DNA of 64,000 nt, taken from assembly GCA_022562055.1 (NCBI GenBank), contig JADFQA010000011.1:11273-75272 (forward strand). Reading direction: 5' to 3'. A program made the translations under genes and the position numbers. This document shows, piece by piece, positions 1-64,000 of the stretch (its first letter is position 1; each line of letters begins with the position of its first letter). The notes under the pieces are model-generated. The model saw only the letters and a list, made by a program, of their open reading frames with translations, did no database searches and was not told the DNA's origin. The DNA is from Acidobacteriota bacterium (GTDB lineage: Bacteria; Actinomycetota; Acidimicrobiia; Spongiisociales; UBA5794).

Positions 1-429
1 TTCCGAGACGACCGATGCCGCGAGGTGGCCACCAGCCGAGTGGCCGAACATTGCCACCGGGTAACCGAGCGTGTCAGCGATGATGTTGGCGGCGTCAATC
101 GTGTGATCGATGGCGTCGCCGATCGAGAATTCGGGACATAACCCATAGGGGACAAATCCAACAGCGACGTCGCACGCGAGAGCACCGGCTGCGAGGTGAC
201 TGATGTTCGTTGGTGCGCCCCGAACCCAGTACCCACCGTGGACCATCGCAACCGCGCCCTTGACTTGTCCTTCGGGGATGAAGATGTCAATTGCGCGACC
301 CAACGTTCCAACCGGGGAAAACTGCGGCGGGTGAGCAGCCCTGAATGCCGACGCCTCGGCGTCCATCACCTCGATCAATTGTGGAATATTCGGGTGTGGG
401 ATCGAGAGATCGTAGGCGTGTTCGGTCAT
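1..429 (-). CDS. alpha/beta-hydrolase fold esterase/lipase (partial; C-terminus lies beyond window start)
   Basis: Hand translation of minus strand from ATG at 429: MTEHAYDLSIPHP...VKGAVAMVHGGYWV...VAMFGHSAGGHLAASVV; HGG oxyanion motif and GxSxG nucleophile elbow; ORF runs off the window edge so absent from ORF track. Confidence 0.6.
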   Translation of the reverse strand, partial: MTEHAYDLSIPHPNIPQLIEVMDAEASAFRAAHPPQFSPVGTLGRAIDIFIPEGQVKGAVAMVHGGYWVRGAPTNISHLAAGALACDVAVGFVPYGLCPEFSIGDAIDHTIDAANIIADTLGYPVAMFGHSAGGHLAASVVSE

Positions 430-436
430 CGATGGG

Positions 437-871
437 TCAGCCGCTGTGGTTGGCAAGCAGGTACTCGACAGCTTGTCTGTAACCGGGCACCCCTTGCCCG
501 ACGATCGAGTGAACACACGCTTGCGCAGTGAAAGAGGTTGCGCGCCACTCCTCACGCTCGTAGATGTCTGAGATGTGGACTTCGACCGTTGGAAGTTCGA
601 TCGCTTCGATTGCATCCTGGAGGGCGCGAGAAGTGTGACTTAGGGCGCCGAAATTGACGACAACGCCGTCATAACGACCGATGGCATCGTGGAGGGCATC
701 GATGAGCGCCCCTTCGTGGTTTGATTGGAAACACACCACCTCGGCCCCAAGCTTCTCACCGGCTTCGATGAGGTCGACCTCAAGTTCGGCGAGAGTGATC
801 GAGCCGTACACGTCGGGGCGTCGGGACCCTAGCAGGTTCAGATTCGGCCCGTTGATCACCAAGATGCGCAT
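437..871 (-). CDS. aroQ: 3-dehydroquinate dehydratase, type II
   Basis: 144 aa, MRILVINGPNLNLLGSRRPDVYG... canonical type II DHQase N-terminus and length. Confidence 0.9.
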   Translation of the reverse strand: MRILVINGPNLNLLGSRRPDVYGSITLAELEVDLIEAGEKLGAEVVCFQSNHEGALIDALHDAIGRYDGVVVNFGALSHTSRALQDAIEAIELPTVEVHISDIYEREEWRATSFTAQACVHSIVGQGVPGYRQAVEYLLANHSG

Positions 872-1050
872 CGTCGACCTCGTTCGTTCTGATCCGGCAG
901 CGTAGCCGATTTTCGCGTTCTCAAGAAAATGTCACGATGCCCTCCATTGACTCGGGGTGAACCGGTCACTCATGCATATTCGGTGCCGCCATCTTGGAGG
1001 GCCCACGCTGATTGCCCGATGCTGCAGTAGCTTGCGGCGGTTCGAAACCT

Positions 1051-1815
1051 TCATATCTCCACGTCAGGGATGTGGTCGAGCCTCAGCGTCTCAGCTTCTG
1101 CCGACGTCCCCGCCGGCAAAGAAGTGCTGACTAGATCGGCGAGCAACGACAGCTCGGTGATGACCGCCGCATGAACATCGTCGGTTGTGACGCCCGGTAG
1201 AAAATCCTCAAGGGCCCCGGTGGTTTCCGGCTGCCAGTCGAGGCCGAGATGGGCATACACGGGCATCAGTACTTCCTTGACCGATGCGGAGTCGGTGACA
1301 ACGATCACGCCACCGATGTGAGCAGCGTGTTTGGTGAGCCGTTGGCCAACCCCCATCACCTTGTGAGTCCCGGCAACGTTGATCGAGTGCTCACCTGGGC
1401 AGTACTCACCGGTCACCTCGCCGACTCTGACGTCAACGACTCCGAGGTTTCGAAACGCGTTAGCGAGCAGCGCATCGACCATCGCAAAGCGGTCTTTGAT
1501 GCCGTCTGGCGGGTAATCGCAGGGGATGGTCCATCCAAATGCGAGCGTGCCGGCATGGAACACAGCCGCTCGACCACCGGCGAGACGCTCGATGGAGCCG
1601 AATCCCAGTTCGCGTGCGGCGTTGATCGCACGGGCATACCCCGTTTCGAGCCGGTCACGTTTCCCGAAAGCGACGATGCGTTGTGGGACCCGCAACCAAA
1701 AAGTCTCACCACTGCGGGCCTGGGACGCCCGTCTGAGTAGCACCCGCCCGACCGCAGCGTCGAGGCCAGGTTCGCGCGACGAGGGGGTCGTAATGAGAGA
1801 AATGGTTCGATCCAT
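1051..1815 (-). CDS. lipoate-protein ligase / octanoyltransferase family protein (BPL/LPL catalytic domain)
   Basis: 254 aa; EYCPGEHSINV...HKVMGVGQRL block resembles LplA/LipB catalytic core; exact subfamily not resolvable by eye. Confidence 0.55.
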   Translation of the reverse strand: MDRTISLITTPSSREPGLDAAVGRVLLRRASQARSGETFWLRVPQRIVAFGKRDRLETGYARAINAARELGFGSIERLAGGRAAVFHAGTLAFGWTIPCDYPPDGIKDRFAMVDALLANAFRNLGVVDVRVGEVTGEYCPGEHSINVAGTHKVMGVGQRLTKHAAHIGGVIVVTDSASVKEVLMPVYAHLGLDWQPETTGALEDFLPGVTTDDVHAAVITELSLLADLVSTSLPAGTSAEAETLRLDHIPDVEI

Positions 1816-1885
1816 AGTGCCAGGTTAGGGAACCTTATAAACCGTCAGATTCGTTGTAATGTCAATGCCGCCGTTCTCGCCTTTG

Positions 1886-1921
1886 GTGTTCGATAGTGCG
1901 CGACACCGCACTATTGAACAC
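1886..1921. promoter_or_regulatory. 36-bp near-perfect palindrome (GTGTTCGATAGTGCG-cgacac-CGCACTATTGAACAC) in divergent intergenic region; candidate operator
   Basis: 15-bp arms with one mismatch separated by 6 bp, located between divergent genes 1051..1815(-) and 1972..2652(+). Confidence 0.45.
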
Positions 1922-1971
1922 GAAACGCGGCTCGTGTGAACGGGGTGCATCGTTGTTAGTAAGGAATCAGC

Positions 1972-2652
1972 TTGAAGCGACTCGTGGTATTGACGGCCTT
2001 GTCTGTTTTGTTCGCCGCTTGTGGCGACGCCGGCCTGCTTGATACCGCAGGAGATCGGTCAAAGGACTTCGTTTTTGGAGACTCGTTACCGACCACCAGC
2101 ACCAACGCGCCGACCGTGATCGTACCGGCGGGAGGCGGGAAGTTGGTATCTACTAGGTCCGTAGCCTGGTTGAACGATACGCTTTCTGATTCGAATACCG
2201 GCTCCGCCGACTTTGTGATTGCCAAGGTGTGGCAGCGTCGAACGGATGAGACGAGATTTGTGCAGGCAAGCAGAGCGGAGATCGCGGCTGCCGTGCCGGG
2301 CATCTTCTTCCCGACCGCAGTGCCAGAGGATGTGACATGGGTCACCAGTCAACTGGTGTTCGACCTGGCGTCAGCGACGCTCGATGCTGACGTTTCGGCT
2401 GCGTTTGGCCTGTGGTCCGTTGACCCATACACGTCCGAAGAGGGGCGGCGCGGGATCTTGCGGGTAGGGTCGAGCGGCGGAACCACGCTGGTCGAGGGGG
2501 AGATTCGCCCAGAGCAAACCGATCTCGGGTTCGTGATGACGTGGGTTGTCGGCACGTATCGTTACGAATTGTTTTGCCCGATTCCGATATCCGAAACTGC
2601 TTGTCGCGAAACTGCGGAAAGCTCCCGGCCACTCGCCAGCCAGCTCCCGTAA
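1972..2652 (+). CDS. lipoprotein, function unknown
   Basis: TTG start with AAGGAA RBS; signal peptide MKRLVVLTALSVLFAAC with lipobox LFAAC. Confidence 0.65.
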   Translation: MKRLVVLTALSVLFAACGDAGLLDTAGDRSKDFVFGDSLPTTSTNAPTVIVPAGGGKLVSTRSVAWLNDTLSDSNTGSADFVIAKVWQRRTDETRFVQASRAEIAAAVPGIFFPTAVPEDVTWVTSQLVFDLASATLDADVSAAFGLWSVDPYTSEEGRRGILRVGSSGGTTLVEGEIRPEQTDLGFVMTWVVGTYRYELFCPIPISETACRETAESSRPLASQLP

Positions 2653-2689
2653 CGCAACGTCGGCATTGGAGCACAGTACGATCAAGAGC

Positions 2690-3307
2690 ATGAGCGCCGA
2701 CACACCGAAGAAGTCTCAGCGGGGGTCTGGCCGCCGTCGATGGGCGCTGCTTCTCGGACTCGCCGTGGTCGCCGCCGCGTGTTCAGGATCAGCACTCACC
2801 ACGAGTGCGTATTTCGACCGTGTCGGTGAGTCCACTGCAACACTCGACCAGGCCATGGACGACCTCGGCGCGACGTACAAGGCGGATCTCAACACCTCAA
2901 TTGACACCCTGCGCCTCGAACACGACCTCGAAGATCGCAGCGAGCTAGCGGCATTTGTGAAAGACCTCACAGAGATTGCGATTTCCAAGACCATCGTGTG
3001 GCTCGACGCGTCGACGCAGCCGTTGCGTGACTTTCTCGAAGCTCTCCAGACGACCGATCCTCCGCAAGACATGCGCGCCGGGCACGACGCCTTGATCGAT
3101 GCGACGCAGCGAGCGCTAAGCGCGCTTCCTGACACGATGGAGCAAGTACGTCAGGTTTCGACGATCGACGACCTGGCGGTGGTCGTCGAAAATTCCAGCT
3201 TCGCTAAAGCCACCGAGACTCTGCGTGGCGTGTGCTCCGCGCTCCAAACGGTCGCTCAAGACGAGGGCATTGAGCAGACTCTTGAATGCTTCTCGGACGC
3301 AGAATGA
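2690..3307 (+). CDS. lipoprotein, function unknown
   Basis: Start moved to ATG 2690 (MSADTPKK...RRRWALLLGLAVVAAACSGS): basic n-region, h-region, lipobox AAAC; upstream part of ORF overlaps previous gene. Confidence 0.6.
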   Translation: MSADTPKKSQRGSGRRRWALLLGLAVVAAACSGSALTTSAYFDRVGESTATLDQAMDDLGATYKADLNTSIDTLRLEHDLEDRSELAAFVKDLTEIAISKTIVWLDASTQPLRDFLEALQTTDPPQDMRAGHDALIDATQRALSALPDTMEQVRQVSTIDDLAVVVENSSFAKATETLRGVCSALQTVAQDEGIEQTLECFSDAE

Positions 3308-3771
3308 GGTGGAGACTCGTGGTCGTCGCGTTTGCTGTTGTACTCGCAGCGTGTACGGCCGCGCCATCACCGTCTTCTGAATTTCCGAGTACGACATCGG
3401 CCGTCACGTTGCGGACCGAGACGTCGAGTACGACATCGGCCGTTCCGACAACGACCCTGTCGGCAGGTGATCTGTGTGCCTCCGTGATCGATGTCGAAAT
3501 GAGTCGGCAGGGCGACACGTGGACGTTTGCGTTAACCGTTCTGTCTGACGATGTAGGTGCTACGGAGTACGCAGATCAATGGGAACTCCGTACTTCCGCC
3601 GGCGATGTAATCGCGACCCGGGTTCTCGTTCACGCCCATATCAACGAACAACCGTTTACGCGATCGCTCAGCGGGGTGGAAATACCGCCAGGGACGACGA
3701 CTCTGATCGGCGTGGCCCGCCACGGTGTGGGTGGCTACTGCGGCGACGTGTTCCAGATCGTGTTGCCGTGA
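3304..3771 (+). CDS. lipoprotein, function unknown (contains internal 36-bp tandem repeat encoding S/T-rich linker)
   Basis: ATGA overlap with previous stop; MRWRLVVVAFAVVLAACTAAPS lipobox; direct repeat agtacgacatcggccgt at 3391 and 3427. Confidence 0.6.
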   Translation: MRWRLVVVAFAVVLAACTAAPSPSSEFPSTTSAVTLRTETSSTTSAVPTTTLSAGDLCASVIDVEMSRQGDTWTFALTVLSDDVGATEYADQWELRTSAGDVIATRVLVHAHINEQPFTRSLSGVEIPPGTTTLIGVARHGVGGYCGDVFQIVLP

Positions 3772-4310
3772 CAGTCAGCATCACAATCAACGGCCCCGAT
3801 GGTCCGCTCGATGTAGACGTGCCGTCGGTCGGCGGCGAGCCCGTGGTCATACCGTTGGTCAGTGCTCTGATCGAGCGATCAGACGGAACCATTTTCCTTC
3901 AAAAACGCGCCAAACCTGGCGAGAGCGCATTTGGCCGGTGGGAGCTGCCCGGTGGCCGCTGGACGGCGGGGGAGAGCGCCGCGACAGTGGTACGGCGCGA
4001 GGTGAACGAGGAGACAGGTATGACCGTGGTGTCGGTGTTCGGGTCTCACGAGATCTCGGGTGATCTCGGCCGATTCGAGTTGCTTGCACCGGATCTCGTT
4101 ATCACCGGGCATGGTGGCGCATTTCCGCTGCACGTGACCGTCCTCCGCGTAGAGACGCATGGCTCGCCGCGGCCGCTGGAGGGCGAAACGTCGGACCCCA
4201 CTTGGATGTCACGGCGTGAGGTAGCGGCCCTACTAGCTAGGAACCGCAACGCGTTCGTGCCTATCGTGGCAGTAATCCTCGACGCGGTCTTCGCCGAGGA
4301 AGAAAGCTAA
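3768..4310 (+). CDS. NUDIX hydrolase
   Basis: GTG start overlapping stop (GTGA); Nudix box GRWELPGGRWTAGESAATVVRREVNEETG (GX5EX7REUXEEXGU). Confidence 0.8.
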   Translation: MTVSITINGPDGPLDVDVPSVGGEPVVIPLVSALIERSDGTIFLQKRAKPGESAFGRWELPGGRWTAGESAATVVRREVNEETGMTVVSVFGSHEISGDLGRFELLAPDLVITGHGGAFPLHVTVLRVETHGSPRPLEGETSDPTWMSRREVAALLARNRNAFVPIVAVILDAVFAEEES

Positions 4311-5200
4311 ATCGACTCCAGGAACTCGGTGATGCCTGCGCTCACCGCATCACTCTGGTCCTCTTGGAGGAAATGTCCGGCGTCTCGGATGAATTGCGGA
4401 TCCCCAGCGCCGGGGATCAAGGCGGCCATTTGTCGCGCCACGTCTGCGTTGAATATCGGATCTTCGGTGGAAAACATTACGAGGGCGGGATCGTGCCAGC
4501 TAGCGAGGGCATCCGCCACAGCGCGCATCGCGGCGGCGCCCGGATCGGTGGGTGTCTGAGCCACGATGAGCGGAAACCGGTGGGCACCGACTTTGTAGGT
4601 CGCATCGGGAAACGGGGCTTCGTAGCCAGCAAGGACAGAGTCGTCCCACGCCGCGACCATCGAGCGTTCCATGAGGAACCGGATTGGCAGGTCGGGAGTC
4701 CTTGCCACGAAATTCCGCCACGACATGAACGCCTCCGACAGCGGTGCCCCGGTGAATAGACCCGTGTTCATGACAACCAGGCTCGAAAACCAGTCGCGAT
4801 GTTCCACAGCCAGACGTAGTCCGATCGGCCCGCCCCAGTCCTGTACGACGGCGGTTCCGGCGTGAAGGCCGAGGGGTTGAAGAATCGCCTCGACGTACTC
4901 AATGTGACGCTCGTAGGTGTAGAAGTCTGGGTCGGTCGGTTTGTCAGAGCGTCCGAAACCGGGATAGTCGGGGGCCACCACACGGTACCCGGCAGCGACC
5001 AGTGTGGGTATCACATTGCGGTATAGGAAGCACCAGGTTGGTTCCCCATGAAAGAGCACGATTGGCGTACCTTCACCCTCGTCGAGGTAGTGAAGACGCA
5101 TACCTTCGTGTTCGACGTAATGCGGTTCGAAGTCGAAGTCGGGGAGTGATGCAAACGCCGAGTCAGGTGTTCGCAGCGTTTCCCATTCGCGGTGACTCAT
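4307..5200 (-). CDS. haloalkane dehalogenase-like alpha/beta hydrolase (HLD-I/DhlA-type)
   Basis: 297 aa; VVQDWGGPIG nucleophile motif, HGEPTW oxyanion region, C-terminal cap; resembles DhlA-type dehalogenases. Confidence 0.7.
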   Translation of the reverse strand: MSHREWETLRTPDSAFASLPDFDFEPHYVEHEGMRLHYLDEGEGTPIVLFHGEPTWCFLYRNVIPTLVAAGYRVVAPDYPGFGRSDKPTDPDFYTYERHIEYVEAILQPLGLHAGTAVVQDWGGPIGLRLAVEHRDWFSSLVVMNTGLFTGAPLSEAFMSWRNFVARTPDLPIRFLMERSMVAAWDDSVLAGYEAPFPDATYKVGAHRFPLIVAQTPTDPGAAAMRAVADALASWHDPALVMFSTEDPIFNADVARQMAALIPGAGDPQFIRDAGHFLQEDQSDAVSAGITEFLESI

Positions 5201-5709
5201 TCGATTTCCTCTCGATCGTCAGGTTGGTGGTTCTTTGCCTCGGACGGAAGGACCAGTACTGGCTTCCCTGATTCGATCATGATGCGCGCCGACACGCTCT
5301 CCCACGCGGTTTGGTCGAAAAGCTGCCGGGTGGCACCCAGCATGACGACGTCCGCCCCGATCCTCGCTGCAAGATCAGAGATTGCAAGGACAGGATCTTC
5401 ACCCTCGGTGAACTCAGTCTCCGCGTCAAGGCCCGCTGACCGCAAACCCTGCACCACCGGCTCGGTGAGGCGGGTGCCGCGTTCTTCAAGGTAGAGCGCG
5501 ATGGTTGCCTCGTCCGCAGTGACCAGCGTCCGATCCGAGCTTTCGTCGAGCGGATGCCACGAATCCCCGCGAATCTCGTCCAAGAACGAGCGGGGCACTT
5601 CGACGATTGTCGTGACGGTCACACGGCCGTCGTCGCCGACGAGTCTGGCCGCAAACCTCACTGCCAGCTCAGGAGATAGGGCTCCAGTTGTCGCAATTAG
5701 CACATGCAT
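5197..5709 (-). CDS. universal stress protein (UspA family)
   Basis: 170 aa; MHVLIATTG...VVMLGATRQ... Usp-like alpha/beta fold pattern; ATGA overlap with downstream dehalogenase gene. Confidence 0.7.
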   Translation of the reverse strand: MHVLIATTGALSPELAVRFAARLVGDDGRVTVTTIVEVPRSFLDEIRGDSWHPLDESSDRTLVTADEATIALYLEERGTRLTEPVVQGLRSAGLDAETEFTEGEDPVLAISDLAARIGADVVMLGATRQLFDQTAWESVSARIMIESGKPVLVLPSEAKNHQPDDREEIE

Positions 5710-5867
5710 AGTGCGATGTTATAGCGCGCCGAACGCCTATGTACGCAAAATCGAACACCTTGGCTTCGTTTGCCCGTGCGGAGTGACTTCTGAACAGTAT
5801 GTGAACACACTCCGTGTTGGGTACCGGGAAGTCGCCGTCCGTGTTTCCATGACATATGATCCTGACT

Positions 5868-6554
5868 ATGAACCACCGGCAAAAGATCCTTGTGGTCGAT
5901 GACGAGCCGATGGTTCGCGAGGTAGTTACCGCCTACCTCGAACGGGATGGCTTTGATGTTCACGTCGAGGCTGACGGTGCGAAGGCCCTCGCCTACCTTG
6001 CAACGTCATCACCCGACCTTGTCGTTCTTGACGTGATGTTGCCGGCTGTTGACGGCTTGCAGATCCTTGCAAAGCTCAGGGCCGTGTCTGACGTACCGGT
6101 GATTTTGCTGACCGCACGAACCGAAGAACCTGACCGCGTTATGGGTCTTGAGTTAGGGGCGGACGATTACGTCACCAAACCGTTCTCGCCACGCGAACTC
6201 GCGGCCCGGGTTCGCTCGGTGTTGCGCCGTTCGAGTCCGGTTAGCGAACCGATGCGTCTTGAGTTCGATGGCCTCATAATCGACGAGGAGTCGCGCGAGG
6301 TGACCGTTCGCGGCGAACTCGTCGACCTCACACCGAAGGAGTTTGAGCTGCTCGCCCATCTCGCTGCCTCCCCGAAGAAGGTGTTTACCCGCGGCGATCT
6401 GCTTGAGGATGTGTGGGCGTCATCACCCGACTACCAGGATCCATCGACCGTGACGGTGCACATTCGGCGCCTCCGACGCAAGATCGAATCCGATCCTGAG
6501 GCTCCGCGGTGGCTCACCACGGTATGGGGCGTCGGTTATAGGTTTGAGCCGTGA
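5868..6554 (+). CDS. two-component response regulator, OmpR/winged-helix family
   Basis: KILVVDDEPMVREVV receiver with D in LVVLDVMLP; C-terminal winged-helix TVWGVGYRF; alternative ATG at 5856. Confidence 0.85.
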   Translation: MNHRQKILVVDDEPMVREVVTAYLERDGFDVHVEADGAKALAYLATSSPDLVVLDVMLPAVDGLQILAKLRAVSDVPVILLTARTEEPDRVMGLELGADDYVTKPFSPRELAARVRSVLRRSSPVSEPMRLEFDGLIIDEESREVTVRGELVDLTPKEFELLAHLAASPKKVFTRGDLLEDVWASSPDYQDPSTVTVHIRRLRRKIESDPEAPRWLTTVWGVGYRFEP

Positions 6555-7762
6555 AACTCGTCGCCGCACTTGTTGCGTCCGTCGCCGGATCGATGTTGGT
6601 GTTCGAGTTCACGATGTCGCCCACGGCCGCCGAGCGCGTGCACCTTCTTCAGATGTTCGTCCCATTGGCTATCTTGACGGCCCTGCTGTGTGGCGTAGTT
6701 CTGCGATTCTCACGCCGCCTCGGATCGCTGCGGACCGAGATCGTTGTGCTTGCGGTCGCCTCGACCGCCATCGTCGTCGCAGCCGCCGCCGTCACGGCAC
6801 GGTTGATGTTTATCGAAGTACACGACTTGCAGTTGCTGTTCGTTGTCCTTGCGTTCGGTCTCTCGCTCGGGATCACCCTGGCGGTCACCGTTGCGCGACC
6901 GTTGGCTGAAGACTTGCGGCGGATGGAACAAGCCGCCCGCCGTGTCGCGAGTGGTGACCTCAGCACAACGACCGGCGTCGTCCGGCCTGACGAACTTGGT
7001 CGGACCGCAGCGGCCTTTGACTCGATGGTTGCCAAACTCGCTGATGTTGACCGCGAGCGTCTCGCGCTAGAAACCGAACGGCGCGAATTCCTCGCCGCCA
7101 TCGGGCATGACCTGCGAACACCCTTGGCGGCTCTGCAGGCAGCAGTGGAGGCACTTGAAGACGGCGTCGCACGCGATCCTGCCCGCTATTTGCGCTCGAT
7201 GCGGAGCGATGTCGATGCGTTGCGACACATGGTTGAGGATCTGTTCACGTTGTCAACGATCGAGGCTGGACGGTATGTCATGAAGTTCCATCCCACCGAT
7301 CTCGGCGAACTCATCGACGAAACGGTCGACGCACTCCACCCAACAGCGGCTTCTTCTGGCGTGACGCTCTCGGTTCCGCACCCTGAGGCACTCCCGATTG
7401 CGGCTGATGACGCCGCACTTCGTCGTGTGTTGCGCAACCTCGTCGACAACGCAATTCGATATGCGGGTGATGGTGGGTCGGTGACCCTCTCTGGCGTAAG
7501 AGTCGGCGACACAGCGGTGGTATCTGTGCGCGATAGCGGTCCGGGGTTTCCCGCTCTGTTCGTGGAGCAGGCCTTCGATTCGTTCTCAATGGTCGATCCG
7601 GCACGGCACCGTGACTCTGGCGGGGCAGGTCTTGGCCTTGCGATTGCCCGCGGTCTCGTCGAAGGGCACGGGGGAATAATCCAGGCATTTCCCGGTCCGG
7701 GCGGGCGTGTCGACTTCAGCTTGCCGATCTCGAGCAGCGCGCCAACGGTGTCTTCGTCGTAG
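6551..7762 (+). CDS. sensor histidine kinase (TM + HAMP + HisKA + HATPase_c)
   Basis: GTG start overlapping RR stop; H-box IGHDLRTPLAALQAAVEAL; N box LRNLVDNAIRYA; G boxes DSGPGF, GLGLAIARGLVEGHGG. Confidence 0.85.
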   Translation: MKLVAALVASVAGSMLVFEFTMSPTAAERVHLLQMFVPLAILTALLCGVVLRFSRRLGSLRTEIVVLAVASTAIVVAAAAVTARLMFIEVHDLQLLFVVLAFGLSLGITLAVTVARPLAEDLRRMEQAARRVASGDLSTTTGVVRPDELGRTAAAFDSMVAKLADVDRERLALETERREFLAAIGHDLRTPLAALQAAVEALEDGVARDPARYLRSMRSDVDALRHMVEDLFTLSTIEAGRYVMKFHPTDLGELIDETVDALHPTAASSGVTLSVPHPEALPIAADDAALRRVLRNLVDNAIRYAGDGGSVTLSGVRVGDTAVVSVRDSGPGFPALFVEQAFDSFSMVDPARHRDSGGAGLGLAIARGLVEGHGGIIQAFPGPGGRVDFSLPISSSAPTVSSS

Positions 7763-7793
7763 GCTGGCGTCTTTCGAGAGAGGGCGTCACACC

Positions 7794-8564
7794 GTGGAGA
7801 TCAGACTGGACGACAAGGCAGTACTCGTGACGGGTGCCAGTCGGGGGATCGGAGAGGCCATCGCGGCGGCGTCGCTCGAGGCCGGGGCGAAAGGCGTTCT
7901 AATCACGTCACGTAGATCGGCGAATCTCGACGAAGCGAAGGTTCGTCTTGCGGACGACCGAGTGGTCTCTGTCGTAGCGCCGGCAGACGACGTTGACGCG
8001 GCAGAGTCGGCCGTGTCTGCATGCATCGAGGCGTTTGGAAGCTGTGACATTCTTGTCAACAACGCCGGTACGAACCCCGCGGCGGGTCCGATGATGACCG
8101 TGGATCTCGGCGCGGTCGGTAAGACGTGGTCGGTGAACCAGCTCGGACCGTTGCTATTCGCACGGGCCGCATGGGCCGGTTGGATGAAAGACCACGGCGG
8201 TGTCATTCTCAACATTGCTTCTGTCGGGGGGTTGACGGTCGGAGAGATGCTCGGCGCCTATAACGTTTCAAAGGCCGCTGTGATCCACATGACGCGCCAA
8301 ATGGCGCAAGAGATGGCTCCCAATGTGCGTGTCAATGCCCTCGCACCGTCGGTGGTGCGCACCCGTCTTGCGGCGGCGTTGTGGGATGGGATTGAGGAGC
8401 GGACAGCCGCTGCCCATCCGCTCGGTCGCATCGGTGAACCCGAGGATGTCGCCAACGCTGCGCTATTTCTCATGTCAGATGCGGCGTCATGGATAACCGG
8501 TGTGACTTTGCCCGTTGACGGTGGTGCAAGCGGTGCGGTCGGGAACCCCGGCCTCGCCCCGTAG
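7794..8564 (+). CDS. SDR family oxidoreductase
   Basis: GTG start at 7794 with GAGAGAGGG RBS; TGASRGIGEAIA cofactor motif, NNAG, catalytic YxxxK (YNVSKAA). Confidence 0.8.
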   Translation: MEIRLDDKAVLVTGASRGIGEAIAAASLEAGAKGVLITSRRSANLDEAKVRLADDRVVSVVAPADDVDAAESAVSACIEAFGSCDILVNNAGTNPAAGPMMTVDLGAVGKTWSVNQLGPLLFARAAWAGWMKDHGGVILNIASVGGLTVGEMLGAYNVSKAAVIHMTRQMAQEMAPNVRVNALAPSVVRTRLAAALWDGIEERTAAAHPLGRIGEPEDVANAALFLMSDAASWITGVTLPVDGGASGAVGNPGLAP

Positions 8565-8593
8565 GACGCGGTGCTACCACTCATCGGCGACGG

Positions 8594-9031
8594 TTACGCC
8601 CATGAATCCTTTTCTTGTGCGTCAATCATGAACTCAAGGGCTGTCTTGAGCTCTTTCTGTCGTTCGTTGAGCTTCGCAATCGTGTCTGCATTGTTTTCGT
8701 CGATCGCCTTGTTTATGGGCAGCGAGTACGCCTCTGGGTCTTGAACACTGAAGGAAGTGGCGGCAAATGGGGCTTTTATTCGTTGGCTATCCAATTCGGA
8801 TAGGCGTCGGTCGATGTGTTCGAGGTCGATGGTCAGCGCGGCAACGCTACGGCCGCGATCGGCCGCGAGTCGGATCTCTTTCCGGTAGTCGTCGAGCTCG
8901 TCCACTAGCGCGGCCCGGTCGGGGTCGTCGTTGGTCATGGTGCGGAGTTTGGAAGTGAGATCGCGAGCGAAGGCAAGAGCTTCGTCGATTGATGTGCTCA
9001 TGGGTGTCCTCGATCGGGTCGAAGTGTCCAC
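8594..9031 (-). CDS. hypothetical helical protein (alternative start ATG 9001 gives ATGA coupling to upstream lhr remnant)
   Basis: 145-aa ORF, coiled-coil-like, lower GC in 3' half; no recognisable motif. Confidence 0.4.
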   Translation of the reverse strand: MDTSTRSRTPMSTSIDEALAFARDLTSKLRTMTNDDPDRAALVDELDDYRKEIRLAADRGRSVAALTIDLEHIDRRLSELDSQRIKAPFAATSFSVQDPEAYSLPINKAIDENNADTIAKLNERQKELKTALEFMIDAQEKDSWA

Positions 9032-9834
9032 CCACGGTAGCCAGGCGCAAAACCGGCGTCACGTAAGGCGGGGCCGATCGACGATTCGGCTGGTGTGAGT
9101 CCGTTGACCTTGCCGACGGCGTGGCTGCGTCCCTGTACCCACTTGACCAATGCTGAAACTACCTGTCGCGGATCAGCGTCCGGTACAACCATCATGTTTT
9201 TTACACCCCGGGTCCAATACGCGGCAATTTCACCCTCAATGAGTACGACTGCGTGTCCGTGTCGTCGTTGGGCCTGATGTCGCCGAGGTCGGACCATGGC
9301 AGTGTCGAGCCGTATGGTTGCGACGGATCTGTGGCGCCAATCACGAACGGTCCCGCGTCAGCGGCACGACGCAACACGTCCACCGCTGTGGGTCGTGCAA
9401 ACTGCGCCCCGCCGAGGCCCTCGACGAAGTAGCCGCGGCGTATCAGGCCAGCCGACTCCAGAGCTGCGAGTACCGGGTAGATAGCGGAGAATCCGCCACG
9501 AACCCCTTCGGCACGGACGCCATCTCTGGTGACAATTCCATGGCGGTCAAGGAGGGTGTTCACGAGTGCAGTAGCGCGTTGCTCCTGCGTGGGGGGTGTG
9601 TCGGGGCGGACGAGTCGTTGGACGAGGGACCAACGTCAGCTTGTCTATCGCTGAAAGAAAAGCGGCCAACGTCTTGCCCGACCCCGTTGGTGCGTGGATC
9701 AACGTGTGTTCGCCGCGTTGAATCGCCTCCCAACCTTTGGTTTGTGCGGGAGTCGCGGACGGAAAGCTCTGCTTGAACCAGCCACCGGTCGCTGACGAAA
9801 ACTGCGTCAAGATGGTCACATTCGTAGGGTACAC
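8998..9834 (-). pseudogene. lhr: Lhr-family ATP-dependent helicase, degraded remnant (N-terminal motif I fragment + C-terminal fragments in three frames)
   Basis: ORF 9547..9834: ...WFKQSFPSATPAQTKGWEAIQRGEHTLIHAPTGSGKTLAAFLSAIDKL (Lhr N-terminus with Walker A) then frame lost; ORFs 9201..9563 (...LIRRGYFVEGLGGAQFARPTAVDVLR) and 8998..9297 (...VVLIEGEIAAYWTRG...) resemble Lhr C-terminal region; total 0.84 kb versus ~4.5 kb for intact lhr. Confidence 0.6.
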
Positions 9835-9866
9835 GTCCGGTGTGACGGATCCTTACTCGCCGTCAT

Positions 9867-9947
9867 AACTACAAAATCGTCTTACGCGCGACATCGCGCG
9901 TAAGAAAACCTATCGGTGGCGCGAACTACAAAATCGTCTTACGCGCG
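9867..9947. repeat. two identical 24-bp direct repeats (aactacaaaatcgtcttacgcgcg at 9867 and 9924) plus perfect 10-bp-stem palindrome cttacgcgcg-acat-cgcgcgtaag (9881..9904)
   Basis: read directly; lies in divergent region between lhr remnant and gene at 10078. Confidence 0.7.
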
Positions 9948-10077
9948 TTGGCGGTCTAAGACGACCCTCGGACTCACGTGTACGCGGAATCGAGGACCCG
10001 CGGCGTGGGTTCAAGGTAGGGCCGCCATCGTGATCCGGTAGGCTGCCGTCGCGCTCACATCCCCCGCGCGCTCGAAA

Positions 10078-10728
10078 TTGCTGTCAAAACGGTCGGAGGA
10101 CCATGTGGATATTGCTGTCAACCTTGTCGAAACCTATCTCCGACTCACCGGGTATTTCACGTTGAGCGAGTTCGAGGTACAGCGGCGTGAGGACAACGGA
10201 ACCTACACCACGATCACGGACATCGACATCATGGCAATCAGGACGCCGGGCACGATTTTTGTAGGCGATCCTCACGGGAACATGCCGAACGCAATTGTGC
10301 TGCAAGACCCGGTGCTCGGACTAGAGGATGATGTCGTCGATGTCATCATTGGAGAGGTAAAACAAGGTGAGGCGGTATTGAATCCGGGGATCAAGGACCA
10401 CGGTGTGCTGCATTCGATGTTGCGAAGAGTCGAATGGTTATATGACACGCCGATTCAGGACGTAGTTCAAGGGCTCCAACGCGACATGACATGTCGGACG
10501 CCGGCGCGCGGAGGAGGCGAGATTCGCACCCGTATTGTCGCATTTGGGAGGGCCGACCGATCAACCGAAAACACGATCTCGATAAGCCAAATGATTGATA
10601 CGATCATCGGGTTCTTTGAAGAGTATGAGGCAGCGTTTCGTCCGCTCCAATTCAAGGATCCGGCACCGGCGTTTCTCAAACTGCTCCACAAGACCGGCTA
10701 CAGCCTTTCCCGAGAGTCCGAGTCCTAG
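10078..10728 (+). CDS. PD-(D/E)xK nuclease-fold protein, function unknown
   Basis: 216 aa; E (VETYLRLTGY) ... D (TDIDIMAIR) ... E-x-K (IIGEVKQGE) in canonical order/spacing of restriction-endonuclease-like fold; locally lower GC. Confidence 0.5.
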   Translation: MLSKRSEDHVDIAVNLVETYLRLTGYFTLSEFEVQRREDNGTYTTITDIDIMAIRTPGTIFVGDPHGNMPNAIVLQDPVLGLEDDVVDVIIGEVKQGEAVLNPGIKDHGVLHSMLRRVEWLYDTPIQDVVQGLQRDMTCRTPARGGGEIRTRIVAFGRADRSTENTISISQMIDTIIGFFEEYEAAFRPLQFKDPAPAFLKLLHKTGYSLSRESES

Positions 10729-10742
10729 CGTCCCGCCATGAT

Positions 10743-11507
10743 CTAGTAGGTGCGGATGATGTGGAGGGTCTGCGCGGCCACGTCGTCGCTGGTGCGGAGT
10801 TTGCCTTCGCTGGGCTCCATACGGTGCACCGCAATCCGGCAGAAATCCCCGGCGAGCCCCTTGATGACGTGCGGCGAATCCTTGGGTCCGAAGGTCCACA
10901 GCGCATACTTGGGTCCCATGATCTCGACGCGTATCCCGGCTTGCGGGAACTCCACTCCGGCTTGTTCGTACGCCCACGGCAACATGCGGTGTGCTAGCCA
11001 GGCCACGTGCCGGATGCGTGGAGTGTCGGCCCTCGGGTCTTCCTCGTCCTCTTCGACGAAGATCTTGTCGTCCATCGTGAACTTGATGTCGAGACCATGC
11101 GCCCAGGTCTCAGCAAGCCGCAAAGTCGCGAATGTTTTAGCGTTGACCGCTGCCACCAGCCACGGAATGCGGACGCTCGCATCCATGCGCGAAAGCGGTC
11201 CGACGACGCCAGCGCGACCGTTTCGCCACCATTCGATGATCTCCTGGTACCGCCGGTTCCTACCTCTTTCGACTCCCTCCTGGGTCCATTCGTCATACGG
11301 TACCTGGAGGATTTTGTCGACGACCGCTTTACCGCTTTCGATTACCTGTGCTGCGAACTCCTCGGTGGCAGCCAAGTGGCTGACGGTATCGAGGATCGTC
11401 CATCCTTCACAGGGGGTCTGCCGTTTCCAGTCGCGCTCTTTCACGCCCTGGAGAAATTGGTCGAGCGCTTGCTGTTCGGCGACTAGATCTGAAAGTATTT
11501 CCCGCAT
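10743..11507 (-). CDS. DinB/mycothiol-dependent maleylpyruvate isomerase N-terminal-domain family protein (TIGR03083/03084-like)
   Basis: 254 aa; WTILDTVSHLAATEEF motif typical of this actinobacterial family. Confidence 0.55.
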   Translation of the reverse strand: MREILSDLVAEQQALDQFLQGVKERDWKRQTPCEGWTILDTVSHLAATEEFAAQVIESGKAVVDKILQVPYDEWTQEGVERGRNRRYQEIIEWWRNGRAGVVGPLSRMDASVRIPWLVAAVNAKTFATLRLAETWAHGLDIKFTMDDKIFVEEDEEDPRADTPRIRHVAWLAHRMLPWAYEQAGVEFPQAGIRVEIMGPKYALWTFGPKDSPHVIKGLAGDFCRIAVHRMEPSEGKLRTSDDVAAQTLHIIRTY

Positions 11508-11603
11508 GATTGAGCCAGTCTAGTGGTCCGGTTTGGGACCAGGAGCCTCATCGGGCCCGTAGACCGTCGATCCGCGTGCCTCTCCAGAGATTTGGAGAAC
11601 ATG

Positions 11604-12644
11604 TCATACCGAATCGTTGAGGAGGTCGATAAGTTGGCGGAGTTTGCCATGGCTGCGCCGGTCGAAATGAAGTCTCAACCGAAACAGGTCGACGTTGTCG
11701 TCGTCAGCGAGTTCGTGTTCAGTTGCCTCAATCTGTTCGATCCGGCCGCCGATGAGGATATCCGCAAAGTCGCTGTTTAGGGTCTCGAGGAGTTCGGTGC
11801 TCGGCTCGTGTTTGATCCTCAGTACAAGCTTCGCCTTCACATACCGCTGCGAATGGTAGTTCGCGTAGAAGTGCAGGATCTCCTCACAAGCCTCTTCGCA
11901 ATCGTTCGTGACCTTGAACAAGCTGAAGTCGTCCGGAGAGATCATGCCCTGGTCTCTAAGGTTCTCGACGAGTCTCACCCACGGTCCCCAGTAGTTGGTT
12001 CCCTCAGCTTCGATGAGGACGATGGGGTGGAGATCAGACTTGCCGGTCTGGATGAGTGTGAGCAACTCAAACGTTTCATCCTGGGTTCCAAACCCTCCGG
12101 GAAATACGACAAACGCGTCCGATTCTTTGACAAACATCAGCTTGCGGGTGAAGAAGTATTTGAAGTTGATGAGACGCGATTCGTGGATGTACTTGTTGGC
12201 GTCCGACTCGAATGGCAGTCTGATGTTGACGCCGAAGGTGTACTCGCGGCCAGCGCCCTTGTTGCCGGCCTCCATAATTCCCGGGCCTGCTCCGGTGATG
12301 ATCATCCAACGATGGTCGTCTGCCATTCGTGACGCAAAGTCTGCAGCGAGTTGGTAGTTTGGAGATCCCGGTGGTGTTCGTGCAGATCCATAGATCGTCA
12401 CTTTGGGTATGTCGCGGTACTGGGAAAAGATGACGAACGAGTACCGCATTTCTTTGATGGCTGTGTTTACGAGCTTGAGATCGCCTCGGTCGGTGTCGTC
12501 ACGCAGCAGCTTGAGGCCGCTCACCATCATTTCAGAAATGAGATCTACGTCATGCTCGTGTCCATCGTGGCCATCAAGAGCGGAGTTTATGAGTTCTGCG
12601 AGCTGTGCGTTGAGCGCCGGATCGCCTAGTGAGTATCGGCCCAT
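11604..12644 (-). CDS. LOG-family / TIGR00730 Rossmann-fold nucleotide-binding protein (PpnN-like long form)
   Basis: 346 aa; GAGPGIMEAGNKGA and PGGFGTQDETFE motifs diagnostic of LOG/YgdH family. Confidence 0.75.
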   Translation of the reverse strand: MGRYSLGDPALNAQLAELINSALDGHDGHEHDVDLISEMMVSGLKLLRDDTDRGDLKLVNTAIKEMRYSFVIFSQYRDIPKVTIYGSARTPPGSPNYQLAADFASRMADDHRWMIITGAGPGIMEAGNKGAGREYTFGVNIRLPFESDANKYIHESRLINFKYFFTRKLMFVKESDAFVVFPGGFGTQDETFELLTLIQTGKSDLHPIVLIEAEGTNYWGPWVRLVENLRDQGMISPDDFSLFKVTNDCEEACEEILHFYANYHSQRYVKAKLVLRIKHEPSTELLETLNSDFADILIGGRIEQIEATEHELADDDNVDLFRLRLHFDRRSHGKLRQLIDLLNDSV

Positions 12645-12730
12645 GTGTTCAACCTACAGTACATCGCCTGCGTACCGGACTATTTCGACTCAGACAGTGT
12701 CGTGTGTCGACGTCGAGACACCGTGGAGGG

Positions 12731-13216
12731 CTAGTCCCGAAAGTTCACGTATTGCAGCGGGAGCCGAAAGTTGAGGTCCTTAAGGAGCGCGATGACGTTC
12801 TGGAGGTCGTCACGTTTCTTGCCCTGGACGCGAAGCTGATCGCCCTGCACCTGGACCTGCACCTTCAGCTTGGAGTCGCGGATCGCCTTCCCGAGCTCTT
12901 TTGCGGCTTCCTGCGGAATGCCGTCATTGAGCGTGAACGCCGTGCGTACACGGCCCCCGGAAGCCGCCTCGACGTTCCCCTGTGTAATAGCTTTGGTCGA
13001 TATGCCGCGCTTGATGAGGCGCCCCTTCAACACGTCGATCGCGGCTTCCAGGCGCCCATCGGCGCTCGATTCGATCGTGATCGACTCGTCCGTGAGGTCG
13101 ATGGCAGTGTCGGTGCCCTTGAAGTCGTAGCGATTGGTGATTTCACGCATTGCTTGGTCAACCGCGTTGCGGAGTTCTTGTTTGTCGGTCTTTGAGACCA
13201 CGTCGAAAGCTGGCAT
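12731..13216 (-). CDS. yajQ: YajQ-family nucleotide/c-di-GMP-binding protein (UPF0234)
   Basis: Start at internal ATG (MPAFDVVSKTDKQELRNAVDQA...), typical YajQ N-terminus and ~160 aa length. Confidence 0.8.
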   Translation of the reverse strand: MPAFDVVSKTDKQELRNAVDQAMREITNRYDFKGTDTAIDLTDESITIESSADGRLEAAIDVLKGRLIKRGISTKAITQGNVEAASGGRVRTAFTLNDGIPQEAAKELGKAIRDSKLKVQVQVQGDQLRVQGKKRDDLQNVIALLKDLNFRLPLQYVNFRD

Positions 13217-13258
13217 AGGAATCAGCCTATCACCGACATCGCCCGCCATCTCGGACAT

Positions 13259-14248
13259 TCAAGAGAACGCTGGACCTTTGGGCCCGACACGGACGATTGC
13301 CGCCCACACGGTGTCGTAGTGATCTCGGTCAAACGGGTCGATGTGGGGAAGAATGAAGTCTTCCCACGCAGCACGCAGAGGGTCAGCCCGATGGTTGTGC
13401 ATGTGCAGGCCGGCGGGAAAGCGGTCAAGTACGCTGCGCAGCGACATCGGCGTTTCGACGCGGGTACGGGCGTCCGTTGAGGTGAATGATGTGTTTACTT
13501 CCACTGCGAGGCGGGCGATCAATGAGATGAACTCGCTGCCGAGGTTTGCGTGGCGTCGCTTCATCATCTTCGTCAACTCATCCTCTTTAGGGAAGTCCTT
13601 TTCCCATACGATCCACCGGTCGGCGAACGCCTTGTTTAGTGTCTGAGTGCCCGCGTAGTCGCGCAAATCGGTCGGATTTAGGGTTCCAAACACTCGAACA
13701 TCGGCGCGTAGCTTCACCATCTCGCCTGTGGGTAGCTCCAGCGCCTGGTGCCGATCCAAAAGACCGTGCAAGGCGAACAGCGTCTCAGCCCCTGCGGCGT
13801 TCAGCTCGGACAGGTTGATTAGCGCTGGGCCACGGAGCGCTCGGGTGATGTCTCCATCCTCCCATCGACTTTCGGTGCCACCTTTGCCGTCGCCGTACAG
13901 CTTCACGGACCCTATCAACGTAATGTCGCGCACCTCACCGGTGAGCGGAATGCGATAGTGCGGCATCCGAAGAATCGCCGCAAACTGCTCCAAGTCGTGG
14001 TCCTTGCCCGTCCCCATGTGGCCTCGTAGGGCAAGGTGGAGGGGTGTGTCCGCAAACGGTCCGCGCCGCACCGCCTCGAGCGCCGCGAGTTTGTACAACA
14101 TGCCGAGGTCCACATAGAACGGGTCGGGGGTTGGGATGTGCCCCATGCGACGCTCGTAGTCGGGCAACGATGGGTCGACCACCACGGTTTCGAGTTCGAT
14201 ATCGGGCTCAGCGCCGGTCGGGTGTTTAAACGTGACGACGTCCGTCAT
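13259..14248 (-). CDS. AAA_5 (MoxR/CobS/NorQ-like) ATPase with degenerate Walker A and B motifs
   Basis: 329 aa from ATG 14248 (ATGA overlap with upstream gene); Walker A GHMGTGKD (Asp where Ser/Thr expected), Walker B position ALINLSELNAA (Ser for Asp of DEIN), NPTD...ADRW C-terminal AAA_5 blocks. Confidence 0.65.
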   Translation of the reverse strand: MTDVVTFKHPTGAEPDIELETVVVDPSLPDYERRMGHIPTPDPFYVDLGMLYKLAALEAVRRGPFADTPLHLALRGHMGTGKDHDLEQFAAILRMPHYRIPLTGEVRDITLIGSVKLYGDGKGGTESRWEDGDITRALRGPALINLSELNAAGAETLFALHGLLDRHQALELPTGEMVKLRADVRVFGTLNPTDLRDYAGTQTLNKAFADRWIVWEKDFPKEDELTKMMKRRHANLGSEFISLIARLAVEVNTSFTSTDARTRVETPMSLRSVLDRFPAGLHMHNHRADPLRAAWEDFILPHIDPFDRDHYDTVWAAIVRVGPKGPAFS

Positions 14249-16494
14249 GCCGTGTTCCTCTTGTTCGAGGCGTAGTTGATTACTGGTGTGATTGACCACT
14301 TTCGAGATACCCCGAGGTGGTTCAGTGTTGTGTGAAGGGTGGAGCGGACGCCGTTGATTATTGCGGCAGTGAGCTCAGTCGGTTTTTCTACGACTTCATG
14401 ACGCCCATAGGCCGCCTCGACGGTGTTGTCGCCGATCCCTATCCCGAGCACCGTCGTTCCGTTGTGCTCCGTCATCGCTACCGTCTCCGCAAGCGCCTGG
14501 ACCGAGCCGCGAGTCATGCCGTCGGCGAGGACGACCAGAATCCGAGTTGACGTTCGGCGTCCTGCGAGTCGCTGTGCGGCAAACGCCACGTTGAACTCGT
14601 CAACGTTTGCTGCTTTGTCGAACATAGAGATCGGAGGTGCTGCTGCTCTGTCGAGGCGCGCCTGCTGCGCAGCTGCCGAGGGGGCAGAAGCCATCCAGAA
14701 CAATCCCGCAACCGTGTCCTTCGCAGTTCTCCATCGTTGATCGAACGACTTGAGCAGATAGTGGTTCACAGTGCGGGTGAGACGATCGGCGTTGCTGCCG
14801 TAACTCCGTTTGAGTCCACCGGTCGCGGCGTGCCGCCGGTCTGAGAATGTCGCTTCAGAGTCATCAGGCATTGCAGCAAACGCTCGGTTGAATATTGCGA
14901 CCTCGAACTCGATCTGGAGTTCGTCGCAGAGTTCCGCAAGCGACCATGCTCCCAACGTGGCCGCAGCAAGGGCCCACGGTGCTTGTGCCAGCGGCGAGTT
15001 TCGACTTGGCTGGAGCATGCTGGCCGAGCCGTCAATGAGCAGGCTGACGGCGTATGAGCGTCTTGTTGGACGGTCTCGTCTCTCGAACATCCGTTGGTAC
15101 AGCCCCGCACCCAACAACAAAGCCGCGTACGGTGAGAGGTCTCCCGCGTCGTACCCGGAGCGCAGACCACGGCGTTGGTTGGCAAGGAACAGCGGATACA
15201 GCTCACCCGACATCCGCCGCTGGGCGACACCCCACTGTTGCGCGGCTTGCGCAAGCTTGATGTGACCTTCGGCTGCAAATGCTGTGAATCGGTGTGGAAA
15301 CTCCGTCATAACTAGCTTGCCACTTTGGCCGGTTGGGAGATAAACCGACGGGGCCTCGGAGACACGTACGAGCTGGTCGCTTGCCGGGTCGCCGGCCTGA
15401 TCTGACGCGCCCTTGCGGCCGTCTTTGGCACTCACCGTCTGCGCTTGGCGTGTCTCCTCATACGACTCCATTGAGGCGAGCGGCGGCGTCACGATTCTGA
15501 CGGCATCTACGGTGTCAGAGATCGCGTTGACGTCGACCTCCTCTTTGAGCTTTCGGGTCGTGATCGAATCGCTGCGGCCATCTTCCTGCACAAGCCGATG
15601 GAGTTTCGCGACCTGGAGGATCTGGAGCGCAATCCCACCAACTGCCCATGGGTCCTGTGCGCCACGAACCTCGTCCAGAAAGGGCTGCGCGTCATCGAGA
15701 GCTGCCGCGACATGGGGAGCAGCCCGGCGGGCAACCTCGTCCCTGGTTAGGTAACCACCGACTATGAGGAAACATCCGAGGGCGTATTGGCCAAGTGGGC
15801 GGGCGTTTGCCAGCGCTTCTGGGGCAGCAGATCGGTAAAGGTCTCGTAACACGGATCGTGCGCCTTCGAAGGCGTCGAAGAATTGGAACTCCTGCCGAGC
15901 ATCTTCGAGCGAGAGGAACAACGCTTCGCCAACCATGCCGGCCGCCTCATGCAGTGCGTCGACGAGCGAGACCTCCACGACTTTCTGAGTGAGTGACACA
16001 TCACCTGGTGTGGGCGCGATGTCGGTGTCGAGGACGTCGGCGACTAAAGCGCCGATCTCGACGTCTTCGTCTTCGAAATCGAAAAGCGCAATGTTAAGCT
16101 GGAGTTCTTCTTCGTCCTCGTCATAGAGATGTTCGGCCACGGTCGGGCTGTCGGGCGTGATCCACGATTCCGGGATCGGGCGTTTCTCCTCGAAGTTGGT
16201 GGCGATCAGATGAACGACTTCATGTAGGGCCGAGGTGAGAGCAACCTCTGTCGGGGTCACCGGCGCGTGGCGGGCGTAGGCGGCTTGGAACACGGCCGGG
16301 TCTAGAACGATCTCGTCGGGACCGCCCGAAGATAGGGAGCCGAGGCGAACTTGGAGGTCCGGGTTGCCTGACAACGAGCGCGCAAAACGCGTGACGGCCG
16401 GTGCCACACGCTGGTAGCGGGCCACAACAGCTTCGATAGCCCGTTCTTCGATTGGCAGGATTTCGGCAAGTACCGACGTTGTCCGATCGCGCAT
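14245..16494 (-). CDS. VWA-domain protein (CobT/NorD/CbbO-like C-terminal VWA) with N-terminal HExxH-containing region
   Basis: 749 aa from ATG 16494; MIDAS LLIDGSASM ... VVLADG ... IGIGDN; N-terminal LHEVVHLIATNFE (HExxH). Confidence 0.65.
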   Translation of the reverse strand: MRDRTTSVLAEILPIEERAIEAVVARYQRVAPAVTRFARSLSGNPDLQVRLGSLSSGGPDEIVLDPAVFQAAYARHAPVTPTEVALTSALHEVVHLIATNFEEKRPIPESWITPDSPTVAEHLYDEDEEELQLNIALFDFEDEDVEIGALVADVLDTDIAPTPGDVSLTQKVVEVSLVDALHEAAGMVGEALFLSLEDARQEFQFFDAFEGARSVLRDLYRSAAPEALANARPLGQYALGCFLIVGGYLTRDEVARRAAPHVAAALDDAQPFLDEVRGAQDPWAVGGIALQILQVAKLHRLVQEDGRSDSITTRKLKEEVDVNAISDTVDAVRIVTPPLASMESYEETRQAQTVSAKDGRKGASDQAGDPASDQLVRVSEAPSVYLPTGQSGKLVMTEFPHRFTAFAAEGHIKLAQAAQQWGVAQRRMSGELYPLFLANQRRGLRSGYDAGDLSPYAALLLGAGLYQRMFERRDRPTRRSYAVSLLIDGSASMLQPSRNSPLAQAPWALAAATLGAWSLAELCDELQIEFEVAIFNRAFAAMPDDSEATFSDRRHAATGGLKRSYGSNADRLTRTVNHYLLKSFDQRWRTAKDTVAGLFWMASAPSAAAQQARLDRAAAPPISMFDKAANVDEFNVAFAAQRLAGRRTSTRILVVLADGMTRGSVQALAETVAMTEHNGTTVLGIGIGDNTVEAAYGRHEVVEKPTELTAAIINGVRSTLHTTLNHLGVSRKWSITPVINYASNKRNTA

Positions 16495-16558
16495 AAGAAT
16501 GCATTGTCTCACATGCGTCAAATCTTCCGATTCCGGCGTTGAGGCCTACGATTGGCTC

Positions 16559-16990
16559 ATGGAGCCCTTGGTGATCGATGCCAAACACGAAATCCCGGGC
16601 GCTGAGTTGATTGAGAGTTTCTCGACGTCAGGCGGGCCCGGTGGGCAGCACGCAAACCGCTCATCGACACGGGTGACCCTCACATTCGACCTTGGCGAAT
16701 CGGAAGTGTTTGACGATCTACTAAAGGGACGATTGCGGCGCAACCTTGGTCATCGTCTAACGAAGGGGGTGCTCGTTGTCGCGGTCGACGACAGCAGATC
16801 CCAGTGGCGTAACCGACAGCTTGCTCGAAGCCGGATGCGAGTTCTCTTGGTTGCTGCACTGCGCACGCAGAAGGTTCGGCGACCCACGCGCCCCACCCGA
16901 GCCGCACAACGCCAACGCGTCGACGAAAAAAAGGCGCGTGGTGAGACGAAACGTCTGCGGTCCAGGCCTCGGCACGACGACCCGCAGTAG
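16559..16990 (+). CDS. arfB: alternative ribosome-rescue factor ArfB (peptidyl-tRNA hydrolase, GGQ family)
   Basis: MEPLVIDAKHEIPGAELIESFSTSGGPGGQHANRSSTRVTL + basic C-terminal tail. Confidence 0.85.
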   Translation: MEPLVIDAKHEIPGAELIESFSTSGGPGGQHANRSSTRVTLTFDLGESEVFDDLLKGRLRRNLGHRLTKGVLVVAVDDSRSQWRNRQLARSRMRVLLVAALRTQKVRRPTRPTRAAQRQRVDEKKARGETKRLRSRPRHDDPQ

Positions 16991-17027
16991 AGGTTTTTCA
17001 GACTCCGGGCGCTCCTATCATGGCCGG

Positions 17028-18278
17028 ATGCACTACTCGTTGACCACCCTTGACAACGGTCTGCGCGTCATCACCCAGGCAATGGCGTCGGCCCGGTCCA
17101 CATCGATTGGCGTCTGGGTTGACGCCGGGAGTCGAGACGAGGTAGGTGCCGAGCATGGTGCGAGCCATTTCCTTGAGCATCTGCTCTTCAAGGGGTCTGA
17201 GCGCATGTCGGCTCGCCACATCAGCGAAGCGCTCGATGCGGTCGGTGCCCAGCACAACGCTTTCACATCCAAGGAATACACTTGTTACTGGACCCGTGTC
17301 CGGTCGGCCGACACGCCGCTTGCTGTTGACATCTTGTCGGAAATGATCCAGTTCCCTGCGTTCCGTCCATCCGAAATCGACTCAGAACGTCATGTTGTGC
17401 TCGAAGAAATCAACATGAACGATGACGATCCGAGTGACGTTGCGCACGAGCAGTTTGTCAACGCAATGTGGGTCGACCACCCAATCAAACCCCCAATCCT
17501 CGGTACCCGCAAGTCCATAACGGCAATGACTCGCGACACCATTCACGATTATTGGGCGCATCGTTACACACCTCACTCGGTGGTGGTATCGGCGGCCGGA
17601 CGGCTGGACCACGACGACTTTGTGGCGCTCATCGAGAAGCACTTCGGAAAGTGGCAGGGTGATGCGCCATCACGCGAGTTGCGGACCCTTAAGTATCGGT
17701 CAGGAGTTGAGGTGGTCCGCCGCGACACCGAGCAGGCACACCTCGTCCTTGGTATGCCGGGGTACGTTCGTGATGACGAGCGCCGGTACCCACATCTTGT
17801 TGTCGACCATGTGCTCGGTGGCGGCATGTCGTCTCGTCTGTTCGAGGAGATCCGCGAGCAACGTGGCCTGGCGTACTCGGTCCACAGCTTTCGTATGCCG
17901 TTTGTGGATACAGGTGCCTCGGCTATCTACGTCGGGACCACACCGTCGCAGGCGCCCGATGTCCTCAAGCTGATTCGCGCCGAACTCGCAAAGATCGTCG
18001 AGAGCGGCATCACCACCGCTGAGATGGAGCGTGCCAAGGGCAATGTGAAGGGGAGTCTTGCGCTCTCAATGGAGGACGTAACTTCGACCATGACCCGAAT
18101 AGGCAGGTCAGAACTCATCGGAATTGAACATTCGAGCATCGACGAGGTCGTTGCTCGCGTCGAGGCAGTCACCCCAGCCGAGATCGCCGAAGTGGCTTCC
18201 GATGTCTACGCCGGGCCGTTTGTCCTCGGCGCGGTTGGTCCGTTTGACGCATCTGATCTCGAAGAATTCGTGTCGTGA
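17028..18278 (+). CDS. M16 family zinc peptidase (PepR-like)
   Basis: Start at ATG 17028 (MHYSLTTLDNGLRV); inverted zinc motif HFLEHLLFKGSE (HxxEH); ~417 aa. Confidence 0.85.
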   Translation: MHYSLTTLDNGLRVITQAMASARSTSIGVWVDAGSRDEVGAEHGASHFLEHLLFKGSERMSARHISEALDAVGAQHNAFTSKEYTCYWTRVRSADTPLAVDILSEMIQFPAFRPSEIDSERHVVLEEINMNDDDPSDVAHEQFVNAMWVDHPIKPPILGTRKSITAMTRDTIHDYWAHRYTPHSVVVSAAGRLDHDDFVALIEKHFGKWQGDAPSRELRTLKYRSGVEVVRRDTEQAHLVLGMPGYVRDDERRYPHLVVDHVLGGGMSSRLFEEIREQRGLAYSVHSFRMPFVDTGASAIYVGTTPSQAPDVLKLIRAELAKIVESGITTAEMERAKGNVKGSLALSMEDVTSTMTRIGRSELIGIEHSSIDEVVARVEAVTPAEIAEVASDVYAGPFVLGAVGPFDASDLEEFVS

Positions 18279-19033
18279 AGGTCGGCGTTTCTGGTGCCGG
18301 GGGAAAGATGGGCCGCACGGTTGCGTACGCCGTGGCTGGGGCGTCCGACCTTGACTTGTCTGGCCTCTACGATCCGCACGCTGTCGATCAAACGTTATGC
18401 GAGATCCGTATCGGTAACGAACGTTCCACGTTGTCTGGGTGTGACGTGGTCGTCGAGTTCACGCGTCCCGACGTGGTGTTGCACAACGCCGCTGCGTGGG
18501 GCCAAGCGGGTATGCACGCCGTCATAGGCACCTCAGGTTTTGACGATGATCGCATTGCGGAGCTCGAAGGTGTGTGGCCGAAAGACGGACCGAGATGTCT
18601 CGTCGTTCCGAACTTCTCTATCGGGGCCGTTGTCATGCAGCGGCTTGCCGAGATTGCGGCACCGCATTTCGCAGCCTCGGAGATCATCGAGTTTCATCAT
18701 GATCGCAAGGTTGACGCCCCGTCGGGAACCGCGCTGGCCACCGCAAAAAGAATGGCCGCAGTATCCGAGCAGCAACGCTCGGTCGAGTCAGAGAATCTCG
18801 TTGTTGGCGCGACTGGAGCTCGTGTCCACGGTATCCCCGTCCACTCGGTTCGTCTCCCTGGCCTCGTCGCACATCAAGAGATCCTGTTCGGGGCGGTGGG
18901 GGAGACGTTACGAATCCGACACGACACAATCGATCGCAGCGCTTTCATGCCTGGGGTGCTCGCTGCTTTGCGGGGCATTGCCGACCTGGCCGACCCGGTC
19001 ACGGTAGGACTCGACGGAATTCTCGGAATCTGA
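18275..19033 (+). CDS. dapB: 4-hydroxy-tetrahydrodipicolinate reductase
   Basis: GTG start overlapping upstream stop; MKVGVSGAGGKMGR NAD(P)-binding N-terminus, DapB C-terminal domain. Confidence 0.9.
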   Translation: MKVGVSGAGGKMGRTVAYAVAGASDLDLSGLYDPHAVDQTLCEIRIGNERSTLSGCDVVVEFTRPDVVLHNAAAWGQAGMHAVIGTSGFDDDRIAELEGVWPKDGPRCLVVPNFSIGAVVMQRLAEIAAPHFAASEIIEFHHDRKVDAPSGTALATAKRMAAVSEQQRSVESENLVVGATGARVHGIPVHSVRLPGLVAHQEILFGAVGETLRIRHDTIDRSAFMPGVLAALRGIADLADPVTVGLDGILGI

Positions 19034-19293
19034 GTCGCTGGTTGGCACTGCCAGCTCCTTGTCGAGAGAACGGATAGTCACGGAGTGCCGAGTGCGTGAC
19101 GACAGGTTGAACGTGCCGGTCGCATGAAACCGCTGAGACGAATCGAGATCCAGCGGGAATAGAGCCACACAGCTCGTCGAGATGTCGGCATTTGGCGACC
19201 TGAACGTTGCCCGGTCTGTGCCCGAGGCACTCGACCGCAGGCATCTTGCGGTCATCGGCCGCTACGCCTGGCGGAACTCACAAGTCGGGATTC

Positions 19294-20526
19294 TCATCTG
19301 TTTTCGCCGCGTCGCGCATGTTGCACGTAGTCGCGAGACAACTCATGGACTGAGGTGCACCCAATCAGGGCGAGGGTTCGTTGAAGCTCGTCTCTGAGAA
19401 GGCTAAGGGCGTGGTCGACTCCCCGTTCTCCTGCCGCACCTAGCCCGTACAGGTATGCGCGGCCAGCCATGGATGCTCGCGCTCCAAGGGCCACTGCTTT
19501 GACGATGTCGCTGCCGCGGCGCAGCCCGCCATCGCACAGCACCTCCAGTCGATCACCGACAGCATCTGTGACCGGGGCGACAAGTTCAATGGGAGGGGGA
19601 GCGCCGTCGAGTTGCCGACCTCCGTGGTTGGAAAGCGCTATCGCATCGACACCGTGGTCAGCGGCGATGACGGCGTCTTCAGTTGTTTGGACGCCCTTGA
19701 GAACAATCTTCCCTTTCCAACGATCTTTGAACCACTTGATATCGTTCCAGTTCAGCGATGGATCGAACTGACTAGCGATGAATTCTGAGAGCGAAACAGG
19801 GTCGGACCCGTCCGTTACCGATGTTCCGACAACGTTGGCAAATCGGATCGGTTCATGCCGGATAAAGTCCCACGTCCAGCCTGGATGGACAAGCCCGTCA
19901 ATGATTGTGTCGAGTCCTATCTTGGGTGGAAGGTTGAATCCACGACGCACATCCCTTTCGCGACGACCAAGCACCGCAGTGTCGACGGTTATGACGATCG
20001 TCGAGTAGCTGGCGGCCGCGGCACGCTCCAGCATTTCAGCAAGGAGACCCTTGTCAACCCAGACATACACTTGGAACCAGAGGTCCCCGCTTGATACTGC
20101 CCTGACGTCTTCGATCGATCGGGTCGCGAGGCTGGAGAGCGTGTAGGGAATCCCGGCTCGTTCTGCGGCGCGGGCGACCGCCAGTTCCCCAGGCGAACAC
20201 GCGATTCGACTGAATCCGGTCGGAGCGAGCACGAGGGGGAAAGCGAGCCTTCTGCCAAGCACTTCGGTTGAAGTGTCGACGACTGAGACATCGTTGAGAA
20301 TCCTTGGCCGGAATTCCAGATCACGAAATGCTTGCGTGTTGCGTGCAAGGGTGGTTTCGTCCTCAGCCCCGCCATCGATGTAGTCGAACACACCACGCGG
20401 TAGCCTCCGCTTGGCTATGAGACGAAGATCTTCGACACTCGCTGCGCGGTTCAGGCGGCGCGTCACGCTGTTCGTTTCGAAGCCCCGGAAACGAACTACC
20501 GAGCGCAGCGTCTTGATCATGCCCAT
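19294..20526 (-). CDS. FMN-dependent alpha-hydroxy-acid dehydrogenase (L-lactate dehydrogenase LldD / glycolate oxidase family)
   Basis: start at MGMIKTL; RRLPRGVFDYIDGGAEDETT and TIM-barrel FMN motifs. Confidence 0.8.
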   Translation of the reverse strand: MGMIKTLRSVVRFRGFETNSVTRRLNRAASVEDLRLIAKRRLPRGVFDYIDGGAEDETTLARNTQAFRDLEFRPRILNDVSVVDTSTEVLGRRLAFPLVLAPTGFSRIACSPGELAVARAAERAGIPYTLSSLATRSIEDVRAVSSGDLWFQVYVWVDKGLLAEMLERAAAASYSTIVITVDTAVLGRRERDVRRGFNLPPKIGLDTIIDGLVHPGWTWDFIRHEPIRFANVVGTSVTDGSDPVSLSEFIASQFDPSLNWNDIKWFKDRWKGKIVLKGVQTTEDAVIAADHGVDAIALSNHGGRQLDGAPPPIELVAPVTDAVGDRLEVLCDGGLRRGSDIVKAVALGARASMAGRAYLYGLGAAGERGVDHALSLLRDELQRTLALIGCTSVHELSRDYVQHARRGENR

Positions 20527-21415
20527 TCTTTGCTCCGTTCGACCTGCGCATCGGCCAATGTGAAATCGGTTGACCCGACCAATAGCGGGTGTCATCCGCG
20601 CAAGCGGTTTGCATTGATCTGAAGATAGCGTGCAAAATGCTTTCGCGAAAGATCAGCCGCATTTGAGGATCAACCGCGAGCGGAGGGAGCTCGGACTTCT
20701 CGGTCGATGGCAGGCGCTTCTTCAGGAATTTGGTTTGCTGCAACGAGGAGGCTCATCGCCGATGGCGGTGTGGTCTGCGGCGTTTCGCGCTACCCAGAAG
20801 GACTGTGGGCGACCGTGAGCCTTGGGGCATTTCTCACCTGTATGACGTCGCCCCGGCGTCGGGGCATGCGTGGCTGCTCAAGCGTCCGGTCGGTGTGCGT
20901 CGATTCTTGGCGCGGTCGGTGAGACTTGGTTGAGACACTTCGACGACATGACGGGCAGCGACCCTCCAACGTAGATCGCCATCAACTTGGGCGCGTCGCT
21001 GTTGCTCACTAGGCGGTGCCCGTGTGACGCCCTCGTCTCGAATCAATGTCCTTGTCTCGTCGGGCGACGGCAAGCTCGGTTTTGAGTTCGCGGATACGCC
21101 TTCTTCAAGCCGCCGGCCTGGCTGGTGACGGACCTTCGCCTTGACTGGTGTCGATCGTTTTGCGCCTTCACCAGTTGTAGATCATCTGCTCGCTGCTCCG
21201 GAGGGGTGTCTCAAATACGTGTCGTCTGTGAACAGGTTCGTGCGGTGATCAGCCGATGAGGCGTTGACCGGCCTCTCCGGCACCAACTAGCGGCGCAACG
21301 CCGCAGCGTTTCACAACTCACGATTCGGATTATTCGTACCTTGCACACAGCGCGGTCTCACACATCGCGAACGCAAACGTCAATCCCAAGAATCGATCGA
21401 CGTTGTTCTAGGTGT

Positions 21416-22261
21416 CTAGAACAAGGCGCTTGCGAGTTGGCGCCGATACGAGATTGTCAGTGGATGCTCGTTGCCAAGCATCCCGAAGACGTCGAGCATT
21501 GCGCGTCGGGCGTCGTCGGTGTCTTCGCCCTTGTTCCGCACGATGAGCAGCATGTGATCGAGCGCCGGTTCGTGCTCTCCGCGCGCTGCCAGGGCCTGGG
21601 CGAGAGCAAGGCGGACTTCGTCGTCGTCATGGTCGAGATCGAGGGCTGCGGTGAGGGCGTTGATATCGTTGCCGGCAGCGTCGCTGAGACGTGCAGCCGC
21701 TTGCAGGCGATCGACTTCGTCACCTGGGGGAAGTTTTCCAAGAACGATGAGGGCGTCCGCAGTTTCTCCTCTGGCGATAAGCATGCTGGCGACGCTCGTG
21801 GCGGCGTCGTGGTGATCCGGTACCTCTGCCAGAACACCTCGAAAGAGCATCTCGGCGCGCTCGTTGTCGCCTGCCAGTGCAGCGCCTCGTGCTTCATCTA
21901 CCGTGCGGTCCAGTTCGGAAGGCAGCATCGACGCGATCCAGTCGCGGACTGCAGACTCAGGAAGCGCGCCCGAGAACTGCCCGACAGGCGAACCGTTGAC
22001 GAAAGCGACGATTGTGGGGATCGACTGCACTTTGAACTGCGTTGCAAGTTCTTGGTTCTCGTCGATATCCACCTTGGCGAGTATGAACTCGCCGTTCGCA
22101 GCTTCGGTGACTCGCTCAAGGATTGGGCTGAGTGTCTTGCAGGGCCCGCACCATGTCGCCCAGAAGTCCACAATCACCGGAATCTCTCGGCTACGAAGCA
22201 CCACCTCCTCGTTGAAGGTGTCTGTCGTCACATCGACGATATTTGCGCGTTGCTGTTCCAT
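21416..22261 (-). CDS. thioredoxin-domain + TPR co-chaperone (YbbN/CnoX-like)
   Basis: WATWCGPCK redox motif followed by Ala/Leu-rich TPR-like C-terminal half, 281 aa. Confidence 0.8.
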   Translation of the reverse strand: MEQQRANIVDVTTDTFNEEVVLRSREIPVIVDFWATWCGPCKTLSPILERVTEAANGEFILAKVDIDENQELATQFKVQSIPTIVAFVNGSPVGQFSGALPESAVRDWIASMLPSELDRTVDEARGAALAGDNERAEMLFRGVLAEVPDHHDAATSVASMLIARGETADALIVLGKLPPGDEVDRLQAAARLSDAAGNDINALTAALDLDHDDDEVRLALAQALAARGEHEPALDHMLLIVRNKGEDTDDARRAMLDVFGMLGNEHPLTISYRRQLASALF

Positions 22262-22304
22262 GGACGAGAAGGTTAGTCGACGTCGGTCTGCTAGGTTTCA
22301 CGCG

Positions 22305-23201
22305 ATGAACGAATCCCTTGAGTCGCCATTTGGACCGGTATTGACCGCTGTCCTCACTCCGTTTGATGAAGCAGGCGCGGTTGACTACGAGACGTTCTGG
22401 CGGCTTGTGCGGCACCTCCTCGAAAACGGATCAGACGGGGTTGTCGTCGCCGGAACCACCGGGGAGTCGCCAACCCTGTCAAAGGTCGAAAAGATCGCAA
22501 TGTTCAAGGCCGCGGTCGAAGCTGCTGCAGGCAGAGGTGTCGTGATCGCCGGCACCGGAACGTACAACACTGCGGAGTCGGTCGAGATGACGCAGCGCGC
22601 CGCGGATCTCGGCTGTGACGGCGTCATGGCGGTGACGCCGTACTACTCAAAACCGCCCCAGGAAGGAATCTACCGGCATTTCATGGCGATCGCCGATGCG
22701 ACCGACCTTCCGCTGGTGGTCTACAACATTCCGGGGCGCACCTCGCGTCTGATCGAAGTCGACACCATGGCGCGCATCACGGAACATCCGCGGGTCGTGG
22801 CCATCAAAGACGCCACCGAGGATTTGGATTACGCCGACAAACAGTTCGCGGCGATCGACGGGCAGGCCGCGGTCTACTCAGGTGCTGATGCGTTCACGCT
22901 CGAGCTGCTTCGCCGCGGCGGCATCGGGGTTATTTCGGTGGCCGCACATCTGGTCGGCAACCAGGTCAGGGCGATGGTCGACGCGTACATTGCGGGTGAA
23001 GAGGAACAAGCGCAAGACCTCCACGATCTGATGTCCGATGTTGTTGACTCACTGTTTCTGGAACCGAACCCGATGGGTCTCAAGGCCGCAATGTCGTCGT
23101 TGTGGGGTGCGGTCGGTGACCCGCGGCTTCCTCTGATTCAGGCACAAGGGCAGACGCTGCATCTGATAGAGGTCGGTGTTAGAAAGGTTCTCGGTCAATG
23201 A
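22305..23201 (+). CDS. dapA: 4-hydroxy-tetrahydrodipicolinate synthase
   Basis: start ATG 22305 (MNESLESPFGPVLTAVLTPF); GTTGES, catalytic Lys region YNIPGRT; upstream 147 codons of ORF are antisense artefact. Confidence 0.9.
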   Translation: MNESLESPFGPVLTAVLTPFDEAGAVDYETFWRLVRHLLENGSDGVVVAGTTGESPTLSKVEKIAMFKAAVEAAAGRGVVIAGTGTYNTAESVEMTQRAADLGCDGVMAVTPYYSKPPQEGIYRHFMAIADATDLPLVVYNIPGRTSRLIEVDTMARITEHPRVVAIKDATEDLDYADKQFAAIDGQAAVYSGADAFTLELLRRGGIGVISVAAHLVGNQVRAMVDAYIAGEEEQAQDLHDLMSDVVDSLFLEPNPMGLKAAMSSLWGAVGDPRLPLIQAQGQTLHLIEVGVRKVLGQ

Positions 23202-24829
23202 CAGTAAAGGTTGGATTTCTCGGGGGCCTCGGCGAGATCGGTCGAAATTGTGCCGTGATCGAGGTCGATGGAAAGCTTGCGATGATCGACTGCGGTCTGA
23301 TGTTCCCAGAGGCCGAAATGCTGGGCGTGGACCTTGTCTTGCCTGACTTTTCTTGGGTACTCGACCGGGCAGAAGACGTCGAGTGTGTCGTGCTGACGCA
23401 TGGCCACGAGGACCATGTTGGTTCGCTAGCGTATTTCCTGCGCGAGGTGAACGTGCCCGTGTATGGGACTCGTATGGCTGTGAACTTCGCAAAGTCACGT
23501 GTGGAGGAACTCGGCGTTGAGCCCGACCTTCGCGCTCTCGAAACCAATGAGTGGGTCGAGCACGGTCCGTTTAAGTTCACGCTGGTTCGGGTTGCACATT
23601 CGACCCCCCAGGCGGCAGGTGTCGTGTTCGACACACCTCAAGGGTTGATCGTGCACTCGGGTGACTTCAAGCTCGACCCGACGCCAATCGACAACAACCC
23701 GACTGATCTGCAGACATTCGCCGGTTTCGGGCGGCAAGGCGTCAGGCTGTTGCTTGCCGACTCCACGAATGCAGAGGTGCCCGGTGTGGTCCCGTCCGAG
23801 CGTACCGTTGGCCCTCACCTGACCGCCCTGACCGCGGAGGCGGAGGGGCGGGTGATCATTGCGTGTTTTGCAAGCCATGTCCACCGTGTGCAACAGGCGA
23901 TCCATGCTGTGACCGCTGCGGGGCGCAAGTTTGCGTTTCTAGGTAGGTCGATGATCCGCATGTCAGCGATTGCCCGTGATCTCGGGCTTCTCGATTTCAA
24001 TGACGAGGATGTCCTTGAGATGGATGATCTTCTGGAGCTACCGGACTACGAGACCGCGGTGATATGTACCGGTTCGCAGGGTGAGCCGTTTGCTGCGCTT
24101 TCGTTGATGGCTGCGGGTCAGCATCGTCACATCAAACTCGATGACAACGACACGGTGATCATTTCAGCGACGCCGATTCCTGGGAACGAGTCGAAAGTCT
24201 CGCGGGTGATCAACAATCTCACCAGGAGGGGTGTGACGGTTCACCACGGGCGGAACGCAACCGTGCACGTCAGTGGACACGCTGCGCAGGAGGAACTCAA
24301 GACCTTTCTGAACATCATCAAACCGCAGTCGTTCATTCCGGTGCACGGCGAGTATCGCCACCTTGATGCACATGCCAAGATCGCTCGCCTGATGGGTGTC
24401 CCAGACGTCCACATCCTCGAAGATGGCGACATGATCATTTTGGAGGATGACGGCGAAGCCAGAATCGAGCGGGGGGCGTTTCCAGCGGGCTACGTGTACT
24501 TGGATGGTCACGGGATCGGAGACGTTGATGGTGTGCTGCGAGACCGCAGACATCTTGCCGATGACGGGGTCGTGATCGTGACCCTTGGTGTTGATATGCA
24601 GAGCGGTGCAATCATCTTTGGCCCCGACGTGGATAGCCACGGGCTCACAGACGAGCCCGAGGAGATCCACAAGATGGTGCGCGAGCGTGTCACGTCGGGC
24701 ATTACGTCTCTCGACACACCGCTCGATCACGACACGGTGCGGTCCAAGGTTCGCTCAATGACCGGCCGCGCCGTCAAATCTCATCTGGCCCGCCGCCCAG
24801 TGGTGTTCCCAGTAATCATCGAGGTTTAA
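23198..24829 (+). CDS. rnj: ribonuclease J (metallo-beta-lactamase/beta-CASP)
   Basis: ATGA overlap with dapA; HGHEDHVGSLAYFL motif, 543 aa. Confidence 0.9.
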   Translation: MTVKVGFLGGLGEIGRNCAVIEVDGKLAMIDCGLMFPEAEMLGVDLVLPDFSWVLDRAEDVECVVLTHGHEDHVGSLAYFLREVNVPVYGTRMAVNFAKSRVEELGVEPDLRALETNEWVEHGPFKFTLVRVAHSTPQAAGVVFDTPQGLIVHSGDFKLDPTPIDNNPTDLQTFAGFGRQGVRLLLADSTNAEVPGVVPSERTVGPHLTALTAEAEGRVIIACFASHVHRVQQAIHAVTAAGRKFAFLGRSMIRMSAIARDLGLLDFNDEDVLEMDDLLELPDYETAVICTGSQGEPFAALSLMAAGQHRHIKLDDNDTVIISATPIPGNESKVSRVINNLTRRGVTVHHGRNATVHVSGHAAQEELKTFLNIIKPQSFIPVHGEYRHLDAHAKIARLMGVPDVHILEDGDMIILEDDGEARIERGAFPAGYVYLDGHGIGDVDGVLRDRRHLADDGVVIVTLGVDMQSGAIIFGPDVDSHGLTDEPEEIHKMVRERVTSGITSLDTPLDHDTVRSKVRSMTGRAVKSHLARRPVVFPVIIEV

Positions 24830-24859
24830 TAGTTCTGGCCCACGGTGGTGGGCCGCCCG

Positions 24860-25075
24860 CTAGGTGGCAGCCAGCCGCTCGAGAAGTTCCTGATTTCGTT
24901 CCATTGCGGCCGCGAGCTGTTTCTGGAACGCAGGGTCGTTGCGCCGACTCTCGATGCGATCGGCGATCGCTCTTCTGATCTCCTCAGTCACAGTTGTGTC
25001 CTCAACCTGAGCGATGGCCTCGAGGTCGGCCGCGACGTCGGTGGCGAGCCGCAGTGTCAATGCCTTGGTGTTCAT
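24860..25075 (-). CDS. ribbon-helix-helix (CopG/Arc-type) protein, antitoxin-like
   Basis: 71 aa, MNTKALTLRLATDVAADLEAIAQVEDTTVTEEIRRAI... beta-strand-helix-helix pattern. Confidence 0.6.
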   Translation of the reverse strand: MNTKALTLRLATDVAADLEAIAQVEDTTVTEEIRRAIADRIESRRNDPAFQKQLAAAMERNQELLERLAAT

Positions 25076-25213
25076 GAGCGTCTCCTCGTAGTTGGTCGGC
25101 GCCGGCGTAACGTTTTGTCAGCGCGTTGCGTTACGTTGCGTTGGATCTTCCAACATCTTATGTCTAAATATCCAGATGTCAAGATATCAACCAATAGTGG
25201 TGTAAACGCGTGT

Positions 25214-25602
25214 ATGTTTGAAATTCCCATCGACGAATACCTTGCAATCGCATCCGTCGTACTCAACGTTGATGTTGCCTCGATCTTGAGGACTACCGAC
25301 CTTGGTCTTGCAGACTCGGCTCTACATGCGCCGTTTGCTGGATTCGGCGACATGAGTTCTACGCGTCAGATAGCGCGAAAGCCGGTGTTCTCCTGGTCAG
25401 ACTCATCAAGAACCATCCACTTGTCGATGGCAACAAACGTACGGCCTTGCTAACGACAATGCGCTTTCTTGAACTGGCAGGCTACTCGTGGAGCGTCGGC
25501 CCGACCGATGCGTTTGAAAAGTTGCTTGCTATTGCTGCGGGCGAAATGCGTGAAAATGCCGCTACTCGCTGGATGTCCGAGACAGCCGCTCGAATCCCCT
25601 GA
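25214..25602 (+). pseudogene. doc: Doc (Fic-family death-on-curing) toxin, frameshifted near 25352
   Basis: N-frame MFEIPIDEYLAIASVVLNV...LHAPFAGFGD then -1 shift into ...EFYASDSAKAGVLLVRLIKNHPLVDGNKRTALLTTMRFLELAGYSW... (Doc motif HxFx(D/E)GNKR); 389 nt, not a multiple of 3. Confidence 0.7.
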
Positions 25603-25752
25603 TCGATGACCGTTGGTCATCCGGACCTCTATTGATCCGCGCTTGGATCGGCCACTCATTGAGTGGTCAAGCGGGGTGGGCGCTACAGTTGTATCAGACT
25701 CGACGTTTGGCATTGCCAGTCGTGAGCACACTGACGGAATCTGGAGGGGTCC

Positions 25753-26172
25753 ATGGGAGCGGAACTACGAAACCCGAGAAGATGGGTTTCGTCCAAGGGC
25801 TGGTCATTCCTCGTCCTCGGGGCCGCGGTCGTCGCTGTCGTGGCGCTTTCGCTATCGCTATTGCCTAGCGGTGCAGCGGAGACGATCGTCCAGGATTGTG
25901 ATCTGGCGGATTTCGTAGAGAACGATCTGTCTGAAGCATCCGGACGCTTGCCGTCGGGCGAGCTGGTGCGGGTTCTCACGATCGCAGCTGCCAGCGAAAC
26001 GGATGCCATCTCGGTGCGTAAGGCTGTCTTCAGCGAATGCGCAGACTCAGGTGCCTCGATCGTTAGCGATGGAGTTCTGACGATGTCGTGGCGCACGGCG
26101 TGTGGCTCAGGGCTGCTGATGCGCTCCGGTGAAGACAGCATCGTTGTCATTGTCGAGGCCCCGACCTGCTGA
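25753..26172 (+). CDS. small secreted/exported protein, function unknown
   Basis: 139 aa with N-terminal signal peptide WSFLVLGAAVVAVVALSLSLLPSGAAE; the long antisense ORF over it is Arg-rich and rejected. Confidence 0.5.
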   Translation: MGAELRNPRRWVSSKGWSFLVLGAAVVAVVALSLSLLPSGAAETIVQDCDLADFVENDLSEASGRLPSGELVRVLTIAAASETDAISVRKAVFSECADSGASIVSDGVLTMSWRTACGSGLLMRSGEDSIVVIVEAPTC

Positions 26173-26385
26173 ACGGTCGCTGCGCTTTCGCCTCCTTCGT
26201 CGGTGACGCTGCGCTCCATCGTGTCGGCTCCGCCGACTTGAATGGGTAGGTCGTTGGGCCGATGGAACCGCTGTGGTGGCCAAGGTTCTTGGTTCAGCTT
26301 TGCTGAACGGTCGCTGCGCTTTCGCCTCCTTCGTCGGTGACGCTGCGCTCCATCGTGTCGGCTCCGCCGACTTGAATGGGTAGGT
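26167..26385. repeat. ~85-bp direct repeat (two copies, 134-bp period) duplicating the 3' end/stop codon of the upstream gene
   Basis: tgctgaacggtcgctgcgctttcgcctccttcgtcggtgacgctgcgctccatcgtgtcggctccgccgacttgaatgggtaggt at 26167..26251 and 26301..26385; each copy contains hairpin GTCGGC-tcc-GCCGAC. Confidence 0.85.
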
Positions 26386-26391
26386 AGGTCG

Positions 26392-26420
26392 TTTGCACAG
26401 CGCGGGGGTTGGGGTATCGT
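26392..26420 (+). promoter_or_regulatory. candidate ftsK promoter (TTTGCA-17 nt-TATCGT) giving a leaderless or near-leaderless transcript
   Basis: -35-like 26392..26397, -10 TANNNT 26415..26420, ATG at 26430. Confidence 0.35.
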
Positions 26421-26429
26421 TATTGGCCA

Positions 26430-28706
26430 ATGGCTCAAACAACTAAGAAACGTCGGGGTCAAGGGCGGAAAACGACGAGACGGTCGGGCTCCAAGCGATC
26501 GACCGCATCAAGAAAAACATCACAAAAGACCGGATTGCTTCCAGCGCTGCGAAGCATGAAAGTGCGGCTCCGAGATCGTCTCGGTCGTCAGACCGACGAT
26601 GTCTGGGGCGTCGTTCTCCTTGTCGGAGCGATCCTTCTGGGCCTGTCGTTTTTCGACAAGGCGGGTCCCCTTGGCAACTGGTCACGCGACGGTCTCGAAC
26701 TTCTATTTGGCCTGTGGGCGGTGTTCGTACCGCTGATTCTCGGGTACATCGGTTTTGCAATGGTCGGTTCGATACCGCGCAAAGATTACGCCAGGGTGAC
26801 GATCGGGTTGCTCGTCGTGTTTGTGTCTTCAATGGCCCTGTTCCATCTGTTGACGGGTGCGGTAGCGCTAGAAGGTTCGCTCGAAGAGGTAGTTGAGCGG
26901 GGCGGTGTTCTCGGATCTTTGATTGCGTTTCCGCTCGACAGACTGATTGGTTTCACGGGGGCAGCCGTTGTGCTGTTGGTCAGTGTCGCGATGGGTGCCT
27001 TGGTGGTTTCGCGAGCGACGATACGAGACGTGTGGCTCACCGTCTTCGGGAGTTTCCGACGACTGCGAGGTTGGCTCGGTATGCAAGCCGCCGCGACTGT
27101 AACTGCTCCCGCCTCGGCCCCACGCCAGGCTGACATCATTGTTGACAATGCAGGCCCGAAGTCGAAGGCTCCGTCCAAACCGAAGATCGCCAAGACGTCG
27201 CCACAGAATACGAAACCTCCTGAGGCACGCAGACCCGCGATTCCTGCACCATCGGGGGACGGCTACACCCTACCGCCGCTCGAATTGCTTGATCGTGGCG
27301 AAGGCGCCCACCAACCTCGCAAAATGTTGGAACGCACCGCCCAGGACCTTGAGTCTGCGCTGCTTGAGCACGGCGTGGACGCCCGTTTAACAAGGATCGT
27401 GCCGGGTCCGACCGTGACCCGCTACGAGATCGAGCTTGCCCCCGGGGTCAAGGTTTCGAAAATCACGAGCCTCAGCCAGGACATCGCCTATGCGTTGGCG
27501 TCGGTCGACGTTCGTATTCTTGCGCCGATCCCGGGGAGAAGTGCGGTCGGTGTCGAGGTACCAAACCGAAAGCGTGAACTTGTCACCCTGGGCGACATCC
27601 TCACCGCCGCGCATGCTTCGGGGGACACTGATCCGCTCAGGATCGGACTAGGCAAAGACATTTCCGGCAATGCCCGAATGTTGAAGCTCGACGACCTGCC
27701 ACATGTGCTGATTGCGGGTGCAACCGGCGCCGGCAAGTCTTCGTGTATCAATGCCCTTGTCGTGTCGATCCTGATGCGTGCGAAGCCCGACGAGGTTCGG
27801 ATGATCATGGTCGACCCGAAGCGGGTCGAACTCGGCCAGTACAACGACATACCCCACCTGCTCACCAGAGTCATCACAAACCCGAAAAAGGCAGCGGACG
27901 CCCTCGAATGGGCAGTGAGTGAGATGGATCGTCGTTACGACCTGCTTGCGGATGCCGGGGTGCGCGATATCACCAGCTACCGCACCAAGTGGGAGGCCGG
28001 TGGCCTCGACAAGGACGCCTTCGACAAGTTCCCCCGCATCATCATCATCGTCGATGAGTTGAATGACCTGATGATGGTCGCCGGGCGGGTCGTCGAGGAT
28101 TCCATTGTCCGCATTGCGCAGATGGCGCGGGCAATCGGGATACACCTTGTGCTCGCAACTCAGCGTCCCTCGGTGAACGTTATCACCGGGGTCATCAAGG
28201 CAAACATCCCGTCGAGGCTTGCGTTCTCGGTGTCATCGCAGACCGATTCACGGGTTATTCTCGATACGGTCGGTGCTGAAAAACTTATCGGTCTGGGGGA
28301 TATGCTGGTCGTCACCGCGCGCGAACCAAAGCCAGAGCGGATCCAAGGCGCCTTTGTGTCTGAAGGTGAAGTGCGAGCGGTGGTGGAGTACGTGAAAGCC
28401 CAGTGCCAGGCGCAGTACGACGAGAAGGCCGTGTTTGAGGTTGCTCAGAAGAAGGCGTCGCTCAAAGAAGAGTACGACGGCGAGGATCCGACGCTGATGC
28501 GCCAAGCAATCGAGCTGATCGTCCGTAGTCAGCTTGGGTCGACATCGATGCTGCAGCGGAAACTACGGGTCGGGTTTGCACGTGCCGGACGCATCATGGA
28601 CATCCTCGAAGAGCGCGGAATCGTCGGTCCCAGCGAAGGCTCCAAGGCCCGCGAAGTGCTGGTTACCGAGGAACAACTCGACGACCTGTTTGCGGAGTCG
28701 TCCTAA
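26430..28706 (+). CDS. ftsK: DNA translocase FtsK
   Basis: basic N-terminus, 4 TM helices, Pro-rich linker, FtsK/SpoIIIE motor (AGATGAGKSS Walker A; IIVDELNDLMM Walker B), gamma domain; ORF-track start is TTG 26409, ATG 26430 preferred. Confidence 0.9.
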   Translation: MAQTTKKRRGQGRKTTRRSGSKRSTASRKTSQKTGLLPALRSMKVRLRDRLGRQTDDVWGVVLLVGAILLGLSFFDKAGPLGNWSRDGLELLFGLWAVFVPLILGYIGFAMVGSIPRKDYARVTIGLLVVFVSSMALFHLLTGAVALEGSLEEVVERGGVLGSLIAFPLDRLIGFTGAAVVLLVSVAMGALVVSRATIRDVWLTVFGSFRRLRGWLGMQAAATVTAPASAPRQADIIVDNAGPKSKAPSKPKIAKTSPQNTKPPEARRPAIPAPSGDGYTLPPLELLDRGEGAHQPRKMLERTAQDLESALLEHGVDARLTRIVPGPTVTRYEIELAPGVKVSKITSLSQDIAYALASVDVRILAPIPGRSAVGVEVPNRKRELVTLGDILTAAHASGDTDPLRIGLGKDISGNARMLKLDDLPHVLIAGATGAGKSSCINALVVSILMRAKPDEVRMIMVDPKRVELGQYNDIPHLLTRVITNPKKAADALEWAVSEMDRRYDLLADAGVRDITSYRTKWEAGGLDKDAFDKFPRIIIIVDELNDLMMVAGRVVEDSIVRIAQMARAIGIHLVLATQRPSVNVITGVIKANIPSRLAFSVSSQTDSRVILDTVGAEKLIGLGDMLVVTAREPKPERIQGAFVSEGEVRAVVEYVKAQCQAQYDEKAVFEVAQKKASLKEEYDGEDPTLMRQAIELIVRSQLGSTSMLQRKLRVGFARAGRIMDILEERGIVGPSEGSKAREVLVTEEQLDDLFAESS

Positions 28707-28775
28707 CCGCTGATCGGCGACACCGGGTCTCGGCCCGTCGCAGTACCCTGTGCACAATGGAGATCTCGGCCCGAT

Positions 28776-30036
28776 TTGATGCGCTGTCTAAGGGTGCAGC
28801 TACCTCGTTCCGGTTCTCTGGTCTTATCGAAACACTGGTTGCCTACACCACCGCTGATTGCGTTCGGCGTGTTTGATGAACGAACCGATGTGGAACCCAT
28901 CACCAGCGGTCCGGTTGGCGCAACGTACTCGATATCGCCATGGCGGTCGCAGATCACCGAGCGCGAACACCGAGCCGGCGTCGATGCAATACGCGCCGCG
29001 ATCCGGGCAGGCGACACCTACCAAGTGAACTACACGTTTCAACTTGAGGCTGACTTTGATGGTGATCCGCAAGCGTTCTACCGCGATCTCATCGCGACCT
29101 AACGCGGCCGCCACGGAGCGCTGATCGACTGCGGGCGGTTTCAGATTCTGTCCGCGTCCCCTGAACAGTTCTTCTCGCTGCGGGGGCGGCAGCTGCACAT
29201 GACACCGATGAAGGGCACGTTGCCGCGGGGCCGGTGGCTTTCGGAGGACCGCGAACTGTCCGTCCAACTGGCTAAGTCACCGAAAGACCGCGCTGAGAAC
29301 TTGATGATTGTTGATCTCATCCGCAACGACATCGGAAGAATCGCCGAATACGGGTCAGTCAAAGTCGACGACCTGTTTGCGGTCGAGCCATGCGAGACCG
29401 TGTGGCAGATGACGTCGAAGGTGCGAGCGATACTGCGGGTCGGTGGGATGGATGGGTCGTGACGACACTGGCGAGTTGCGGGCCGAATTCAACGTTGCGA
29501 TTCGTACCGTCACGATCGACACACAGCGGGGCACCGCGACCTACGGCACCGGCGGTGCTATCACCTGGGAATCAGATCCGAGCAGCGAGTACGCCGAAAC
29601 CCGGTGGAAAGCTCGCCTGCTCACCACCCGGCGGCCCGACATGCGCCTCATCGAAACCATGCGATGGGATCCCGAAGGCGGATTCATGTTCCTCAATGAA
29701 CATCTCGACCGCATCGTCGAAAGCGGCATCTTTTTCGGGTTCGACGTTAGGCGAGGGGCAATTGTCGAGGCGCTGGAGCTAGTCGCGTCGTCTGCAAGCG
29801 CTCCACACATCACGCGGGTAGTGGTTGATCGGGCCGGTAGCGTCGAAGTCGAACAGCGCGAGCAGAGCCTCGCTTGTTTTGCGTCCGATCTGGTTGCGGA
29901 TGCGAAGGCTGTTCACCTCGCGCTGAGCCCGACCCCAATCGATGTTGACGACGTGTTCTGGTATCACAAGACCACCCAGCGCAGCGGATATGACCGACGG
30001 CTCGAGGCGGTTGATGGCGAAGAGCCATCTACATGA
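28776..30036 (+). pseudogene. pabB: aminodeoxychorismate synthase component I fused to aminodeoxychorismate lyase (pabB-pabC), multiply disrupted
   Basis: PabB blocks GDTYQVNYTFQ, PMKGTLPRG, ENLMIVDLIRNDIGR, NVAIRT, GGAITWESDPSSEY, then class-IV aminotransferase N-domain; in-frame TAA at 29100..29102, +1 frameshift/deletion at ~29443..29462, N-terminal ~150-200 aa and PabC C-terminal half missing. Confidence 0.75.
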
Positions 30037-30064
30037 ATAGCTAGCTGCCTGTCCCCGCGAGGGT

Positions 30065-30850
30065 TTAAGGGCGGACGGAGTCGAGGAAGTCGAAGATGTC
30101 GACGCCGTCTGAGAGTGACCGCATGATGTGCCCTTCGCCGTCTCGGATGTCGAGTGTCACTGTGCCTCCGAGCGATTCCAGCGTATCGGCCGTCTCCCTC
30201 ATGGGTCCGATCCAGCCGGGGTCCTCTCCACCGACAAACATCGCGACAGGCAGTTTTGCGAGATCGGCAAGGCTGCCCGCATCGGTGGGACCGGCTGGGA
30301 AGCCCGGGAACACCAGCACCGAGGCGAAACGTTCCGGCTCGAGGGTGGCGATACGAAAGGTGCTGCGCCCACCGTTGGACACACCTGCGATGTGGTACCG
30401 GCCGCCCTCAAGCTTGATCCAGGCAAGCTGGTCGAGGAATTCGGGGATGTACTGCTCTGAACCTTGGAAAAAGAGGACACCGTCTGGCGCGGCCGGTGTT
30501 ATCACGACCCACCCGCGTTGCATCGCCTGTTCGGCGTAGGTCGATTCTGCAAGCGAAGTCATTAGCCCGACACTCTGATCCCCTGGTGGCAACGCCAGCA
30601 GAACGGGGTACTGCTTGTCCGAGTCGAAGTCCTTGGGGAGTATCAGTCCGTAGGTGATCTCGGTCCCGTCTGACATCGTGGTCCTACGAATGTCGACCGT
30701 TCCGGGTCTGAGGTCGTCGGGCGCAACAGGCGACGACTGTGGGGGTTCTGATGAGGTCGCCACTGCCGGTGCGCCCGACACCTGCGAGGAACTAGACGCG
30801 CCACCGCAAGCCGCAAGCCCGATCGCGAAAAGAAAAAGCACACGTCTCAT
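30065..30850 (-). CDS. lipoprotein alpha/beta hydrolase (esterase, GxSxG = GVSNGG)
   Basis: start at MRRVLFLFAIGLAACGG lipobox; Ser/Pro-rich linker; nucleophile elbow HIAGVSNGG. Confidence 0.65.
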   Translation of the reverse strand: MRRVLFLFAIGLAACGGASSSSQVSGAPAVATSSEPPQSSPVAPDDLRPGTVDIRRTTMSDGTEITYGLILPKDFDSDKQYPVLLALPPGDQSVGLMTSLAESTYAEQAMQRGWVVITPAAPDGVLFFQGSEQYIPEFLDQLAWIKLEGGRYHIAGVSNGGRSTFRIATLEPERFASVLVFPGFPAGPTDAGSLADLAKLPVAMFVGGEDPGWIGPMRETADTLESLGGTVTLDIRDGEGHIMRSLSDGVDIFDFLDSVRP

Positions 30851-30876
30851 AACCCAACAGTAGGACGTCACGATCA

Positions 30877-31653
30877 TTACTCGTCCTCGGCACACACCGT
30901 GTGATCTGGCGGTTCAACCTGGACAGTGGTGTCGACTATCCCGAACCTGGTCTCGAGTAGGTCGGCTGCTTGGTCGAGCACGTCGTGGTGGTCGCCGCCG
31001 GCGGCCACCGTGATGGGCGCTGAAGCTACGTTTTCTCCAGTACTTACTGTCCACACATGCAACTTGTGGATACCGGTGACCGATTCGATCTCCGACAGGG
31101 ACGACCTGACTTCGTCGATGTCGATACTCTCGGGGGCGATTTGGAGAAGAATCCGCATTGCTTTCTTGCCGAGGCGCCACGCCCGCGGGACGATGAAGAC
31201 AGCGATCGCGGCACCGATGAGCGGGTCGATGATCTGCCACCCAGTGACCCATATGACGCCGGCCGCAAAGATCACGCCGATGGACCCGATCATGTCTGCC
31301 CATACTTCCAGGTAGGCGCCCTCGACGTTGATCGACTCATTGCAGCTTGCGCGCAGCAGCCGCATAACGATGATGTTCACGACAAGACCGACGATTGCAA
31401 TAACAAGCATGATGTCCGACTCGACGTCGACTGGTGTGCCGAGGCGGATGATGGCGATCGCCATTGCAAGGCCGATGGTGTCGGTGACCATGTGTCCGGC
31501 GTCAGAGAGAAGCGCAAAAGATTGGGTGACAATGCCGCCCACGACTTCGGCGACCATGAACACCGAGATGAGGAAAAACGAAATCGTGAGGAGGCGGAGA
31601 TGCGCGCTTCCCGACCCTTTCGGCACATGGTTGTGGTCTGCTCCTATTCCCAA
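30877..31653 (-). CDS. cation diffusion facilitator family transporter (CzcD-like)
   Basis: 258 aa, 6 TM, SFALLSDAGHMVTD signature, C-terminal cytoplasmic domain. Confidence 0.85.
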   Translation of the reverse strand: MGIGADHNHVPKGSGSAHLRLLTISFFLISVFMVAEVVGGIVTQSFALLSDAGHMVTDTIGLAMAIAIIRLGTPVDVESDIMLVIAIVGLVVNIIVMRLLRASCNESINVEGAYLEVWADMIGSIGVIFAAGVIWVTGWQIIDPLIGAAIAVFIVPRAWRLGKKAMRILLQIAPESIDIDEVRSSLSEIESVTGIHKLHVWTVSTGENVASAPITVAAGGDHHDVLDQAADLLETRFGIVDTTVQVEPPDHTVCAEDE

Positions 31654-31734
31654 AACTTAGCATAAAATGGGAAAACGCCGAAGCCCGGTGTGTCGAGTTG
31701 GTGTTCGCTGAGATGTGACTACGATCGCGGCGTC

Positions 31735-32631
31735 ATGGGCGACTACCACGTACACCTACATCAACACGGCCCGTACTCCGGCACCGGGCCTCGGCCCGGC
31801 GAATACCCTGACGGGCTTATCGAGTCGTACATCGAGGCAGCCGCTGCCCGTGGCGTTACCGAGGTCGGATTTACAGAGCATCTTTACCGTTGTGTGGAGT
31901 CGGCGGATGCCCTCGGTCGGTTTTGGGAGCGCGAGCCGCGCACCGACCTCGCCGATCAGGCTGCTGTGTATGTCGCGCAGGAGCGCAAACTTTCGTTGGA
32001 ACGTTACGTGGAGGTGGTCGAAGCCGCCAAAGACCAAGGCCTCGCCGTGAAACTCGGCCTCGAGATCGACTTTTTCCCCGACACGATGGCTGCGGTCCTT
32101 GATCTGATAGCGGACTATCCGTGGGACTTTCTTGTCGGCTCGGTGCATTGGATTGGCGGCTGGGCGTTCGACCAGGACGCCGTGTCATACGAATTTGACC
32201 GACGTGGTGTCTCCACAGCGTACGAAGAATATTTCGGATTGATCACCCAGCTTGCGGCGTCTGGCTCGGTGGATGTTCTTGCCCACATCGACCTCGTCAA
32301 GAAATTCGGGCATGTGTACCCAGGTTCCTCGGCCGAGCTGCACGAACCGGTTGTGAGCGCCGCGGCCGCCTCCGGTACTGCTGTGGAGGTATCGTCGGCC
32401 GGACTCTACAAACCGGTCAACGAGATGTATCCAGAGCGCGGATTGCTCGCAATGTTCAACACCGCCGGGGTCGCGATCACGCTTGCGTCAGATGCTCACG
32501 TGTTCAGCGAGTGCGGGCGTGACAACGACGAAGTTGTCCGCTACTCCAGGGCTGCCGGTTACTCCGAGTACGTCGTGTTCGACAAACGTGAGGCAAACTC
32601 AGTGCCTCTGCGGACTTTGGCGCAGACATGA
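31735..32631 (+). CDS. PHP-family histidinol-phosphatase-like hydrolase (HisJ/HisK family)
   Basis: MGDYHVHLHQHGPYSG N-terminal metal-binding HxH of PHP domain; 298 aa. Confidence 0.65.
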   Translation: MGDYHVHLHQHGPYSGTGPRPGEYPDGLIESYIEAAAARGVTEVGFTEHLYRCVESADALGRFWEREPRTDLADQAAVYVAQERKLSLERYVEVVEAAKDQGLAVKLGLEIDFFPDTMAAVLDLIADYPWDFLVGSVHWIGGWAFDQDAVSYEFDRRGVSTAYEEYFGLITQLAASGSVDVLAHIDLVKKFGHVYPGSSAELHEPVVSAAAASGTAVEVSSAGLYKPVNEMYPERGLLAMFNTAGVAITLASDAHVFSECGRDNDEVVRYSRAAGYSEYVVFDKREANSVPLRTLAQT

Positions 32632-34025
32632 AATACTCGAGCACCAGGGGAGGACTCCACGACGCAACCTTTGCAGAGGTACTGCTCGGAGGCCTTGCAC
32701 CAGACGGTGGGTTGGTAGTTCCGAATGAATACCCGTCCATCGAAGGCAGTCTTGGTGCGCTCGTCGGCGCCGACTATCCCGAGGTTGCGTTTGCCGTGCT
32801 GAGAATTTTCATTGGTGAGATGAGCGATTCGGATCTGCGCTCAGTCGTCAACGACGCCTACCGGCCAGGGATCTTTTCCGGACAGGGTGTGGTCCCCGTT
32901 GAACACGTTGGGGACCGATGGTTGATGGGGTTGTCGACCGGACCAACGTTGGCGTTCAAAGACTTGGGGATGCAACTTCTCGGTCGGTTGTTCGACTACG
33001 AGCTCACACGCCAAGACCGCACACTGACCGTCCTCGGGGCAACATCGGGGGACACGGGTTCGGCTGCCGAGCACGCAATGATCGGTCGCGCTCGCGTGTC
33101 GGTTGTGATGCTGTCCCCGCACGACAAGATGAGTCCCTTCCAGGCTGCACAAATGTACAGCATCGATGAGTCCAACATTGTGAACCTGGCGATTGAAGGT
33201 GTGTTCGACGATTGCCAAGATATTGTGAAGGCCATCAACGCCGACGCACAGTTCAAGGCGGCACACAACATAGGCGCAGTGAACTCCATGAACTGGGGGA
33301 GGATTCTGGCCCAAACCGTGTATTACGTGTGGGCGTGGTTGCAGGTCGGGGCAGACCGTGAGAGCGAGATTGATGTCACCGTTCCAACTGGAAATTTTGG
33401 CAATGTGTGCGCGGGTTGGGTCGCCAAACAGATGGGTGTCCCCATCAGACGACTCGTCGTGGCATGCAACGAGAACAACGTGCTGGACGAGTTCTTCAAG
33501 ACCGGCCGTTATGCGGTTCGTGCAGGCGAGGATGTTGTGACCACGTCAAGCCCATCCATGGACATCGCAAAAGCCTCGAACTTCGAACGGTTTATCTTCG
33601 ATCTGCTCGATCGCGATGCCGATGTTACGAAGGACGTGTTCGCAAGTCTGACGCCCGATACCCCACTCGAGCTGAGTCCCGCATTGGTCAGCGAAACCGG
33701 GTTTGTTAGTGGAACCTCGACCGAAGATGATCGCATGGCGACGATCCGGCAGGTCTACACCGATCACGGTCGCCTGATCGACCCTCACACTGCCGACGGG
33801 TGGCACGTCGCATCGCAGTACGTCGATAGTGCGGTCCCGATGGTGACACTCGAGACGGCGTTGCCCGCGAAGTTTGCTGACGCCATTGAAAGGGCGACCG
33901 GGGTCGTACCCGCACGGCCGGAGCGCTTCCGCGGCATTGAGGACCTTCCCCAGCACGTCACCATAATTCCTGCCGACACCGGTGTGGTCCGAACCCACAT
34001 CGAGGCGCTGCAAGCATCGCCCTAG
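32628..34025 (+). CDS. thrC: threonine synthase (long, E. coli-type class II)
   Basis: ATGA overlap; MKYSSTRGGLHDATFAEVLLGGLAPDGGLVVP N-terminus, PLP-lysine region FKDLG, 465 aa. Confidence 0.85.
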   Translation: MKYSSTRGGLHDATFAEVLLGGLAPDGGLVVPNEYPSIEGSLGALVGADYPEVAFAVLRIFIGEMSDSDLRSVVNDAYRPGIFSGQGVVPVEHVGDRWLMGLSTGPTLAFKDLGMQLLGRLFDYELTRQDRTLTVLGATSGDTGSAAEHAMIGRARVSVVMLSPHDKMSPFQAAQMYSIDESNIVNLAIEGVFDDCQDIVKAINADAQFKAAHNIGAVNSMNWGRILAQTVYYVWAWLQVGADRESEIDVTVPTGNFGNVCAGWVAKQMGVPIRRLVVACNENNVLDEFFKTGRYAVRAGEDVVTTSSPSMDIAKASNFERFIFDLLDRDADVTKDVFASLTPDTPLELSPALVSETGFVSGTSTEDDRMATIRQVYTDHGRLIDPHTADGWHVASQYVDSAVPMVTLETALPAKFADAIERATGVVPARPERFRGIEDLPQHVTIIPADTGVVRTHIEALQASP

Positions 34026-34089
34026 CCGCGTCCTCAGGATTCTTGCGCTCGCTCGTACCGCATACGGGTTCGTTTAGCGCCGGAATCCT

Positions 34090-35925
34090 TTACCGGAGGA
34101 CTCGGAGGGCAGTTTGGCGTAACCCCTCGGCATCCAGGCCGAGCTCTCGCAGTATTTTGGCGGGTTTGGCGTGCGGAATGAATTTCACGGGGACTCCCAT
34201 AACGTCAACACGACACGACGCTCCCATGTCTTCGAGCGCCGTGCGGATACCGGTACCGGCGCCGCCTTGTCTGAAGCCGTCCTCGATCGTGATGACGACG
34301 TCGTGGCGGGCAGCATCCTCAAGCATCGACTCGTCGAGAGGTTTGACAATCCGCGGGTCCCACACCGTTGTCTCAATTCCGTCGCTTGCGAGCAGCTCCG
34401 CGGCCTCGAGCGCCGGTGCGAGCATTTTGCCGACGCCGATGATGCAGAGCCGGTCGCCTGTACCGAGACGCGCCCGGCGCGCTGACAGGCCTGATCCCAC
34501 CTCGTCCTCTCCTGCAACAACGGCTTCGGTCTTCGGCCAACGAATCGACACCGGGCCATCACACAGCGAAACGGCGTCGGCCATCATTACCTGGAGTTCC
34601 TGATATGACGATGGTGCCATCACTGTCATCCCTGGCACCTTGGTGCACAGCACCATGTCGAGGACTCCGTGATGTGACGGCCCATCGTCTCCCGTGATTC
34701 CGGCGCGGTCGAGGCAAAAGATGACGTGCTGACCGAGCAGCCCGACATCCAGGTTTGCCTGATCGAATGCTCGGGTGAAGAACGTCGAGTAGATCGCGAC
34801 GACCGGTATCAGTCCGCCGAGGGCCATTCCGGCGGCGGCCGTCACTGCGTGTTGTTCGGCGATCCCGACGTCGAAGCTTCGATTTGGGAATCGCTCCGCA
34901 AAGGCGAGGACGCCAGTCGAATCGGGCATGGCGGCTGTGATGGCGACCAGGTTGGCGTGTTCCTCGCCGAGTTTGCAAAGGGTTTCCGTGAACGCCGCGG
35001 TGTAGCTTCCGGGGCTGATCGAACCGGTATCGTGCATCAGCTTGATGTTGTCGTTCTCCGCCGGTGCGTAACCCCGACCCTTCTGCGTGAGAACATGGAC
35101 GACGGTGGGTCCGTCGAATTTGGCAGCATTGCGCAGCGCGTTCTCGACCTCTTTGATGTTGTGTCCGTCGAAAGGCCCGATATAACGCACGCCAAGGTGC
35201 TCGAAGAAAGCCGGCGGTTCCCAAAAGTGCCTGATCGCCGCTTTCGCTGCTCCGAGAGCCCGGAACAGGAACCCCCCAAAGCGAGGAACATTCTCGGTCA
35301 CTTCCTCAAGCTTGCGCTGCCGCCGCATGTAAATCGGGTTCGAACGGATCTTGACAAGGCTGCCGCCGAGCATCGAAATCGTCGGTGCGTAACTGCGGCC
35401 GTTGTCGTTGAGGACGATCGTGATCTTGCGCCCTGAGTGACCGAGGTTATTGAGGCCTTCAAACGCCATCCCACCAGTCATCGAACCATCGCCTATCACT
35501 GCAACAATGTGGCCGTGATCCTTCGAATCGTCCAGGTCCCTGGCGGTTGCGAGGCCGTAGGCATAGGAGAGGACCGTGCTGGCGTGACTGTTTTCGATGA
35601 TGTCGTGTTCGGATTCTTCGGCACTGAGATAGCCACTTAGCCCGCCCTCTTTGCGCAGGTTTGCGAACCCCTCGCGGCGGCCGGTCACGATCTTGTGGAT
35701 GTACGCCTGGTGACCCGTGTCCCAGAGGATCAAATCTTTCGGCGATTCGAACACTCGGTGTAGCGCAAGCGTCAGTTCGACAACACCAAGGTTCGAACCA
35801 AGGTGGCCTCCGTTAGCCGTTACCGAGTCGACGACCAGCGTGCGGATCTCATCCGCCAGAACATCGAGTTCGTCGTAGTCGAGTCGACGGAGGTCCGCCG
35901 GCTCGTTGATGTGCTCCAGATACAT
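34090..35925 (-). CDS. dxs: 1-deoxy-D-xylulose-5-phosphate synthase
   Basis: start at MYLEHINEPADL (codon 214 of the over-long ORF); GHLGSNLGVVELT, LWDTGHQAYIHKI, GDGSMTGGMAFEGLN ThDP motifs; 611 aa. Confidence 0.9.
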   Translation of the reverse strand: MYLEHINEPADLRRLDYDELDVLADEIRTLVVDSVTANGGHLGSNLGVVELTLALHRVFESPKDLILWDTGHQAYIHKIVTGRREGFANLRKEGGLSGYLSAEESEHDIIENSHASTVLSYAYGLATARDLDDSKDHGHIVAVIGDGSMTGGMAFEGLNNLGHSGRKITIVLNDNGRSYAPTISMLGGSLVKIRSNPIYMRRQRKLEEVTENVPRFGGFLFRALGAAKAAIRHFWEPPAFFEHLGVRYIGPFDGHNIKEVENALRNAAKFDGPTVVHVLTQKGRGYAPAENDNIKLMHDTGSISPGSYTAAFTETLCKLGEEHANLVAITAAMPDSTGVLAFAERFPNRSFDVGIAEQHAVTAAAGMALGGLIPVVAIYSTFFTRAFDQANLDVGLLGQHVIFCLDRAGITGDDGPSHHGVLDMVLCTKVPGMTVMAPSSYQELQVMMADAVSLCDGPVSIRWPKTEAVVAGEDEVGSGLSARRARLGTGDRLCIIGVGKMLAPALEAAELLASDGIETTVWDPRIVKPLDESMLEDAARHDVVITIEDGFRQGGAGTGIRTALEDMGASCRVDVMGVPVKFIPHAKPAKILRELGLDAEGLRQTALRVLR

Positions 35926-36549
35926 TGGTCGAAGGTTCTCCGAAAAGAGGCTCAGCGGGGAATGTCGCGAGAACACTACCGCAAGTCGACACCGACATCT
36001 CTCGAATACTGCGTCTTGGTGATCGGCAACCGCCCGTTTCGATTGCACTATCGACGGCTGGCGCGGGAGCAGATCGGGAAGACCCTGGCTGACGAGGGCG
36101 CGACCTATTCCGACAAGTAGGGTTGTCTCATGAAGAAAACCACACAAGCCGCCACCTGGTCGGTGTCGGTGGGTTCGCTGGAATGTCCAGAATGCGGTGC
36201 GAATGCCGTCTCGACCGCGCCGGCGCCGTGGCGCCGTAGTGTTACCACATTCGTGCTGAAGGGCTCGCGCGTCCCGACGGTGTCGGTTTGTGACGCCGGT
36301 CACCAATGGCCCGCGGCGCGGCTGACAACACATCGCATCAAGGGTCGACGGCTTCGATGACCTCAGCGGACGGCGGCGACCGCCACTGACGCTGGAGCCG
36401 TGCTTGCTGATCACCAACCGCAAGGCGATGTGTGTGTGATGTTGGACCCTGCTGGTCACCCATTCTGCGTGTTTTAGGGCTTCATTCCGGTGGTGCTGTC
36501 GCGGGTGGAAAACACCAGTAAGAATCCCAAGAAATGTTGGGTTTTGGGG

Positions 36550-36578
36550 TTGACAATCGAACAAGTGTTCGATAGATT
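36550..36578 (+). promoter_or_regulatory. promoter TTGACA-17-TAGATT with embedded perfect LexA/SOS box TCGAAC-AAGT-GTTCGA (36557..36572); ATG 7 nt after -10 (leaderless)
   Basis: read directly; matches actinobacterial/mycobacterial SOS box consensus TCGAAC-N4-GTTCGA. Confidence 0.75.
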
Positions 36579-36584
36579 ACGGGT

Positions 36585-37985
36585 ATGAGTTACGCCCAGT
36601 TAGCAGCAACGGACAAACCCCGTAATACGGTGGGTGCTGGCACCGTGACGGGTTCGAGTGGTTCGGATTTCGAACCAATATTCTTTGACACACCCCACAT
36701 GGACGCCCGGGCAATACCCGTGGGGCTTGATGACATAGAACCCGGTGCCGTCCTCGCGTTCATCCTCGACGGTATCAATATCGGGGAACTGTGTGGTTAT
36801 GACCGGGTCATAGTGTTACGAGCCCACCAACGCTTGGTATCTCACTACCAAGCACAGCTTTACACAGACATGGCTGGCATCACGACAGTATTCGAGAACC
36901 CCACCGACACCCCAAACCACGTCGCCGACCATGTTTCTGGCGAGCCTTCTGGGGGTCCCAGTTTTGATGCTGTCAGGGATGCCGGTGTTGAGATCGGTTG
37001 TGCGTTACATCTCACCCGCCGCGCCGCCGACACCGAGCTTGGTGTAGCGCTTGAGCTCACTGGTCGGCTCCCGAGGCTCCATGAGATGCTCACCCTGGGC
37101 CTGGTAGATGTGCGGCGGGTAAAATGTATGTCTGCTGCCACTATCCACCTCGACACTGACACCGCCCGGGGTGTGATTGATAGTGTTGCTAACGAGGCCC
37201 CCGGGTTAACCACAGGGCAGCTCAGAGCCCGCATCGCGAAACTCTGCATCAACGTAAACCCTGATGATGCTGCCCGACGCTTTCAAACAGCACACGGGGA
37301 CCGTCGGGTTGTGATGGAAGCAACCACTGAGGGCACAGCCAACCTGATGGGTCTTGCTCTGGAACCAGGCCGGGTAGTGGAGATCACCAACCGGATCAAC
37401 AACTTGGCTAAAAGTCTCAGACGGGGCGGTGAGACACGCACCATGGACCAGTTACGAGCCGACGTCTACGTCGACCTACTGACAGGCACCAACTATCACG
37501 CTGCGGGTCGGGGTGTGATCCATATCACCACCGATCTTCAAACCCTCACCCGCCTCAACGATCATCCTGGTGACCTGGGTGGCTACGGGCCAGTAATAGC
37601 TGACATTACCCGCCAAATCGTCGCCCAAAACGCTGACACCAAAACTGAGTGGCGCTGGTCCATTACCGATCCTGACACGGGTGAACTCACCCACACCGGA
37701 ACCACGACCCGCCGCCCCGGTGCCGCGATACGCCGCGCAGTTGAGATGCGCCACACGACCTGTGTGTTCCCCGGATGCCGCATGCCATCCGTCGAATCCG
37801 ATTTGGATCACCGTGACCCAGTCACCCACGGCGGACCCACCACGCCGCCTAACCTGGCACCGTTATGCAGGTTCCACCACACCCAAAAACACCTCGACTG
37901 GCGCCTCGAAAAACTCGACAACGGCGACTACCAGTGGACCAGCCCCCTCGGCCACACCTACACCACTCGCCGAGCACCACCCTAA
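36585..37985 (+). CDS. DUF222 + HNH endonuclease protein (REP13E12-family repeat protein)
   Basis: 466 aa; C-terminal HNH HRDPVTHGGPTTPPNLAPLCRFHHTQKH with CxxC...CxxH; architecture of mycobacterial 13E12 repeat proteins. Confidence 0.8.
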   Translation: MSYAQLAATDKPRNTVGAGTVTGSSGSDFEPIFFDTPHMDARAIPVGLDDIEPGAVLAFILDGINIGELCGYDRVIVLRAHQRLVSHYQAQLYTDMAGITTVFENPTDTPNHVADHVSGEPSGGPSFDAVRDAGVEIGCALHLTRRAADTELGVALELTGRLPRLHEMLTLGLVDVRRVKCMSAATIHLDTDTARGVIDSVANEAPGLTTGQLRARIAKLCINVNPDDAARRFQTAHGDRRVVMEATTEGTANLMGLALEPGRVVEITNRINNLAKSLRRGGETRTMDQLRADVYVDLLTGTNYHAAGRGVIHITTDLQTLTRLNDHPGDLGGYGPVIADITRQIVAQNADTKTEWRWSITDPDTGELTHTGTTTRRPGAAIRRAVEMRHTTCVFPGCRMPSVESDLDHRDPVTHGGPTTPPNLAPLCRFHHTQKHLDWRLEKLDNGDYQWTSPLGHTYTTRRAPP

Positions 37986-38297
37986 AAATGGACCGAACCG
38001 GCCCGCGGTTTCCCATCGGAATTGGTGCGATGGGGGGAGCGGGGTGATTCCGCTGCCACCGGGTTGGCCGAAGCCACGGCGCTGGCTGCGAAGTATCCAT
38101 CGATTACCAGCATTCGTATCTACGAGGTCATGGAGCACTAAACCAGTGCCCCGACGGGCAAAAGGGCTGACACCGTTTCTGGCGACGTCGGCGATCGCTC
38201 GGTGCGAAAAGACAAGAGTCGGGTTCGTCGGTGCGGGAACGAACCGAGACGCAACCGGCTGTCGTGCGGTCGGCAGTGCTCTTCTAGACTCTGTGCA

Positions 38298-39620
38298 ATG
38301 TCTTCTTCTCCTCCGACCGTGTGGCTTGAGACGCTTGGGTGCGCCAAGAACCAGGTCGATTCGGACAAACTCACCGCGTTGCTTGACACGTCCGGATACG
38401 TGATGGCCGCGTCGGCGAAGGTCGCCGACGTGGTGATGGTGAACACGTGTGCATTCATCGAAGCGGCCCGTGAGGAATCGATCGACACGATCCTTGCTCT
38501 TGCGGATATCAAGAACGACGGTGCCAACCTTGTCGTGCTTGGTTGCATGGCGCAGCGTTACGAGACCGAGCTGGCTGAAGCGTTGCCGGAGGCCGACGCG
38601 GTCCTTGGTCTCGACCGCTACGGCGAGCTGATCTCCACACTCGACACCATGACGGACTGGCGGCCGCTTCGGGTCACGGCGGCGCCGACATCCAAGATGG
38701 ACATTTTGTACCAGACGAAACGTCCGACACCGACGACGCCGTACGCCTACGTCAAGATCGCCGAAGGGTGCGACAAGAGCTGCACGTTCTGCGCAATCCC
38801 GCAGTTTCGCGGCAAACAACGCTCGCGTTCACCGCTGAACATCCGCGACGAGATCGCCGACCTCACCGCACAGGGCGTCGGTGAAATCGTCATCGTTGCA
38901 CAGGATCTTGCCGCATACGGGCGCGACATCAACGCACCCGGAGGCATCGAGTCACTGGTGCAATTCGTCAGCGATGTTGAAGGCTTGCGAAGACTCAGGC
39001 TGTACTACTTGTTCCCTCGTGAGGTCCGGCCAAAACTGATTCACGAGATGGCTTCGAACCCTGTTGTGGCGAACTACTTTGACTTGTCGCTGCAGCACGT
39101 CAACCCAGGGTTGCTTCGAGCGATGAAACGTCCAGGCAGCGGGGAGAAACATCTCGACCTCATCGCGCGCATCCGCACGGAGGCCGACCGGCCTGCTTTC
39201 AGGTCGAGCTTCATTGTTGGGTTTCCCGGCGAGACGGATGATGAGGTCGAGGAACTTGCAACATTCATGCGCGACGCCACGATTGATTGGGTGGGGTTGT
39301 TCCCCTATTCGGCGGAGCATGGAACGCCGGCGGCGGAAATGGCGAACCAGGTCCCGGCCGACGAGATCGAAGAGCGGGTCCGATATCTACAATCCGTCCA
39401 GGATGAAGTCACGCTCGAACAGTCGCTCGCCCAGGTCGGACGGCGCTTCGAGATTCTGATCGATCAGGTCGAGGACGAGCGCCCTGTCGGGCGTTCGTAT
39501 CGCGAGGCGCCTGAAATCGATGGTGTGGTGTTACTCGACACGGGGAAACCAGGAGAATGGGTGACGGCTGAGATCACTGCGGCGTACGGCGTTGAAATGG
39601 AAGCGACCGTCGTTTCGTAG
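38298..39620 (+). CDS. rimO: ribosomal protein S12 methylthiotransferase RimO
   Basis: start ATG 38298 (MSSSPPTVWLETLGCAKNQVDSD); MTTase N domain, radical-SAM CDKSCTFCAIP, TRAM C-terminus. Confidence 0.85.
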   Translation: MSSSPPTVWLETLGCAKNQVDSDKLTALLDTSGYVMAASAKVADVVMVNTCAFIEAAREESIDTILALADIKNDGANLVVLGCMAQRYETELAEALPEADAVLGLDRYGELISTLDTMTDWRPLRVTAAPTSKMDILYQTKRPTPTTPYAYVKIAEGCDKSCTFCAIPQFRGKQRSRSPLNIRDEIADLTAQGVGEIVIVAQDLAAYGRDINAPGGIESLVQFVSDVEGLRRLRLYYLFPREVRPKLIHEMASNPVVANYFDLSLQHVNPGLLRAMKRPGSGEKHLDLIARIRTEADRPAFRSSFIVGFPGETDDEVEELATFMRDATIDWVGLFPYSAEHGTPAAEMANQVPADEIEERVRYLQSVQDEVTLEQSLAQVGRRFEILIDQVEDERPVGRSYREAPEIDGVVLLDTGKPGEWVTAEITAAYGVEMEATVVS

Positions 39621-39687
39621 CTTCCCGTTCGACCGCCGCGGCAAACGGCATGTGTGGGATGGACACCGGTTGCTGAGGCCGTAACCT

Positions 39688-40944
39688 ATGTCCATGATTG
39701 TTGAGACGCTGGCGGTGGGGACCGAGCTTTTACTCGGTCAGATAGCAAACACAAACGCCGCTGCGATCGGTGAACGGCTTGCCGAAAACGGTTTGACCCA
39801 TCTCCATCAGACAGTTGTCGGTGACAACATGGACCGCATGGTTGGGGCGATCAGACTCGCCATGTCGCGCGCCGATGCGTTGATCATCACGGGTGGCATA
39901 GGACCGACGGCTGACGATGTCACCCGAGAGGCCATCTGTCTCGCAACCGACCGAGCGACGGCTTTCAGCGAAGAGTACGCTGCCGAGCTACGAGAGCGAT
40001 GGCAGCGCCTTGGGCGTGACATGCCGCCGTCGAACCTTCGCCAGGCTGAGTACCCCGAGGGCGGGGAGCTGCTGGAAAACCCGAAGGGATCGGCCCCCGG
40101 CGTGTATATCGAGCACGAAGGCACGATGATCTTTTCGCTGCCGGGGGTGCCGGCGGAGATGTTGCCGATGGTGGATGCGCAGGTGCTCCCGCGGATTCTC
40201 GCTGCTGCCGGCGACCAGGGCGTTCTGATTAGTCGCATCATTCGCACGTTTGGCGAGTCCGAAGCGAAGGTCGGTGAATTGCTATCGGACATTTTCGAGA
40301 CAAGCGAGAACCCGACGGTTGCGTACCTCGCGTCGGCATCTGAGATCAAGATACGGCTGACGGCTCGGGCACCAGACGCTGAAGCAGCCCGTGCGCTTAT
40401 CGCCCCGATCGAAGCGATCGTCGTTGAGCGACTGGGGCACCGGATATTCGGGTTCGACGCCGACACGATCGAGCGTGGATTGGCGTCTCGGCTTCTGGAG
40501 CGAGGGTGGACGATTGGTACCGCTGAATCCGCAACGGGCGGCCTTATATCAGGCAGGTTGACGACTATCCCCGGTTCCAGCGGTTGGTTTCGTGGTGGGA
40601 TTGTTGCGTACCACGAAGACGTCAAGGTCGGAATCCTCGGGGTGTCACCGCTCACGATCGACGAATACGGTGTGGTGTCCGAAGAGGTCGCCATCGAAAT
40701 GGCGCGCGGTGCCCAAACGGCGCTTGGTGTTGAAGTTGCGGTGTCAGTCACCGGCTCGGCCGGTCCCGACCCGCTTGGCAAAGACGTCGGAACAATGGTC
40801 ATTGCAGTGGCAACACCCGATGATATCCGTGCCCGTACGTCGCGCTTGCCGGGTGACAGGGAGCGAATTCGCGCATACACGGCGACGGCCGCGCTCCACT
40901 TGGTGCGCCTTGCATTGGACGGCGTGTGGTGGGAGACGTCGTAG
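39688..40944 (+). CDS. cinA: competence/damage-inducible protein CinA (NMN amidohydrolase PncC family)
   Basis: MSMIVETLAVGTELLLGQIANTNAA MoCF-biosynthesis-like N-domain + CinA C-domain, 418 aa. Confidence 0.85.
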   Translation: MSMIVETLAVGTELLLGQIANTNAAAIGERLAENGLTHLHQTVVGDNMDRMVGAIRLAMSRADALIITGGIGPTADDVTREAICLATDRATAFSEEYAAELRERWQRLGRDMPPSNLRQAEYPEGGELLENPKGSAPGVYIEHEGTMIFSLPGVPAEMLPMVDAQVLPRILAAAGDQGVLISRIIRTFGESEAKVGELLSDIFETSENPTVAYLASASEIKIRLTARAPDAEAARALIAPIEAIVVERLGHRIFGFDADTIERGLASRLLERGWTIGTAESATGGLISGRLTTIPGSSGWFRGGIVAYHEDVKVGILGVSPLTIDEYGVVSEEVAIEMARGAQTALGVEVAVSVTGSAGPDPLGKDVGTMVIAVATPDDIRARTSRLPGDRERIRAYTATAALHLVRLALDGVWWETS

Positions 40945-41492
40945 ACATTGACACGCCGCGGCGCCTGTTCGTCGGCGTAGCGGTTGACAACGAGGCTCGT
41001 CATACGCTGGCGCACGCCTTGCAGATTGCCGGCGTCGAGATGATCGGCAAGCCGGTTCCGCCAAAATCGTGGCATGTCACCCTACGGTTTCTGGGCTTGA
41101 CCTCGCCGGTTGTGCAAGACCTGTTCATGCGAGAGCTTGAGGAAACGATCAGCGTTGCGCCGTTCACGTTGCGACTCCACACGATCGGTTCCTTCCCGCG
41201 ATCCGACAAAGCGACCGTTTTGTGGTTGGGGGCCGACGGGGGAGACGCACTTGCGATACTCGGTGCTCAGTGTGAGGCTGCTGCCGAGGTGGTCGGTTTT
41301 GAACCTGAGGGTCGCCCGTTTGTCCCTCACCTCACGCTGTCGCGCATTCGTCCACCCGCCGACGTCCGTGAATTGACCCGTATCGAGATTCCAGCGATTC
41401 GGACCAAGGTTGATCGGGTGACGCTGTTCCGGTCGTATTCGGGCGCAGGTGGCGTTGTCTACGAACCGGTCGATGAGATCATGCTTGGCTGA
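40926..41492 (+). CDS. thpR: RNA 2',3'-cyclic phosphodiesterase (2H phosphoesterase, ThpR/LigT)
   Basis: two HxT/SxS motifs (HVTLRFLG and HLTLSR), 188 aa; overlaps cinA 3' end by 19 nt. Confidence 0.8.
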   Translation: MVGDVVDIDTPRRLFVGVAVDNEARHTLAHALQIAGVEMIGKPVPPKSWHVTLRFLGLTSPVVQDLFMRELEETISVAPFTLRLHTIGSFPRSDKATVLWLGADGGDALAILGAQCEAAAEVVGFEPEGRPFVPHLTLSRIRPPADVRELTRIEIPAIRTKVDRVTLFRSYSGAGGVVYEPVDEIMLG

Positions 41493-41533
41493 GGTGGCCT
41501 TGTGGAGAGGCCTGTGAGCACAGTACTCGACAT

Positions 41534-41601
41534 CGAACACCTGTTCGTATAGAGTGGCGGCACACCAACACACAGAGTTTGTCACAGGTACCGGGTACGT
41601 T
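41534..41601 (+). promoter_or_regulatory. recA regulatory region: SOS box TCGAAC-ACCT-GTTCGT (41534..41549) with -10 TAGAGT, plus RecA-NDp/PafBC-like motif TGTCACAG-N8-TACGTT (41580..41601)
   Basis: read directly; 11/12 match to LexA box; second element matches tgtCagtg-N8-TAnnnT pattern described for mycobacterial LexA-independent DNA-damage promoters. Confidence 0.6.
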
Positions 41602-41632
41602 CTGTTGTACCGCCTGAGAAGGGAGAATCCCG

Positions 41633-42685
41633 GTGGATTCAGAACAGAGTAAGAATCTTGAAATGGCGATGTCGCAGATCGAACGGCAGTTCGGCAAGGG
41701 CGCCATCATGAAGTTGAGCGACAGCGCAGTGCGCAACGTCAGGGCGATTCCGACGGGTGCGTTAGCGCTCGACCTTGCCCTTGGCATAGGTGGTGTTCCT
41801 CGCGGCCGGATTGTCGAGATCTACGGTCCAGAGGCATCTGGCAAGACAACCCTTGCACTCCATATCGTCGCCGAAGCGCAGCGCAACGGGGGAGTTGCTG
41901 CATTCATCGACGTCGAGCATGCACTTGACCCTGTGTACGCCAAAGCGTTGGGTGTTGATGTGGACGAGCTTCTGATAGCCCAACCGGACACCGGCGAGCA
42001 GGCCCTCGAAATCGTCGACATGTTGGTTCGATCGGGTGCGCTCGATGTGGTCGTCATCGACTCCGTTGCTGCACTTGTACCTCGCGCCGAACTTGAGGGA
42101 GACATGGGCGATGTCCATGTCGGGCTCCAAGCTCGGCTGATGTCTCAGGCTCTACGCAAGCTTGCCGGCTCGATCAACCGATCTGATACAACGGTGATCT
42201 TCATCAACCAGCTTCGTGAAAAGATCGGTGTGATGTTCGGCTCACCTGAGATCACGCCGGGTGGTCGTGCGCTGAAGTTCTACGCAAGTGTTCGTCTAGA
42301 CGTTCGGCGTATCGAGGCGATCAAACAAGGCACCGAAAACGTTGGCAACCGTGTCCGGGTCAAGGTCGCCAAGAACAAGGTCGCACCACCGTTCCGTCTC
42401 GCTGAGTTCGACATCATGTTTGGTGAAGGAATCTCACGAGAAGGCAGCCTGCTAGACGTTGCGGTCGAAGAGGGAATCGTCCGTAAATCTGGTGCCTGGT
42501 ACACGTACGAAGGTGACCAGCTTGGCCAAGGACGTGAGAAGGCGAAACAGTTCCTTCGCGACACACCAGAGCTTGCAATGCAGCTTCAGGACCAGGTCCT
42601 GCGTGCAGTCGGTCTCATAGAATCGGACGATATCTCGTCAGACGCTTCTGCTGTCGAGGCGGACTCCAACGTGGCGGCCGAGTAG
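41633..42685 (+). CDS. recA: recombinase RecA (no intein)
   Basis: GTG start with GAAGGGAG RBS; [13 protein letters not shown] Walker A, IDSVAAL, 350 aa. Confidence 0.95.
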
Positions 42686-42709
42686 TCACCGCAGGACGTC
42701 GATCGGTAT

Positions 42710-42745
42710 GGTGCGGCGCGATTGCAGCGCCTCACCATATTTTTG
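42710..42745 (+). terminator. intrinsic terminator after recA (GGTGCGGCGC-gattgca-GCGCCTCACC + ATATTTTTG)
   Basis: 10-bp stem (one mismatch) followed by T-run. Confidence 0.6.
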
Positions 42746-43003
42746 CGAAAACAAGCCATGTAACCGTTCGACATGGGCTACGATCCCATCAACGAGAACC
42801 AATACTGAAAAATGGAAACGCCGTACAAAGCACTGATAAGGAGAGAACAGCGTAAGGGAGCCTCTTCGGTCAGACCGACCGAGAACCCCGCAACGCTGAC
42901 ACGACAGAGACAACCGAGTTAAAGCTACCGACCAGGTAGCTAAAGGGCGGGTCATACCGCCGATCTGTCAGTACAGCCACGGTGTCCCAGGATAGGGGAA
43001 CAA

Positions 43004-44539
43004 ATGACTGAGCCGTGGATGATGAGAGCGGTCGTCAGCGCCCTCCTCATGGTCATCGCATTTCTGGCTGGAAGAGCGGCCCACCGCCGGAAGACCGCCA
43101 ATGCAACCGCAGCGGCGCAAGCAACGCTGTCTGAGGCGCGCGCCGAGGCGCAGCAGCTACTCCTTCGGGCTGAAGACGAAGGGCGGGCAGTCGCTCTTGC
43201 ACATCGCGAACGAGAAGAGGAAGCGCTTGAGCATCGGAAGTTCGAAGCGAGCAGCCTAGAGGAACGTCTCGCCCAACGGGAAGCGACACTCGAACAACGC
43301 GCCGCAAACCTTGCCAACAGGGAGGAGCTTCTGCTCGAAAAGGAGCAAGGGCTTCAACAAGAGCGCGTCGAACTGGATACCGAAATCGAATCCGTTCGCA
43401 TCCGTCTCGAAGAAGTAGCAGGGATCGACGCCGACGCAGCACGCACCGAGCTGCTCGAAAGGGTCGAGGATGAGGCACGCCGCGAAGCGATGGTGCTGAT
43501 GAGGGACCTTGAACTCAAAGCTCGAGAGGAATCTGAGCGAAGATCGAGGCGGATCCTGGCCACCACCATCCAGAGGCTCGCTGCCGAAGTCGTGTCGGAC
43601 GCCTCCGTGTCGAGCGTGGCGTTGCCCAGCGACGATATGAAGGGACGGATAATTGGTCGCGACGGACGCAACATACGGACGTTCGAAGCTGTGACCGGCG
43701 TGAACCTCATCGTCGACGACACACCAGAATCTGTTTCGCTATCGACATTCGATCCGGTACGGCGTGAGATCGCGAGGCGCGCATTGGTGAGACTTGTTGA
43801 GGATGGCCGTATCCATCCAGCATCGATCGAGGAAGCGTACGAAAAGGCCCGCTCAGAGGTGGAGCATTCTGTTCGTGATGCGGGGGAGTGGGCGATGCTT
43901 GAGGCCAATGTCACTCGCGTTCATCCCGAGATCGTGACTTTGTTGGGCCGACTGCGATTCCGCACGTCATACGGCCAGAACGTGCTCAACCATCTCGTCG
44001 AGTCAGCGAACATCGCCGGGATGCTTGCCGCCGAACTCGGTGTCGGTGAAGCCGAAGCACGCCGAGCCGCGTTTCTGCACGATATAGGCAAGGCAGTGAG
44101 CCACGAAGTGGGCGGGTCACACGCCCTCATAGGTGCCGAGATCGCGAGGCGGTTCGGCGAGGAAGCCGGTGTTGTTCACGCTATCGAAGCTCATCACAAC
44201 GAGGTTGAACCGCGGACACTGACAGCAATCATTGTGCAGGCTGCCGATACAGTGAGTGCAGCTCGCCCAGGGGCTCGCCGCGAGGCAATCGAATCGTACG
44301 TCCGACGCCTAGAGCGTCTCGAGGAAATTGCGATGGGGTTCGACGGTGTGGACCGAGTGTTCGCCATGCAGGCGGGGCGTGAAGTGCGGGTCGTTGTTGA
44401 CCCCGGCTCGATAGACGACCTTGCGGCGAGTAGCCTTGCCAGGCGCATCGCGAGAACGTTCGAAGAGGACCTCCAGTACCCCGGTCAAATCGAAGTGACC
44501 GTTATCCGTGAGTTCCGAGCGAACGACTTCGCTAGGTAG
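43004..44539 (+). CDS. rny: ribonuclease Y (N-terminal TM, coiled coil, KH, HD domains)
   Basis: KGRIIGRDGRNIRTFEAVTGV KH motif; HD domain AFLHDIGK; 511 aa. Confidence 0.85.
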   Translation: MTEPWMMRAVVSALLMVIAFLAGRAAHRRKTANATAAAQATLSEARAEAQQLLLRAEDEGRAVALAHREREEEALEHRKFEASSLEERLAQREATLEQRAANLANREELLLEKEQGLQQERVELDTEIESVRIRLEEVAGIDADAARTELLERVEDEARREAMVLMRDLELKAREESERRSRRILATTIQRLAAEVVSDASVSSVALPSDDMKGRIIGRDGRNIRTFEAVTGVNLIVDDTPESVSLSTFDPVRREIARRALVRLVEDGRIHPASIEEAYEKARSEVEHSVRDAGEWAMLEANVTRVHPEIVTLLGRLRFRTSYGQNVLNHLVESANIAGMLAAELGVGEAEARRAAFLHDIGKAVSHEVGGSHALIGAEIARRFGEEAGVVHAIEAHHNEVEPRTLTAIIVQAADTVSAARPGARREAIESYVRRLERLEEIAMGFDGVDRVFAMQAGREVRVVVDPGSIDDLAASSLARRIARTFEEDLQYPGQIEVTVIREFRANDFAR

Positions 44540-44651
44540 GCAAACCACTCTGCTGACGAAGGCTACAGTTTGGCCATGCTGGCCATGCCGGCGCATGTGC
44601 AACGGTTGCTTGCCGCACGTTACGTAGTTCAACCTAGCGAAGGTTTCAAAG

Positions 44652-46040
44652 ATGAGCGACGTGGTGATCCTCGGGATGCCAACAGTCAAAGAAATGCGTG
44701 TTCCAACGCGCGTAGGTCAGAAGTACTTCGTACGCACAATGGGTTGTCAGATGAACGACCATGACTCCGAGCGTATTTCCGGCCTTCTCGATAGCGATGG
44801 CATGGTCTCAACCGATGTGATCGAAGAAGCCGATCTGATAGTGGTCAACACTTGCACCATCCGTGAAAACGCCGACCAGAGGCTTTACGGGTACCTTGGC
44901 TCGCTCAAAGCGCTCAAGAATGTGAAGCCGAGTTTGCTTATCGCGGTCGGGGGTTGTTCTGCACAAAAAGAGCGCGACATTATCCAGCAGCGGGCTTCTT
45001 GGGTCGATGTCGTTTTCGGGACACACAACATTCATCGCGTGGTTGATCTCTTGGACCACGCCGACGAATGGGGTCCAATCACTGAGATTCTCGAAGAGAC
45101 GACGTCCGTTGAAACCACTGCTTCGGCCCTGCCTGCGCATCGCGAGACCGCACACTCGGCCTGGGTGACCATCACCATTGGTTGCAACAACTCCTGCACG
45201 TTCTGCATTGTTCCAATCGTTCGTGGAGCCGAAATCAGTCGCCGTCCAGGCGACGTGATTCGTGAAGTTCAGCGGCTCGCCGCCGACGGCGTCACCGAGG
45301 TGACGCTGCTCGGGCAGAACGTCAATTCGTACGGGAGAGATCTCGATATCGACGGTCGCAAACCGCTGTTTGCGGACCTGCTCCGCCGGGTCGGCGAGGT
45401 CAAGGGGATCCGCCGTATCCGTTACACATCGCCGCACCCGAAAGACATCCGTGAGGACGTGATGTACGCGATGCAACAGACCGAGGCAGTGTGCGAGCAA
45501 CTTCATCTTCCCCTCCAGTCAGGGAGCGCCAGGATCCTCGCCGCAATGCATCGCGGATACACACCCGTGCGATTCCTCGCAAAGCTCGCGATGGCCCGCG
45601 AGATCGTTGCAGATCTCACCGTGTCAACCGACATCATCGTGGGGTTTCCCGGAGAAACCGAAGACGACTTTGCGCAGACGATGGATGTTGTGCAGACGGC
45701 GCGATTCGACACGGCGTTTATGTTTCAGTTCTCGGCTCGCCCGGGAACACCAGCAGCATCGATGGGCGACACCATCACGCCCGGCGTCATGAAGCGGCGT
45801 TTTGACGCGCTGGTTACAGCCCAGAACGCGATCACTTTCGAGCGGAACCGGGACCAAGTCGGACGAACCTTTGAGGTGATGGTCGAAGGTCCTTCCAAGC
45901 GAGACGCGTCGGTCGCGACGACACGAACGAGGGGAAACCGTCTGGTACACGTGCCCGGAGTATTCCCACCGGGCAGCGTCTTCGACGCGACTGTCACCCG
46001 CGCGGCTCCTCACTACCTCGATGGTGTGGTGGCATCCTGA
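44652..46040 (+). CDS. miaB: tRNA-i6A37 methylthiotransferase MiaB
   Basis: YFVRTMGCQMNDHDSE, radical-SAM CNNSCTFCIVP, TRAM; 462 aa (alternative start ATG 44694). Confidence 0.85.
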   Translation: MSDVVILGMPTVKEMRVPTRVGQKYFVRTMGCQMNDHDSERISGLLDSDGMVSTDVIEEADLIVVNTCTIRENADQRLYGYLGSLKALKNVKPSLLIAVGGCSAQKERDIIQQRASWVDVVFGTHNIHRVVDLLDHADEWGPITEILEETTSVETTASALPAHRETAHSAWVTITIGCNNSCTFCIVPIVRGAEISRRPGDVIREVQRLAADGVTEVTLLGQNVNSYGRDLDIDGRKPLFADLLRRVGEVKGIRRIRYTSPHPKDIREDVMYAMQQTEAVCEQLHLPLQSGSARILAAMHRGYTPVRFLAKLAMAREIVADLTVSTDIIVGFPGETEDDFAQTMDVVQTARFDTAFMFQFSARPGTPAASMGDTITPGVMKRRFDALVTAQNAITFERNRDQVGRTFEVMVEGPSKRDASVATTRTRGNRLVHVPGVFPPGSVFDATVTRAAPHYLDGVVAS

Positions 46041-46945
46041 GCCGTATCGGGATCGTCGGTCCGACTGCTTCAGGCAAGACCGAACTCGCGGAACGCCTTG
46101 CAACGGAGCGTGGTGCAGACATCGTGAGCGTGGACTCGATGCAGGTGTACCGAGGGATGGATATCGGCACCGCCAAACCGAGCAAGGAGACGAGATCCCG
46201 CGTTGCGTATCACCTCATCGATCTTGTGGAACCCAAACACGACATGTCGGTCGCGCAATTTCAAGCGGCGGGGAGACAGGCGCTTGAAACGATCGAGTCT
46301 CGTGGTCGTGATGTCGTTATCGCCGGAGGGTCGGGTTTGCACATGCGATCGCTCATCGATCCGCTTGTCTTCGAAGGTACCGATGCAGATCTGCGTACGG
46401 TCCTCGAATCGACGCCAACGCACGACCTCGTTAGCGAGCTCACGGCCGCCGACGCGGATGCCGCGAGTGTGGTCGACCTCGCAAACCGGCGGCGTGTTGT
46501 GCGTGCCGTCGAGATCCTTCGTCTGTCGGGTAGAACTCCTACACAGCGACACTTCACAAAAGAAGCGACGGCGGTGAGGGAGTACGAGCCAATCGATCCG
46601 ATCGTCCTCGTGGGTGTCGATCCGGGGGATGCGATCGAAGCCAGGGTCGCCGCTCGGTGTCAGGCAATGTTCGCTGCCGGGCTTCTTGAGGAGGTGCGAT
46701 CGTTGCAGGGAAAACTCGGGCGAGCGGCGGCTCAGGCAGTGGGTTACAAGGAACTGGTGCCCGTGATCGAGGGCCGGTCCACTCCTGCGGAAGGACTCGA
46801 GTATGTCGTGCGGGCGACGTTGGCTCTTGTCAAGCAGCAACGGACCTACTTCCGCAGGGATCCGAGAGTGCGTTGGCTGGTGTGGCACAATGACCGTGAG
46901 CGGCGGTGGTCTGCGCTGTGCGAGCTACTGGAGTCGGCCGAGTGA
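46025..46945 (+). CDS. miaA: tRNA dimethylallyltransferase MiaA
   Basis: frame extended upstream of ORF-track GTG 46124 to GTG 46025: ...IGIVGPTASGKTELAERLA P-loop lies upstream of the listed ORF start; SVDSMQVYRGMDIGTAKPS. Confidence 0.75.
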   Translation, partial: CGGILSRIGIVGPTASGKTELAERLATERGADIVSVDSMQVYRGMDIGTAKPSKETRSRVAYHLIDLVEPKHDMSVAQFQAAGRQALETIESRGRDVVIAGGSGLHMRSLIDPLVFEGTDADLRTVLESTPTHDLVSELTAADADAASVVDLANRRRVVRAVEILRLSGRTPTQRHFTKEATAVREYEPIDPIVLVGVDPGDAIEARVAARCQAMFAAGLLEEVRSLQGKLGRAAAQAVGYKELVPVIEGRSTPAEGLEYVVRATLALVKQQRTYFRRDPRVRWLVWHNDRERRWSALCELLESAE

Positions 46946-47700
46946 AGTTCATCAAAATGCAGGGGCTTGGCAACGACTTTGTGGTCATTGTCGGACCGAT
47001 GGAACCTTCGAGTTCCTTGATCAATGCGATCTGCGATCGGCGAAAGGGGGTCGGGGCCGACGGTGTCATCGTCGCAACCCAGCGCGGCGATGCGGTTCAG
47101 ATGGAGTATTGGAATGCCAATGGGACGCCGGCTGAGATGTGCGCAAACGGCCTGCGGTGTGTTGCACAACTCGCCATGCGCAGCGGATGGGTAGATCCGG
47201 GGGGTTTTACGGTGCATACGGAATCGGGTATGCACTCAGCCCTGCGGGTCGGCGACTACCTCGTGAGAGCGTTTGTCGGCGAGGCGCACACGTTGGATCG
47301 TGACGTGGCGTCGTGCGGTGCGGACCTGCACACCGTGACGGTCGGAAATCCGCATGCGGTGACGTTTGTCGAAGACCTGGCGAACGCTCCGGTGGAACTA
47401 CTTGGGTCTGACATCGAAGTGGACCCGCAATTCGCCAACGGCACAAACGTTGAGTTCGCATTGATTCGGTCGCGGAATCACATTGATCTTCGGGTATGGG
47501 AACGGGGAGTAGGCGAAACAAACGCATGCGGCACGGGTGCTGCCGCGACCGTGTTTGCGGCGCACGAACGTGGTCACGTAGACACGACAGTCACCGTCAC
47601 GCTACCTGGCGGAGACCTCCTCATTGAACTGACCGGAGAGGGTGTCTGGATGGAGGGGCCGGCTGAGTTCGTGTTCTCCGGCGAGTGGCCCGCGACCTAG
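46942..47700 (+). CDS. dapF: diaminopimelate epimerase
   Basis: GTG start overlapping miaA stop (GTGA); VKFIKMQGLGNDF, catalytic Cys motifs (NANGTPAEMCANGLRC, ACGTGAAA). Confidence 0.85.
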   Translation: MKFIKMQGLGNDFVVIVGPMEPSSSLINAICDRRKGVGADGVIVATQRGDAVQMEYWNANGTPAEMCANGLRCVAQLAMRSGWVDPGGFTVHTESGMHSALRVGDYLVRAFVGEAHTLDRDVASCGADLHTVTVGNPHAVTFVEDLANAPVELLGSDIEVDPQFANGTNVEFALIRSRNHIDLRVWERGVGETNACGTGAAATVFAAHERGHVDTTVTVTLPGGDLLIELTGEGVWMEGPAEFVFSGEWPAT

Positions 47701-47733
47701 AACCCTCTGGTCCGATTCCCGCCAACGACATTT

Positions 47734-47769
47734 GGATTTAGACCACCCGGCTGGATTTAGACCACCCGG
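47734..47769. repeat. 19-bp tandem direct repeat (ggatttagaccacccgg x2) spanning the lexA stop codon
   Basis: copies at 47734..47750 and 47753..47769; each copy carries the TAA (as tta on + strand) so the lexA stop is duplicated. Confidence 0.8.
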
Positions 47770-48389
47770 CGGAGCACCGCGGTTACGACCCCCAGAATCT
47801 CCACACCCTCGGTGAACACCATGGGCGCATAATCGCGGTTTTCCGCGATGAGTGTCACGCGCCCGTCCTTGAGCTGGAAGCGTTTGACTGTAGCTTCTTC
47901 TCCATCGATGAGAGCCGCTACCAACTGGCCGTTTCGGGCGGTGGACTGCTTTTTGACTACAACAAAGTCGTCATCGAAAATACCGACATCGATCATCGAG
48001 TCGCCACGCACTTTCAGCATGAAGACCGGGTCGTTGCCGACAAGGTCCACCGGTAACGGATAGATTTCTTCGATGTCCTCCTCTGCGAGCATCGGCGATC
48101 CTGCCGCGATTCTGCCGACGAGAGGTACGTCGCGTACCGGCGCACGGTGAAGTGATGGTTCCACATGTCCAGGGTCGAGAACTTCGATAGCGCGCGGCTT
48201 TGTCGGGTCGCGACGCAGGTAGCCGTAGTTCACAAGAGCGTTCAGATGCGAATGCACCGTCGAGGGCGAACTGAGTCCAACAGCCTCGCCGATTTCACGA
48301 ACTGCCGGGGGATACCCACGCTCGTTCACGCTCTCACGGATGTAGCTGAGAATCTGCTGTTGTCGATCAGTGAGTTGCTTGCGCTCCAT
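47757..48389 (-). CDS. lexA: LexA repressor
   Basis: start at MERKQLTDRQQQIL (codon 58 of ORF); HTH EIGEAVGLSSPSTVHSHLNAL; S24 autopeptidase domain (VGRIAAGSP ... GDSM ... VVKKQ). Confidence 0.9.
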   Translation of the reverse strand: MERKQLTDRQQQILSYIRESVNERGYPPAVREIGEAVGLSSPSTVHSHLNALVNYGYLRRDPTKPRAIEVLDPGHVEPSLHRAPVRDVPLVGRIAAGSPMLAEEDIEEIYPLPVDLVGNDPVFMLKVRGDSMIDVGIFDDDFVVVKKQSTARNGQLVAALIDGEEATVKRFQLKDGRVTLIAENRDYAPMVFTEGVEILGVVTAVLRRVV

Positions 48390-48465
48390 ATGGGGTCCCT
48401 TCAGCTGCTTTTGGAAACAGTAGCGCGAACGCGGCGTGAAACCAAACATATGTTCGACTTGACAT

Positions 48466-48513
48466 GCGAACAAATGTTCGATACCTTTGTTCTCGTAGCG
48501 AACACGTGTTCGA
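48466..48513. promoter_or_regulatory. two LexA/SOS boxes (GCGAAC-AAAT-GTTCGA 48466..48481; GCGAAC-ACGT-GTTCGA 48498..48513) in the divergent lexA / LysM-protein control region
   Basis: read directly, each 11/12 to TCGAAC-N4-GTTCGA. Confidence 0.75.
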
Positions 48514-48651
48514 GACACGGGGTGTGTCGGCGTTATCTGAGGGGATCGCGTTCTTGTCACACCCGTTCAATACATTGAGCAATGTTGGGACCTACACCAG
48601 CACACACACCACCGGAACTCCGGTACCAAGCGAGCAAGGAGGCAGCATCAT

Positions 48652-48951
48652 ATGACACAGCAGTTGACGCTCCCAACACGGGCCATCGTCATCATTTCCA
48701 CAATCGCAGTGGCATTGATGCTCCTCCTCGCTTCGCAGGTGTATGCAGCCGACTCCGATGGCGGAGATGGTCAGGGCACGGTTGGGTTGGTCGAATACAC
48801 CGTGGTGAGTGGCGACACCCTGTGGGATATTGCAACGCAGCACACGACCGACGACGTCCGCGCCATGGTGCGCTCCATCTCGAAACGGAACGGATTGACA
48901 TCGTCAATCATCCGACCCGGTCAAGTATTGTTGATAGAGTCCCAGACGTAG
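48652..48951 (+). CDS. LysM-domain membrane protein (ChiZ/Rv2719c-like, SOS-induced cell-wall hydrolase/division inhibitor family)
   Basis: AAGGAGG RBS; TM helix then LysM YTVVSGDTLWDIATQH; conserved position between lexA and nrdR. Confidence 0.75.
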   Translation: MTQQLTLPTRAIVIISTIAVALMLLLASQVYAADSDGGDGQGTVGLVEYTVVSGDTLWDIATQHTTDDVRAMVRSISKRNGLTSSIIRPGQVLLIESQT

Positions 48952-48960
48952 TCAGATCGC

Positions 48961-49010
48961 TGCAGTTCTGCAGGCTGTAACTCTGCAGGCTGTAACTCTG
49001 CAGCAAACGA
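48961..49010. repeat. short tandem repeat ctgcaggctgtaact x2 (+ partial copies) with four CTGCAG palindromes, upstream of nrdR
   Basis: read directly. Confidence 0.7.
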
Positions 49011-49048
49011 ATCGGGGATCCATGCGGGCTGGTGTAGCCTTACCGTTC

Positions 49049-49501
49049 ATGCAATGCCCCCTCTGTCAGACCGAAGATACCCGCGTCATTGACAGCAGAC
49101 CAGCCGAAGGTGGAACCGCGATAAGACGCCGCCGATCGTGTCCGACGTGTGGCCACCGCTTCACGACATACGAGCGCGCTGCGGTGTTCAACGTGCTCAA
49201 GCGTGACGGCAGGATGGAGCCATTCGACGTCGAAAAAGTGCGCCGCGGTATCGCGTTTTGTCTAGCGGACCGAGCACCACAGCCCGGTTCGGTCGACGAG
49301 ATTGCAGCAACCATTGAGATGCGAGTTGTGCAAGGCGGAGGCGACGTCACGGCGGACGACATCGGCCGCATGGTGTTGGATGCGCTCAAGGACATCGACC
49401 ACGTCGCCTACCTACGGTTTGCTTCGGTGTACAAGGAGTTCCAAGGCGCCGAGGACTTCGAGCGCGAACTCGCTTCCTTAGACGTCAGCGACGAGGTCTA
49501 G
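49049..49501 (+). CDS. nrdR: transcriptional repressor NrdR
   Basis: MQCPLCQTEDTRVIDSR zinc ribbon + ATP-cone; 150 aa. Confidence 0.9.
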   Translation: MQCPLCQTEDTRVIDSRPAEGGTAIRRRRSCPTCGHRFTTYERAAVFNVLKRDGRMEPFDVEKVRRGIAFCLADRAPQPGSVDEIAATIEMRVVQGGGDVTADDIGRMVLDALKDIDHVAYLRFASVYKEFQGAEDFERELASLDVSDEV

Positions 49502-49544
49502 CGTCTTATCAGGCGCCGAGCGATGTCCGGCGCCACTCAGGCCG

Positions 49545-50372
49545 CTACCCAAGAGCGATTGCAATCGCACCTGCCGCGGCGATCACTACCGCGACGATTT
49601 GGCGCTGAGTGACACGCTCTCGCAGATAGCGATGTCCGATCACGACAGCCAGAACAGTTGAAGTTTCTCGGAGACCCGACACAAGGCCGAGCGGCTCGGT
49701 GCGCGCCGCGATCATGACGAGGAGGTACGCAGCGGTTGATGCCAGGCTCCCGACGAAGAGTCTGGAAGGTTGAGCGACGACGGTTCGTCGCATTGCACTC
49801 CAACCCCGAGACACGACAACGATTGGTGTCAACGCAATCGAGTTCATCGTGAACACGAGTGAGATGAATTGCACGGTGTCATTGTTGGCGCGAACACCGG
49901 CGCCGTCCACGACCGTGTAAGCGGCAATCAGGATCCCGGTAGCGACCGCCCATTTCGTGCCGTGCATATTTTGAGAACTGATGAGTACAACGAGGCCGAT
50001 CGTCACTAGGGCGATCCCTGCAACACCGACGATCGAAAGCGTGTCGCCGAGAAGCACGATGCCGCCAACGCTGATGAGAGTCGGAGCTATGCCGCGAGCG
50101 ATGGGGTAGGCGACCGCGAGATCCGCATGTTCATAGGCTTTGGCTAGAAACAGGTTGTATCCCACGTGGAGCGCGGTGGAGACTGCCACAAGTGTCCACA
50201 CCCGCATGTCGGGTAGGCCAACGAACACGAGAAGGCCGATGTTCACCAGCGCAGAGCCGGCGCCGATCGCCCAGGTCGTGATAAGCCGGTCGGCGCTGGC
50301 CTTGACTAGCCCGTTCCACAAAGCGTGAAGAATCGCGGCGCTAAGAACAAGGACCGTTGCGGTCGGAGACAT
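49545..50372 (-). CDS. EamA/DMT-family transporter
   Basis: 275 aa, ~10 TM helices, two EamA-like halves. Confidence 0.7.
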   Translation of the reverse strand: MSPTATVLVLSAAILHALWNGLVKASADRLITTWAIGAGSALVNIGLLVFVGLPDMRVWTLVAVSTALHVGYNLFLAKAYEHADLAVAYPIARGIAPTLISVGGIVLLGDTLSIVGVAGIALVTIGLVVLISSQNMHGTKWAVATGILIAAYTVVDGAGVRANNDTVQFISLVFTMNSIALTPIVVVSRGWSAMRRTVVAQPSRLFVGSLASTAAYLLVMIAARTEPLGLVSGLRETSTVLAVVIGHRYLRERVTQRQIVAVVIAAAGAIAIALG

Positions 50373-50482
50373 CGAGGAACCTTAGTGCTCACCCACGTCG
50401 TAGGATCGCCGTGGCGGGAGCCGCGGTCACCCGTTGACATCGGAGAATTCGTTCCGGTTGTGATAACTAGGCGTTTACCACC

Positions 50483-51577
50483 CTAGGCGTTTACCACCAA
50501 GGCGATCGCGTCGGCGGTTTCGAGGATCAGCGTGTCCAGCGTGACACGTAGTGTTGCTAGCGCCTCGGTGAGGGATACCGTGACCGACAGTTCGCCTTCG
50601 TGGATATCGTTTGCTGCGTTTGCCGCAGTTGCCACATCTGCGTTTCGGAGAGCATCGAGATAGGTCACCTGGAGGCCTGACAGAGCGTCGAGCCACGATC
50701 GCAGGTTATCTCGGTGGTCGGCGAACGCTGCATCGGTTGGCAGTCCATTCGCAACCGTTGTCGAGTCCGCTAGATACGAGGCGAGGCTCACGGACAACGT
50801 GTTGACAGCCGCTGCGTCGGCAACGACGGGGAGGTCGGGCAGTTTCCCGACCGACGAGAGTGACGCCCTGTAGTCAAGAGCGGTCTTCAGGCGATCAGCG
50901 AGGGCTGACGACGATGTTGCGATCACTCCGATTTCGGAACGCAGAGAGTCGAGATCGTCTATCGGTGCTGAGGGGACGAGGGGCCAGGGCTGTGGCAATG
51001 GGGCTACAGCAACGGCTCGAACGATACTGGCCCGGCCGTCGAATGAAGCAAGGGGCGCGTACACCGCCCCGAGGTCGGCGGCGGATGTTGCGCCACCTGT
51101 AATAACGTCGAGGGCGTTCTGGGCGGCAACCATCTCACCATGAAGTGCAACCAAGGCAGACGTGTACTCATCGTGAGTGGCATCGGCAGCTCGTGATGGC
51201 TGGAAGAACGCGTACACACCCCCTGTCGCGATGAAGCTGAGCAACACAATCCAAGTCAACACGACAGAGATACGGAATCGGCGATCAGTGTCTGTATTGT
51301 CGTCCGAAACATCAGGTGGCGGGGTTTCCGCCAACCACAACGCACCGGCTACTTCGTTGGTCGTGGCGTCATCGGCAGTTTGGACGGCCGTCAGCGGATC
51401 GATTACGACCGACACTCGGTCTGTTGAATCAGACTCCGCGACCAGCCTGTAGAACCAGTGGCCTTGTGTTGTGTTCTCTGTGGTATCGGTCACCCGTGTT
51501 GCCCCTGCGGTTTCCAGAAGTCCTATTGTTGCAAGCCATGAAGATACATGTTTTTCGGCTTGACACCGAGCTTCCAT
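50483..51577 (-). CDS. Ala-rich membrane-anchored protein, function unknown (start uncertain; listed start overlaps dut by 40 nt)
   Basis: single TM (ISVVLTWIVLLSFIATGGVYAFF) then Ala/Ser/Leu-rich domain; divergent from dut as in mycobacterial synteny; in-frame GTG at 51496 is a plausible real start. Confidence 0.5.
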   Translation of the reverse strand: MEARCQAEKHVSSWLATIGLLETAGATRVTDTTENTTQGHWFYRLVAESDSTDRVSVVIDPLTAVQTADDATTNEVAGALWLAETPPPDVSDDNTDTDRRFRISVVLTWIVLLSFIATGGVYAFFQPSRAADATHDEYTSALVALHGEMVAAQNALDVITGGATSAADLGAVYAPLASFDGRASIVRAVAVAPLPQPWPLVPSAPIDDLDSLRSEIGVIATSSSALADRLKTALDYRASLSSVGKLPDLPVVADAAAVNTLSVSLASYLADSTTVANGLPTDAAFADHRDNLRSWLDALSGLQVTYLDALRNADVATAANAANDIHEGELSVTVSLTEALATLRVTLDTLILETADAIALVVNA

Positions 51578-51966
51578 TGCCTAAGCACAGTCACCCCGGC
51601 GATGCGGGCGTGGACCTCCGTTCGGTGATCGATGCATCGCTGGCACCAGGAGACCGGATTCTCGTGCCGACGGGAGTCGCCTTCGAGATCCCAGCTGGGT
51701 ACTGCGGCCTCGTCCTCCCGCGCAGCGGTCTTGCTCTGAGGTCAGGCATCGGGATTGCGAACAGCCCCGGTCTCATTGATTCGGGGTACCGTGGCGAGCT
51801 GAAGGTGATGCTGATCAATCACGGTTCGGAACCTTTCGCTATCGTACGGGGCGATCGCATCGCCCAGTTAGTCATCACGCCGTTTGTAACCCAGGACATT
51901 GTTGAAATAAACGATCTGTCAGCTACTGCGCGAGGCGACGGCGGTTACGGGTCGACGGGAGCCTGA
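51538..51966 (+). CDS. dut: dUTP diphosphatase
   Basis: start MKIHVFRLDTELPLPKHSHPGDAGVDL; dUTPase motifs PRSGLALRSG, IDSGYRGEL, GDRIAQLVI, RGDGGYGSTG. Confidence 0.9.
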   Translation: MKIHVFRLDTELPLPKHSHPGDAGVDLRSVIDASLAPGDRILVPTGVAFEIPAGYCGLVLPRSGLALRSGIGIANSPGLIDSGYRGELKVMLINHGSEPFAIVRGDRIAQLVITPFVTQDIVEINDLSATARGDGGYGSTGA

Positions 51967-52010
51967 CAACAAGTCAGCCTCTCGGGGCACCGTGGTAAAC
52001 TGCCGGTCCT

Positions 52011-52083
52011 TGCGGACGTAGCTCAGTTGGTAGAGCGCAACCTTGCCAAGGTTGAGGTCGCCGGTTCGAACCCGGTCGTCCGC
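52011..52083 (+). tRNA. tRNA-Gly (GCC)
   Basis: cloverleaf folded by hand: acceptor GCGGACG/CGUCCGC, anticodon loop UUGCCAA, T-loop GGUUCGAAC; no encoded CCA. Confidence 0.9.
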
Positions 52084-52090
52084 TCGACGA

Positions 52091-52116
52091 ATGGATGGCT
52101 GGTGTCATCCGTTTTT
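52091..52116 (+). terminator. hairpin GGATGgctggtgtCATCC + TTTTTT between tRNA-Gly and tRNA-Cys
   Basis: read directly. Confidence 0.5.
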
Positions 52117-52187
52117 TGGCGACATGGCCGAGTGGCTAGGCAAGGGTCTGCAAAACCCTGTACCCGGGTTCGAATCCCGGTGTCGCC
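52117..52187 (+). tRNA. tRNA-Cys (GCA)
   Basis: acceptor GGCGACA/UGUCGCC, anticodon loop CUGCAAA, T-loop GGUUCGAAUCC. Confidence 0.85.
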
Positions 52188-52211
52188 TCCGCCGGTTATC
52201 ATTCCGGTAAG

Positions 52212-52283
52212 CGGGCGCTTAGCTCAGCGGGAGAGCGCTGCCCTGACACGGTAGAGGTCACTGGTTCGATCCCAGTAGTGCCC
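52212..52283 (+). tRNA. tRNA-Val (GAC)
   Basis: acceptor GGGCGCU/AGUGCCC, anticodon loop CUGACAC, T-loop GGUUCGAUCC. Confidence 0.9.
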
Positions 52284-52454
52284 ACAAACGGTCAGTTCGA
52301 TGGCTTTCGAGTTCTATTCGATCTCGAAACCCATTCACGTTCCGGGTTGTGTTTTCCAGTTTCTGCCTCGCTTATCGGTGAAGCCATGCGGGCGTCCGAC
52401 GCGGTGCTTTGCTTCCATATATTGTTTGTGTAGCTTGAGTGGAAGAGGCAAACA

Positions 52455-53615
52455 GTGCCTGATACACCTGAGAATGGCGAACCAGGCGATGTCGACGAAA
52501 CGGGCAGTACGACCTCCTCGCAGACGGAGTCATCATCTCACGACGACGTACTGCAGTCTGCATTCGACCAAACCGGGATGGACTCATGGAGTCGGTTGGA
52601 GGCAGCGCGGCTGCCCATCGTGCCCGGCGAAAAGACAGACGCGGAGAAGCGGGCCGAGCAAGATGCCAAGTTCGAGGACGCCATGCAACGAGACGCGGAC
52701 GCCGCGCGCTCAGACCTTCCGAAGTCGGTCGTTGACGAATTGACGCCCGTGGTCGTCTTAGGATCCGCGACCCCACCCGACCAGACGTCACCCGAAGGTC
52801 CGGATGAATCTGATGCCGGTGAAGGGTTCGAATTCCAACCAGTGGGAGATCAGGGCTACATACCGCAGCCGTGGTGGAGGCAGTCGAAACCACTGAAGTG
52901 GACTCTGTTCGGCACGGCCGCAGTGCTTATAGGGGTTGGCGCAGTGGTGATCACAAACGGCACTGAGGCGACAGACGGGACCCAAGCGCCCTCTGTTGTC
53001 GTCGAGCAGGACCAGGCCAACCCGGTAGATTCGTCAGGAGCGTCCGGATCCGTGGGCATCGATACGCCCGCTGAAGATTCCGTCGACGCCACTTCTGACG
53101 CTACCAAAACATCGAGTGCGGCTGGAACGACCACGGATTCCGTGACCGACCCTCTCGGTGATCAATACCAGAGTTTCGATGATCTTGACCCAATAGACCC
53201 ATCCAAGACTCGCGACGGCGTATCAGGGCAGGACGTTTTGGACAAGACCGACCTGATAGGGATGAGCGTGACCGTCAACAGCGCCGATGCCACAACCGAG
53301 ATCGCGTTGACCTTCAGCGGCGCAGCGCAGGAAGTCCAGAATGCGTCGGGTCAGTCGCTCACGGGCGACGTTCTGATCTATCAGTCCAGCGGTCGAGTCC
53401 TCAACGTGCTGATCCGCAATGACGGTTCCGTAAAGATCTCCGACATTCCTGGAGGAATGAGTATCAGCTCGCGGTGGCTGACCCTAGATGAGTTTGTGAT
53501 CGTGATCTTCGGGCTCTCTCTGGACCCGGCGACTCAAGTCGAGGCGTACGCGCTGATAGAAGCCTACGCGGGATTCATGACCGACCTAGTAACTCTGGTA
53601 ACGTCGACGCCGTGA
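52455..53615 (+). CDS. acidic low-complexity membrane-anchored protein, function unknown
   Basis: GTG start with GGAAGAGG RBS; D/E/T/S-rich N-terminal ~150 aa, one TM (WTLFGTAAVLIGVGAVVI), S/T/D-rich extracytoplasmic region. Confidence 0.5.
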   Translation: MPDTPENGEPGDVDETGSTTSSQTESSSHDDVLQSAFDQTGMDSWSRLEAARLPIVPGEKTDAEKRAEQDAKFEDAMQRDADAARSDLPKSVVDELTPVVVLGSATPPDQTSPEGPDESDAGEGFEFQPVGDQGYIPQPWWRQSKPLKWTLFGTAAVLIGVGAVVITNGTEATDGTQAPSVVVEQDQANPVDSSGASGSVGIDTPAEDSVDATSDATKTSSAAGTTTDSVTDPLGDQYQSFDDLDPIDPSKTRDGVSGQDVLDKTDLIGMSVTVNSADATTEIALTFSGAAQEVQNASGQSLTGDVLIYQSSGRVLNVLIRNDGSVKISDIPGGMSISSRWLTLDEFVIVIFGLSLDPATQVEAYALIEAYAGFMTDLVTLVTSTP

Positions 53616-53734
53616 GGGGTTTCTCTGCTGTGGGGCCAAGGCTCCTGTGGACCTTGGGCTGCTTAGAACGACGATGACGGCAACATGGGCGCCTATGACA
53701 GATTGCGTCTAACCTCTGCTTGAGTCCTTGACGA

Positions 53735-54625
53735 GTGGAGAATCGCCTGGTGGGCCGTGTTACTGCTGCGTTGGTGGCGGGTATCCTGGTATTGACGTCA
53801 TGTTCGAGCGCCGACAGCGGAACTGAAGTGGCCGACGCGTCGGCGACGCGATCCACCTCAGCGCCACCTGTGTCACAGGACATTCTCGACTTCATGCCCG
53901 GTTTTGGGGACCCTGGTGGCTGCGGACACGCACACAACGACTACCTGCATGATCGGCCATTGATCGGAGCCCTAGAAAGCGGCTTCTGCAGTGTGGAAGC
54001 CGATATTTGGGACCAACCTTCCGGGCTGCTGGTTGCACACGACCTTCGTGATGTCGACCCGGAAAGGACGCTGCAATCGCTGTACCTAGATCCCTTGCGG
54101 ACATGGGTCGCGGAGCGTGGTGAGGCCTACAACTCGGGGCCGCTCATCCTGCTGGTCGACATCAAGTCGGACGCTTCGAGCACATACGCCGCTCTTCATG
54201 AAGTATTGAAACAATACAGCGACATACTCACAGTGTTCGAGGATGGTGCAGTCGAGGTAGGCGCGGTCACCGTGGTCGTTTCGGGGGCCCGCGATAGGGC
54301 CGCAATGGAGACACAGAGTCCGCGTTATGCAGCGTTGGATGGGCGCCTAGGAGACGTTGGTAATGAAGTGCCCATCGATCTCATGCCCCTTATCAGCGCC
54401 AACTGGCAGTCTGAGTTCGGTTGGGTCGGCATCGGTGAGCTGCGCGACGAAGAACGCACCAAGCTTGAGTCGTTGGTTGCCGCTGTCCACGCAGAAGGTC
54501 GACTCCTTCGATTCTGGAACATTCCCGACGAGGCCGTCGGTTGGCGCGAGATGCTTGATGCCGGCGTCGATCTTGTGAACACCGATGCCATCAAAGACCT
54601 GGCGAGTCTCCTGGCGCAGCGGTAG
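53735..54625 (+). CDS. lipoprotein with PI-PLC-like / glycerophosphodiester-phosphodiesterase-like domain
   Basis: lipobox LTSCSS; CGHAHNDY His-pair motif and FCSVEADIW, LLVAHD blocks typical of PLC-like phosphodiesterase TIM barrels. Confidence 0.5.
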   Translation: MENRLVGRVTAALVAGILVLTSCSSADSGTEVADASATRSTSAPPVSQDILDFMPGFGDPGGCGHAHNDYLHDRPLIGALESGFCSVEADIWDQPSGLLVAHDLRDVDPERTLQSLYLDPLRTWVAERGEAYNSGPLILLVDIKSDASSTYAALHEVLKQYSDILTVFEDGAVEVGAVTVVVSGARDRAAMETQSPRYAALDGRLGDVGNEVPIDLMPLISANWQSEFGWVGIGELRDEERTKLESLVAAVHAEGRLLRFWNIPDEAVGWREMLDAGVDLVNTDAIKDLASLLAQR

Positions 54626-54687
54626 TTGAGGCGATAGCGCAGCACAAACCAATGGCGGTATCATGCGTTGCATGGTACTGTATCGGT

Positions 54688-54960
54688 ATGAGTGAACAAG
54701 AGTTGATGCAGGAACTGGGAGAGATCCTTGACGAACTCGGCGTACTGCCCAATGACGCGTTCTCCGAGAGGTGGGCGCTCAAGGGTCGGCAGGGAGAACT
54801 CCGTTCCGAACTTGCCAATCTGCAGGCGGATCGACTCGCGGAGCAAAAGCTCGAGTGGGACCAGCAGGCTGCGAAGAAGCCATCCAACGGGGCTCCCGAT
54901 TTTGTGAGTCCTATCTCGGGGAACGAGGGGTTGGCCGGGTCTGGCGGTTTCGGCTGCTGA
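54688..54960 (+). CDS. small hypothetical protein
   Basis: 90 aa from internal ATG (MSEQELMQELGEILDELG...), helical, Gly-rich tail. Confidence 0.35.
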   Translation: MSEQELMQELGEILDELGVLPNDAFSERWALKGRQGELRSELANLQADRLAEQKLEWDQQAAKKPSNGAPDFVSPISGNEGLAGSGGFGC

Positions 54961-54999
54961 CATCGGCGGCCTTGTGCGGCCAGTTGTGCTGCCAGCGAG

Positions 55000-57024
55000 T
55001 TACCAAATTTCGACGCGAGCGTCACCGGTATTCACGAGCGGGGCGTCCGGCGCTAGTCCGAATGCCGCCGCAAACGGCGGGACATTCGCCAGCGTCCCAT
55101 TGCATCGATAGTTGCCGGGTGAATGCGGGTCCACAGACAAGCGTAGCCGGGTGAACTCGTCTGTGACAGTGTTGCGCCACACTGTGGCGAACGCGAGGAA
55201 AAACCGCTGGTATGGCGTGAACCCGTCTATCTCGCTCCGGTCGCCGTCCGCCAACGCGGTCTCCAGGGCCACAAACGCGACAGAAACGCCGCCTAGATCG
55301 GCGATGTTCTCTCCGAGTGTGAGCTGGCCGTTCACGTTGAGATCGTCAAACACCGGATAGGCGCCATATTGTTTGGCCAGGAGTTCCGCACGATCGTTGA
55401 AACGCTCCCGATCATCGTCCGTCCACCAGTTGCGCAGCTCTCCGGTAGCGTCGAATTTGCTGCCTTGATCGTCGAACCCATGGGTGATTTCGTGACCGAT
55501 AACCGCACCGATGGCGCCGTAGTTAACGGCGTCGTCGAGTTCGGGGTTGAAGAACGGCGGTTGAAGGATGCCGGCAGGAAACACAATCTCGTTCTGGAGC
55601 GGGTGGTAGTAAGCGTTCACTTCGTGCGCACCCATGCTCCACTCGGAGGCTACTGGTGTGCCGAGCTTGGCGAGCTTGCGAACGATTTCGAACCTCCTAG
55701 CGGCCAGGACGTTACCGAGGTACGAGTCGCGGGTAATGTCGAGTCCCGTGTAATCCCGCCATTCATCGGGGAACCCAATCTTTGGTGTCAACCCATTGAG
55801 CTTGACGAGCGCTTCCGAACGGGTTTCGTCTGACATCCACGTACGCGTCGTGATCGATGTCTCCATGGCCTGCATAAGTCTCGCGACCATCAAATCGCAT
55901 CGTGTTTTAGCTGTCGGCGAGAATGCAACGCCTACGTATAGTCGCGAGATCTGGTCGCGGATCGAGACGGTTGCTGTCCCAAGGACCCGTTTCCATCGCT
56001 CTTTCTGTTCTTTCTGTCCGCCGAGAGTTTTCCCGTAGAACTCGAATGAGGTTTCATCGAAGCGCTTGGGGAGATACGCCGCGATCGATGCGACGAGTCG
56101 TATGCGCACGTACGCCCGCAGTGTGTCCAGGGGTGTGACGGCGACCAGGCTGGCCATCGTGTCGAAGAAACTCAGGTTGTCGACGCTCACAGACATCTTT
56201 TCATCCCCCGTGTGTGCTGCCGCGACGGCGGCGACGTCAAAGTCGGGTGTCGCCTCGCTGAGTTTCTCCAACGAGTACGTGTTGAGAGTCTTTTCGACAT
56301 CACGAGCTTCTGTTGCGGTAAGCGATACCTCGGCGAGAGAGGTTTCGAACTGCATGACAGAGGCTGCTTCGTCGTCGTGCTGGCAGGTGGGATCGAGATG
56401 TGACAACATCGTCTGCACGTATCGAACGTAACCTTCCCTGATATCGATTGAGGTGTCGTCTTCTTTGAAGTAGTAGTCGCGTTCTGGCAGCCCAAGGCCA
56501 CCCTCGGAGAGGTACAGCAGATAGCTTTCGGGATGGGCGTAGTCGGCTTGAACTCCCATGTGGAAGAGGCCTCCGAGACCGGCCGCGGCCATGTCCGTGA
56601 TGAGTGAGTGCAGGTCGGTGAGCGAGTTGATGGCGTCAATACGTTTGAGCCAGACCTCGATCGGCTTCAAACTAGCTGCTTCGATGCCTTCGACGTCCAT
56701 GCCGGCAACGTAGAAATCGCCAACCATTCTTTCGACGGGACTCGGCGGAATTCTTGCCGTGGCGGCACTCTCAAGGACTTCATGCAAGATGATCTCGTTG
56801 CGGTCGATTACCTCGTTGAACGCGGCCCACCGGCCGTACGCGGGTGGCACCGGGTTGGCATCGAGCCAACCACCGTTGGCGTATCGGTAGAAATCTGTGC
56901 CTGGGTCGGCGGAGCGGTCAAAGTTCGACTCATGGAGGGGCGGGGTGTCAAGATTCATTGGGTGAGCGTACCGTGGTCCAGCCGTGAGTCGAACGAGACC
57001 CTCGGCCAGTCTCTCCAGAACCAC
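55000..57024 (-). CDS. M13-family zinc metallopeptidase (neprilysin/PepO-like)
   Basis: VIGHEITHGFDDQG (HExxH), GENIADLGG, C-terminal ...VNTGDARVEIW; no obvious signal peptide. Confidence 0.85.
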   Translation of the reverse strand: MVLERLAEGLVRLTAGPRYAHPMNLDTPPLHESNFDRSADPGTDFYRYANGGWLDANPVPPAYGRWAAFNEVIDRNEIILHEVLESAATARIPPSPVERMVGDFYVAGMDVEGIEAASLKPIEVWLKRIDAINSLTDLHSLITDMAAAGLGGLFHMGVQADYAHPESYLLYLSEGGLGLPERDYYFKEDDTSIDIREGYVRYVQTMLSHLDPTCQHDDEAASVMQFETSLAEVSLTATEARDVEKTLNTYSLEKLSEATPDFDVAAVAAAHTGDEKMSVSVDNLSFFDTMASLVAVTPLDTLRAYVRIRLVASIAAYLPKRFDETSFEFYGKTLGGQKEQKERWKRVLGTATVSIRDQISRLYVGVAFSPTAKTRCDLMVARLMQAMETSITTRTWMSDETRSEALVKLNGLTPKIGFPDEWRDYTGLDITRDSYLGNVLAARRFEIVRKLAKLGTPVASEWSMGAHEVNAYYHPLQNEIVFPAGILQPPFFNPELDDAVNYGAIGAVIGHEITHGFDDQGSKFDATGELRNWWTDDDRERFNDRAELLAKQYGAYPVFDDLNVNGQLTLGENIADLGGVSVAFVALETALADGDRSEIDGFTPYQRFFLAFATVWRNTVTDEFTRLRLSVDPHSPGNYRCNGTLANVPPFAAAFGLAPDAPLVNTGDARVEIW

Positions 57025-57075
57025 ACTCAGCGTGGTCTATCCACTACAATGAGTGTGAGGGTACAAGGAGTAGGA

Positions 57076-57372
57076 ATGGAAGATGAGCGTGTATTCACGG
57101 TTCATGAATTTCGCGAGCCACGAATAGTCCCCGGGCAAGCCCCCGTGGACCCAGTCGAGACCTTGCTGGGGTCATTTGCAACGGAAGGCGAAGCAGTCGC
57201 CGTAGGTCGCACCGCATGGGAAGCGTTTCGAGGATCCGAGTCACGCGATGTTGCATGGTGGCTGGTCCGGGCGTCCGGTGAGGAACTTGCGCGGTGGATT
57301 GCCGAGAGCAGGTCAAACGTCGAGCGAGTGTTGGATCTGCGAACGAATACGTTGGTTGAAATAAATCGCTGA
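57076..57372 (+). CDS. small hypothetical protein
   Basis: AAGGAG RBS 6 nt upstream of ATG 57076; 98 aa MEDERVFTVHEFREPRIV... Confidence 0.45.
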   Translation: MEDERVFTVHEFREPRIVPGQAPVDPVETLLGSFATEGEAVAVGRTAWEAFRGSESRDVAWWLVRASGEELARWIAESRSNVERVLDLRTNTLVEINR

Positions 57373-57454
57373 ACAGCGTGCGGATCGGCGGCGCGATGTG
57401 TGCTCGCGCTAAAGTCGTTAGCGACACATCCATTGACTACGGGGAGCACGACAC

Positions 57455-59230
57455 ATGAGCTCGAAATCGATACCCGCCGCCATTTTTCACAACGCGCAAA
57501 CGCGTCCGGATAAACCCGCCTATTTCGTGAAGCAGGCTGGCGCGTGGCAGCCGACGTCGTTTGCCACATACGCTGGCGAGGTTCGCAGCGCCGCAAAGTC
57601 ATTGCATGCGTTGGGGATCTCGAAGGGTCAGACCGTCAACATCCTCGGGTTCAACCGGCCCGAGTGGATCATTGCCGACGTCGCGGCGATGTGCCTGGGT
57701 GCGGTCGCTGCCGGCATCTACACAACAAACTCTCCTGCTGAGTGCAAGTACATCATCTCGCATTCTGAAAGTCCGGTCATCTTTCTTGAGGACGTCGGGC
57801 AGTGGGAGAAGGTCAACGCAGTGCGCGACGATCTTCCCGATCTCAACAAGGTAGTCATGATGAAGGGCGCCGGTTCTATCAATGATGACCTGGTGTTGTC
57901 GTGGGAAGAGTTCATGGCGTTGGGGGAAGATGTCGAGGACAGTGTTGTTTCTGACGGAATCGCTGCTCTGCAGCCAGGAGATTTGGCGACGCTGATTTAC
58001 ACGTCAGGGACGACTGGTCCGCCGAAGGGTGTGATGCTCTCGGTAGACAACCTCTATTTTACCGCATCACGAGCCGTCAAGCTGTTCGACCTCAACGACT
58101 CAGACGTGGGAATCTCGTATCTTCCGCTGTCGCACATTGCCGAGCAGACCTTCAGCATTCACGGCCCGACGCTGGCGGGCTGGCCTGTGTACTTTGCGGA
58201 ATCGATCGAAGCGCTTCCCGGCAACCTCACCGAGGTACGGCCAACGGTGTTCTTTGCCGTCCCACGCGTGTGGGAGCGTTTCCATGCGGCGGTGTCGGCA
58301 AAACTATCCGAGGCCACAGGCATCAAGGCGAAACTTGCCGCGTGGGCTCTCGGCGTCGGTTCCCAGGTGTCCCATCTGAAGCTTGCCGGCAAGAAACCGT
58401 CGGGGTTACTGGCTTTGCAGTATGCGGTTGCCGAAAAGCTCGTGCTTAGCAAGGTAAAAGGCGCGCTCGGCCTCGACCGGGTGAAGTTCGCCGCCGTGGG
58501 GGCGGCGCCAATCTCTGTCGAGGTTCTCGAATTCATTGCATCGCTCGACATCGTGGTCTGGGAGATTTACGGCCAGTCCGAAGACACTGGCCCGACCACC
58601 ACAAACTATGTGGGCAAGGCGAAGTTCGGCACAGTCGGGGCCCCGTTTCCGGAGACCGAAGTGAAAATCGCCGCGGATGGGGAGATTCTTGTCAAGGGAC
58701 GCCACGTCTTCATGGGGTACTTCAAGGCGCCAGAGGCAACCGCAGAGACGCTCATCGACGGTTGGCTCCAGTCGGGAGACCTTGGATCGTTCGACAGCGA
58801 TGGACTCTTGTCGATAACCGGGCGGAAGAAGGACGTCATCATCACCGCGGGAGGCAAGAACGTTGCACCGGCGGCGTTTGAGTCGGCGATGAAGGATCAT
58901 CCGTTGGTGTCCGAAGCCATCCTGATTGGCGACAGACGCAAATTCTTGTCCGCCTTGGTGACCGTCGACGAGGAGGCCGCTGCAGCTTTTATGGAAAAGC
59001 ACGGGCTGAGTGGCCCGGCGCACAGCTCCCCCGAAGTGCATGCATCCATTCAAGAGAAGGTTGACGCGGTCAACGAGAAGTTTGCTCGGGTTGAGCAGAT
59101 CAAGAAGTTCGTGATCCTCAGCCGTCAGCTTTCGATCGAGGGCGGCGAGCTGACTCCCACGCTCAAAGTGAAGCGAAACAAAGTCACCGAACACTTCGCC
59201 AACGAGATCGAGGAAATGTATGCCGGCTAG
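57455..59230 (+). CDS. long-chain fatty-acid--CoA ligase (AMP-binding, FadD-type)
   Basis: GGGGAG RBS; YTSGTTGPPKG AMP-binding motif, GWLQSGDLG, KKDVIITAGGKNV; 591 aa. Confidence 0.85.
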   Translation: MSSKSIPAAIFHNAQTRPDKPAYFVKQAGAWQPTSFATYAGEVRSAAKSLHALGISKGQTVNILGFNRPEWIIADVAAMCLGAVAAGIYTTNSPAECKYIISHSESPVIFLEDVGQWEKVNAVRDDLPDLNKVVMMKGAGSINDDLVLSWEEFMALGEDVEDSVVSDGIAALQPGDLATLIYTSGTTGPPKGVMLSVDNLYFTASRAVKLFDLNDSDVGISYLPLSHIAEQTFSIHGPTLAGWPVYFAESIEALPGNLTEVRPTVFFAVPRVWERFHAAVSAKLSEATGIKAKLAAWALGVGSQVSHLKLAGKKPSGLLALQYAVAEKLVLSKVKGALGLDRVKFAAVGAAPISVEVLEFIASLDIVVWEIYGQSEDTGPTTTNYVGKAKFGTVGAPFPETEVKIAADGEILVKGRHVFMGYFKAPEATAETLIDGWLQSGDLGSFDSDGLLSITGRKKDVIITAGGKNVAPAAFESAMKDHPLVSEAILIGDRRKFLSALVTVDEEAAAAFMEKHGLSGPAHSSPEVHASIQEKVDAVNEKFARVEQIKKFVILSRQLSIEGGELTPTLKVKRNKVTEHFANEIEEMYAG

Positions 59231-59311
59231 CGACTGGTTGCACCCGCCAATCGCTGTACACCGTTGTCGACCGTCGGGACGGCTACAGCGCTTCGGTATC
59301 ATGTCGCCACC

Positions 59312-59926
59312 ATGAGTACCTCACCCGAGACCGTCATCGAAATCACCGACGAAGCAATGGAGCAAATCCTTGCGCTGCGCGACCAGGAGGCAATTCCCGG
59401 TCTCGCCCTTGGAATCCGTATTTCGGGGGTGGGTTCACAAGGATTCATCTATGAGACCTCGTTCCTCAGGCCCGAAGATGTCAATGCTGATGACCACATA
59501 GAACAGCACTCGTCTATGCCCGTGGCGATCCCACAGGACAGCGTTGAGCGGTTGCAGGGTGCGGTCCTCGATCTCACCCCGGACAGCGGTGGGCTCGTTC
59601 TGCGAAACCCGAACCCGGCAACACCGCCACTGGGTGATCCGAATGAGGAGATCGAACTCGTCGGATCGGTGGACGAGCGGATTCGTACGCTCCTCGAGAA
59701 GCGCATCAACCCTGCAATCGCTAGCCACGGAGGGATCGCGACGCTCGTCAGGGTCGAGGAACCTATTGCGTATCTGGAACTCGGCGGCGGTTGCCAAGGA
59801 TGCGGTCTGGCAGCCGTGACTTTGAGGCAGGGGATCGAGACGACCATCAAGGACAAGATCCCCGAAATCGACGAAGTCGTCGACGTAACCGACCACGAAC
59901 TCGGCGAGAACCCCTTCTACGTGTAG
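59312..59926 (+). CDS. NfuA-like Fe-S cluster carrier (HesB/IscA-like N-domain + NifU-C domain)
   Basis: start at MSTSPETVIEITDEAMEQI (A-type-like) ; C-terminal Nfu domain INPAIASHGGIATLV...GGGCQGC (CxxC). Confidence 0.7.
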   Translation: MSTSPETVIEITDEAMEQILALRDQEAIPGLALGIRISGVGSQGFIYETSFLRPEDVNADDHIEQHSSMPVAIPQDSVERLQGAVLDLTPDSGGLVLRNPNPATPPLGDPNEEIELVGSVDERIRTLLEKRINPAIASHGGIATLVRVEEPIAYLELGGGCQGCGLAAVTLRQGIETTIKDKIPEIDEVVDVTDHELGENPFYV

Positions 59927-60117
59927 GGAGTCCGCCCGGGTAGCTAGCAATACGACCGGCGCGGTGGTGGTCGACGACCGTGAACAGGTGGTTGTCCGTG
60001 CGAGCGAACTCCCCGCAGGCGGCTACTCAGTCATTTCATTGAGCGACTGCGAAGGCTTCGAACGAGTTCGCGGCAACTAAATGGCTTGTGATGGTGCTTC
60101 TTGGTGTGTGTTGATAT

Positions 60118-60151
60118 GAAGAAGGCCACCCGGCGCAGGGTGGCCTTCTTC
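60118..60151. terminator. perfect 14-bp-stem hairpin GAAGAAGGCCACCC-ggcgca-GGGTGGCCTTCTTC in convergent intergenic region (nfuA-like / DivIVA-domain gene)
   Basis: read directly; candidate bidirectional terminator. Confidence 0.55.
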
Positions 60152-60234
60152 GCTGGGAGGGGTTGACGGGAGTGGAACGTCCTGCGCAGCCGTGCGCGTC
60201 ATGGCCGATGGTAAGGCGCCCACTCCCGCCAAGC

Positions 60235-61680
60235 CTACGCGGGTTGCTTTGCGCGGCCCTCGTCGGCCCCTCGACCTTGCGCACCGGCTGATTTCGCGGT
60301 TTTCCGCATTGCGTTGATTGCGGCGATGGTGCTTGAAGCAGCCTCGGGACCGATACGAGGGAGTTTGGCGGAGCGTCGTGCGTAGAACGAACCACGTTGT
60401 GGTCGCCCGTTGCTCTCCATCTCTTTGCCCTCGTCCGTTTCGGCGACGGTCTCAAGATCGGACTCGGCCCGTGCAACGGAGTCGACCTCTTTGGTGTCAT
60501 CGTCGGTCGAATCATCGTTGTGCAACGCGACGAGCGCCGCTAGCTGGTCAGGATCAGTGCTGTCCTCGCTGCTGGCGGCTTCGACAACCGCGTCCGCGGT
60601 CGAAACATCATCCGCTGGAGTGCTCGTCGGTTCTGCGGATGGCACCGAGCCAACCTCATGCGCGAGCGTTTCCTCGGCCGTATCCGCAGCGTGACCCTCG
60701 CGTGTTGGGCCGGAGATTGTCTGCTCCGATTCCGCGCTGTCGCTCGTAGGTACGGAAGTCTCTGGGAGCGGTTCTTCTCCCGCGTGCGCTGCGGAAGTAA
60801 CGATATCCGCGGCTGGAGTGGCGTCTGGGTCTGGTCGGGTGCGGGCGGTAGCACCGATCATCGCTTCAAGTTCGCTTGCGGGCAGGGTGACCGCCATTGT
60901 CGTGGACAGGGAACGGATCTCGTCGAGCGCCCCAGCGGCGATCGCCGTCAGTTGCGCTTCGAGAGCAGCGGTCGCTTTCTTCAGTTGTGTCGCTCGCGAG
61001 GCGGTTGACTGCACCACCCGATCGTACTCCGAGCGGAGCAATTCAAGCTCTACATCGCGTGACGCCAGAGCTTCGACGGTCTCAGCCTTCACGCGCTCGA
61101 GGAGCGTGATTGCTTCGTCACGCGCAGTTCGCAGGATCTGCTCGGCTTCGGCATTGGCCGTTTCGGTAGTGGACGCCGCGGCTTCCCACGCCGCTGCTTT
61201 GGTAGCGTCCGCCTCAGTCTGAGCTTCGCCGATGATTGCGTCGACACCGTTTGTGGCGCTTGCGGCCTTCTGCTCGGCCTCTGCGATGATCGTTTCCGCC
61301 ATATGGGTAGCGTTAGATGTTGCCGTTTCGGCGTCGGTTCGTGAGATGGCCAGGAGTTCCATGGCTTCACGCTTGGCACCATCAAGGATCTTGGCCGCTT
61401 CTGTGTCCGCTTCCTCTTTTGCTGTGGCGACAGCCTCTTCGGCGGAAGCAAGGAGTTCGTCCTTAGTCTTGGTCGCGGCAACCAGCGTAAGATGAATTGC
61501 CTCTTCCTGCTCTTTGGCGGCAGCGACGGAGGCACCGAGTTCGACAAGGCGCAGAGCCTGTTCATCGTGGCTGTTGGCCAGTTTACGAACCTGGGAATCA
61601 AGGAACTCGTCAACCTGAGCGGTGTCGTAGCCCTTTCTTCCGATGGTGAATTCGACCTTGAGGTCCGAAAAAGCTCCCAT
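60235..61680 (-). CDS. DivIVA-domain protein with long Ala/Glu-rich coiled-coil and acidic disordered C-terminal region
   Basis: start at MGAFSDLKVEFTIGRKGYDTAQVDEFLD (DivIVA N-domain); 481 aa. Confidence 0.75.
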   Translation of the reverse strand: MGAFSDLKVEFTIGRKGYDTAQVDEFLDSQVRKLANSHDEQALRLVELGASVAAAKEQEEAIHLTLVAATKTKDELLASAEEAVATAKEEADTEAAKILDGAKREAMELLAISRTDAETATSNATHMAETIIAEAEQKAASATNGVDAIIGEAQTEADATKAAAWEAAASTTETANAEAEQILRTARDEAITLLERVKAETVEALASRDVELELLRSEYDRVVQSTASRATQLKKATAALEAQLTAIAAGALDEIRSLSTTMAVTLPASELEAMIGATARTRPDPDATPAADIVTSAAHAGEEPLPETSVPTSDSAESEQTISGPTREGHAADTAEETLAHEVGSVPSAEPTSTPADDVSTADAVVEAASSEDSTDPDQLAALVALHNDDSTDDDTKEVDSVARAESDLETVAETDEGKEMESNGRPQRGSFYARRSAKLPRIGPEAASSTIAAINAMRKTAKSAGAQGRGADEGRAKQPA

Positions 61681-61823
61681 GAATGTCAACCTTTGTGCGC
61701 CGTGTTGACCTTCCACCATCCATTCTGTGCCCACAGTGAGTATACGGGCAACCGCGTTGGGTAGTCAACCTAGTTATTTCAGACCCCTTCGGCTGGTCAC
61801 GAAAACTATGGCGCGGGCCGTGT

Positions 61824-64000
61824 CTAGCCCGGGGTGGTCGCGAGCTCAGCTACCTGGTCGCACAGCAGACGCATGGTTGCCACGAATTCGAGCCGGTTGG
61901 AGATGCTGGTTGGGGAACCCTCCAAGAGGTTTCGGTATTTGGCGAGCGAGAGGGCGGATTCGAACAAAGGGTTACTAACAGATTCCGGGCTGGCAATTGC
62001 TTGCTGACGCAGATACTGACCACCGAGGCTCATGGCATCCTTCTTGATCGTCTTCTCGTCGAGTTGCGAGACGTATGTATCGCGTTCGATGACCTCAGCG
62101 ATGATTCGGTACGATTCGAAGAAAGGCCGGAGAACCAGCGGGGCCATCTTCGGATCGAATCCGTGGAGCAAAGCGCCGACATCGCCCGACTTGAGCAAAG
62201 ATCTCCATGAGCTATTGCGACGCAACAGCTCATGGCGGACTTCGCCGACAAACGCGTCTATGGCGGGGAAGAAGAACTCAAACTTCAAGAGGTCGCGAAG
62301 TTCAAGCGCCTCGTCGAAAACGGACCGCGCTGCATCTGGATCGGTGCGCACTCGAACAAGAGCGAGTTCTGTGATGGCCGTGGTCACGAAGAAGTGGATG
62401 ATGGTGTTCCGGTAGTACGACGCAGCTAGATGTTGACGGTGGGCGATTGAGTAGATCGGTTCGTCGACGCCATCGAACTCCTCGACGATCCCGTGTGTGA
62501 TGAGAGAATTGAGCGATTTACGGATCTGCTCATCGGCTTGGAAGTCGAGCGGTTCGGTCGTTGGCAGCGAGCGCACCGCGACAAACGTCGCAATCGGTTG
62601 CAGCATGTTCTGGAGGTCTGCAAAGTTCATCGCTGAGCCATCGCCCGAAAGCAACACCATCGACACCAGAGAGATGGGTGTGATCGGAGTGACCTCGTTA
62701 ATCCTGGTCGAGACTTCAAATGCGAGCTTTGGGATTACGGTGGAACGGGGATCGTCGGCCTCCTCGTCGATACCAACACTCGCGAGGAACTCGGCTAGCT
62801 GGATCGGGGCGCCAAACCGCACATAGATGCGTCCGTAACTATCGCTCAAATCCTTGCTGAGCTGACGAAACAGCCAGCCGGCTCCTTCGCTCTGCTTCGT
62901 GCCGCCGCTGGCTTCGGCGACGTGTGCGCTGACGTCTTGGATCTGGTCATACGCGATCGACACGGGGATGAACATTACGTCCTCGCATGCCCCGCGCTCG
63001 TACGCCTCGACAACATAGGACAACATCCCGTAGCGGGGAGGCCTGAGCTTGCCGGTGCGAGATCTGCCACCTTCGATGTACCACTCGAGCGAGAATCGGC
63101 GAGACAGGAGGTAATCGAGATAGCGGCGAAGAGCGAATTTGTATGGGGCGTTGTTCTTGAAGTCGCGCCGGATGAAAAACGCCCCGGTGCGCCTCAAGAA
63201 TGGCCCAATCGGAAAAAAGTTCATGTTGATCCCCGCAGCGGTGTGGGTCTGGGGCAATCCGTTCTCATAGAACAAGTGCTGGAGAGTGAGGTGATCAAAG
63301 TTCGATTTGTGCGACGGGAGGAACACCAGTGGGACTGTCTCTGACATGCGACAGACTGCAGCGAGTTCGTCGCTGTCATAGTCAATGTCAACATACGCCT
63401 TGGAGACGAGCCATTTGATAGCACTTGCGACGAGGTCAATCGTCCACCACCGATGACGTGCCGCGATCTCGTTGATGTACCGGCCCGTGCGCGCAGCCAT
63501 CACCTCGTATGAGACGTCCGCGTCCTGAGCGAGTTCGGCGACACCTTTCGTGAACTGGTTCGACGCAACGATGTCGTCCTTGACGAACTTGGCAACCTTG
63601 TACCTTGAACCACGAAGATGGCGTTCGGCGCGCTCTAGATCGAGCCAGGCTTTCCCGGCGACATGTGAGGCAAAAGCGGTTCCATCGTCGCGGCCACCTG
63701 AAAGCGCCTTCTCCCAACCGTTGCGGAGTACCGAGGCGTGCGTCGCGGTGCCGATGAGGATCCTCACCCTGTCGGGATGGCGATAGTACAGGTACACCTG
63801 CCGGAGCACGTTCGGATCACGGGGGTCCCCCAGGGCGAGCAACTCACGCAGGCGTGCAACGCGTAACCCGTTCCTTTTCTTCGAGGGCAACCACGCGATC
63901 CGAAGCGGGATCAGCAATGGGTCGGAGTCTGTGTCGAGGAATGCTCCGAGACGGGGATCGGACTTGCCTGCTCGGCGCCGTCGGCGGCGTGTCGTCGGGA
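61824..64000 (-). CDS. plsB: glycerol-3-phosphate acyltransferase PlsB (partial; N-terminus beyond window end)
   Basis: VFLPSHKSNFDHL (HX4D acyltransferase motif), FFIRRDF, EGGRSRTGK blocks; reading frame stays open past 64000. Confidence 0.8.
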   Translation of the reverse strand, partial: PTTRRRRRRAGKSDPRLGAFLDTDSDPLLIPLRIAWLPSKKRNGLRVARLRELLALGDPRDPNVLRQVYLYYRHPDRVRILIGTATHASVLRNGWEKALSGGRDDGTAFASHVAGKAWLDLERAERHLRGSRYKVAKFVKDDIVASNQFTKGVAELAQDADVSYEVMAARTGRYINEIAARHRWWTIDLVASAIKWLVSKAYVDIDYDSDELAAVCRMSETVPLVFLPSHKSNFDHLTLQHLFYENGLPQTHTAAGINMNFFPIGPFLRRTGAFFIRRDFKNNAPYKFALRRYLDYLLSRRFSLEWYIEGGRSRTGKLRPPRYGMLSYVVEAYERGACEDVMFIPVSIAYDQIQDVSAHVAEASGGTKQSEGAGWLFRQLSKDLSDSYGRIYVRFGAPIQLAEFLASVGIDEEADDPRSTVIPKLAFEVSTRINEVTPITPISLVSMVLLSGDGSAMNFADLQNMLQPIATFVAVRSLPTTEPLDFQADEQIRKSLNSLITHGIVEEFDGVDEPIYSIAHRQHLAASYYRNTIIHFFVTTAITELALVRVRTDPDAARSVFDEALELRDLLKFEFFFPAIDAFVGEVRHELLRRNSSWRSLLKSGDVGALLHGFDPKMAPLVLRPFFESYRIIAEVIERDTYVSQLDEKTIKKDAMSLGGQYLRQQAIASPESVSNPLFESALSLAKYRNLLEGSPTSISNRLEFVATMRLLCDQVAELATTPG

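Follow-up and report, generated by a model that had tools for sequence, protein, structure and literature searches.

The window, by which we mean the whole 64-kb stretch of DNA that was analysed, comes from an Acidimicrobiia genome. Between its rnj and ftsK genes lies an insertion of ~1.5 kb that holds an RHH-Doc module: a gene for a small RHH protein and a gene for a Doc toxin, on opposite strands and reading away from each other. In two relatives (L179 and L180) this site is empty, with rnj followed directly by ftsK, 100 bp apart. The features of the insertion, in window coordinates, are:

24860-25075, minus strand: intact gene for a 71-aa RHH protein, the putative antitoxin (MNTKALTLRL...ERNQELLERLAAT)
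25082-25087, minus strand: predicted Shine-Dalgarno site GAGGAG, 6 nt ahead of the RHH ATG, as read from the sequence
25124-25142, no strand: direct repeat CGTTGCGTT-A-CGTTGCGTT, with copies at 25124-25132 and 25134-25142, which would fall in the RHH 5' leader
25155-25182, minus strand: sigma-70-like promoter predicted to face RHH (-35 TTGACA at 25182-25177, 16-nt spacer, -10 TAAGAT at 25160-25155)
25159-25188, no strand: four boxes at an exact 8-bp period, TATGTC-TA-AATATC-CA-GATGTC-AA-GATATC
25214-25351, plus strand: N-terminal part of the Doc pseudogene, codons 1-46 in frame A from the ATG at 25214
25351-25352, plus strand: site of a 1-bp deletion (-1 frameshift), from alignment to the intact relative L001
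25351-25602, plus strand: C-terminal part of the Doc pseudogene, frame B, with its stop at 25600-25602
25753-26172, plus strand: gene for a 139-aa protein with no Pfam match

The 139-aa gene accompanies the module both in the window's own lineage and in a sister lineage (L001 and L086-L098 taken together) and is absent from the empty site of L179 and L180. It was not seen beside other divergent RHH-Doc loci; L046 and L057, for example, have different neighbours.

The Doc gene of the window is a pseudogene. Frame A encodes 46 codons (MFEIPIDEY...LHAPFAGFGD) and, past the lesion, runs out of frame to a TAA at 25451-25453, while frame B encodes the remainder (HEFYASDSAKAGVLLVRLIKNHPLVDGNKRTA...LELAGYSW...), including the catalytic motif HPLVDGNKR at 25414-25440. 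No single uninterrupted frame covers the whole Doc domain in this copy: the N-terminal 46 codons are cut off from the part bearing HPLVDGNKR, and the latter has no canonical start, the first ATG, GTG or TTG in frame B being the TTG at 25447, downstream of the catalytic motif. The public record annotates an 86-aa protein in frame B (P0002). At the lesion the window reads GGCGA-CATGAG against GGCAACCAGGAG in L001, and since it lacks one base at this site, one C of a CC pair has been lost (25351/25352), in agreement with the earlier note, which had called a Doc frame that needs a -1 shift at about 25352. Repaired in frame, the 129-aa protein matches the Pfam Fic/DOC family (PF02661; 35.2 bits, E = 2.3e-8, cut-off 24). 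Its score with NCBIfam TIGR01550 (DOC_P1), 36.9 bits, falls narrowly under the curated cut-off of 38.65; despite this miss, family-level membership is backed by matches of the Doc family profile to the solved Doc structures 9VZC (9vzc_A, E = 2e-10) and 3K33 (3k33_A, E = 0.004). As a Doc-type motif we took H-x-[F/L]-x-[D/N]-[A/G]-N-K-R, in which K-R replaces the G-R of AMPylating Fic proteins; HPLVDGNKR conforms to it, and none of the residues N, H, P, L, D, G, N, K and R varies among 39 relatives.

The start at 25214 agrees with the family alignment. Gene callers place the start of the sister-lineage Doc at the equivalent of the ATG at 25160 (147 aa), and the resulting extension does not align with the family N-terminus. 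We also considered an upstream extension of the window Doc from the ATG at 25160, which differs from L001 by 6 non-synonymous and 1 synonymous changes and is probably not coding, given its dN/dS of 1.66. The repaired protein retains all 26 of the 26 columns that are invariant in the 39-sequence alignment. Compared after repair with the intact sister lineage, Doc has a dN/dS of 0.35, and RHH, 97% identical to the sister-lineage protein, has a dN/dS of 0.05. Inactivation therefore appears to be recent, as every invariant family residue is still in place.

The canonical type II toxin-antitoxin (TA) system consists of one strand, one bicistronic operon and one autoregulated promoter (PMC7167474), which is not the arrangement seen here. 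The opposite-strand layout of the window recurs in 26 further divergent loci. The sister lineage (L001 and L091-L098; 87.7% DNA identity) shares this layout and keeps an intact Doc, full-length in 8/8 of its contigs, and among 25 further divergent actinobacterial loci, drawn from genomes and metagenomes, Doc is intact in 22. Divergent loci make up 4/80 of the genome loci and 21/80 of the metagenome loci; every one of the 12 top metagenome matches has the divergent layout. In the Doc tree, 23 of the further divergent loci fall in one clade, in which Doc is as little as about 41% identical to the L046 reference, pointing to long persistence under selection. The earlier note had found the locus consistent with a decaying TA locus. 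On such a view, a rearrangement would have uncoupled the toxin from its antitoxin, and loss of the toxin would have followed. That the toxin is inactivated and RHH retained stands, and broken Doc genes are indeed commoner in divergent than in co-directional loci (3/25 versus 2/115; Fisher p = 0.04). The intact toxins of the sister lineage and of most other divergent loci argue against the layout itself being a product of decay, as do the depth of the divergent clade and the recognisable, different expression signals of the two genes described below, and we consider this explanation unlikely. As judged from these comparisons, the divergent layout predates the frameshift and has been conserved alongside an intact Doc, rather than being a form of decay.

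How often the RHH gene was inverted differs between trees: the Doc tree suggests two independent inversions, the RHH tree as many as five, both being neighbour-joining trees of 70-130-aa proteins, which cannot settle the number. The window lineage falls outside the large divergent clade in one Doc tree, such that its inversion may be a separate event, and is sister to part of that clade in an earlier, smaller tree. A search for inverted repeats flanking RHH that could mediate inversion returned only short matches of 8-13 nt, as expected by chance.

The 71-aa RHH protein had been pointed out as the only nearby candidate antitoxin in spite of its opposite strand, and the homology data bear this out. 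Its closest counterparts are found in co-directional RHH-Doc modules of Actinomycetota (Acidimicrobiia and Solirubrobacterales), in which RHH comes first on the same strand, directly upstream of Doc and overlapping it by 4 bp, with one leaderless extended -10 promoter for both genes. Along its full length RHH shares 46-49% identity with the antitoxins of these modules, and Doc is about 50% identical to their toxins; the toxins are annotated as 'type II toxin-antitoxin system death-on-curing family toxin'. The co-directional modules share with the window the motif NHPL(P/V)DGNKR and GATAYC-type boxes in their regulatory DNA, and differ from it in that the window RHH is inverted and has its own predicted promoter and Shine-Dalgarno site, and in that the window Doc is frameshifted. 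Matches of RHH to Pfam RHH-type models are all below cut-off (RHH_1, E = 0.36; DUF6290, E = 0.003; RelB_antitoxin, E = 0.005); its homologues have weak precomputed PF01402 matches, and the family profile matches CopG-family regulators in the PDB (6IYA and 7ETR, E = 0.01-0.015). The protein ends in a conserved ...RE.L.RLA segment that is also common to the non-RHH antitoxins of related Docs. A phd-like frame on the strand of Doc, which the earlier note feared might have been missed, was looked for upstream of the toxin and not found: the spacer contains a single plus-strand ORF, of 37 aa (25092-25205), which gave no match in Pfam.

RHH (24860-25075) is thus a small gene adjacent to the toxin and homologous to the antitoxins of the toxin's family, the arrangement expected of a type II TA pair. 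By this homology RHH is the predicted cognate antitoxin of Doc, because it is a full-length homologue of the same-strand antitoxins that normally precede toxins of this family. Its opposite strand and own promoter, its weak Pfam matches and its intactness after the loss of Doc could also fit a free-standing transcription factor that merely lies beside a Doc remnant. We regard this as very unlikely, since the homology to antitoxins overlapping Doc by 4 bp includes the C-terminal segment, the protein is paired with Doc in 27 divergent loci, and the C-terminal motif recurs in antitoxins that are not of the RHH type.

A sequencing indel had been offered as the alternative to a real lesion in Doc. 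The window derives from a metagenome-assembled genome (MAG), single-base indels are typical assembly errors, and the repaired Doc is otherwise pristine, so that an error in the MAG hiding an intact gene deserves consideration. The same deletion, however, occurs in five other assemblies (L086-L090; accessions SRR12886643, ERZ27267408, ERZ27267425, ERZ23499143 and SRR28285075, of which SRR12886643 is possibly not independent of the MAG). Three of these (L086, L087 and L089) are 100% identical to the window over 931 nt, deletion included; L090 is shorter, covering 669 nt with one mismatch, and has the first deletion; L088 carries an additional 1-bp deletion in Doc at about 25477. Moreover, the site is a CC pair rather than a long homopolymer, and intact and deleted alleles were both assembled in accessions with closely numbered run and sample identifiers, a pattern that speaks against a systematic error. 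The lesion is carried by a population across several samples, one variant having a second frameshift, and an artefact of the MAG is highly improbable. Least credible is a split Doc that still functions, by programmed frameshifting or by reassembly of two fragments: conserved residues are all retained on either side of the break and public annotation calls the 86-aa Fic protein in frame B, but there is neither a slippery heptamer nor a homopolymer at GGCGACATGAG, the first possible start in frame B falls past the catalytic motif, the sister lineage and all other relatives have a single frame, and one variant has broken further.

The spacer between the two genes (25076-25213) was described in the earlier note as a markedly AT-rich stretch of 138 bp with direct repeats that could be the RHH operator. 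Its length and composition hold (49% GC overall and 43-44% in its centre, as compared with 59% in the whole window), and so does the repeat, with CGTTGCGTT present twice within a run of four pentamers (GCGTT GCGTT ACGTT GCGTT, 25123-25142). As an operator, this repeat is a weak candidate. The sister lineage reads GCGTT TCGTT ACGTT GCGGT at the pentamer run, so that each of the two 9-mer copies is altered there by one substitution, and by inspection, short of a formal search, CGTTGCGTT was not seen in other divergent spacers. A search of Rfam with E values of up to 1 detected no known RNA element in the spacer.

In a consensus scan of positions 24700-25800, the promoter facing RHH was the sole promoter-like match (10/12 positions; 0.4 matches expected by chance), and it lies inside a 32-nt block (25153-25184) that is identical in L001. 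Promoters scoring at least 9/12 face RHH in 10/27 divergent spacers, as against 2.1 on average, and 7 at most, in shuffled spacers. A Shine-Dalgarno-like motif precedes RHH in 17/27 divergent loci versus 18/111 co-directional ones, and precedes Doc in 1/27 divergent loci. In co-directional modules, the extended -10 element TGnTAnnnT occurs exactly 6 nt ahead of the RHH start in 67/111 loci; across the 27 divergent spacers there are 16 matches to it within 40 nt ahead of Doc. The window and the sister lineage lack this element before the Doc ATG, and no promoter facing Doc was found in the window by the consensus scan, the best match in a further scan reaching 7/12 (TCCAGA-16-AATAGT).

Within the window, the strongest operator candidate for RHH is the four-box array at 25159-25188, ahead of the CGTTGCGTT repeat. 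It overlaps the -35 element and the spacer of the predicted RHH promoter, and in both the window and the sister lineage its distance to the Doc ATG downstream is 26-55 nt instead of some 14 nt. The corresponding pattern, ATRTCNNN repeated four times, is unique in the 64-kb window and was found in 0/100 shuffles. Related boxes are widespread in the family: GATACC/GGTATC occurs in 17/26 divergent spacers (null maximum, 10), period-8 chains of GATAYC-type boxes occur in 17/27 divergent spacers, and GATAYC-type boxes lie upstream of RHH in 71/109 co-directional loci versus 2/99 and 0/100 control stretches. A single GATATC palindrome was also considered as the shared element and set aside, because the sister lineage has GATGTT in place of the fourth box (GATATC, 25183-25188); the case for an operator is accordingly placed on the periodic array and not on a single box. 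Given the overlap of the boxes with a promoter element, it may be the promoter, and not an operator, that accounts for their conservation.

MetJ, Arc, CopG and omega are RHH repressors that bind tandem short boxes, which in the case of MetJ are the 8-bp met boxes. The candidate operator of the window, with its short boxes every 8 bp, is akin to these operators in spacing, and its box sequence is unrelated. The closest solved relative of the window Doc is 9VZC, a 'Death-on-curing family protein'. With Phd-Doc of bacteriophage P1 (PDB 3K33) the locus shares the Fic-fold toxin family and the Doc-type NKR motif, and autoregulation by the antitoxin is expected in both; it differs in having an antitoxin of the RHH rather than the Phd/YefM type, a divergent layout instead of a phd-doc operon, and a toxin that is a pseudogene. 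The reverse-order systems mqsRA, hicAB and rnlAB are similarly partly uncoupled, in that the antitoxin promoter does not also drive the toxin, but their genes lie on one strand and still form a co-transcribed operon (PMC7167474), whereas the window genes share no transcript. A small regulator gene that adjoins toxic genes under its repression is also seen for RacR with YdaS/YdaT in the rac prophage of E. coli, an arrangement that its source describes as divergently transcribed, with RacR acting by transcriptional repression (PMC5700377); the protein families are unrelated to those of the window.

Taken together, the locus is probably a recently inactivated copy of a head-to-head RHH-Doc type II TA module, a reading in which we have good confidence and in which regulation and toxicity are both inferred. 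In our model, the RHH gene was inverted to give the divergent architecture. Doc would have kept, in most divergent loci, the family's leaderless extended -10 promoter (TGnTAnnnT) with its GATAYC boxes. RHH, for its part, would have acquired a -35/-10 promoter and a Shine-Dalgarno site of its own. Dimers of the RHH protein, either free or in complex with Doc by way of the C-terminal ...ERNQELLERLA segment, may bind the boxes of 8-bp period (25159-25188 in the window) and thereby repress both promoters from one shared operator, which would cover the promoter of RHH and lie a short distance ahead of Doc. With Doc dead, RHH would survive as an autoregulated orphan antitoxin, which could still neutralise a related Doc arriving from elsewhere.

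By itself, the window locus reflects an ordinary event, in which a chromosomal toxin gene dies and its antitoxin survives; it led us to a clade of Doc modules in which no transcript carries both toxin and antitoxin. A 2020 review knows only antitoxin-first and toxin-first organisations, both of them bicistronic operons transcribed from an autoregulated promoter (PMC7167474), and in open-access full text we found no description of a divergently transcribed protein-protein TA pair. The head-to-head RHH-Doc variant has thus apparently not been described so far, and we consider it modestly novel. A comparative-genomic survey of 2009 was confined to co-directed neighbours (PMC2701414). The present findings suggest that TA catalogues may count too few divergent pairs.

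The RHH-Doc family, in which one set of proteins and DNA boxes is combined with either layout, offers a direct comparison of whether operon coupling is needed to restrain a toxin. It can also show how a shared operator serves two promoters, and whether uncoupling speeds toxin loss, for which the 3/25 versus 2/115 broken Doc genes are a hint. More tentatively, and as a possibility that we hold somewhat short of probable, head-to-head RHH-Doc modules may form a distinct, evolutionarily stable regulatory class, in which the toxin is expressed from the ancestral autoregulated leaderless promoter and the antitoxin from another promoter, together with a Shine-Dalgarno site, both under one shared array of 8-bp boxes. 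If so, the toxin:antitoxin ratio would be set by two promoters and not by operon coupling, the toxin would be inducible on its own, and toxin loss may be commoner; systems of this kind would escape surveys limited to pairs of co-directed neighbours, such as that of 2009.

The locus lies in the gene order dapA, RNase J, a 71-aa ORF on the reverse strand, a 138-bp spacer, a Doc-like coding sequence on the forward strand, a 139-aa ORF and ftsK, within a window of 59% GC overall:

23198-24829, forward strand, RNase J (rnj)
24860-25075, reverse strand, 71-aa RHH ORF
25214 to 25602, forward strand, Doc-like coding sequence, in two frames
25753-26172, 139-aa ORF
from 26409, ftsK

The frame opened by the ATG at 25214 encodes MFEIPIDEY...LHAPFAGFGD and then runs as nonsense to a TAA at 25451-25453, while the -1 frame encodes HEFYASDSAKAGVLLVRLIKNHPLVDGNKRTA...LELAGYSW... 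up to a stop at 25600-25602. When rejoined, the 129-aa Doc passes the Pfam Fic/DOC cut-off (35.2 bits, cut-off 24), narrowly misses that of NCBIfam DOC_P1 (36.9 vs 38.65) and has a Doc-type motif, HPLVDGNKR, at 25414-25440. By sequence profile, the closest solved structures are 9VZC and P1 Doc (3K33) for the toxin and CopG-family regulators for the RHH protein, the two being members of the Doc/Fic toxin family and its RHH-type antitoxins. The sole Doc annotation in the public record is an 86-aa 'Fic family protein' (P0002) from the second frame, in which no ATG, GTG or TTG occurs ahead of the catalytic motif. Sequence checks confirmed the observation made in an earlier note, whose factual statements on the two-frame Doc, the RHH gene, the spacer and its repeat were all correct.

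That note had weighed toxin inactivation against a sequencing indel. The best database relative of the Doc (P0001; 81% identical) is intact, and is encoded on a 1354-bp contig of a sister lineage (L001) on which all three genes (RHH, Doc and the 139-aa ORF) are oriented as in the window. Alignment of the DNA revealed a single missing C (GGCGA-CATGAG in the window, GGCAACCAGGAG in L001), at a site with no homopolymer or slippery sequence. Five other contigs of the window lineage (L086-L090), from other runs or assemblies, encode an RHH protein identical to that of the window; among these sources, SRR12886643 is possibly the MAG's own read set. Over 931 nt with the deletion included, three of the five show 100% identity to the window; L090, which covers 669 nt and again includes the deletion, has one substitution; and L088 shares the deletion and has lost a further single base at about 25477. 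This makes an assembly error very unlikely, and the frameshift is genuine. The additional L088 lesion (GAACTGGCAGG to GAACTG-CAGG) may represent continued decay or have arisen in assembly.

Sequence comparison indicates that the lesion is recent. The repaired Doc keeps all 26 invariant columns of a 39-sequence family alignment, and its dN/dS relative to the sister lineage is 0.35 (0.22 before the break and 0.41 after it), with a value of 0.05 for the RHH gene. An in-frame stretch added to the sister protein by gene callers (25160-25213) has a dN/dS of 1.66, and the true Doc start was therefore put at 25214. Two unrelated Docs (L118 1483-1874, TAG; L032 3971-4372, TAA) have an in-frame stop at one shared alignment column, which directly follows (H/A)AP, the remainder of each gene being pristine; the window frameshift lies about 4 codons downstream of this column. 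This coincidence could reflect C-to-T changes in a Gln codon, because the Doc of L078 has Q there.

The host neighbourhood is a conserved dapA-rnj-ftsK arrangement. In two relatives with 86% RNase J identity (L179 and L180), ftsK follows rnj after 100 bp (6630-6729), and the region from about 24830 to 26300, holding the RHH, Doc and 139-aa genes, is therefore an insertion of roughly 1.5 kb. Just past the 139-aa gene and ahead of ftsK sits an 85-nt perfect direct repeat (26167-26251 and 26301-26385, 134 nt start to start), the second copy of which is the counterpart of the ancestral DNA between rnj and ftsK seen in L179; the repeat may be an insertion scar or a local duplication. The 139-aa protein, which has no match in Pfam, contains several cysteines and a hydrophobic segment at its N-terminus; its gene accompanies the module in both lineages and was not seen beside other divergent RHH-Doc loci. 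In the sister lineage, a transposase C-terminus (...YFEKRLNDGKTKREAIRALKRQISDRVW...), presumably of the IS110 family, is encoded beyond the RHH stop (L094 1394-1529; L091 3899-3984), and contigs with RNase J end directly after rnj, which suggests that an IS copy separates rnj from RHH; the differing left flank and the contig breaks of that lineage are attributable to this IS110-like element. Named relatives of the window RNase J are all Acidimicrobiia (about 70% identity), and nearly all relatives of the Doc and RHH proteins are from Actinomycetota MAGs. The label of the source MAG, 'Acidobacteria bacterium', looks wrong.

Three distant relatives (L002, L003 and L004), with Docs 52-53% identical to that of the window, encode a 69-aa RHH protein immediately ahead of Doc and on its strand, with a 4-bp overlap. 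The window RHH aligns with these over its full length at 46-49% identity, taking in the C-terminal ...RRNDP.F......ER..ELLERLA, and by this homology is predicted to be the cognate antitoxin of the Doc. A third arrangement was seen in Docs lacking an RHH neighbour, which have a short same-strand ORF of 50-67 aa with no RHH domain (L037 3819-3992; L066 3797-3964; L129, L137 and L177 at about 1300-1473). The N-terminus of these ORFs is basic, and their C-terminal segment (...HRET..RLGK) resembles that of the RHH antitoxins, which would fit the antitoxin C-terminus being the toxin-binding part. Separately, a 203-aa RHH-Doc fusion call (P0064; L005 3001-3612), in which the normal RHH C-terminus is lost by read-through into Doc, probably reflects a frameshifted co-directional pair. 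At the divergent locus L147 (1068-1379), the RHH gene is frameshifted and its C-terminal segment lost, with Doc full length; if real, this would leave a toxin without a neutralising partner, and it may be an assembly error.

To place the divergent layout, we scanned 80 genome loci (species representatives) and 80 metagenome loci, the latter ordered by how closely their Doc matches one from a divergent locus, scoring the nearest RHH homologue at each and the integrity of Doc by a stricter test. The pair was co-directional at 115 loci (113 intact Docs, 2 broken) and divergent at 25 (22 intact, 3 broken). All of the 12 metagenome loci nearest the query Doc were divergent, as were eight further contigs of the sister lineage, each with an intact Doc; ftsK lies downstream on L091, the sole sister contig long enough to show it. 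In the Doc tree, one clade holds 23 divergent loci, within which identity to the reference Doc (L046) falls to about 41%; the window lineage adjoins this clade or stands apart depending on the tree used, and may owe its layout to a second inversion. The earlier reading of a decaying toxin-antitoxin locus was thus half right. A dead toxin and a retained antitoxin are borne out, but the divergent layout is not decay, since 22 of 25 such loci have an intact Doc. Broken toxins were somewhat commoner in divergent loci (3/25 vs 2/115; Fisher p = 0.04, uncorrected for phylogeny), which, given the small numbers, is a hint only.

At co-directional loci, the consensus of the 24 nt before the RHH start is ...gTGaTAtCATGacgnC, and TGnTAnnnT occurs exactly 6 nt before the start codon in 67 of 111, the hallmark of leaderless transcription from an extended -10 promoter. 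This DNA also reads as GATACC/GGTATC-type hexamers with an 8-bp period; at least one box was found within 120 nt upstream of RHH in 71/109 loci (controls, 2/99 and 0/100). At divergent loci, the TGnTAnnnT/GATACC element precedes Doc instead of RHH: GATACC is present in 17 of 26 spacers (null maximum 10) and GGTATCAA in 10 of 26 (null maximum 4), most copies lying 9-20 nt before the Doc start, and TGnTAnnnT has 16 matches in the 40 nt before Doc, summed over 27 spacers. Period-8 box chains occur in 17/27. A Shine-Dalgarno motif precedes the RHH gene at 17/27 divergent and 18/111 co-directional loci, and the divergent Doc at 1/27. A -35/-10 promoter (at least 9/12 positions) faces RHH in 10 of 27 divergent spacers (shuffled mean 2.1, maximum 7).

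The window spacer (49% GC overall, 43-44% at its centre) has the following elements:

25182-25155, facing RHH, promoter TTGACA-16-TAAGAT, the sole promoter-like match in 1.1 kb
25159-25188, four-box array TATGTC, AATATC, GATGTC, GATATC, exact 8-bp period
6 nt before the RHH ATG, GAGGAG

Boxes 2 and 3 lie between the promoter hexamers, box 1 overlaps the -10, box 3 overlaps the -35 and box 4 sits just past it. The pattern is unique within the window (0/100 shuffles) and falls in a 32-nt block identical in the sister lineage, except that box 4 is GATGTT there. Binding at this array, which is also just upstream of Doc, would block the RHH promoter. No Doc promoter was found in the window lineage, TGnTAnnnT being absent and the best match 7/12. 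The AT-rich spacer does contain the direct repeat that had been proposed as the RHH operator (CGTTGCGTT, twice, 10 nt apart); it would fall in the RHH leader. Both copies are altered in the sister lineage and, by inspection, the repeat was not seen in other divergent spacers, so it is a weaker candidate, probably not the main operator and possibly a second site. No Rfam family matched the spacer region. Where rnj and the RHH gene converge, a GC-rich hairpin (GGCCCAC-GGTG-GTGGGCC, 24837-24854) with no T-run lies between their ends and may act as a shared terminator.

The operons covered in a 2020 review (PMC7167474) are all either antitoxin-first or toxin-first, and bicistronic in both cases, an organisation from which the divergent RHH-Doc pair differs. 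No divergent pair is among those listed in a 2016 antitoxin review (PMC4803016), a large 2009 comparative-genomic survey mapped co-directed neighbours only (PMC2701414), and our searches of open-access full text yielded no account of a protein-protein toxin-antitoxin pair with divergent transcription. The window locus itself is ordinary, and its divergent architecture modestly novel. We infer the mechanism from sequence: in the simplest reading, the antitoxin gene would have been inverted, leaving the ancestral promoter and operator with the toxin, and would then have acquired new expression signals. The back-to-back layout is an inherited, conserved and apparently functional architecture.

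Follow-up and report, generated by a model that had tools for sequence, protein, structure and literature searches.

A probable pabB-pabC fusion pseudogene directly downstream of ftsK in an Acidimicrobiia-like actinobacterial assembly

A pabB-pabC relic on the 3' side of ftsK

We analyzed a 64-kb stretch of metagenome-assembled DNA (the window hereafter), in which PabB- and PabC-like coding sequence lies directly 3' of ftsK and, on translation, is split over three reading frames. On the 5' side of this sequence, the window codes in order for an M16 peptidase, dapB, an FMN-dependent dehydrogenase, a thioredoxin-TPR protein, dapA, RNase J and ftsK. The PabB/PabC-like sequence is followed by genes for a hypothetical protein, a CDF transporter, a PHP protein, thrC, dxs and a DUF222-HNH protein, and further on by rimO, cinA, thpR, recA, RNase Y, miaB, dapF, lexA, nrdR and a DivIVA protein. 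This gene order is a conserved actinobacterial arrangement. The source MAGs are labeled 'Acidobacteria bacterium' in GenBank; RecA from the window is closest to sequences bearing Actinobacteria/Actinomycetota and Acidimicrobiia names and to one hydrothermal vent metagenome sequence (88-92% identity), and we infer that the source is an uncultured Acidimicrobiia-like actinobacterium. The hydrothermal vent sequence, with 92% identity, is the only hint at a habitat. An Rfam search of the window returned three tRNAs (52012-52284) only, with no riboswitch or other RNA near the PabB/PabC-like sequence, and Tandem Repeats Finder returned nothing for positions 24800-26600.

Aminodeoxychorismate (ADC) synthase component I and ADC lyase catalyze the two steps that lead from chorismate to p-aminobenzoate (pABA). 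Comparison with an intact 595-codon gene from a related metagenome contig (contig L001, protein P0001) indicates that positions 28757-30044 of the window very probably represent a dead pabB-pabC fusion gene, with the following features:

10743-11507, minus strand: mycothiol-type MDMPI_N protein, further upstream in the window
26556..28706, plus strand: ftsK (716 aa in the gene calls for related contigs), conserved upstream neighbor by which the syntenic position is fixed
28757..30044, plus strand: whole putative pabB-pabC fusion pseudogene, 1288 bp (ancestral gene 1788 bp, 595 codons)
28757..28850, plus strand: start codon, kept together with codons 1-31 (MEISARFDALSKGAATSFRFSGLIETLVAYT...), as translation and alignment show
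28850/28851 (28850..28855), plus strand: junction of deletion 1, 140 bp; ortholog residues ~32-78 missing, frame shifted
29100..29102, plus strand: CAA to TAA nonsense codon at Gln162 of the intact ortholog, in frame and inside continuous PabB sequence
29211..29213, plus strand: retained AAG (Lys) codon of the PMKGT motif, from phmmer (P0001 against PDB 1K0E) and the window sequence
29430/29431, plus strand: junction of deletion 2, 128 bp; ortholog residues 272-314 (TVREYVHLTDVFTALFPSGSITGAPKASTMKHIAALEKSARGV) missing, frame shifted
29968..29970, plus strand: retained AAG (Lys) codon of the WYHKTT motif, from sequence and translation
30012/30013, plus strand: junction of deletion 3, 232 bp; ortholog residues ~509-586 (C-terminal half of lyase domain) missing, frame shifted
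30013..30023, plus strand: 11-bp direct repeat GATGGCGAAGA at the deletion 3 junction, of which this one copy is left, from the alignment
30015..30044, plus strand: ancestral last nine codons (WRRAIYMNS) and TAG stop, out of frame with everything upstream (tblastn, residues 587-595)

Lesions were mapped by global base-level alignment of positions 28757-30044 to L001 positions 2423-4210 (1788 bp). Four collinear blocks are aligned, in which 98 of 1286 bases are mismatched (92.4% identity), and they are separated by gaps of 140, 128 and 232 bp. None of these lengths is a multiple of three, and each deletion thus changes the reading frame. A tblastn search with P0001 finds segments at 28757-28864, 28842-29438, 29437-30024 and 30015-30041 of the window, in three frames. 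The frame that starts with the ATG at 28757 (frame 2) reads MEISARFDALSKGAATSFRFSGLIETLVAYTTAD... and ends after 39 codons at a TGA (28874-28876). Frame 0 contains ...PPLIAFGVFDER...YQVNYTFQLEADFDGDPQAFYRDLIAT, the TAA codon, and then RGRHGALIDCGRFQILSASPEQFF...TPMKGTLPRG...VWQMTSKVRAILR; frame 1 contains YCGSVGWMGRDD...GGAITWESDPSSEYAETRWKA..., followed by the N-domain of a class-IV aminotransferase up to WYHKTTQRSGYDRRLEAVDGEE. The first-pass annotation had the gene start at 28776 and its N-terminal ~150-200 residues lost. Instead, the true ATG is located at 28757 and is retained with codons 1-31, which are read in a third frame, and what is missing are the ~47 codons that the internal 140-bp deletion costs.

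The position of the in-frame TAA within otherwise continuous PabB sequence had been recognized exactly in that annotation. TAA is a working stop in the source genome, as ftsK itself ends with this codon (28704-28706). Deletion 2 removes the FPSGSITGAPK...RGV block (~43 codons), and it is here that the Pfam match to Chorismate_bind breaks off at profile position 163, to resume at 209. A frameshift with loss of the catalytic-lysine segment had been proposed nearby (~29443..29462); the change of frame and the loss of sequence are found, at 29430/29431, but the lysine is kept in the upstream PMKGT motif, where it aligns with Lys-274 of the E. coli PabB PIKGT sequence (phmmer search of P0001 against PDB 1K0E). 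Based on established knowledge of the E. coli enzyme, we take the equivalent of Lys-274 to be catalytic. The lyase part had been described as truncated shortly after its HKTT motif. This motif is indeed retained and sequence is lost ~14 codons further on, yet by an internal, apparently repeat-mediated deletion of 232 bp, behind which the last nine codons and the TAG remain. The lysine in WYHKTT is conserved in all fusion homologs inspected and is presumably the PLP-binding Schiff-base lysine of the class-IV aminotransferase/ADC lyase domain, as known for this family.

These features show that an ancestral 595-codon gene on the 3' side of ftsK acquired one CAA to TAA substitution and three frame-shifting internal deletions, the latter presumably by replication slippage or by illegitimate recombination between short direct repeats. 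A repeat-mediated origin appears clear for the 232-bp deletion with its 11-bp perfect repeat, of which L001 keeps both copies (3947-3957 and 4179-4189). It is plausible for the 140-bp deletion, which may have involved a CCGC microhomology at the junction (4 bp exact; 8 of 9 positions when imperfect matches are allowed). At the junction of deletion 2, no exact microhomology is found in the alignment to L001.

ADC-synthase blocks and the class-IV aminotransferase N-domain are still recognizable in the relic, as had been stated previously. Chorismate_bind (PF00425) matches at profile positions 3-163 and again at 209-257 only, and Aminotran_4 (PF01063) is matched in its N-terminal half only (positions 2-125 of 223) with 29.2 bits, which barely exceeds the cut-off of 28.5 bits. 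When stitched together, the relic scores 248.3 bits with the NCBIfam pabB model TIGR00553, under the cut-off of 328.4 bits. The FPxGSxTGAPK...RGxYxG active-site block is absent, and its YCGS tail remains in another frame. A 39-residue peptide is all that the authentic ATG can now yield, and none of the downstream ORFs contains a complete domain. Given the incomplete domain, the sub-cut-off score, the missing block and the broken frame, the relic would not be a functional PabB, and with an incomplete two-domain class-IV fold it would not be a functional PabC either. Our sequence analysis shows that neither ADC synthase nor ADC lyase can be produced from this locus.

GenBank lists the relic as three consecutive 'chorismate-binding protein' CDSs (MCH7668616-18) with no pseudogene label, and the lysines of both PMKGT and HKTT survive, as could be expected if the gene still worked, either in split or recoded form (by read-through and programmed frameshifts) or as fragments that are translated separately and then assembled. 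We consider this very unlikely: 500 bp of missing sequence are beyond rescue by recoding, half of the lyase fold is gone together with the FPxGSxTGAPK...RGxY block, the stitched product stays below the TIGR00553 cut-off, and the TAA codon is a normal stop in ftsK.

Intact orthologs and recurrence of the lesions

P0001 (595 aa) is the single close homolog in our database search. The next best sequences are at most 45% identical and are all PF00425+PF01063 fusions of ~580-612 aa, several of them named para-aminobenzoate synthetase/4-amino-4-deoxychorismate lyase. In P0001 both domains are complete (PF00425 at residues 116-374, PF01063 at 387-590); the protein passes TIGR00553 with 358.1 bits and covers Aminotran_4 profile positions 2-220 with 108 bits. 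Its contig L001 has the gene order of the window (ftsK, pabBC, a 261-aa hypothetical protein, CDF transporter, PHP phosphatase, thrC), and the same order is found on contig L023, which carries a second intact 595-aa allele. In a much more distant relative (41% identity; L039/L040, GCA_002450985.1), pabBC likewise comes right after ftsK, in the arrangement dapB...trx-dapA-rnj-ftsK-pabBC, and we therefore regard this position as ancestral. Relics of genes that a distant relative has between dapB and thrC (TerC, Usp, a 2-oxoacid dehydrogenase operon and others) were not found in the window, save for a paralogous match in dxs. With the intact ortholog as query, a set of species-representative genomes that includes neither the source genome nor close kin of it yielded only relatives of up to 44% identity. 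In JGI metagenomes, a scan returned no sequence of more than 47% identity, and intermediate alleles were absent. The occurrence of intact orthologs at the ftsK site, in the sister lineages as well as in the 41%-identity relative, argues that the gene is normally needed.

Seven further contigs from public assemblies encode the ThrC protein of the window. Six of these could be retrieved; the source was an ENA assembly for five and a Logan assembly for one (BioSamples SAMN16252660, SAMN16252661 and SAMN18835368; run SRR12886643; and two further ENA analyses). Over the stretch that each covers, all six match the window at 99.7-99.9% identity, and no gap opens in the alignments. Five of them (L016-L019 and L021) contain all four lesions at positions identical to those in the window, and the remaining contig (L020), which begins at 28871, covers the TAA and deletions 2 and 3, all of which are present. 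Scattered SNPs separate the six contigs from one another, and they are thus separate reconstructions of one population. The lesions are real and population-wide, not a sequencing artefact.

Errors in sequencing or assembly, or the collapse of mixed strains in a single MAG, could in principle create a stop codon and frameshifts. The source is a metagenome-assembled genome, one MAG contig (L022, described below) is visibly mosaic, and intact and broken lineages occur under one BioSample label. We nevertheless regard this explanation as practically inconceivable, because the lesions recur without gaps in contigs that differ by SNPs and that derive from different assemblies, four of which name different samples, and because a loss of 128-232 bp with flanking repeats no longer than 11 bp is not an assembler collapse. 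The first-pass annotation had allowed for the stop and frameshift to disappear upon resequencing. This is excluded, the TAA and deletions 2 and 3 being found in six other contigs and deletion 1 in five. Its central proposal, that four independent lesions have made a pseudogene of a pabB-pabC fusion, is borne out by the intact 595-aa orthologs at the ftsK site and by the recurrence across assemblies.

Recombination between lineages and timing of the decay

The broken contig L021 and the intact contig L001 share the BioSample label SAMN18835368 (assemblies S001 and S002), and both lineages were therefore present in the same material. A second GenBank MAG contains a related contig (GCA_022573205.1, JACZUK010000063.1; L022), which codes for a 161-aa first fragment ending at the same TAA. 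Deletions 2 and 3 are present in L022, and deletion 1 is absent. Along the locus, L022 is identical to the window save for two patches (~28718-28920 and 30613-31013) that match the intact lineages. L022 was considered as an ancestral intermediate that would order the lesions, and this was rejected, since at all diagnostic sites of its N-terminal patch without the deletion, the alleles are those of the intact lineages. As judged from these alleles, L022 is best described as a recombinant or as a chimeric assembly of co-occurring strains. Divergence between the window and L001 is likewise patchy, ranging from 100% to 86% identity in 200-bp windows, and for L023 identity falls to 78.5% in one stretch. 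Such a pattern suggests recombination among the lineages of the window, L001 and L023.

Read in its ancestral frame, the remnant has a dN/dS of 0.15 relative to L001. The corresponding values for neighboring genes are 0.07 for ftsK, 0.08 for the PHP gene, 0.14 for both the hypothetical gene and thrC, and 0.27 for the CDF gene. With L023 as third sequence, which is only partly valid as an outgroup given its mosaic divergence along the locus, pN/pS amounts to 0.19 for window-specific changes and to 0.14 and 0.22 for the two intact branches. These substitution ratios (relative to L001 and L023) contain no clear sign of relaxed constraint in the remnant. As dN/dS and pN/pS both lie within the range of intact genes and branches, purifying selection appears to have acted on the sequence during almost the entire period after the split.

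Within the broken lineage, we find nine segregating sites in the 1288 bp of the remnant, compared with 8 in 2151 bp for ftsK, 1 in 897 bp for the PHP gene, 2 in 1398 bp for thrC and 3 in 1836 bp for dxs (~7 per kb versus ~1-4 per kb). In the ancestral frame, three of the nine are nonsynonymous and six synonymous; a larger nonsynonymous share would be expected had the remnant been strictly neutral for a long time. These numbers are too small to demonstrate neutrality, and four of the alleles are common to the intact lineage. Taken together, the substitution and polymorphism patterns suggest that inactivation took place recently when measured against the time since divergence from the intact lineages.

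Consequences for pABA synthesis and relation to known systems

On balance, we favor the interpretation that the lineage represented by the window no longer makes pABA and would depend on pABA or folate from its neighbors. Alternatively, the pseudogene may be real and have no physiological effect, a redundant copy having decayed in a genome that retains a second pabB/pabC, a non-canonical route to pABA or folate import. Comparative genomics has described the pABA branch as difficult to assign owing to paralogs and fusions, and has raised an alternative pathway as a possibility for organisms without pab genes (PMC1971073); the little nonsynonymous excess in the remnant would also be in line with redundancy. 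However, the 64-kb window contains no second match to a chorismate-binding or class-IV aminotransferase domain, and no folate-pathway gene, pabA or folate transporter family was seen in it. The intact gene is moreover kept at the ftsK site by the sister lineages and by the 41%-identity relative, and we consider redundancy a possible but doubtful explanation. Loss of pABA synthesis remains our preferred reading.

Broken and intact lineages occur under the same BioSample label and in several other samples. It is conceivable, albeit rather unlikely in our estimate, that lineages with broken and intact pabBC, living in one habitat and still exchanging DNA, as the patchy divergence and the mosaic contig would indicate, constitute a natural producer/auxotroph pair within one uncultured Acidimicrobiia species complex. 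If true, such a pair would be an early-stage example of a 'Black Queen' loss. The neighboring CDF transporter gene, which carries a 44-residue deletion, has probably decayed as well, and this deletion would then suggest that a burst of microhomology-mediated streamlining is under way.

The fused pabB-pabC pseudogene on the 3' side of ftsK is a case of ordinary gene decay, and the locus brings neither a new mechanism nor a new question. Its value for ecology lies in a datable loss of a vitamin-precursor gene from an uncultured population of free-living actinobacteria, in the close relatives of which the gene is retained, and gene-loss cases of this kind support models of metabolic dependency in microbial communities. 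In terms of annotation, three CDSs are listed for what we interpret as one pseudogene, and metabolic reconstructions would wrongly credit this MAG with pABA synthesis.

The relic is a descendant of the known family of fused PabBC proteins. Fusion of PabAa (PabB) to ADC lyase is a common arrangement (PMC1971073), and a passage in PMC5535693, citing Wegkamp 2007, reports fused PabBC in Lactococcus lactis, Streptococcus pyogenes as well as Helicobacter pylori. Like the ancestral form of the relic gene, these fused bacterial proteins combine an N-terminal chorismate-binding ADC synthase component I and an ADC lyase of the class-IV aminotransferase fold in one polypeptide; unlike them, the copy in the window lacks 500 bp, is interrupted by a stop codon and changes frame three times. 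Within the clade, the intact relatives are uncharacterized metagenomic sequences, which share ~40-45% identity with other fusions in the database.

E. coli PabB (PDB 1K0E/1K0G) is homologous to residues 106-374 of the intact ortholog (E = 1e-53), and is grouped with other chorismate-utilizing enzymes, namely TrpE and the isochorismate and salicylate synthases. It has a longer N-terminal region than P0001, whereas P0001 has a fused lyase domain. The type of PabB to which the relic belongs has a short N-terminal region. The block that matches approximately residues 347-389 of E. coli PabB (FPGGSITGAPK...) is deleted in the window.

Mycobacterium leprae is a classical case of bacterial pseudogene decay with a deletional bias. 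Decay of this type shares with the relic several independent lesions, deletions at short repeats and a probably decayed neighbor, the CDF transporter gene. In contrast to M. leprae, the rest of the 64-kb window looks densely coding and intact, and we see no evidence for genome-wide decay within it.

Hydrogenophaga strains S1/PBC are known examples of free-living pABA auxotrophs in which pabB is missing and partners provide cross-feeding (PMC5535693). Intracellular bacteria without any pab genes are known as well, and possible alternative routes have been discussed (PMC1971073). The outcome that we infer for the window is the same as in these organisms, namely the absence of ADC synthase and a supply of pABA from co-occurring producers. 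In Hydrogenophaga S1/PBC, however, the gene is absent and auxotrophy has been shown in culture, whereas the window would capture the gene in mid-decay, with auxotrophy deduced from its sequence.

Probable decay beside the pabB-pabC relic, and annotation of the relic

The CDF (cation efflux) transporter gene that neighbors the pabB-pabC relic looks decayed as well.
30877-31653, minus strand: CDF transporter gene
Its start codon has changed from ATG to ATA (31645-31647), and we find an in-frame deletion of 132 bp at 31452/31453, flanked by the imperfect repeats CGGATGATGGC and CGGATGGCGGC. The deletion removes 44 residues, among them a predicted transmembrane helix (RRLEVVAALANALMVFGVAAYVLWTAI), and is common to the entire broken lineage, i.e. 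the window and the contigs bearing the same pabB-pabC lesions. Intact CDF proteins of 300 aa are encoded on L001 and L023, contigs of the sister lineages with an intact pabB-pabC. In GenBank, the relic is annotated at 28836-30036 as three CDSs of 87, 113, and 194 aa (MCH7668616.1, MCH7668617.1, and MCH7668618.1), each named 'chorismate-binding protein', and carries no single-pseudogene flag.

Patchy divergence and a mosaic contig

Comparison of window 26339-32000 with L001 and L023 revealed strongly patchy divergence, which suggests homologous recombination among the lineages. Identity between lineages is 100% at 27518-27717 and 31413-31480 and 86-91% elsewhere, and L023 drops to 78.5% identity with the window at 29645-29844. 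Contig L022 (JACZUK010000063.1), from a second MAG (GCA_022573205.1), has a backbone of the window type and carries intact-lineage sequence in two patches, one of which contains a 140-bp segment absent from the window.
Equivalent to window ~28718-28920: intact-lineage patch in L022
Equivalent to window ~30613-31013: intact-lineage patch in L022
L022 arose either by natural recombination or through a chimeric assembly that joined strains occurring together.

Repeats, gene-poor stretches, and a possible insertion

Shortly upstream of ftsK lies a perfect direct repeat, and two stretches without a convincing gene are unusually long.
26167-26251 and 26301-26385: copies of the 85-nt repeat, spacing 134 nt
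24830-26408: gene-poor stretch, 1.6 kb
20596-21415: gene-poor stretch, 0.8 kb
Contigs L016 and L017 of the broken lineage hold one repeat copy only; there has therefore been either a 134-bp duplication in the window or a collapse of the repeat in the other assemblies. The 1.6-kb stretch contains only ORFs of 71 and 139 aa, neither with a Pfam match, and no relics were detected of the genes that a distant relative carries in the equivalent positions.

Further downstream, we located an endonuclease gene, which sits between dxs and rimO, and also a tRNA cluster, the latter accounting for all Rfam matches in the window.
36585-37985, plus strand: DUF222 and HNH endonuclease gene
52012-52284, plus strand: three tRNA genes
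Genes of the DUF222-HNH type are frequently associated with mobile elements in actinobacteria. Because rimO directly follows thrC in L039, a contig of the distant relative, dxs and the HNH gene may have been inserted.

Taxonomic label

The source MAGs are labeled 'Acidobacteria bacterium', which judging from sequence is probably wrong. Gene content (MDMPI_N, DUF222-HNH, and DivIVA) and gene order in the window look actinobacterial, and recA points the same way.
41633-42685: recA
The relatives of its RecA, at 88-92% identity, bear the names Actinomycetota/Acidimicrobiia.
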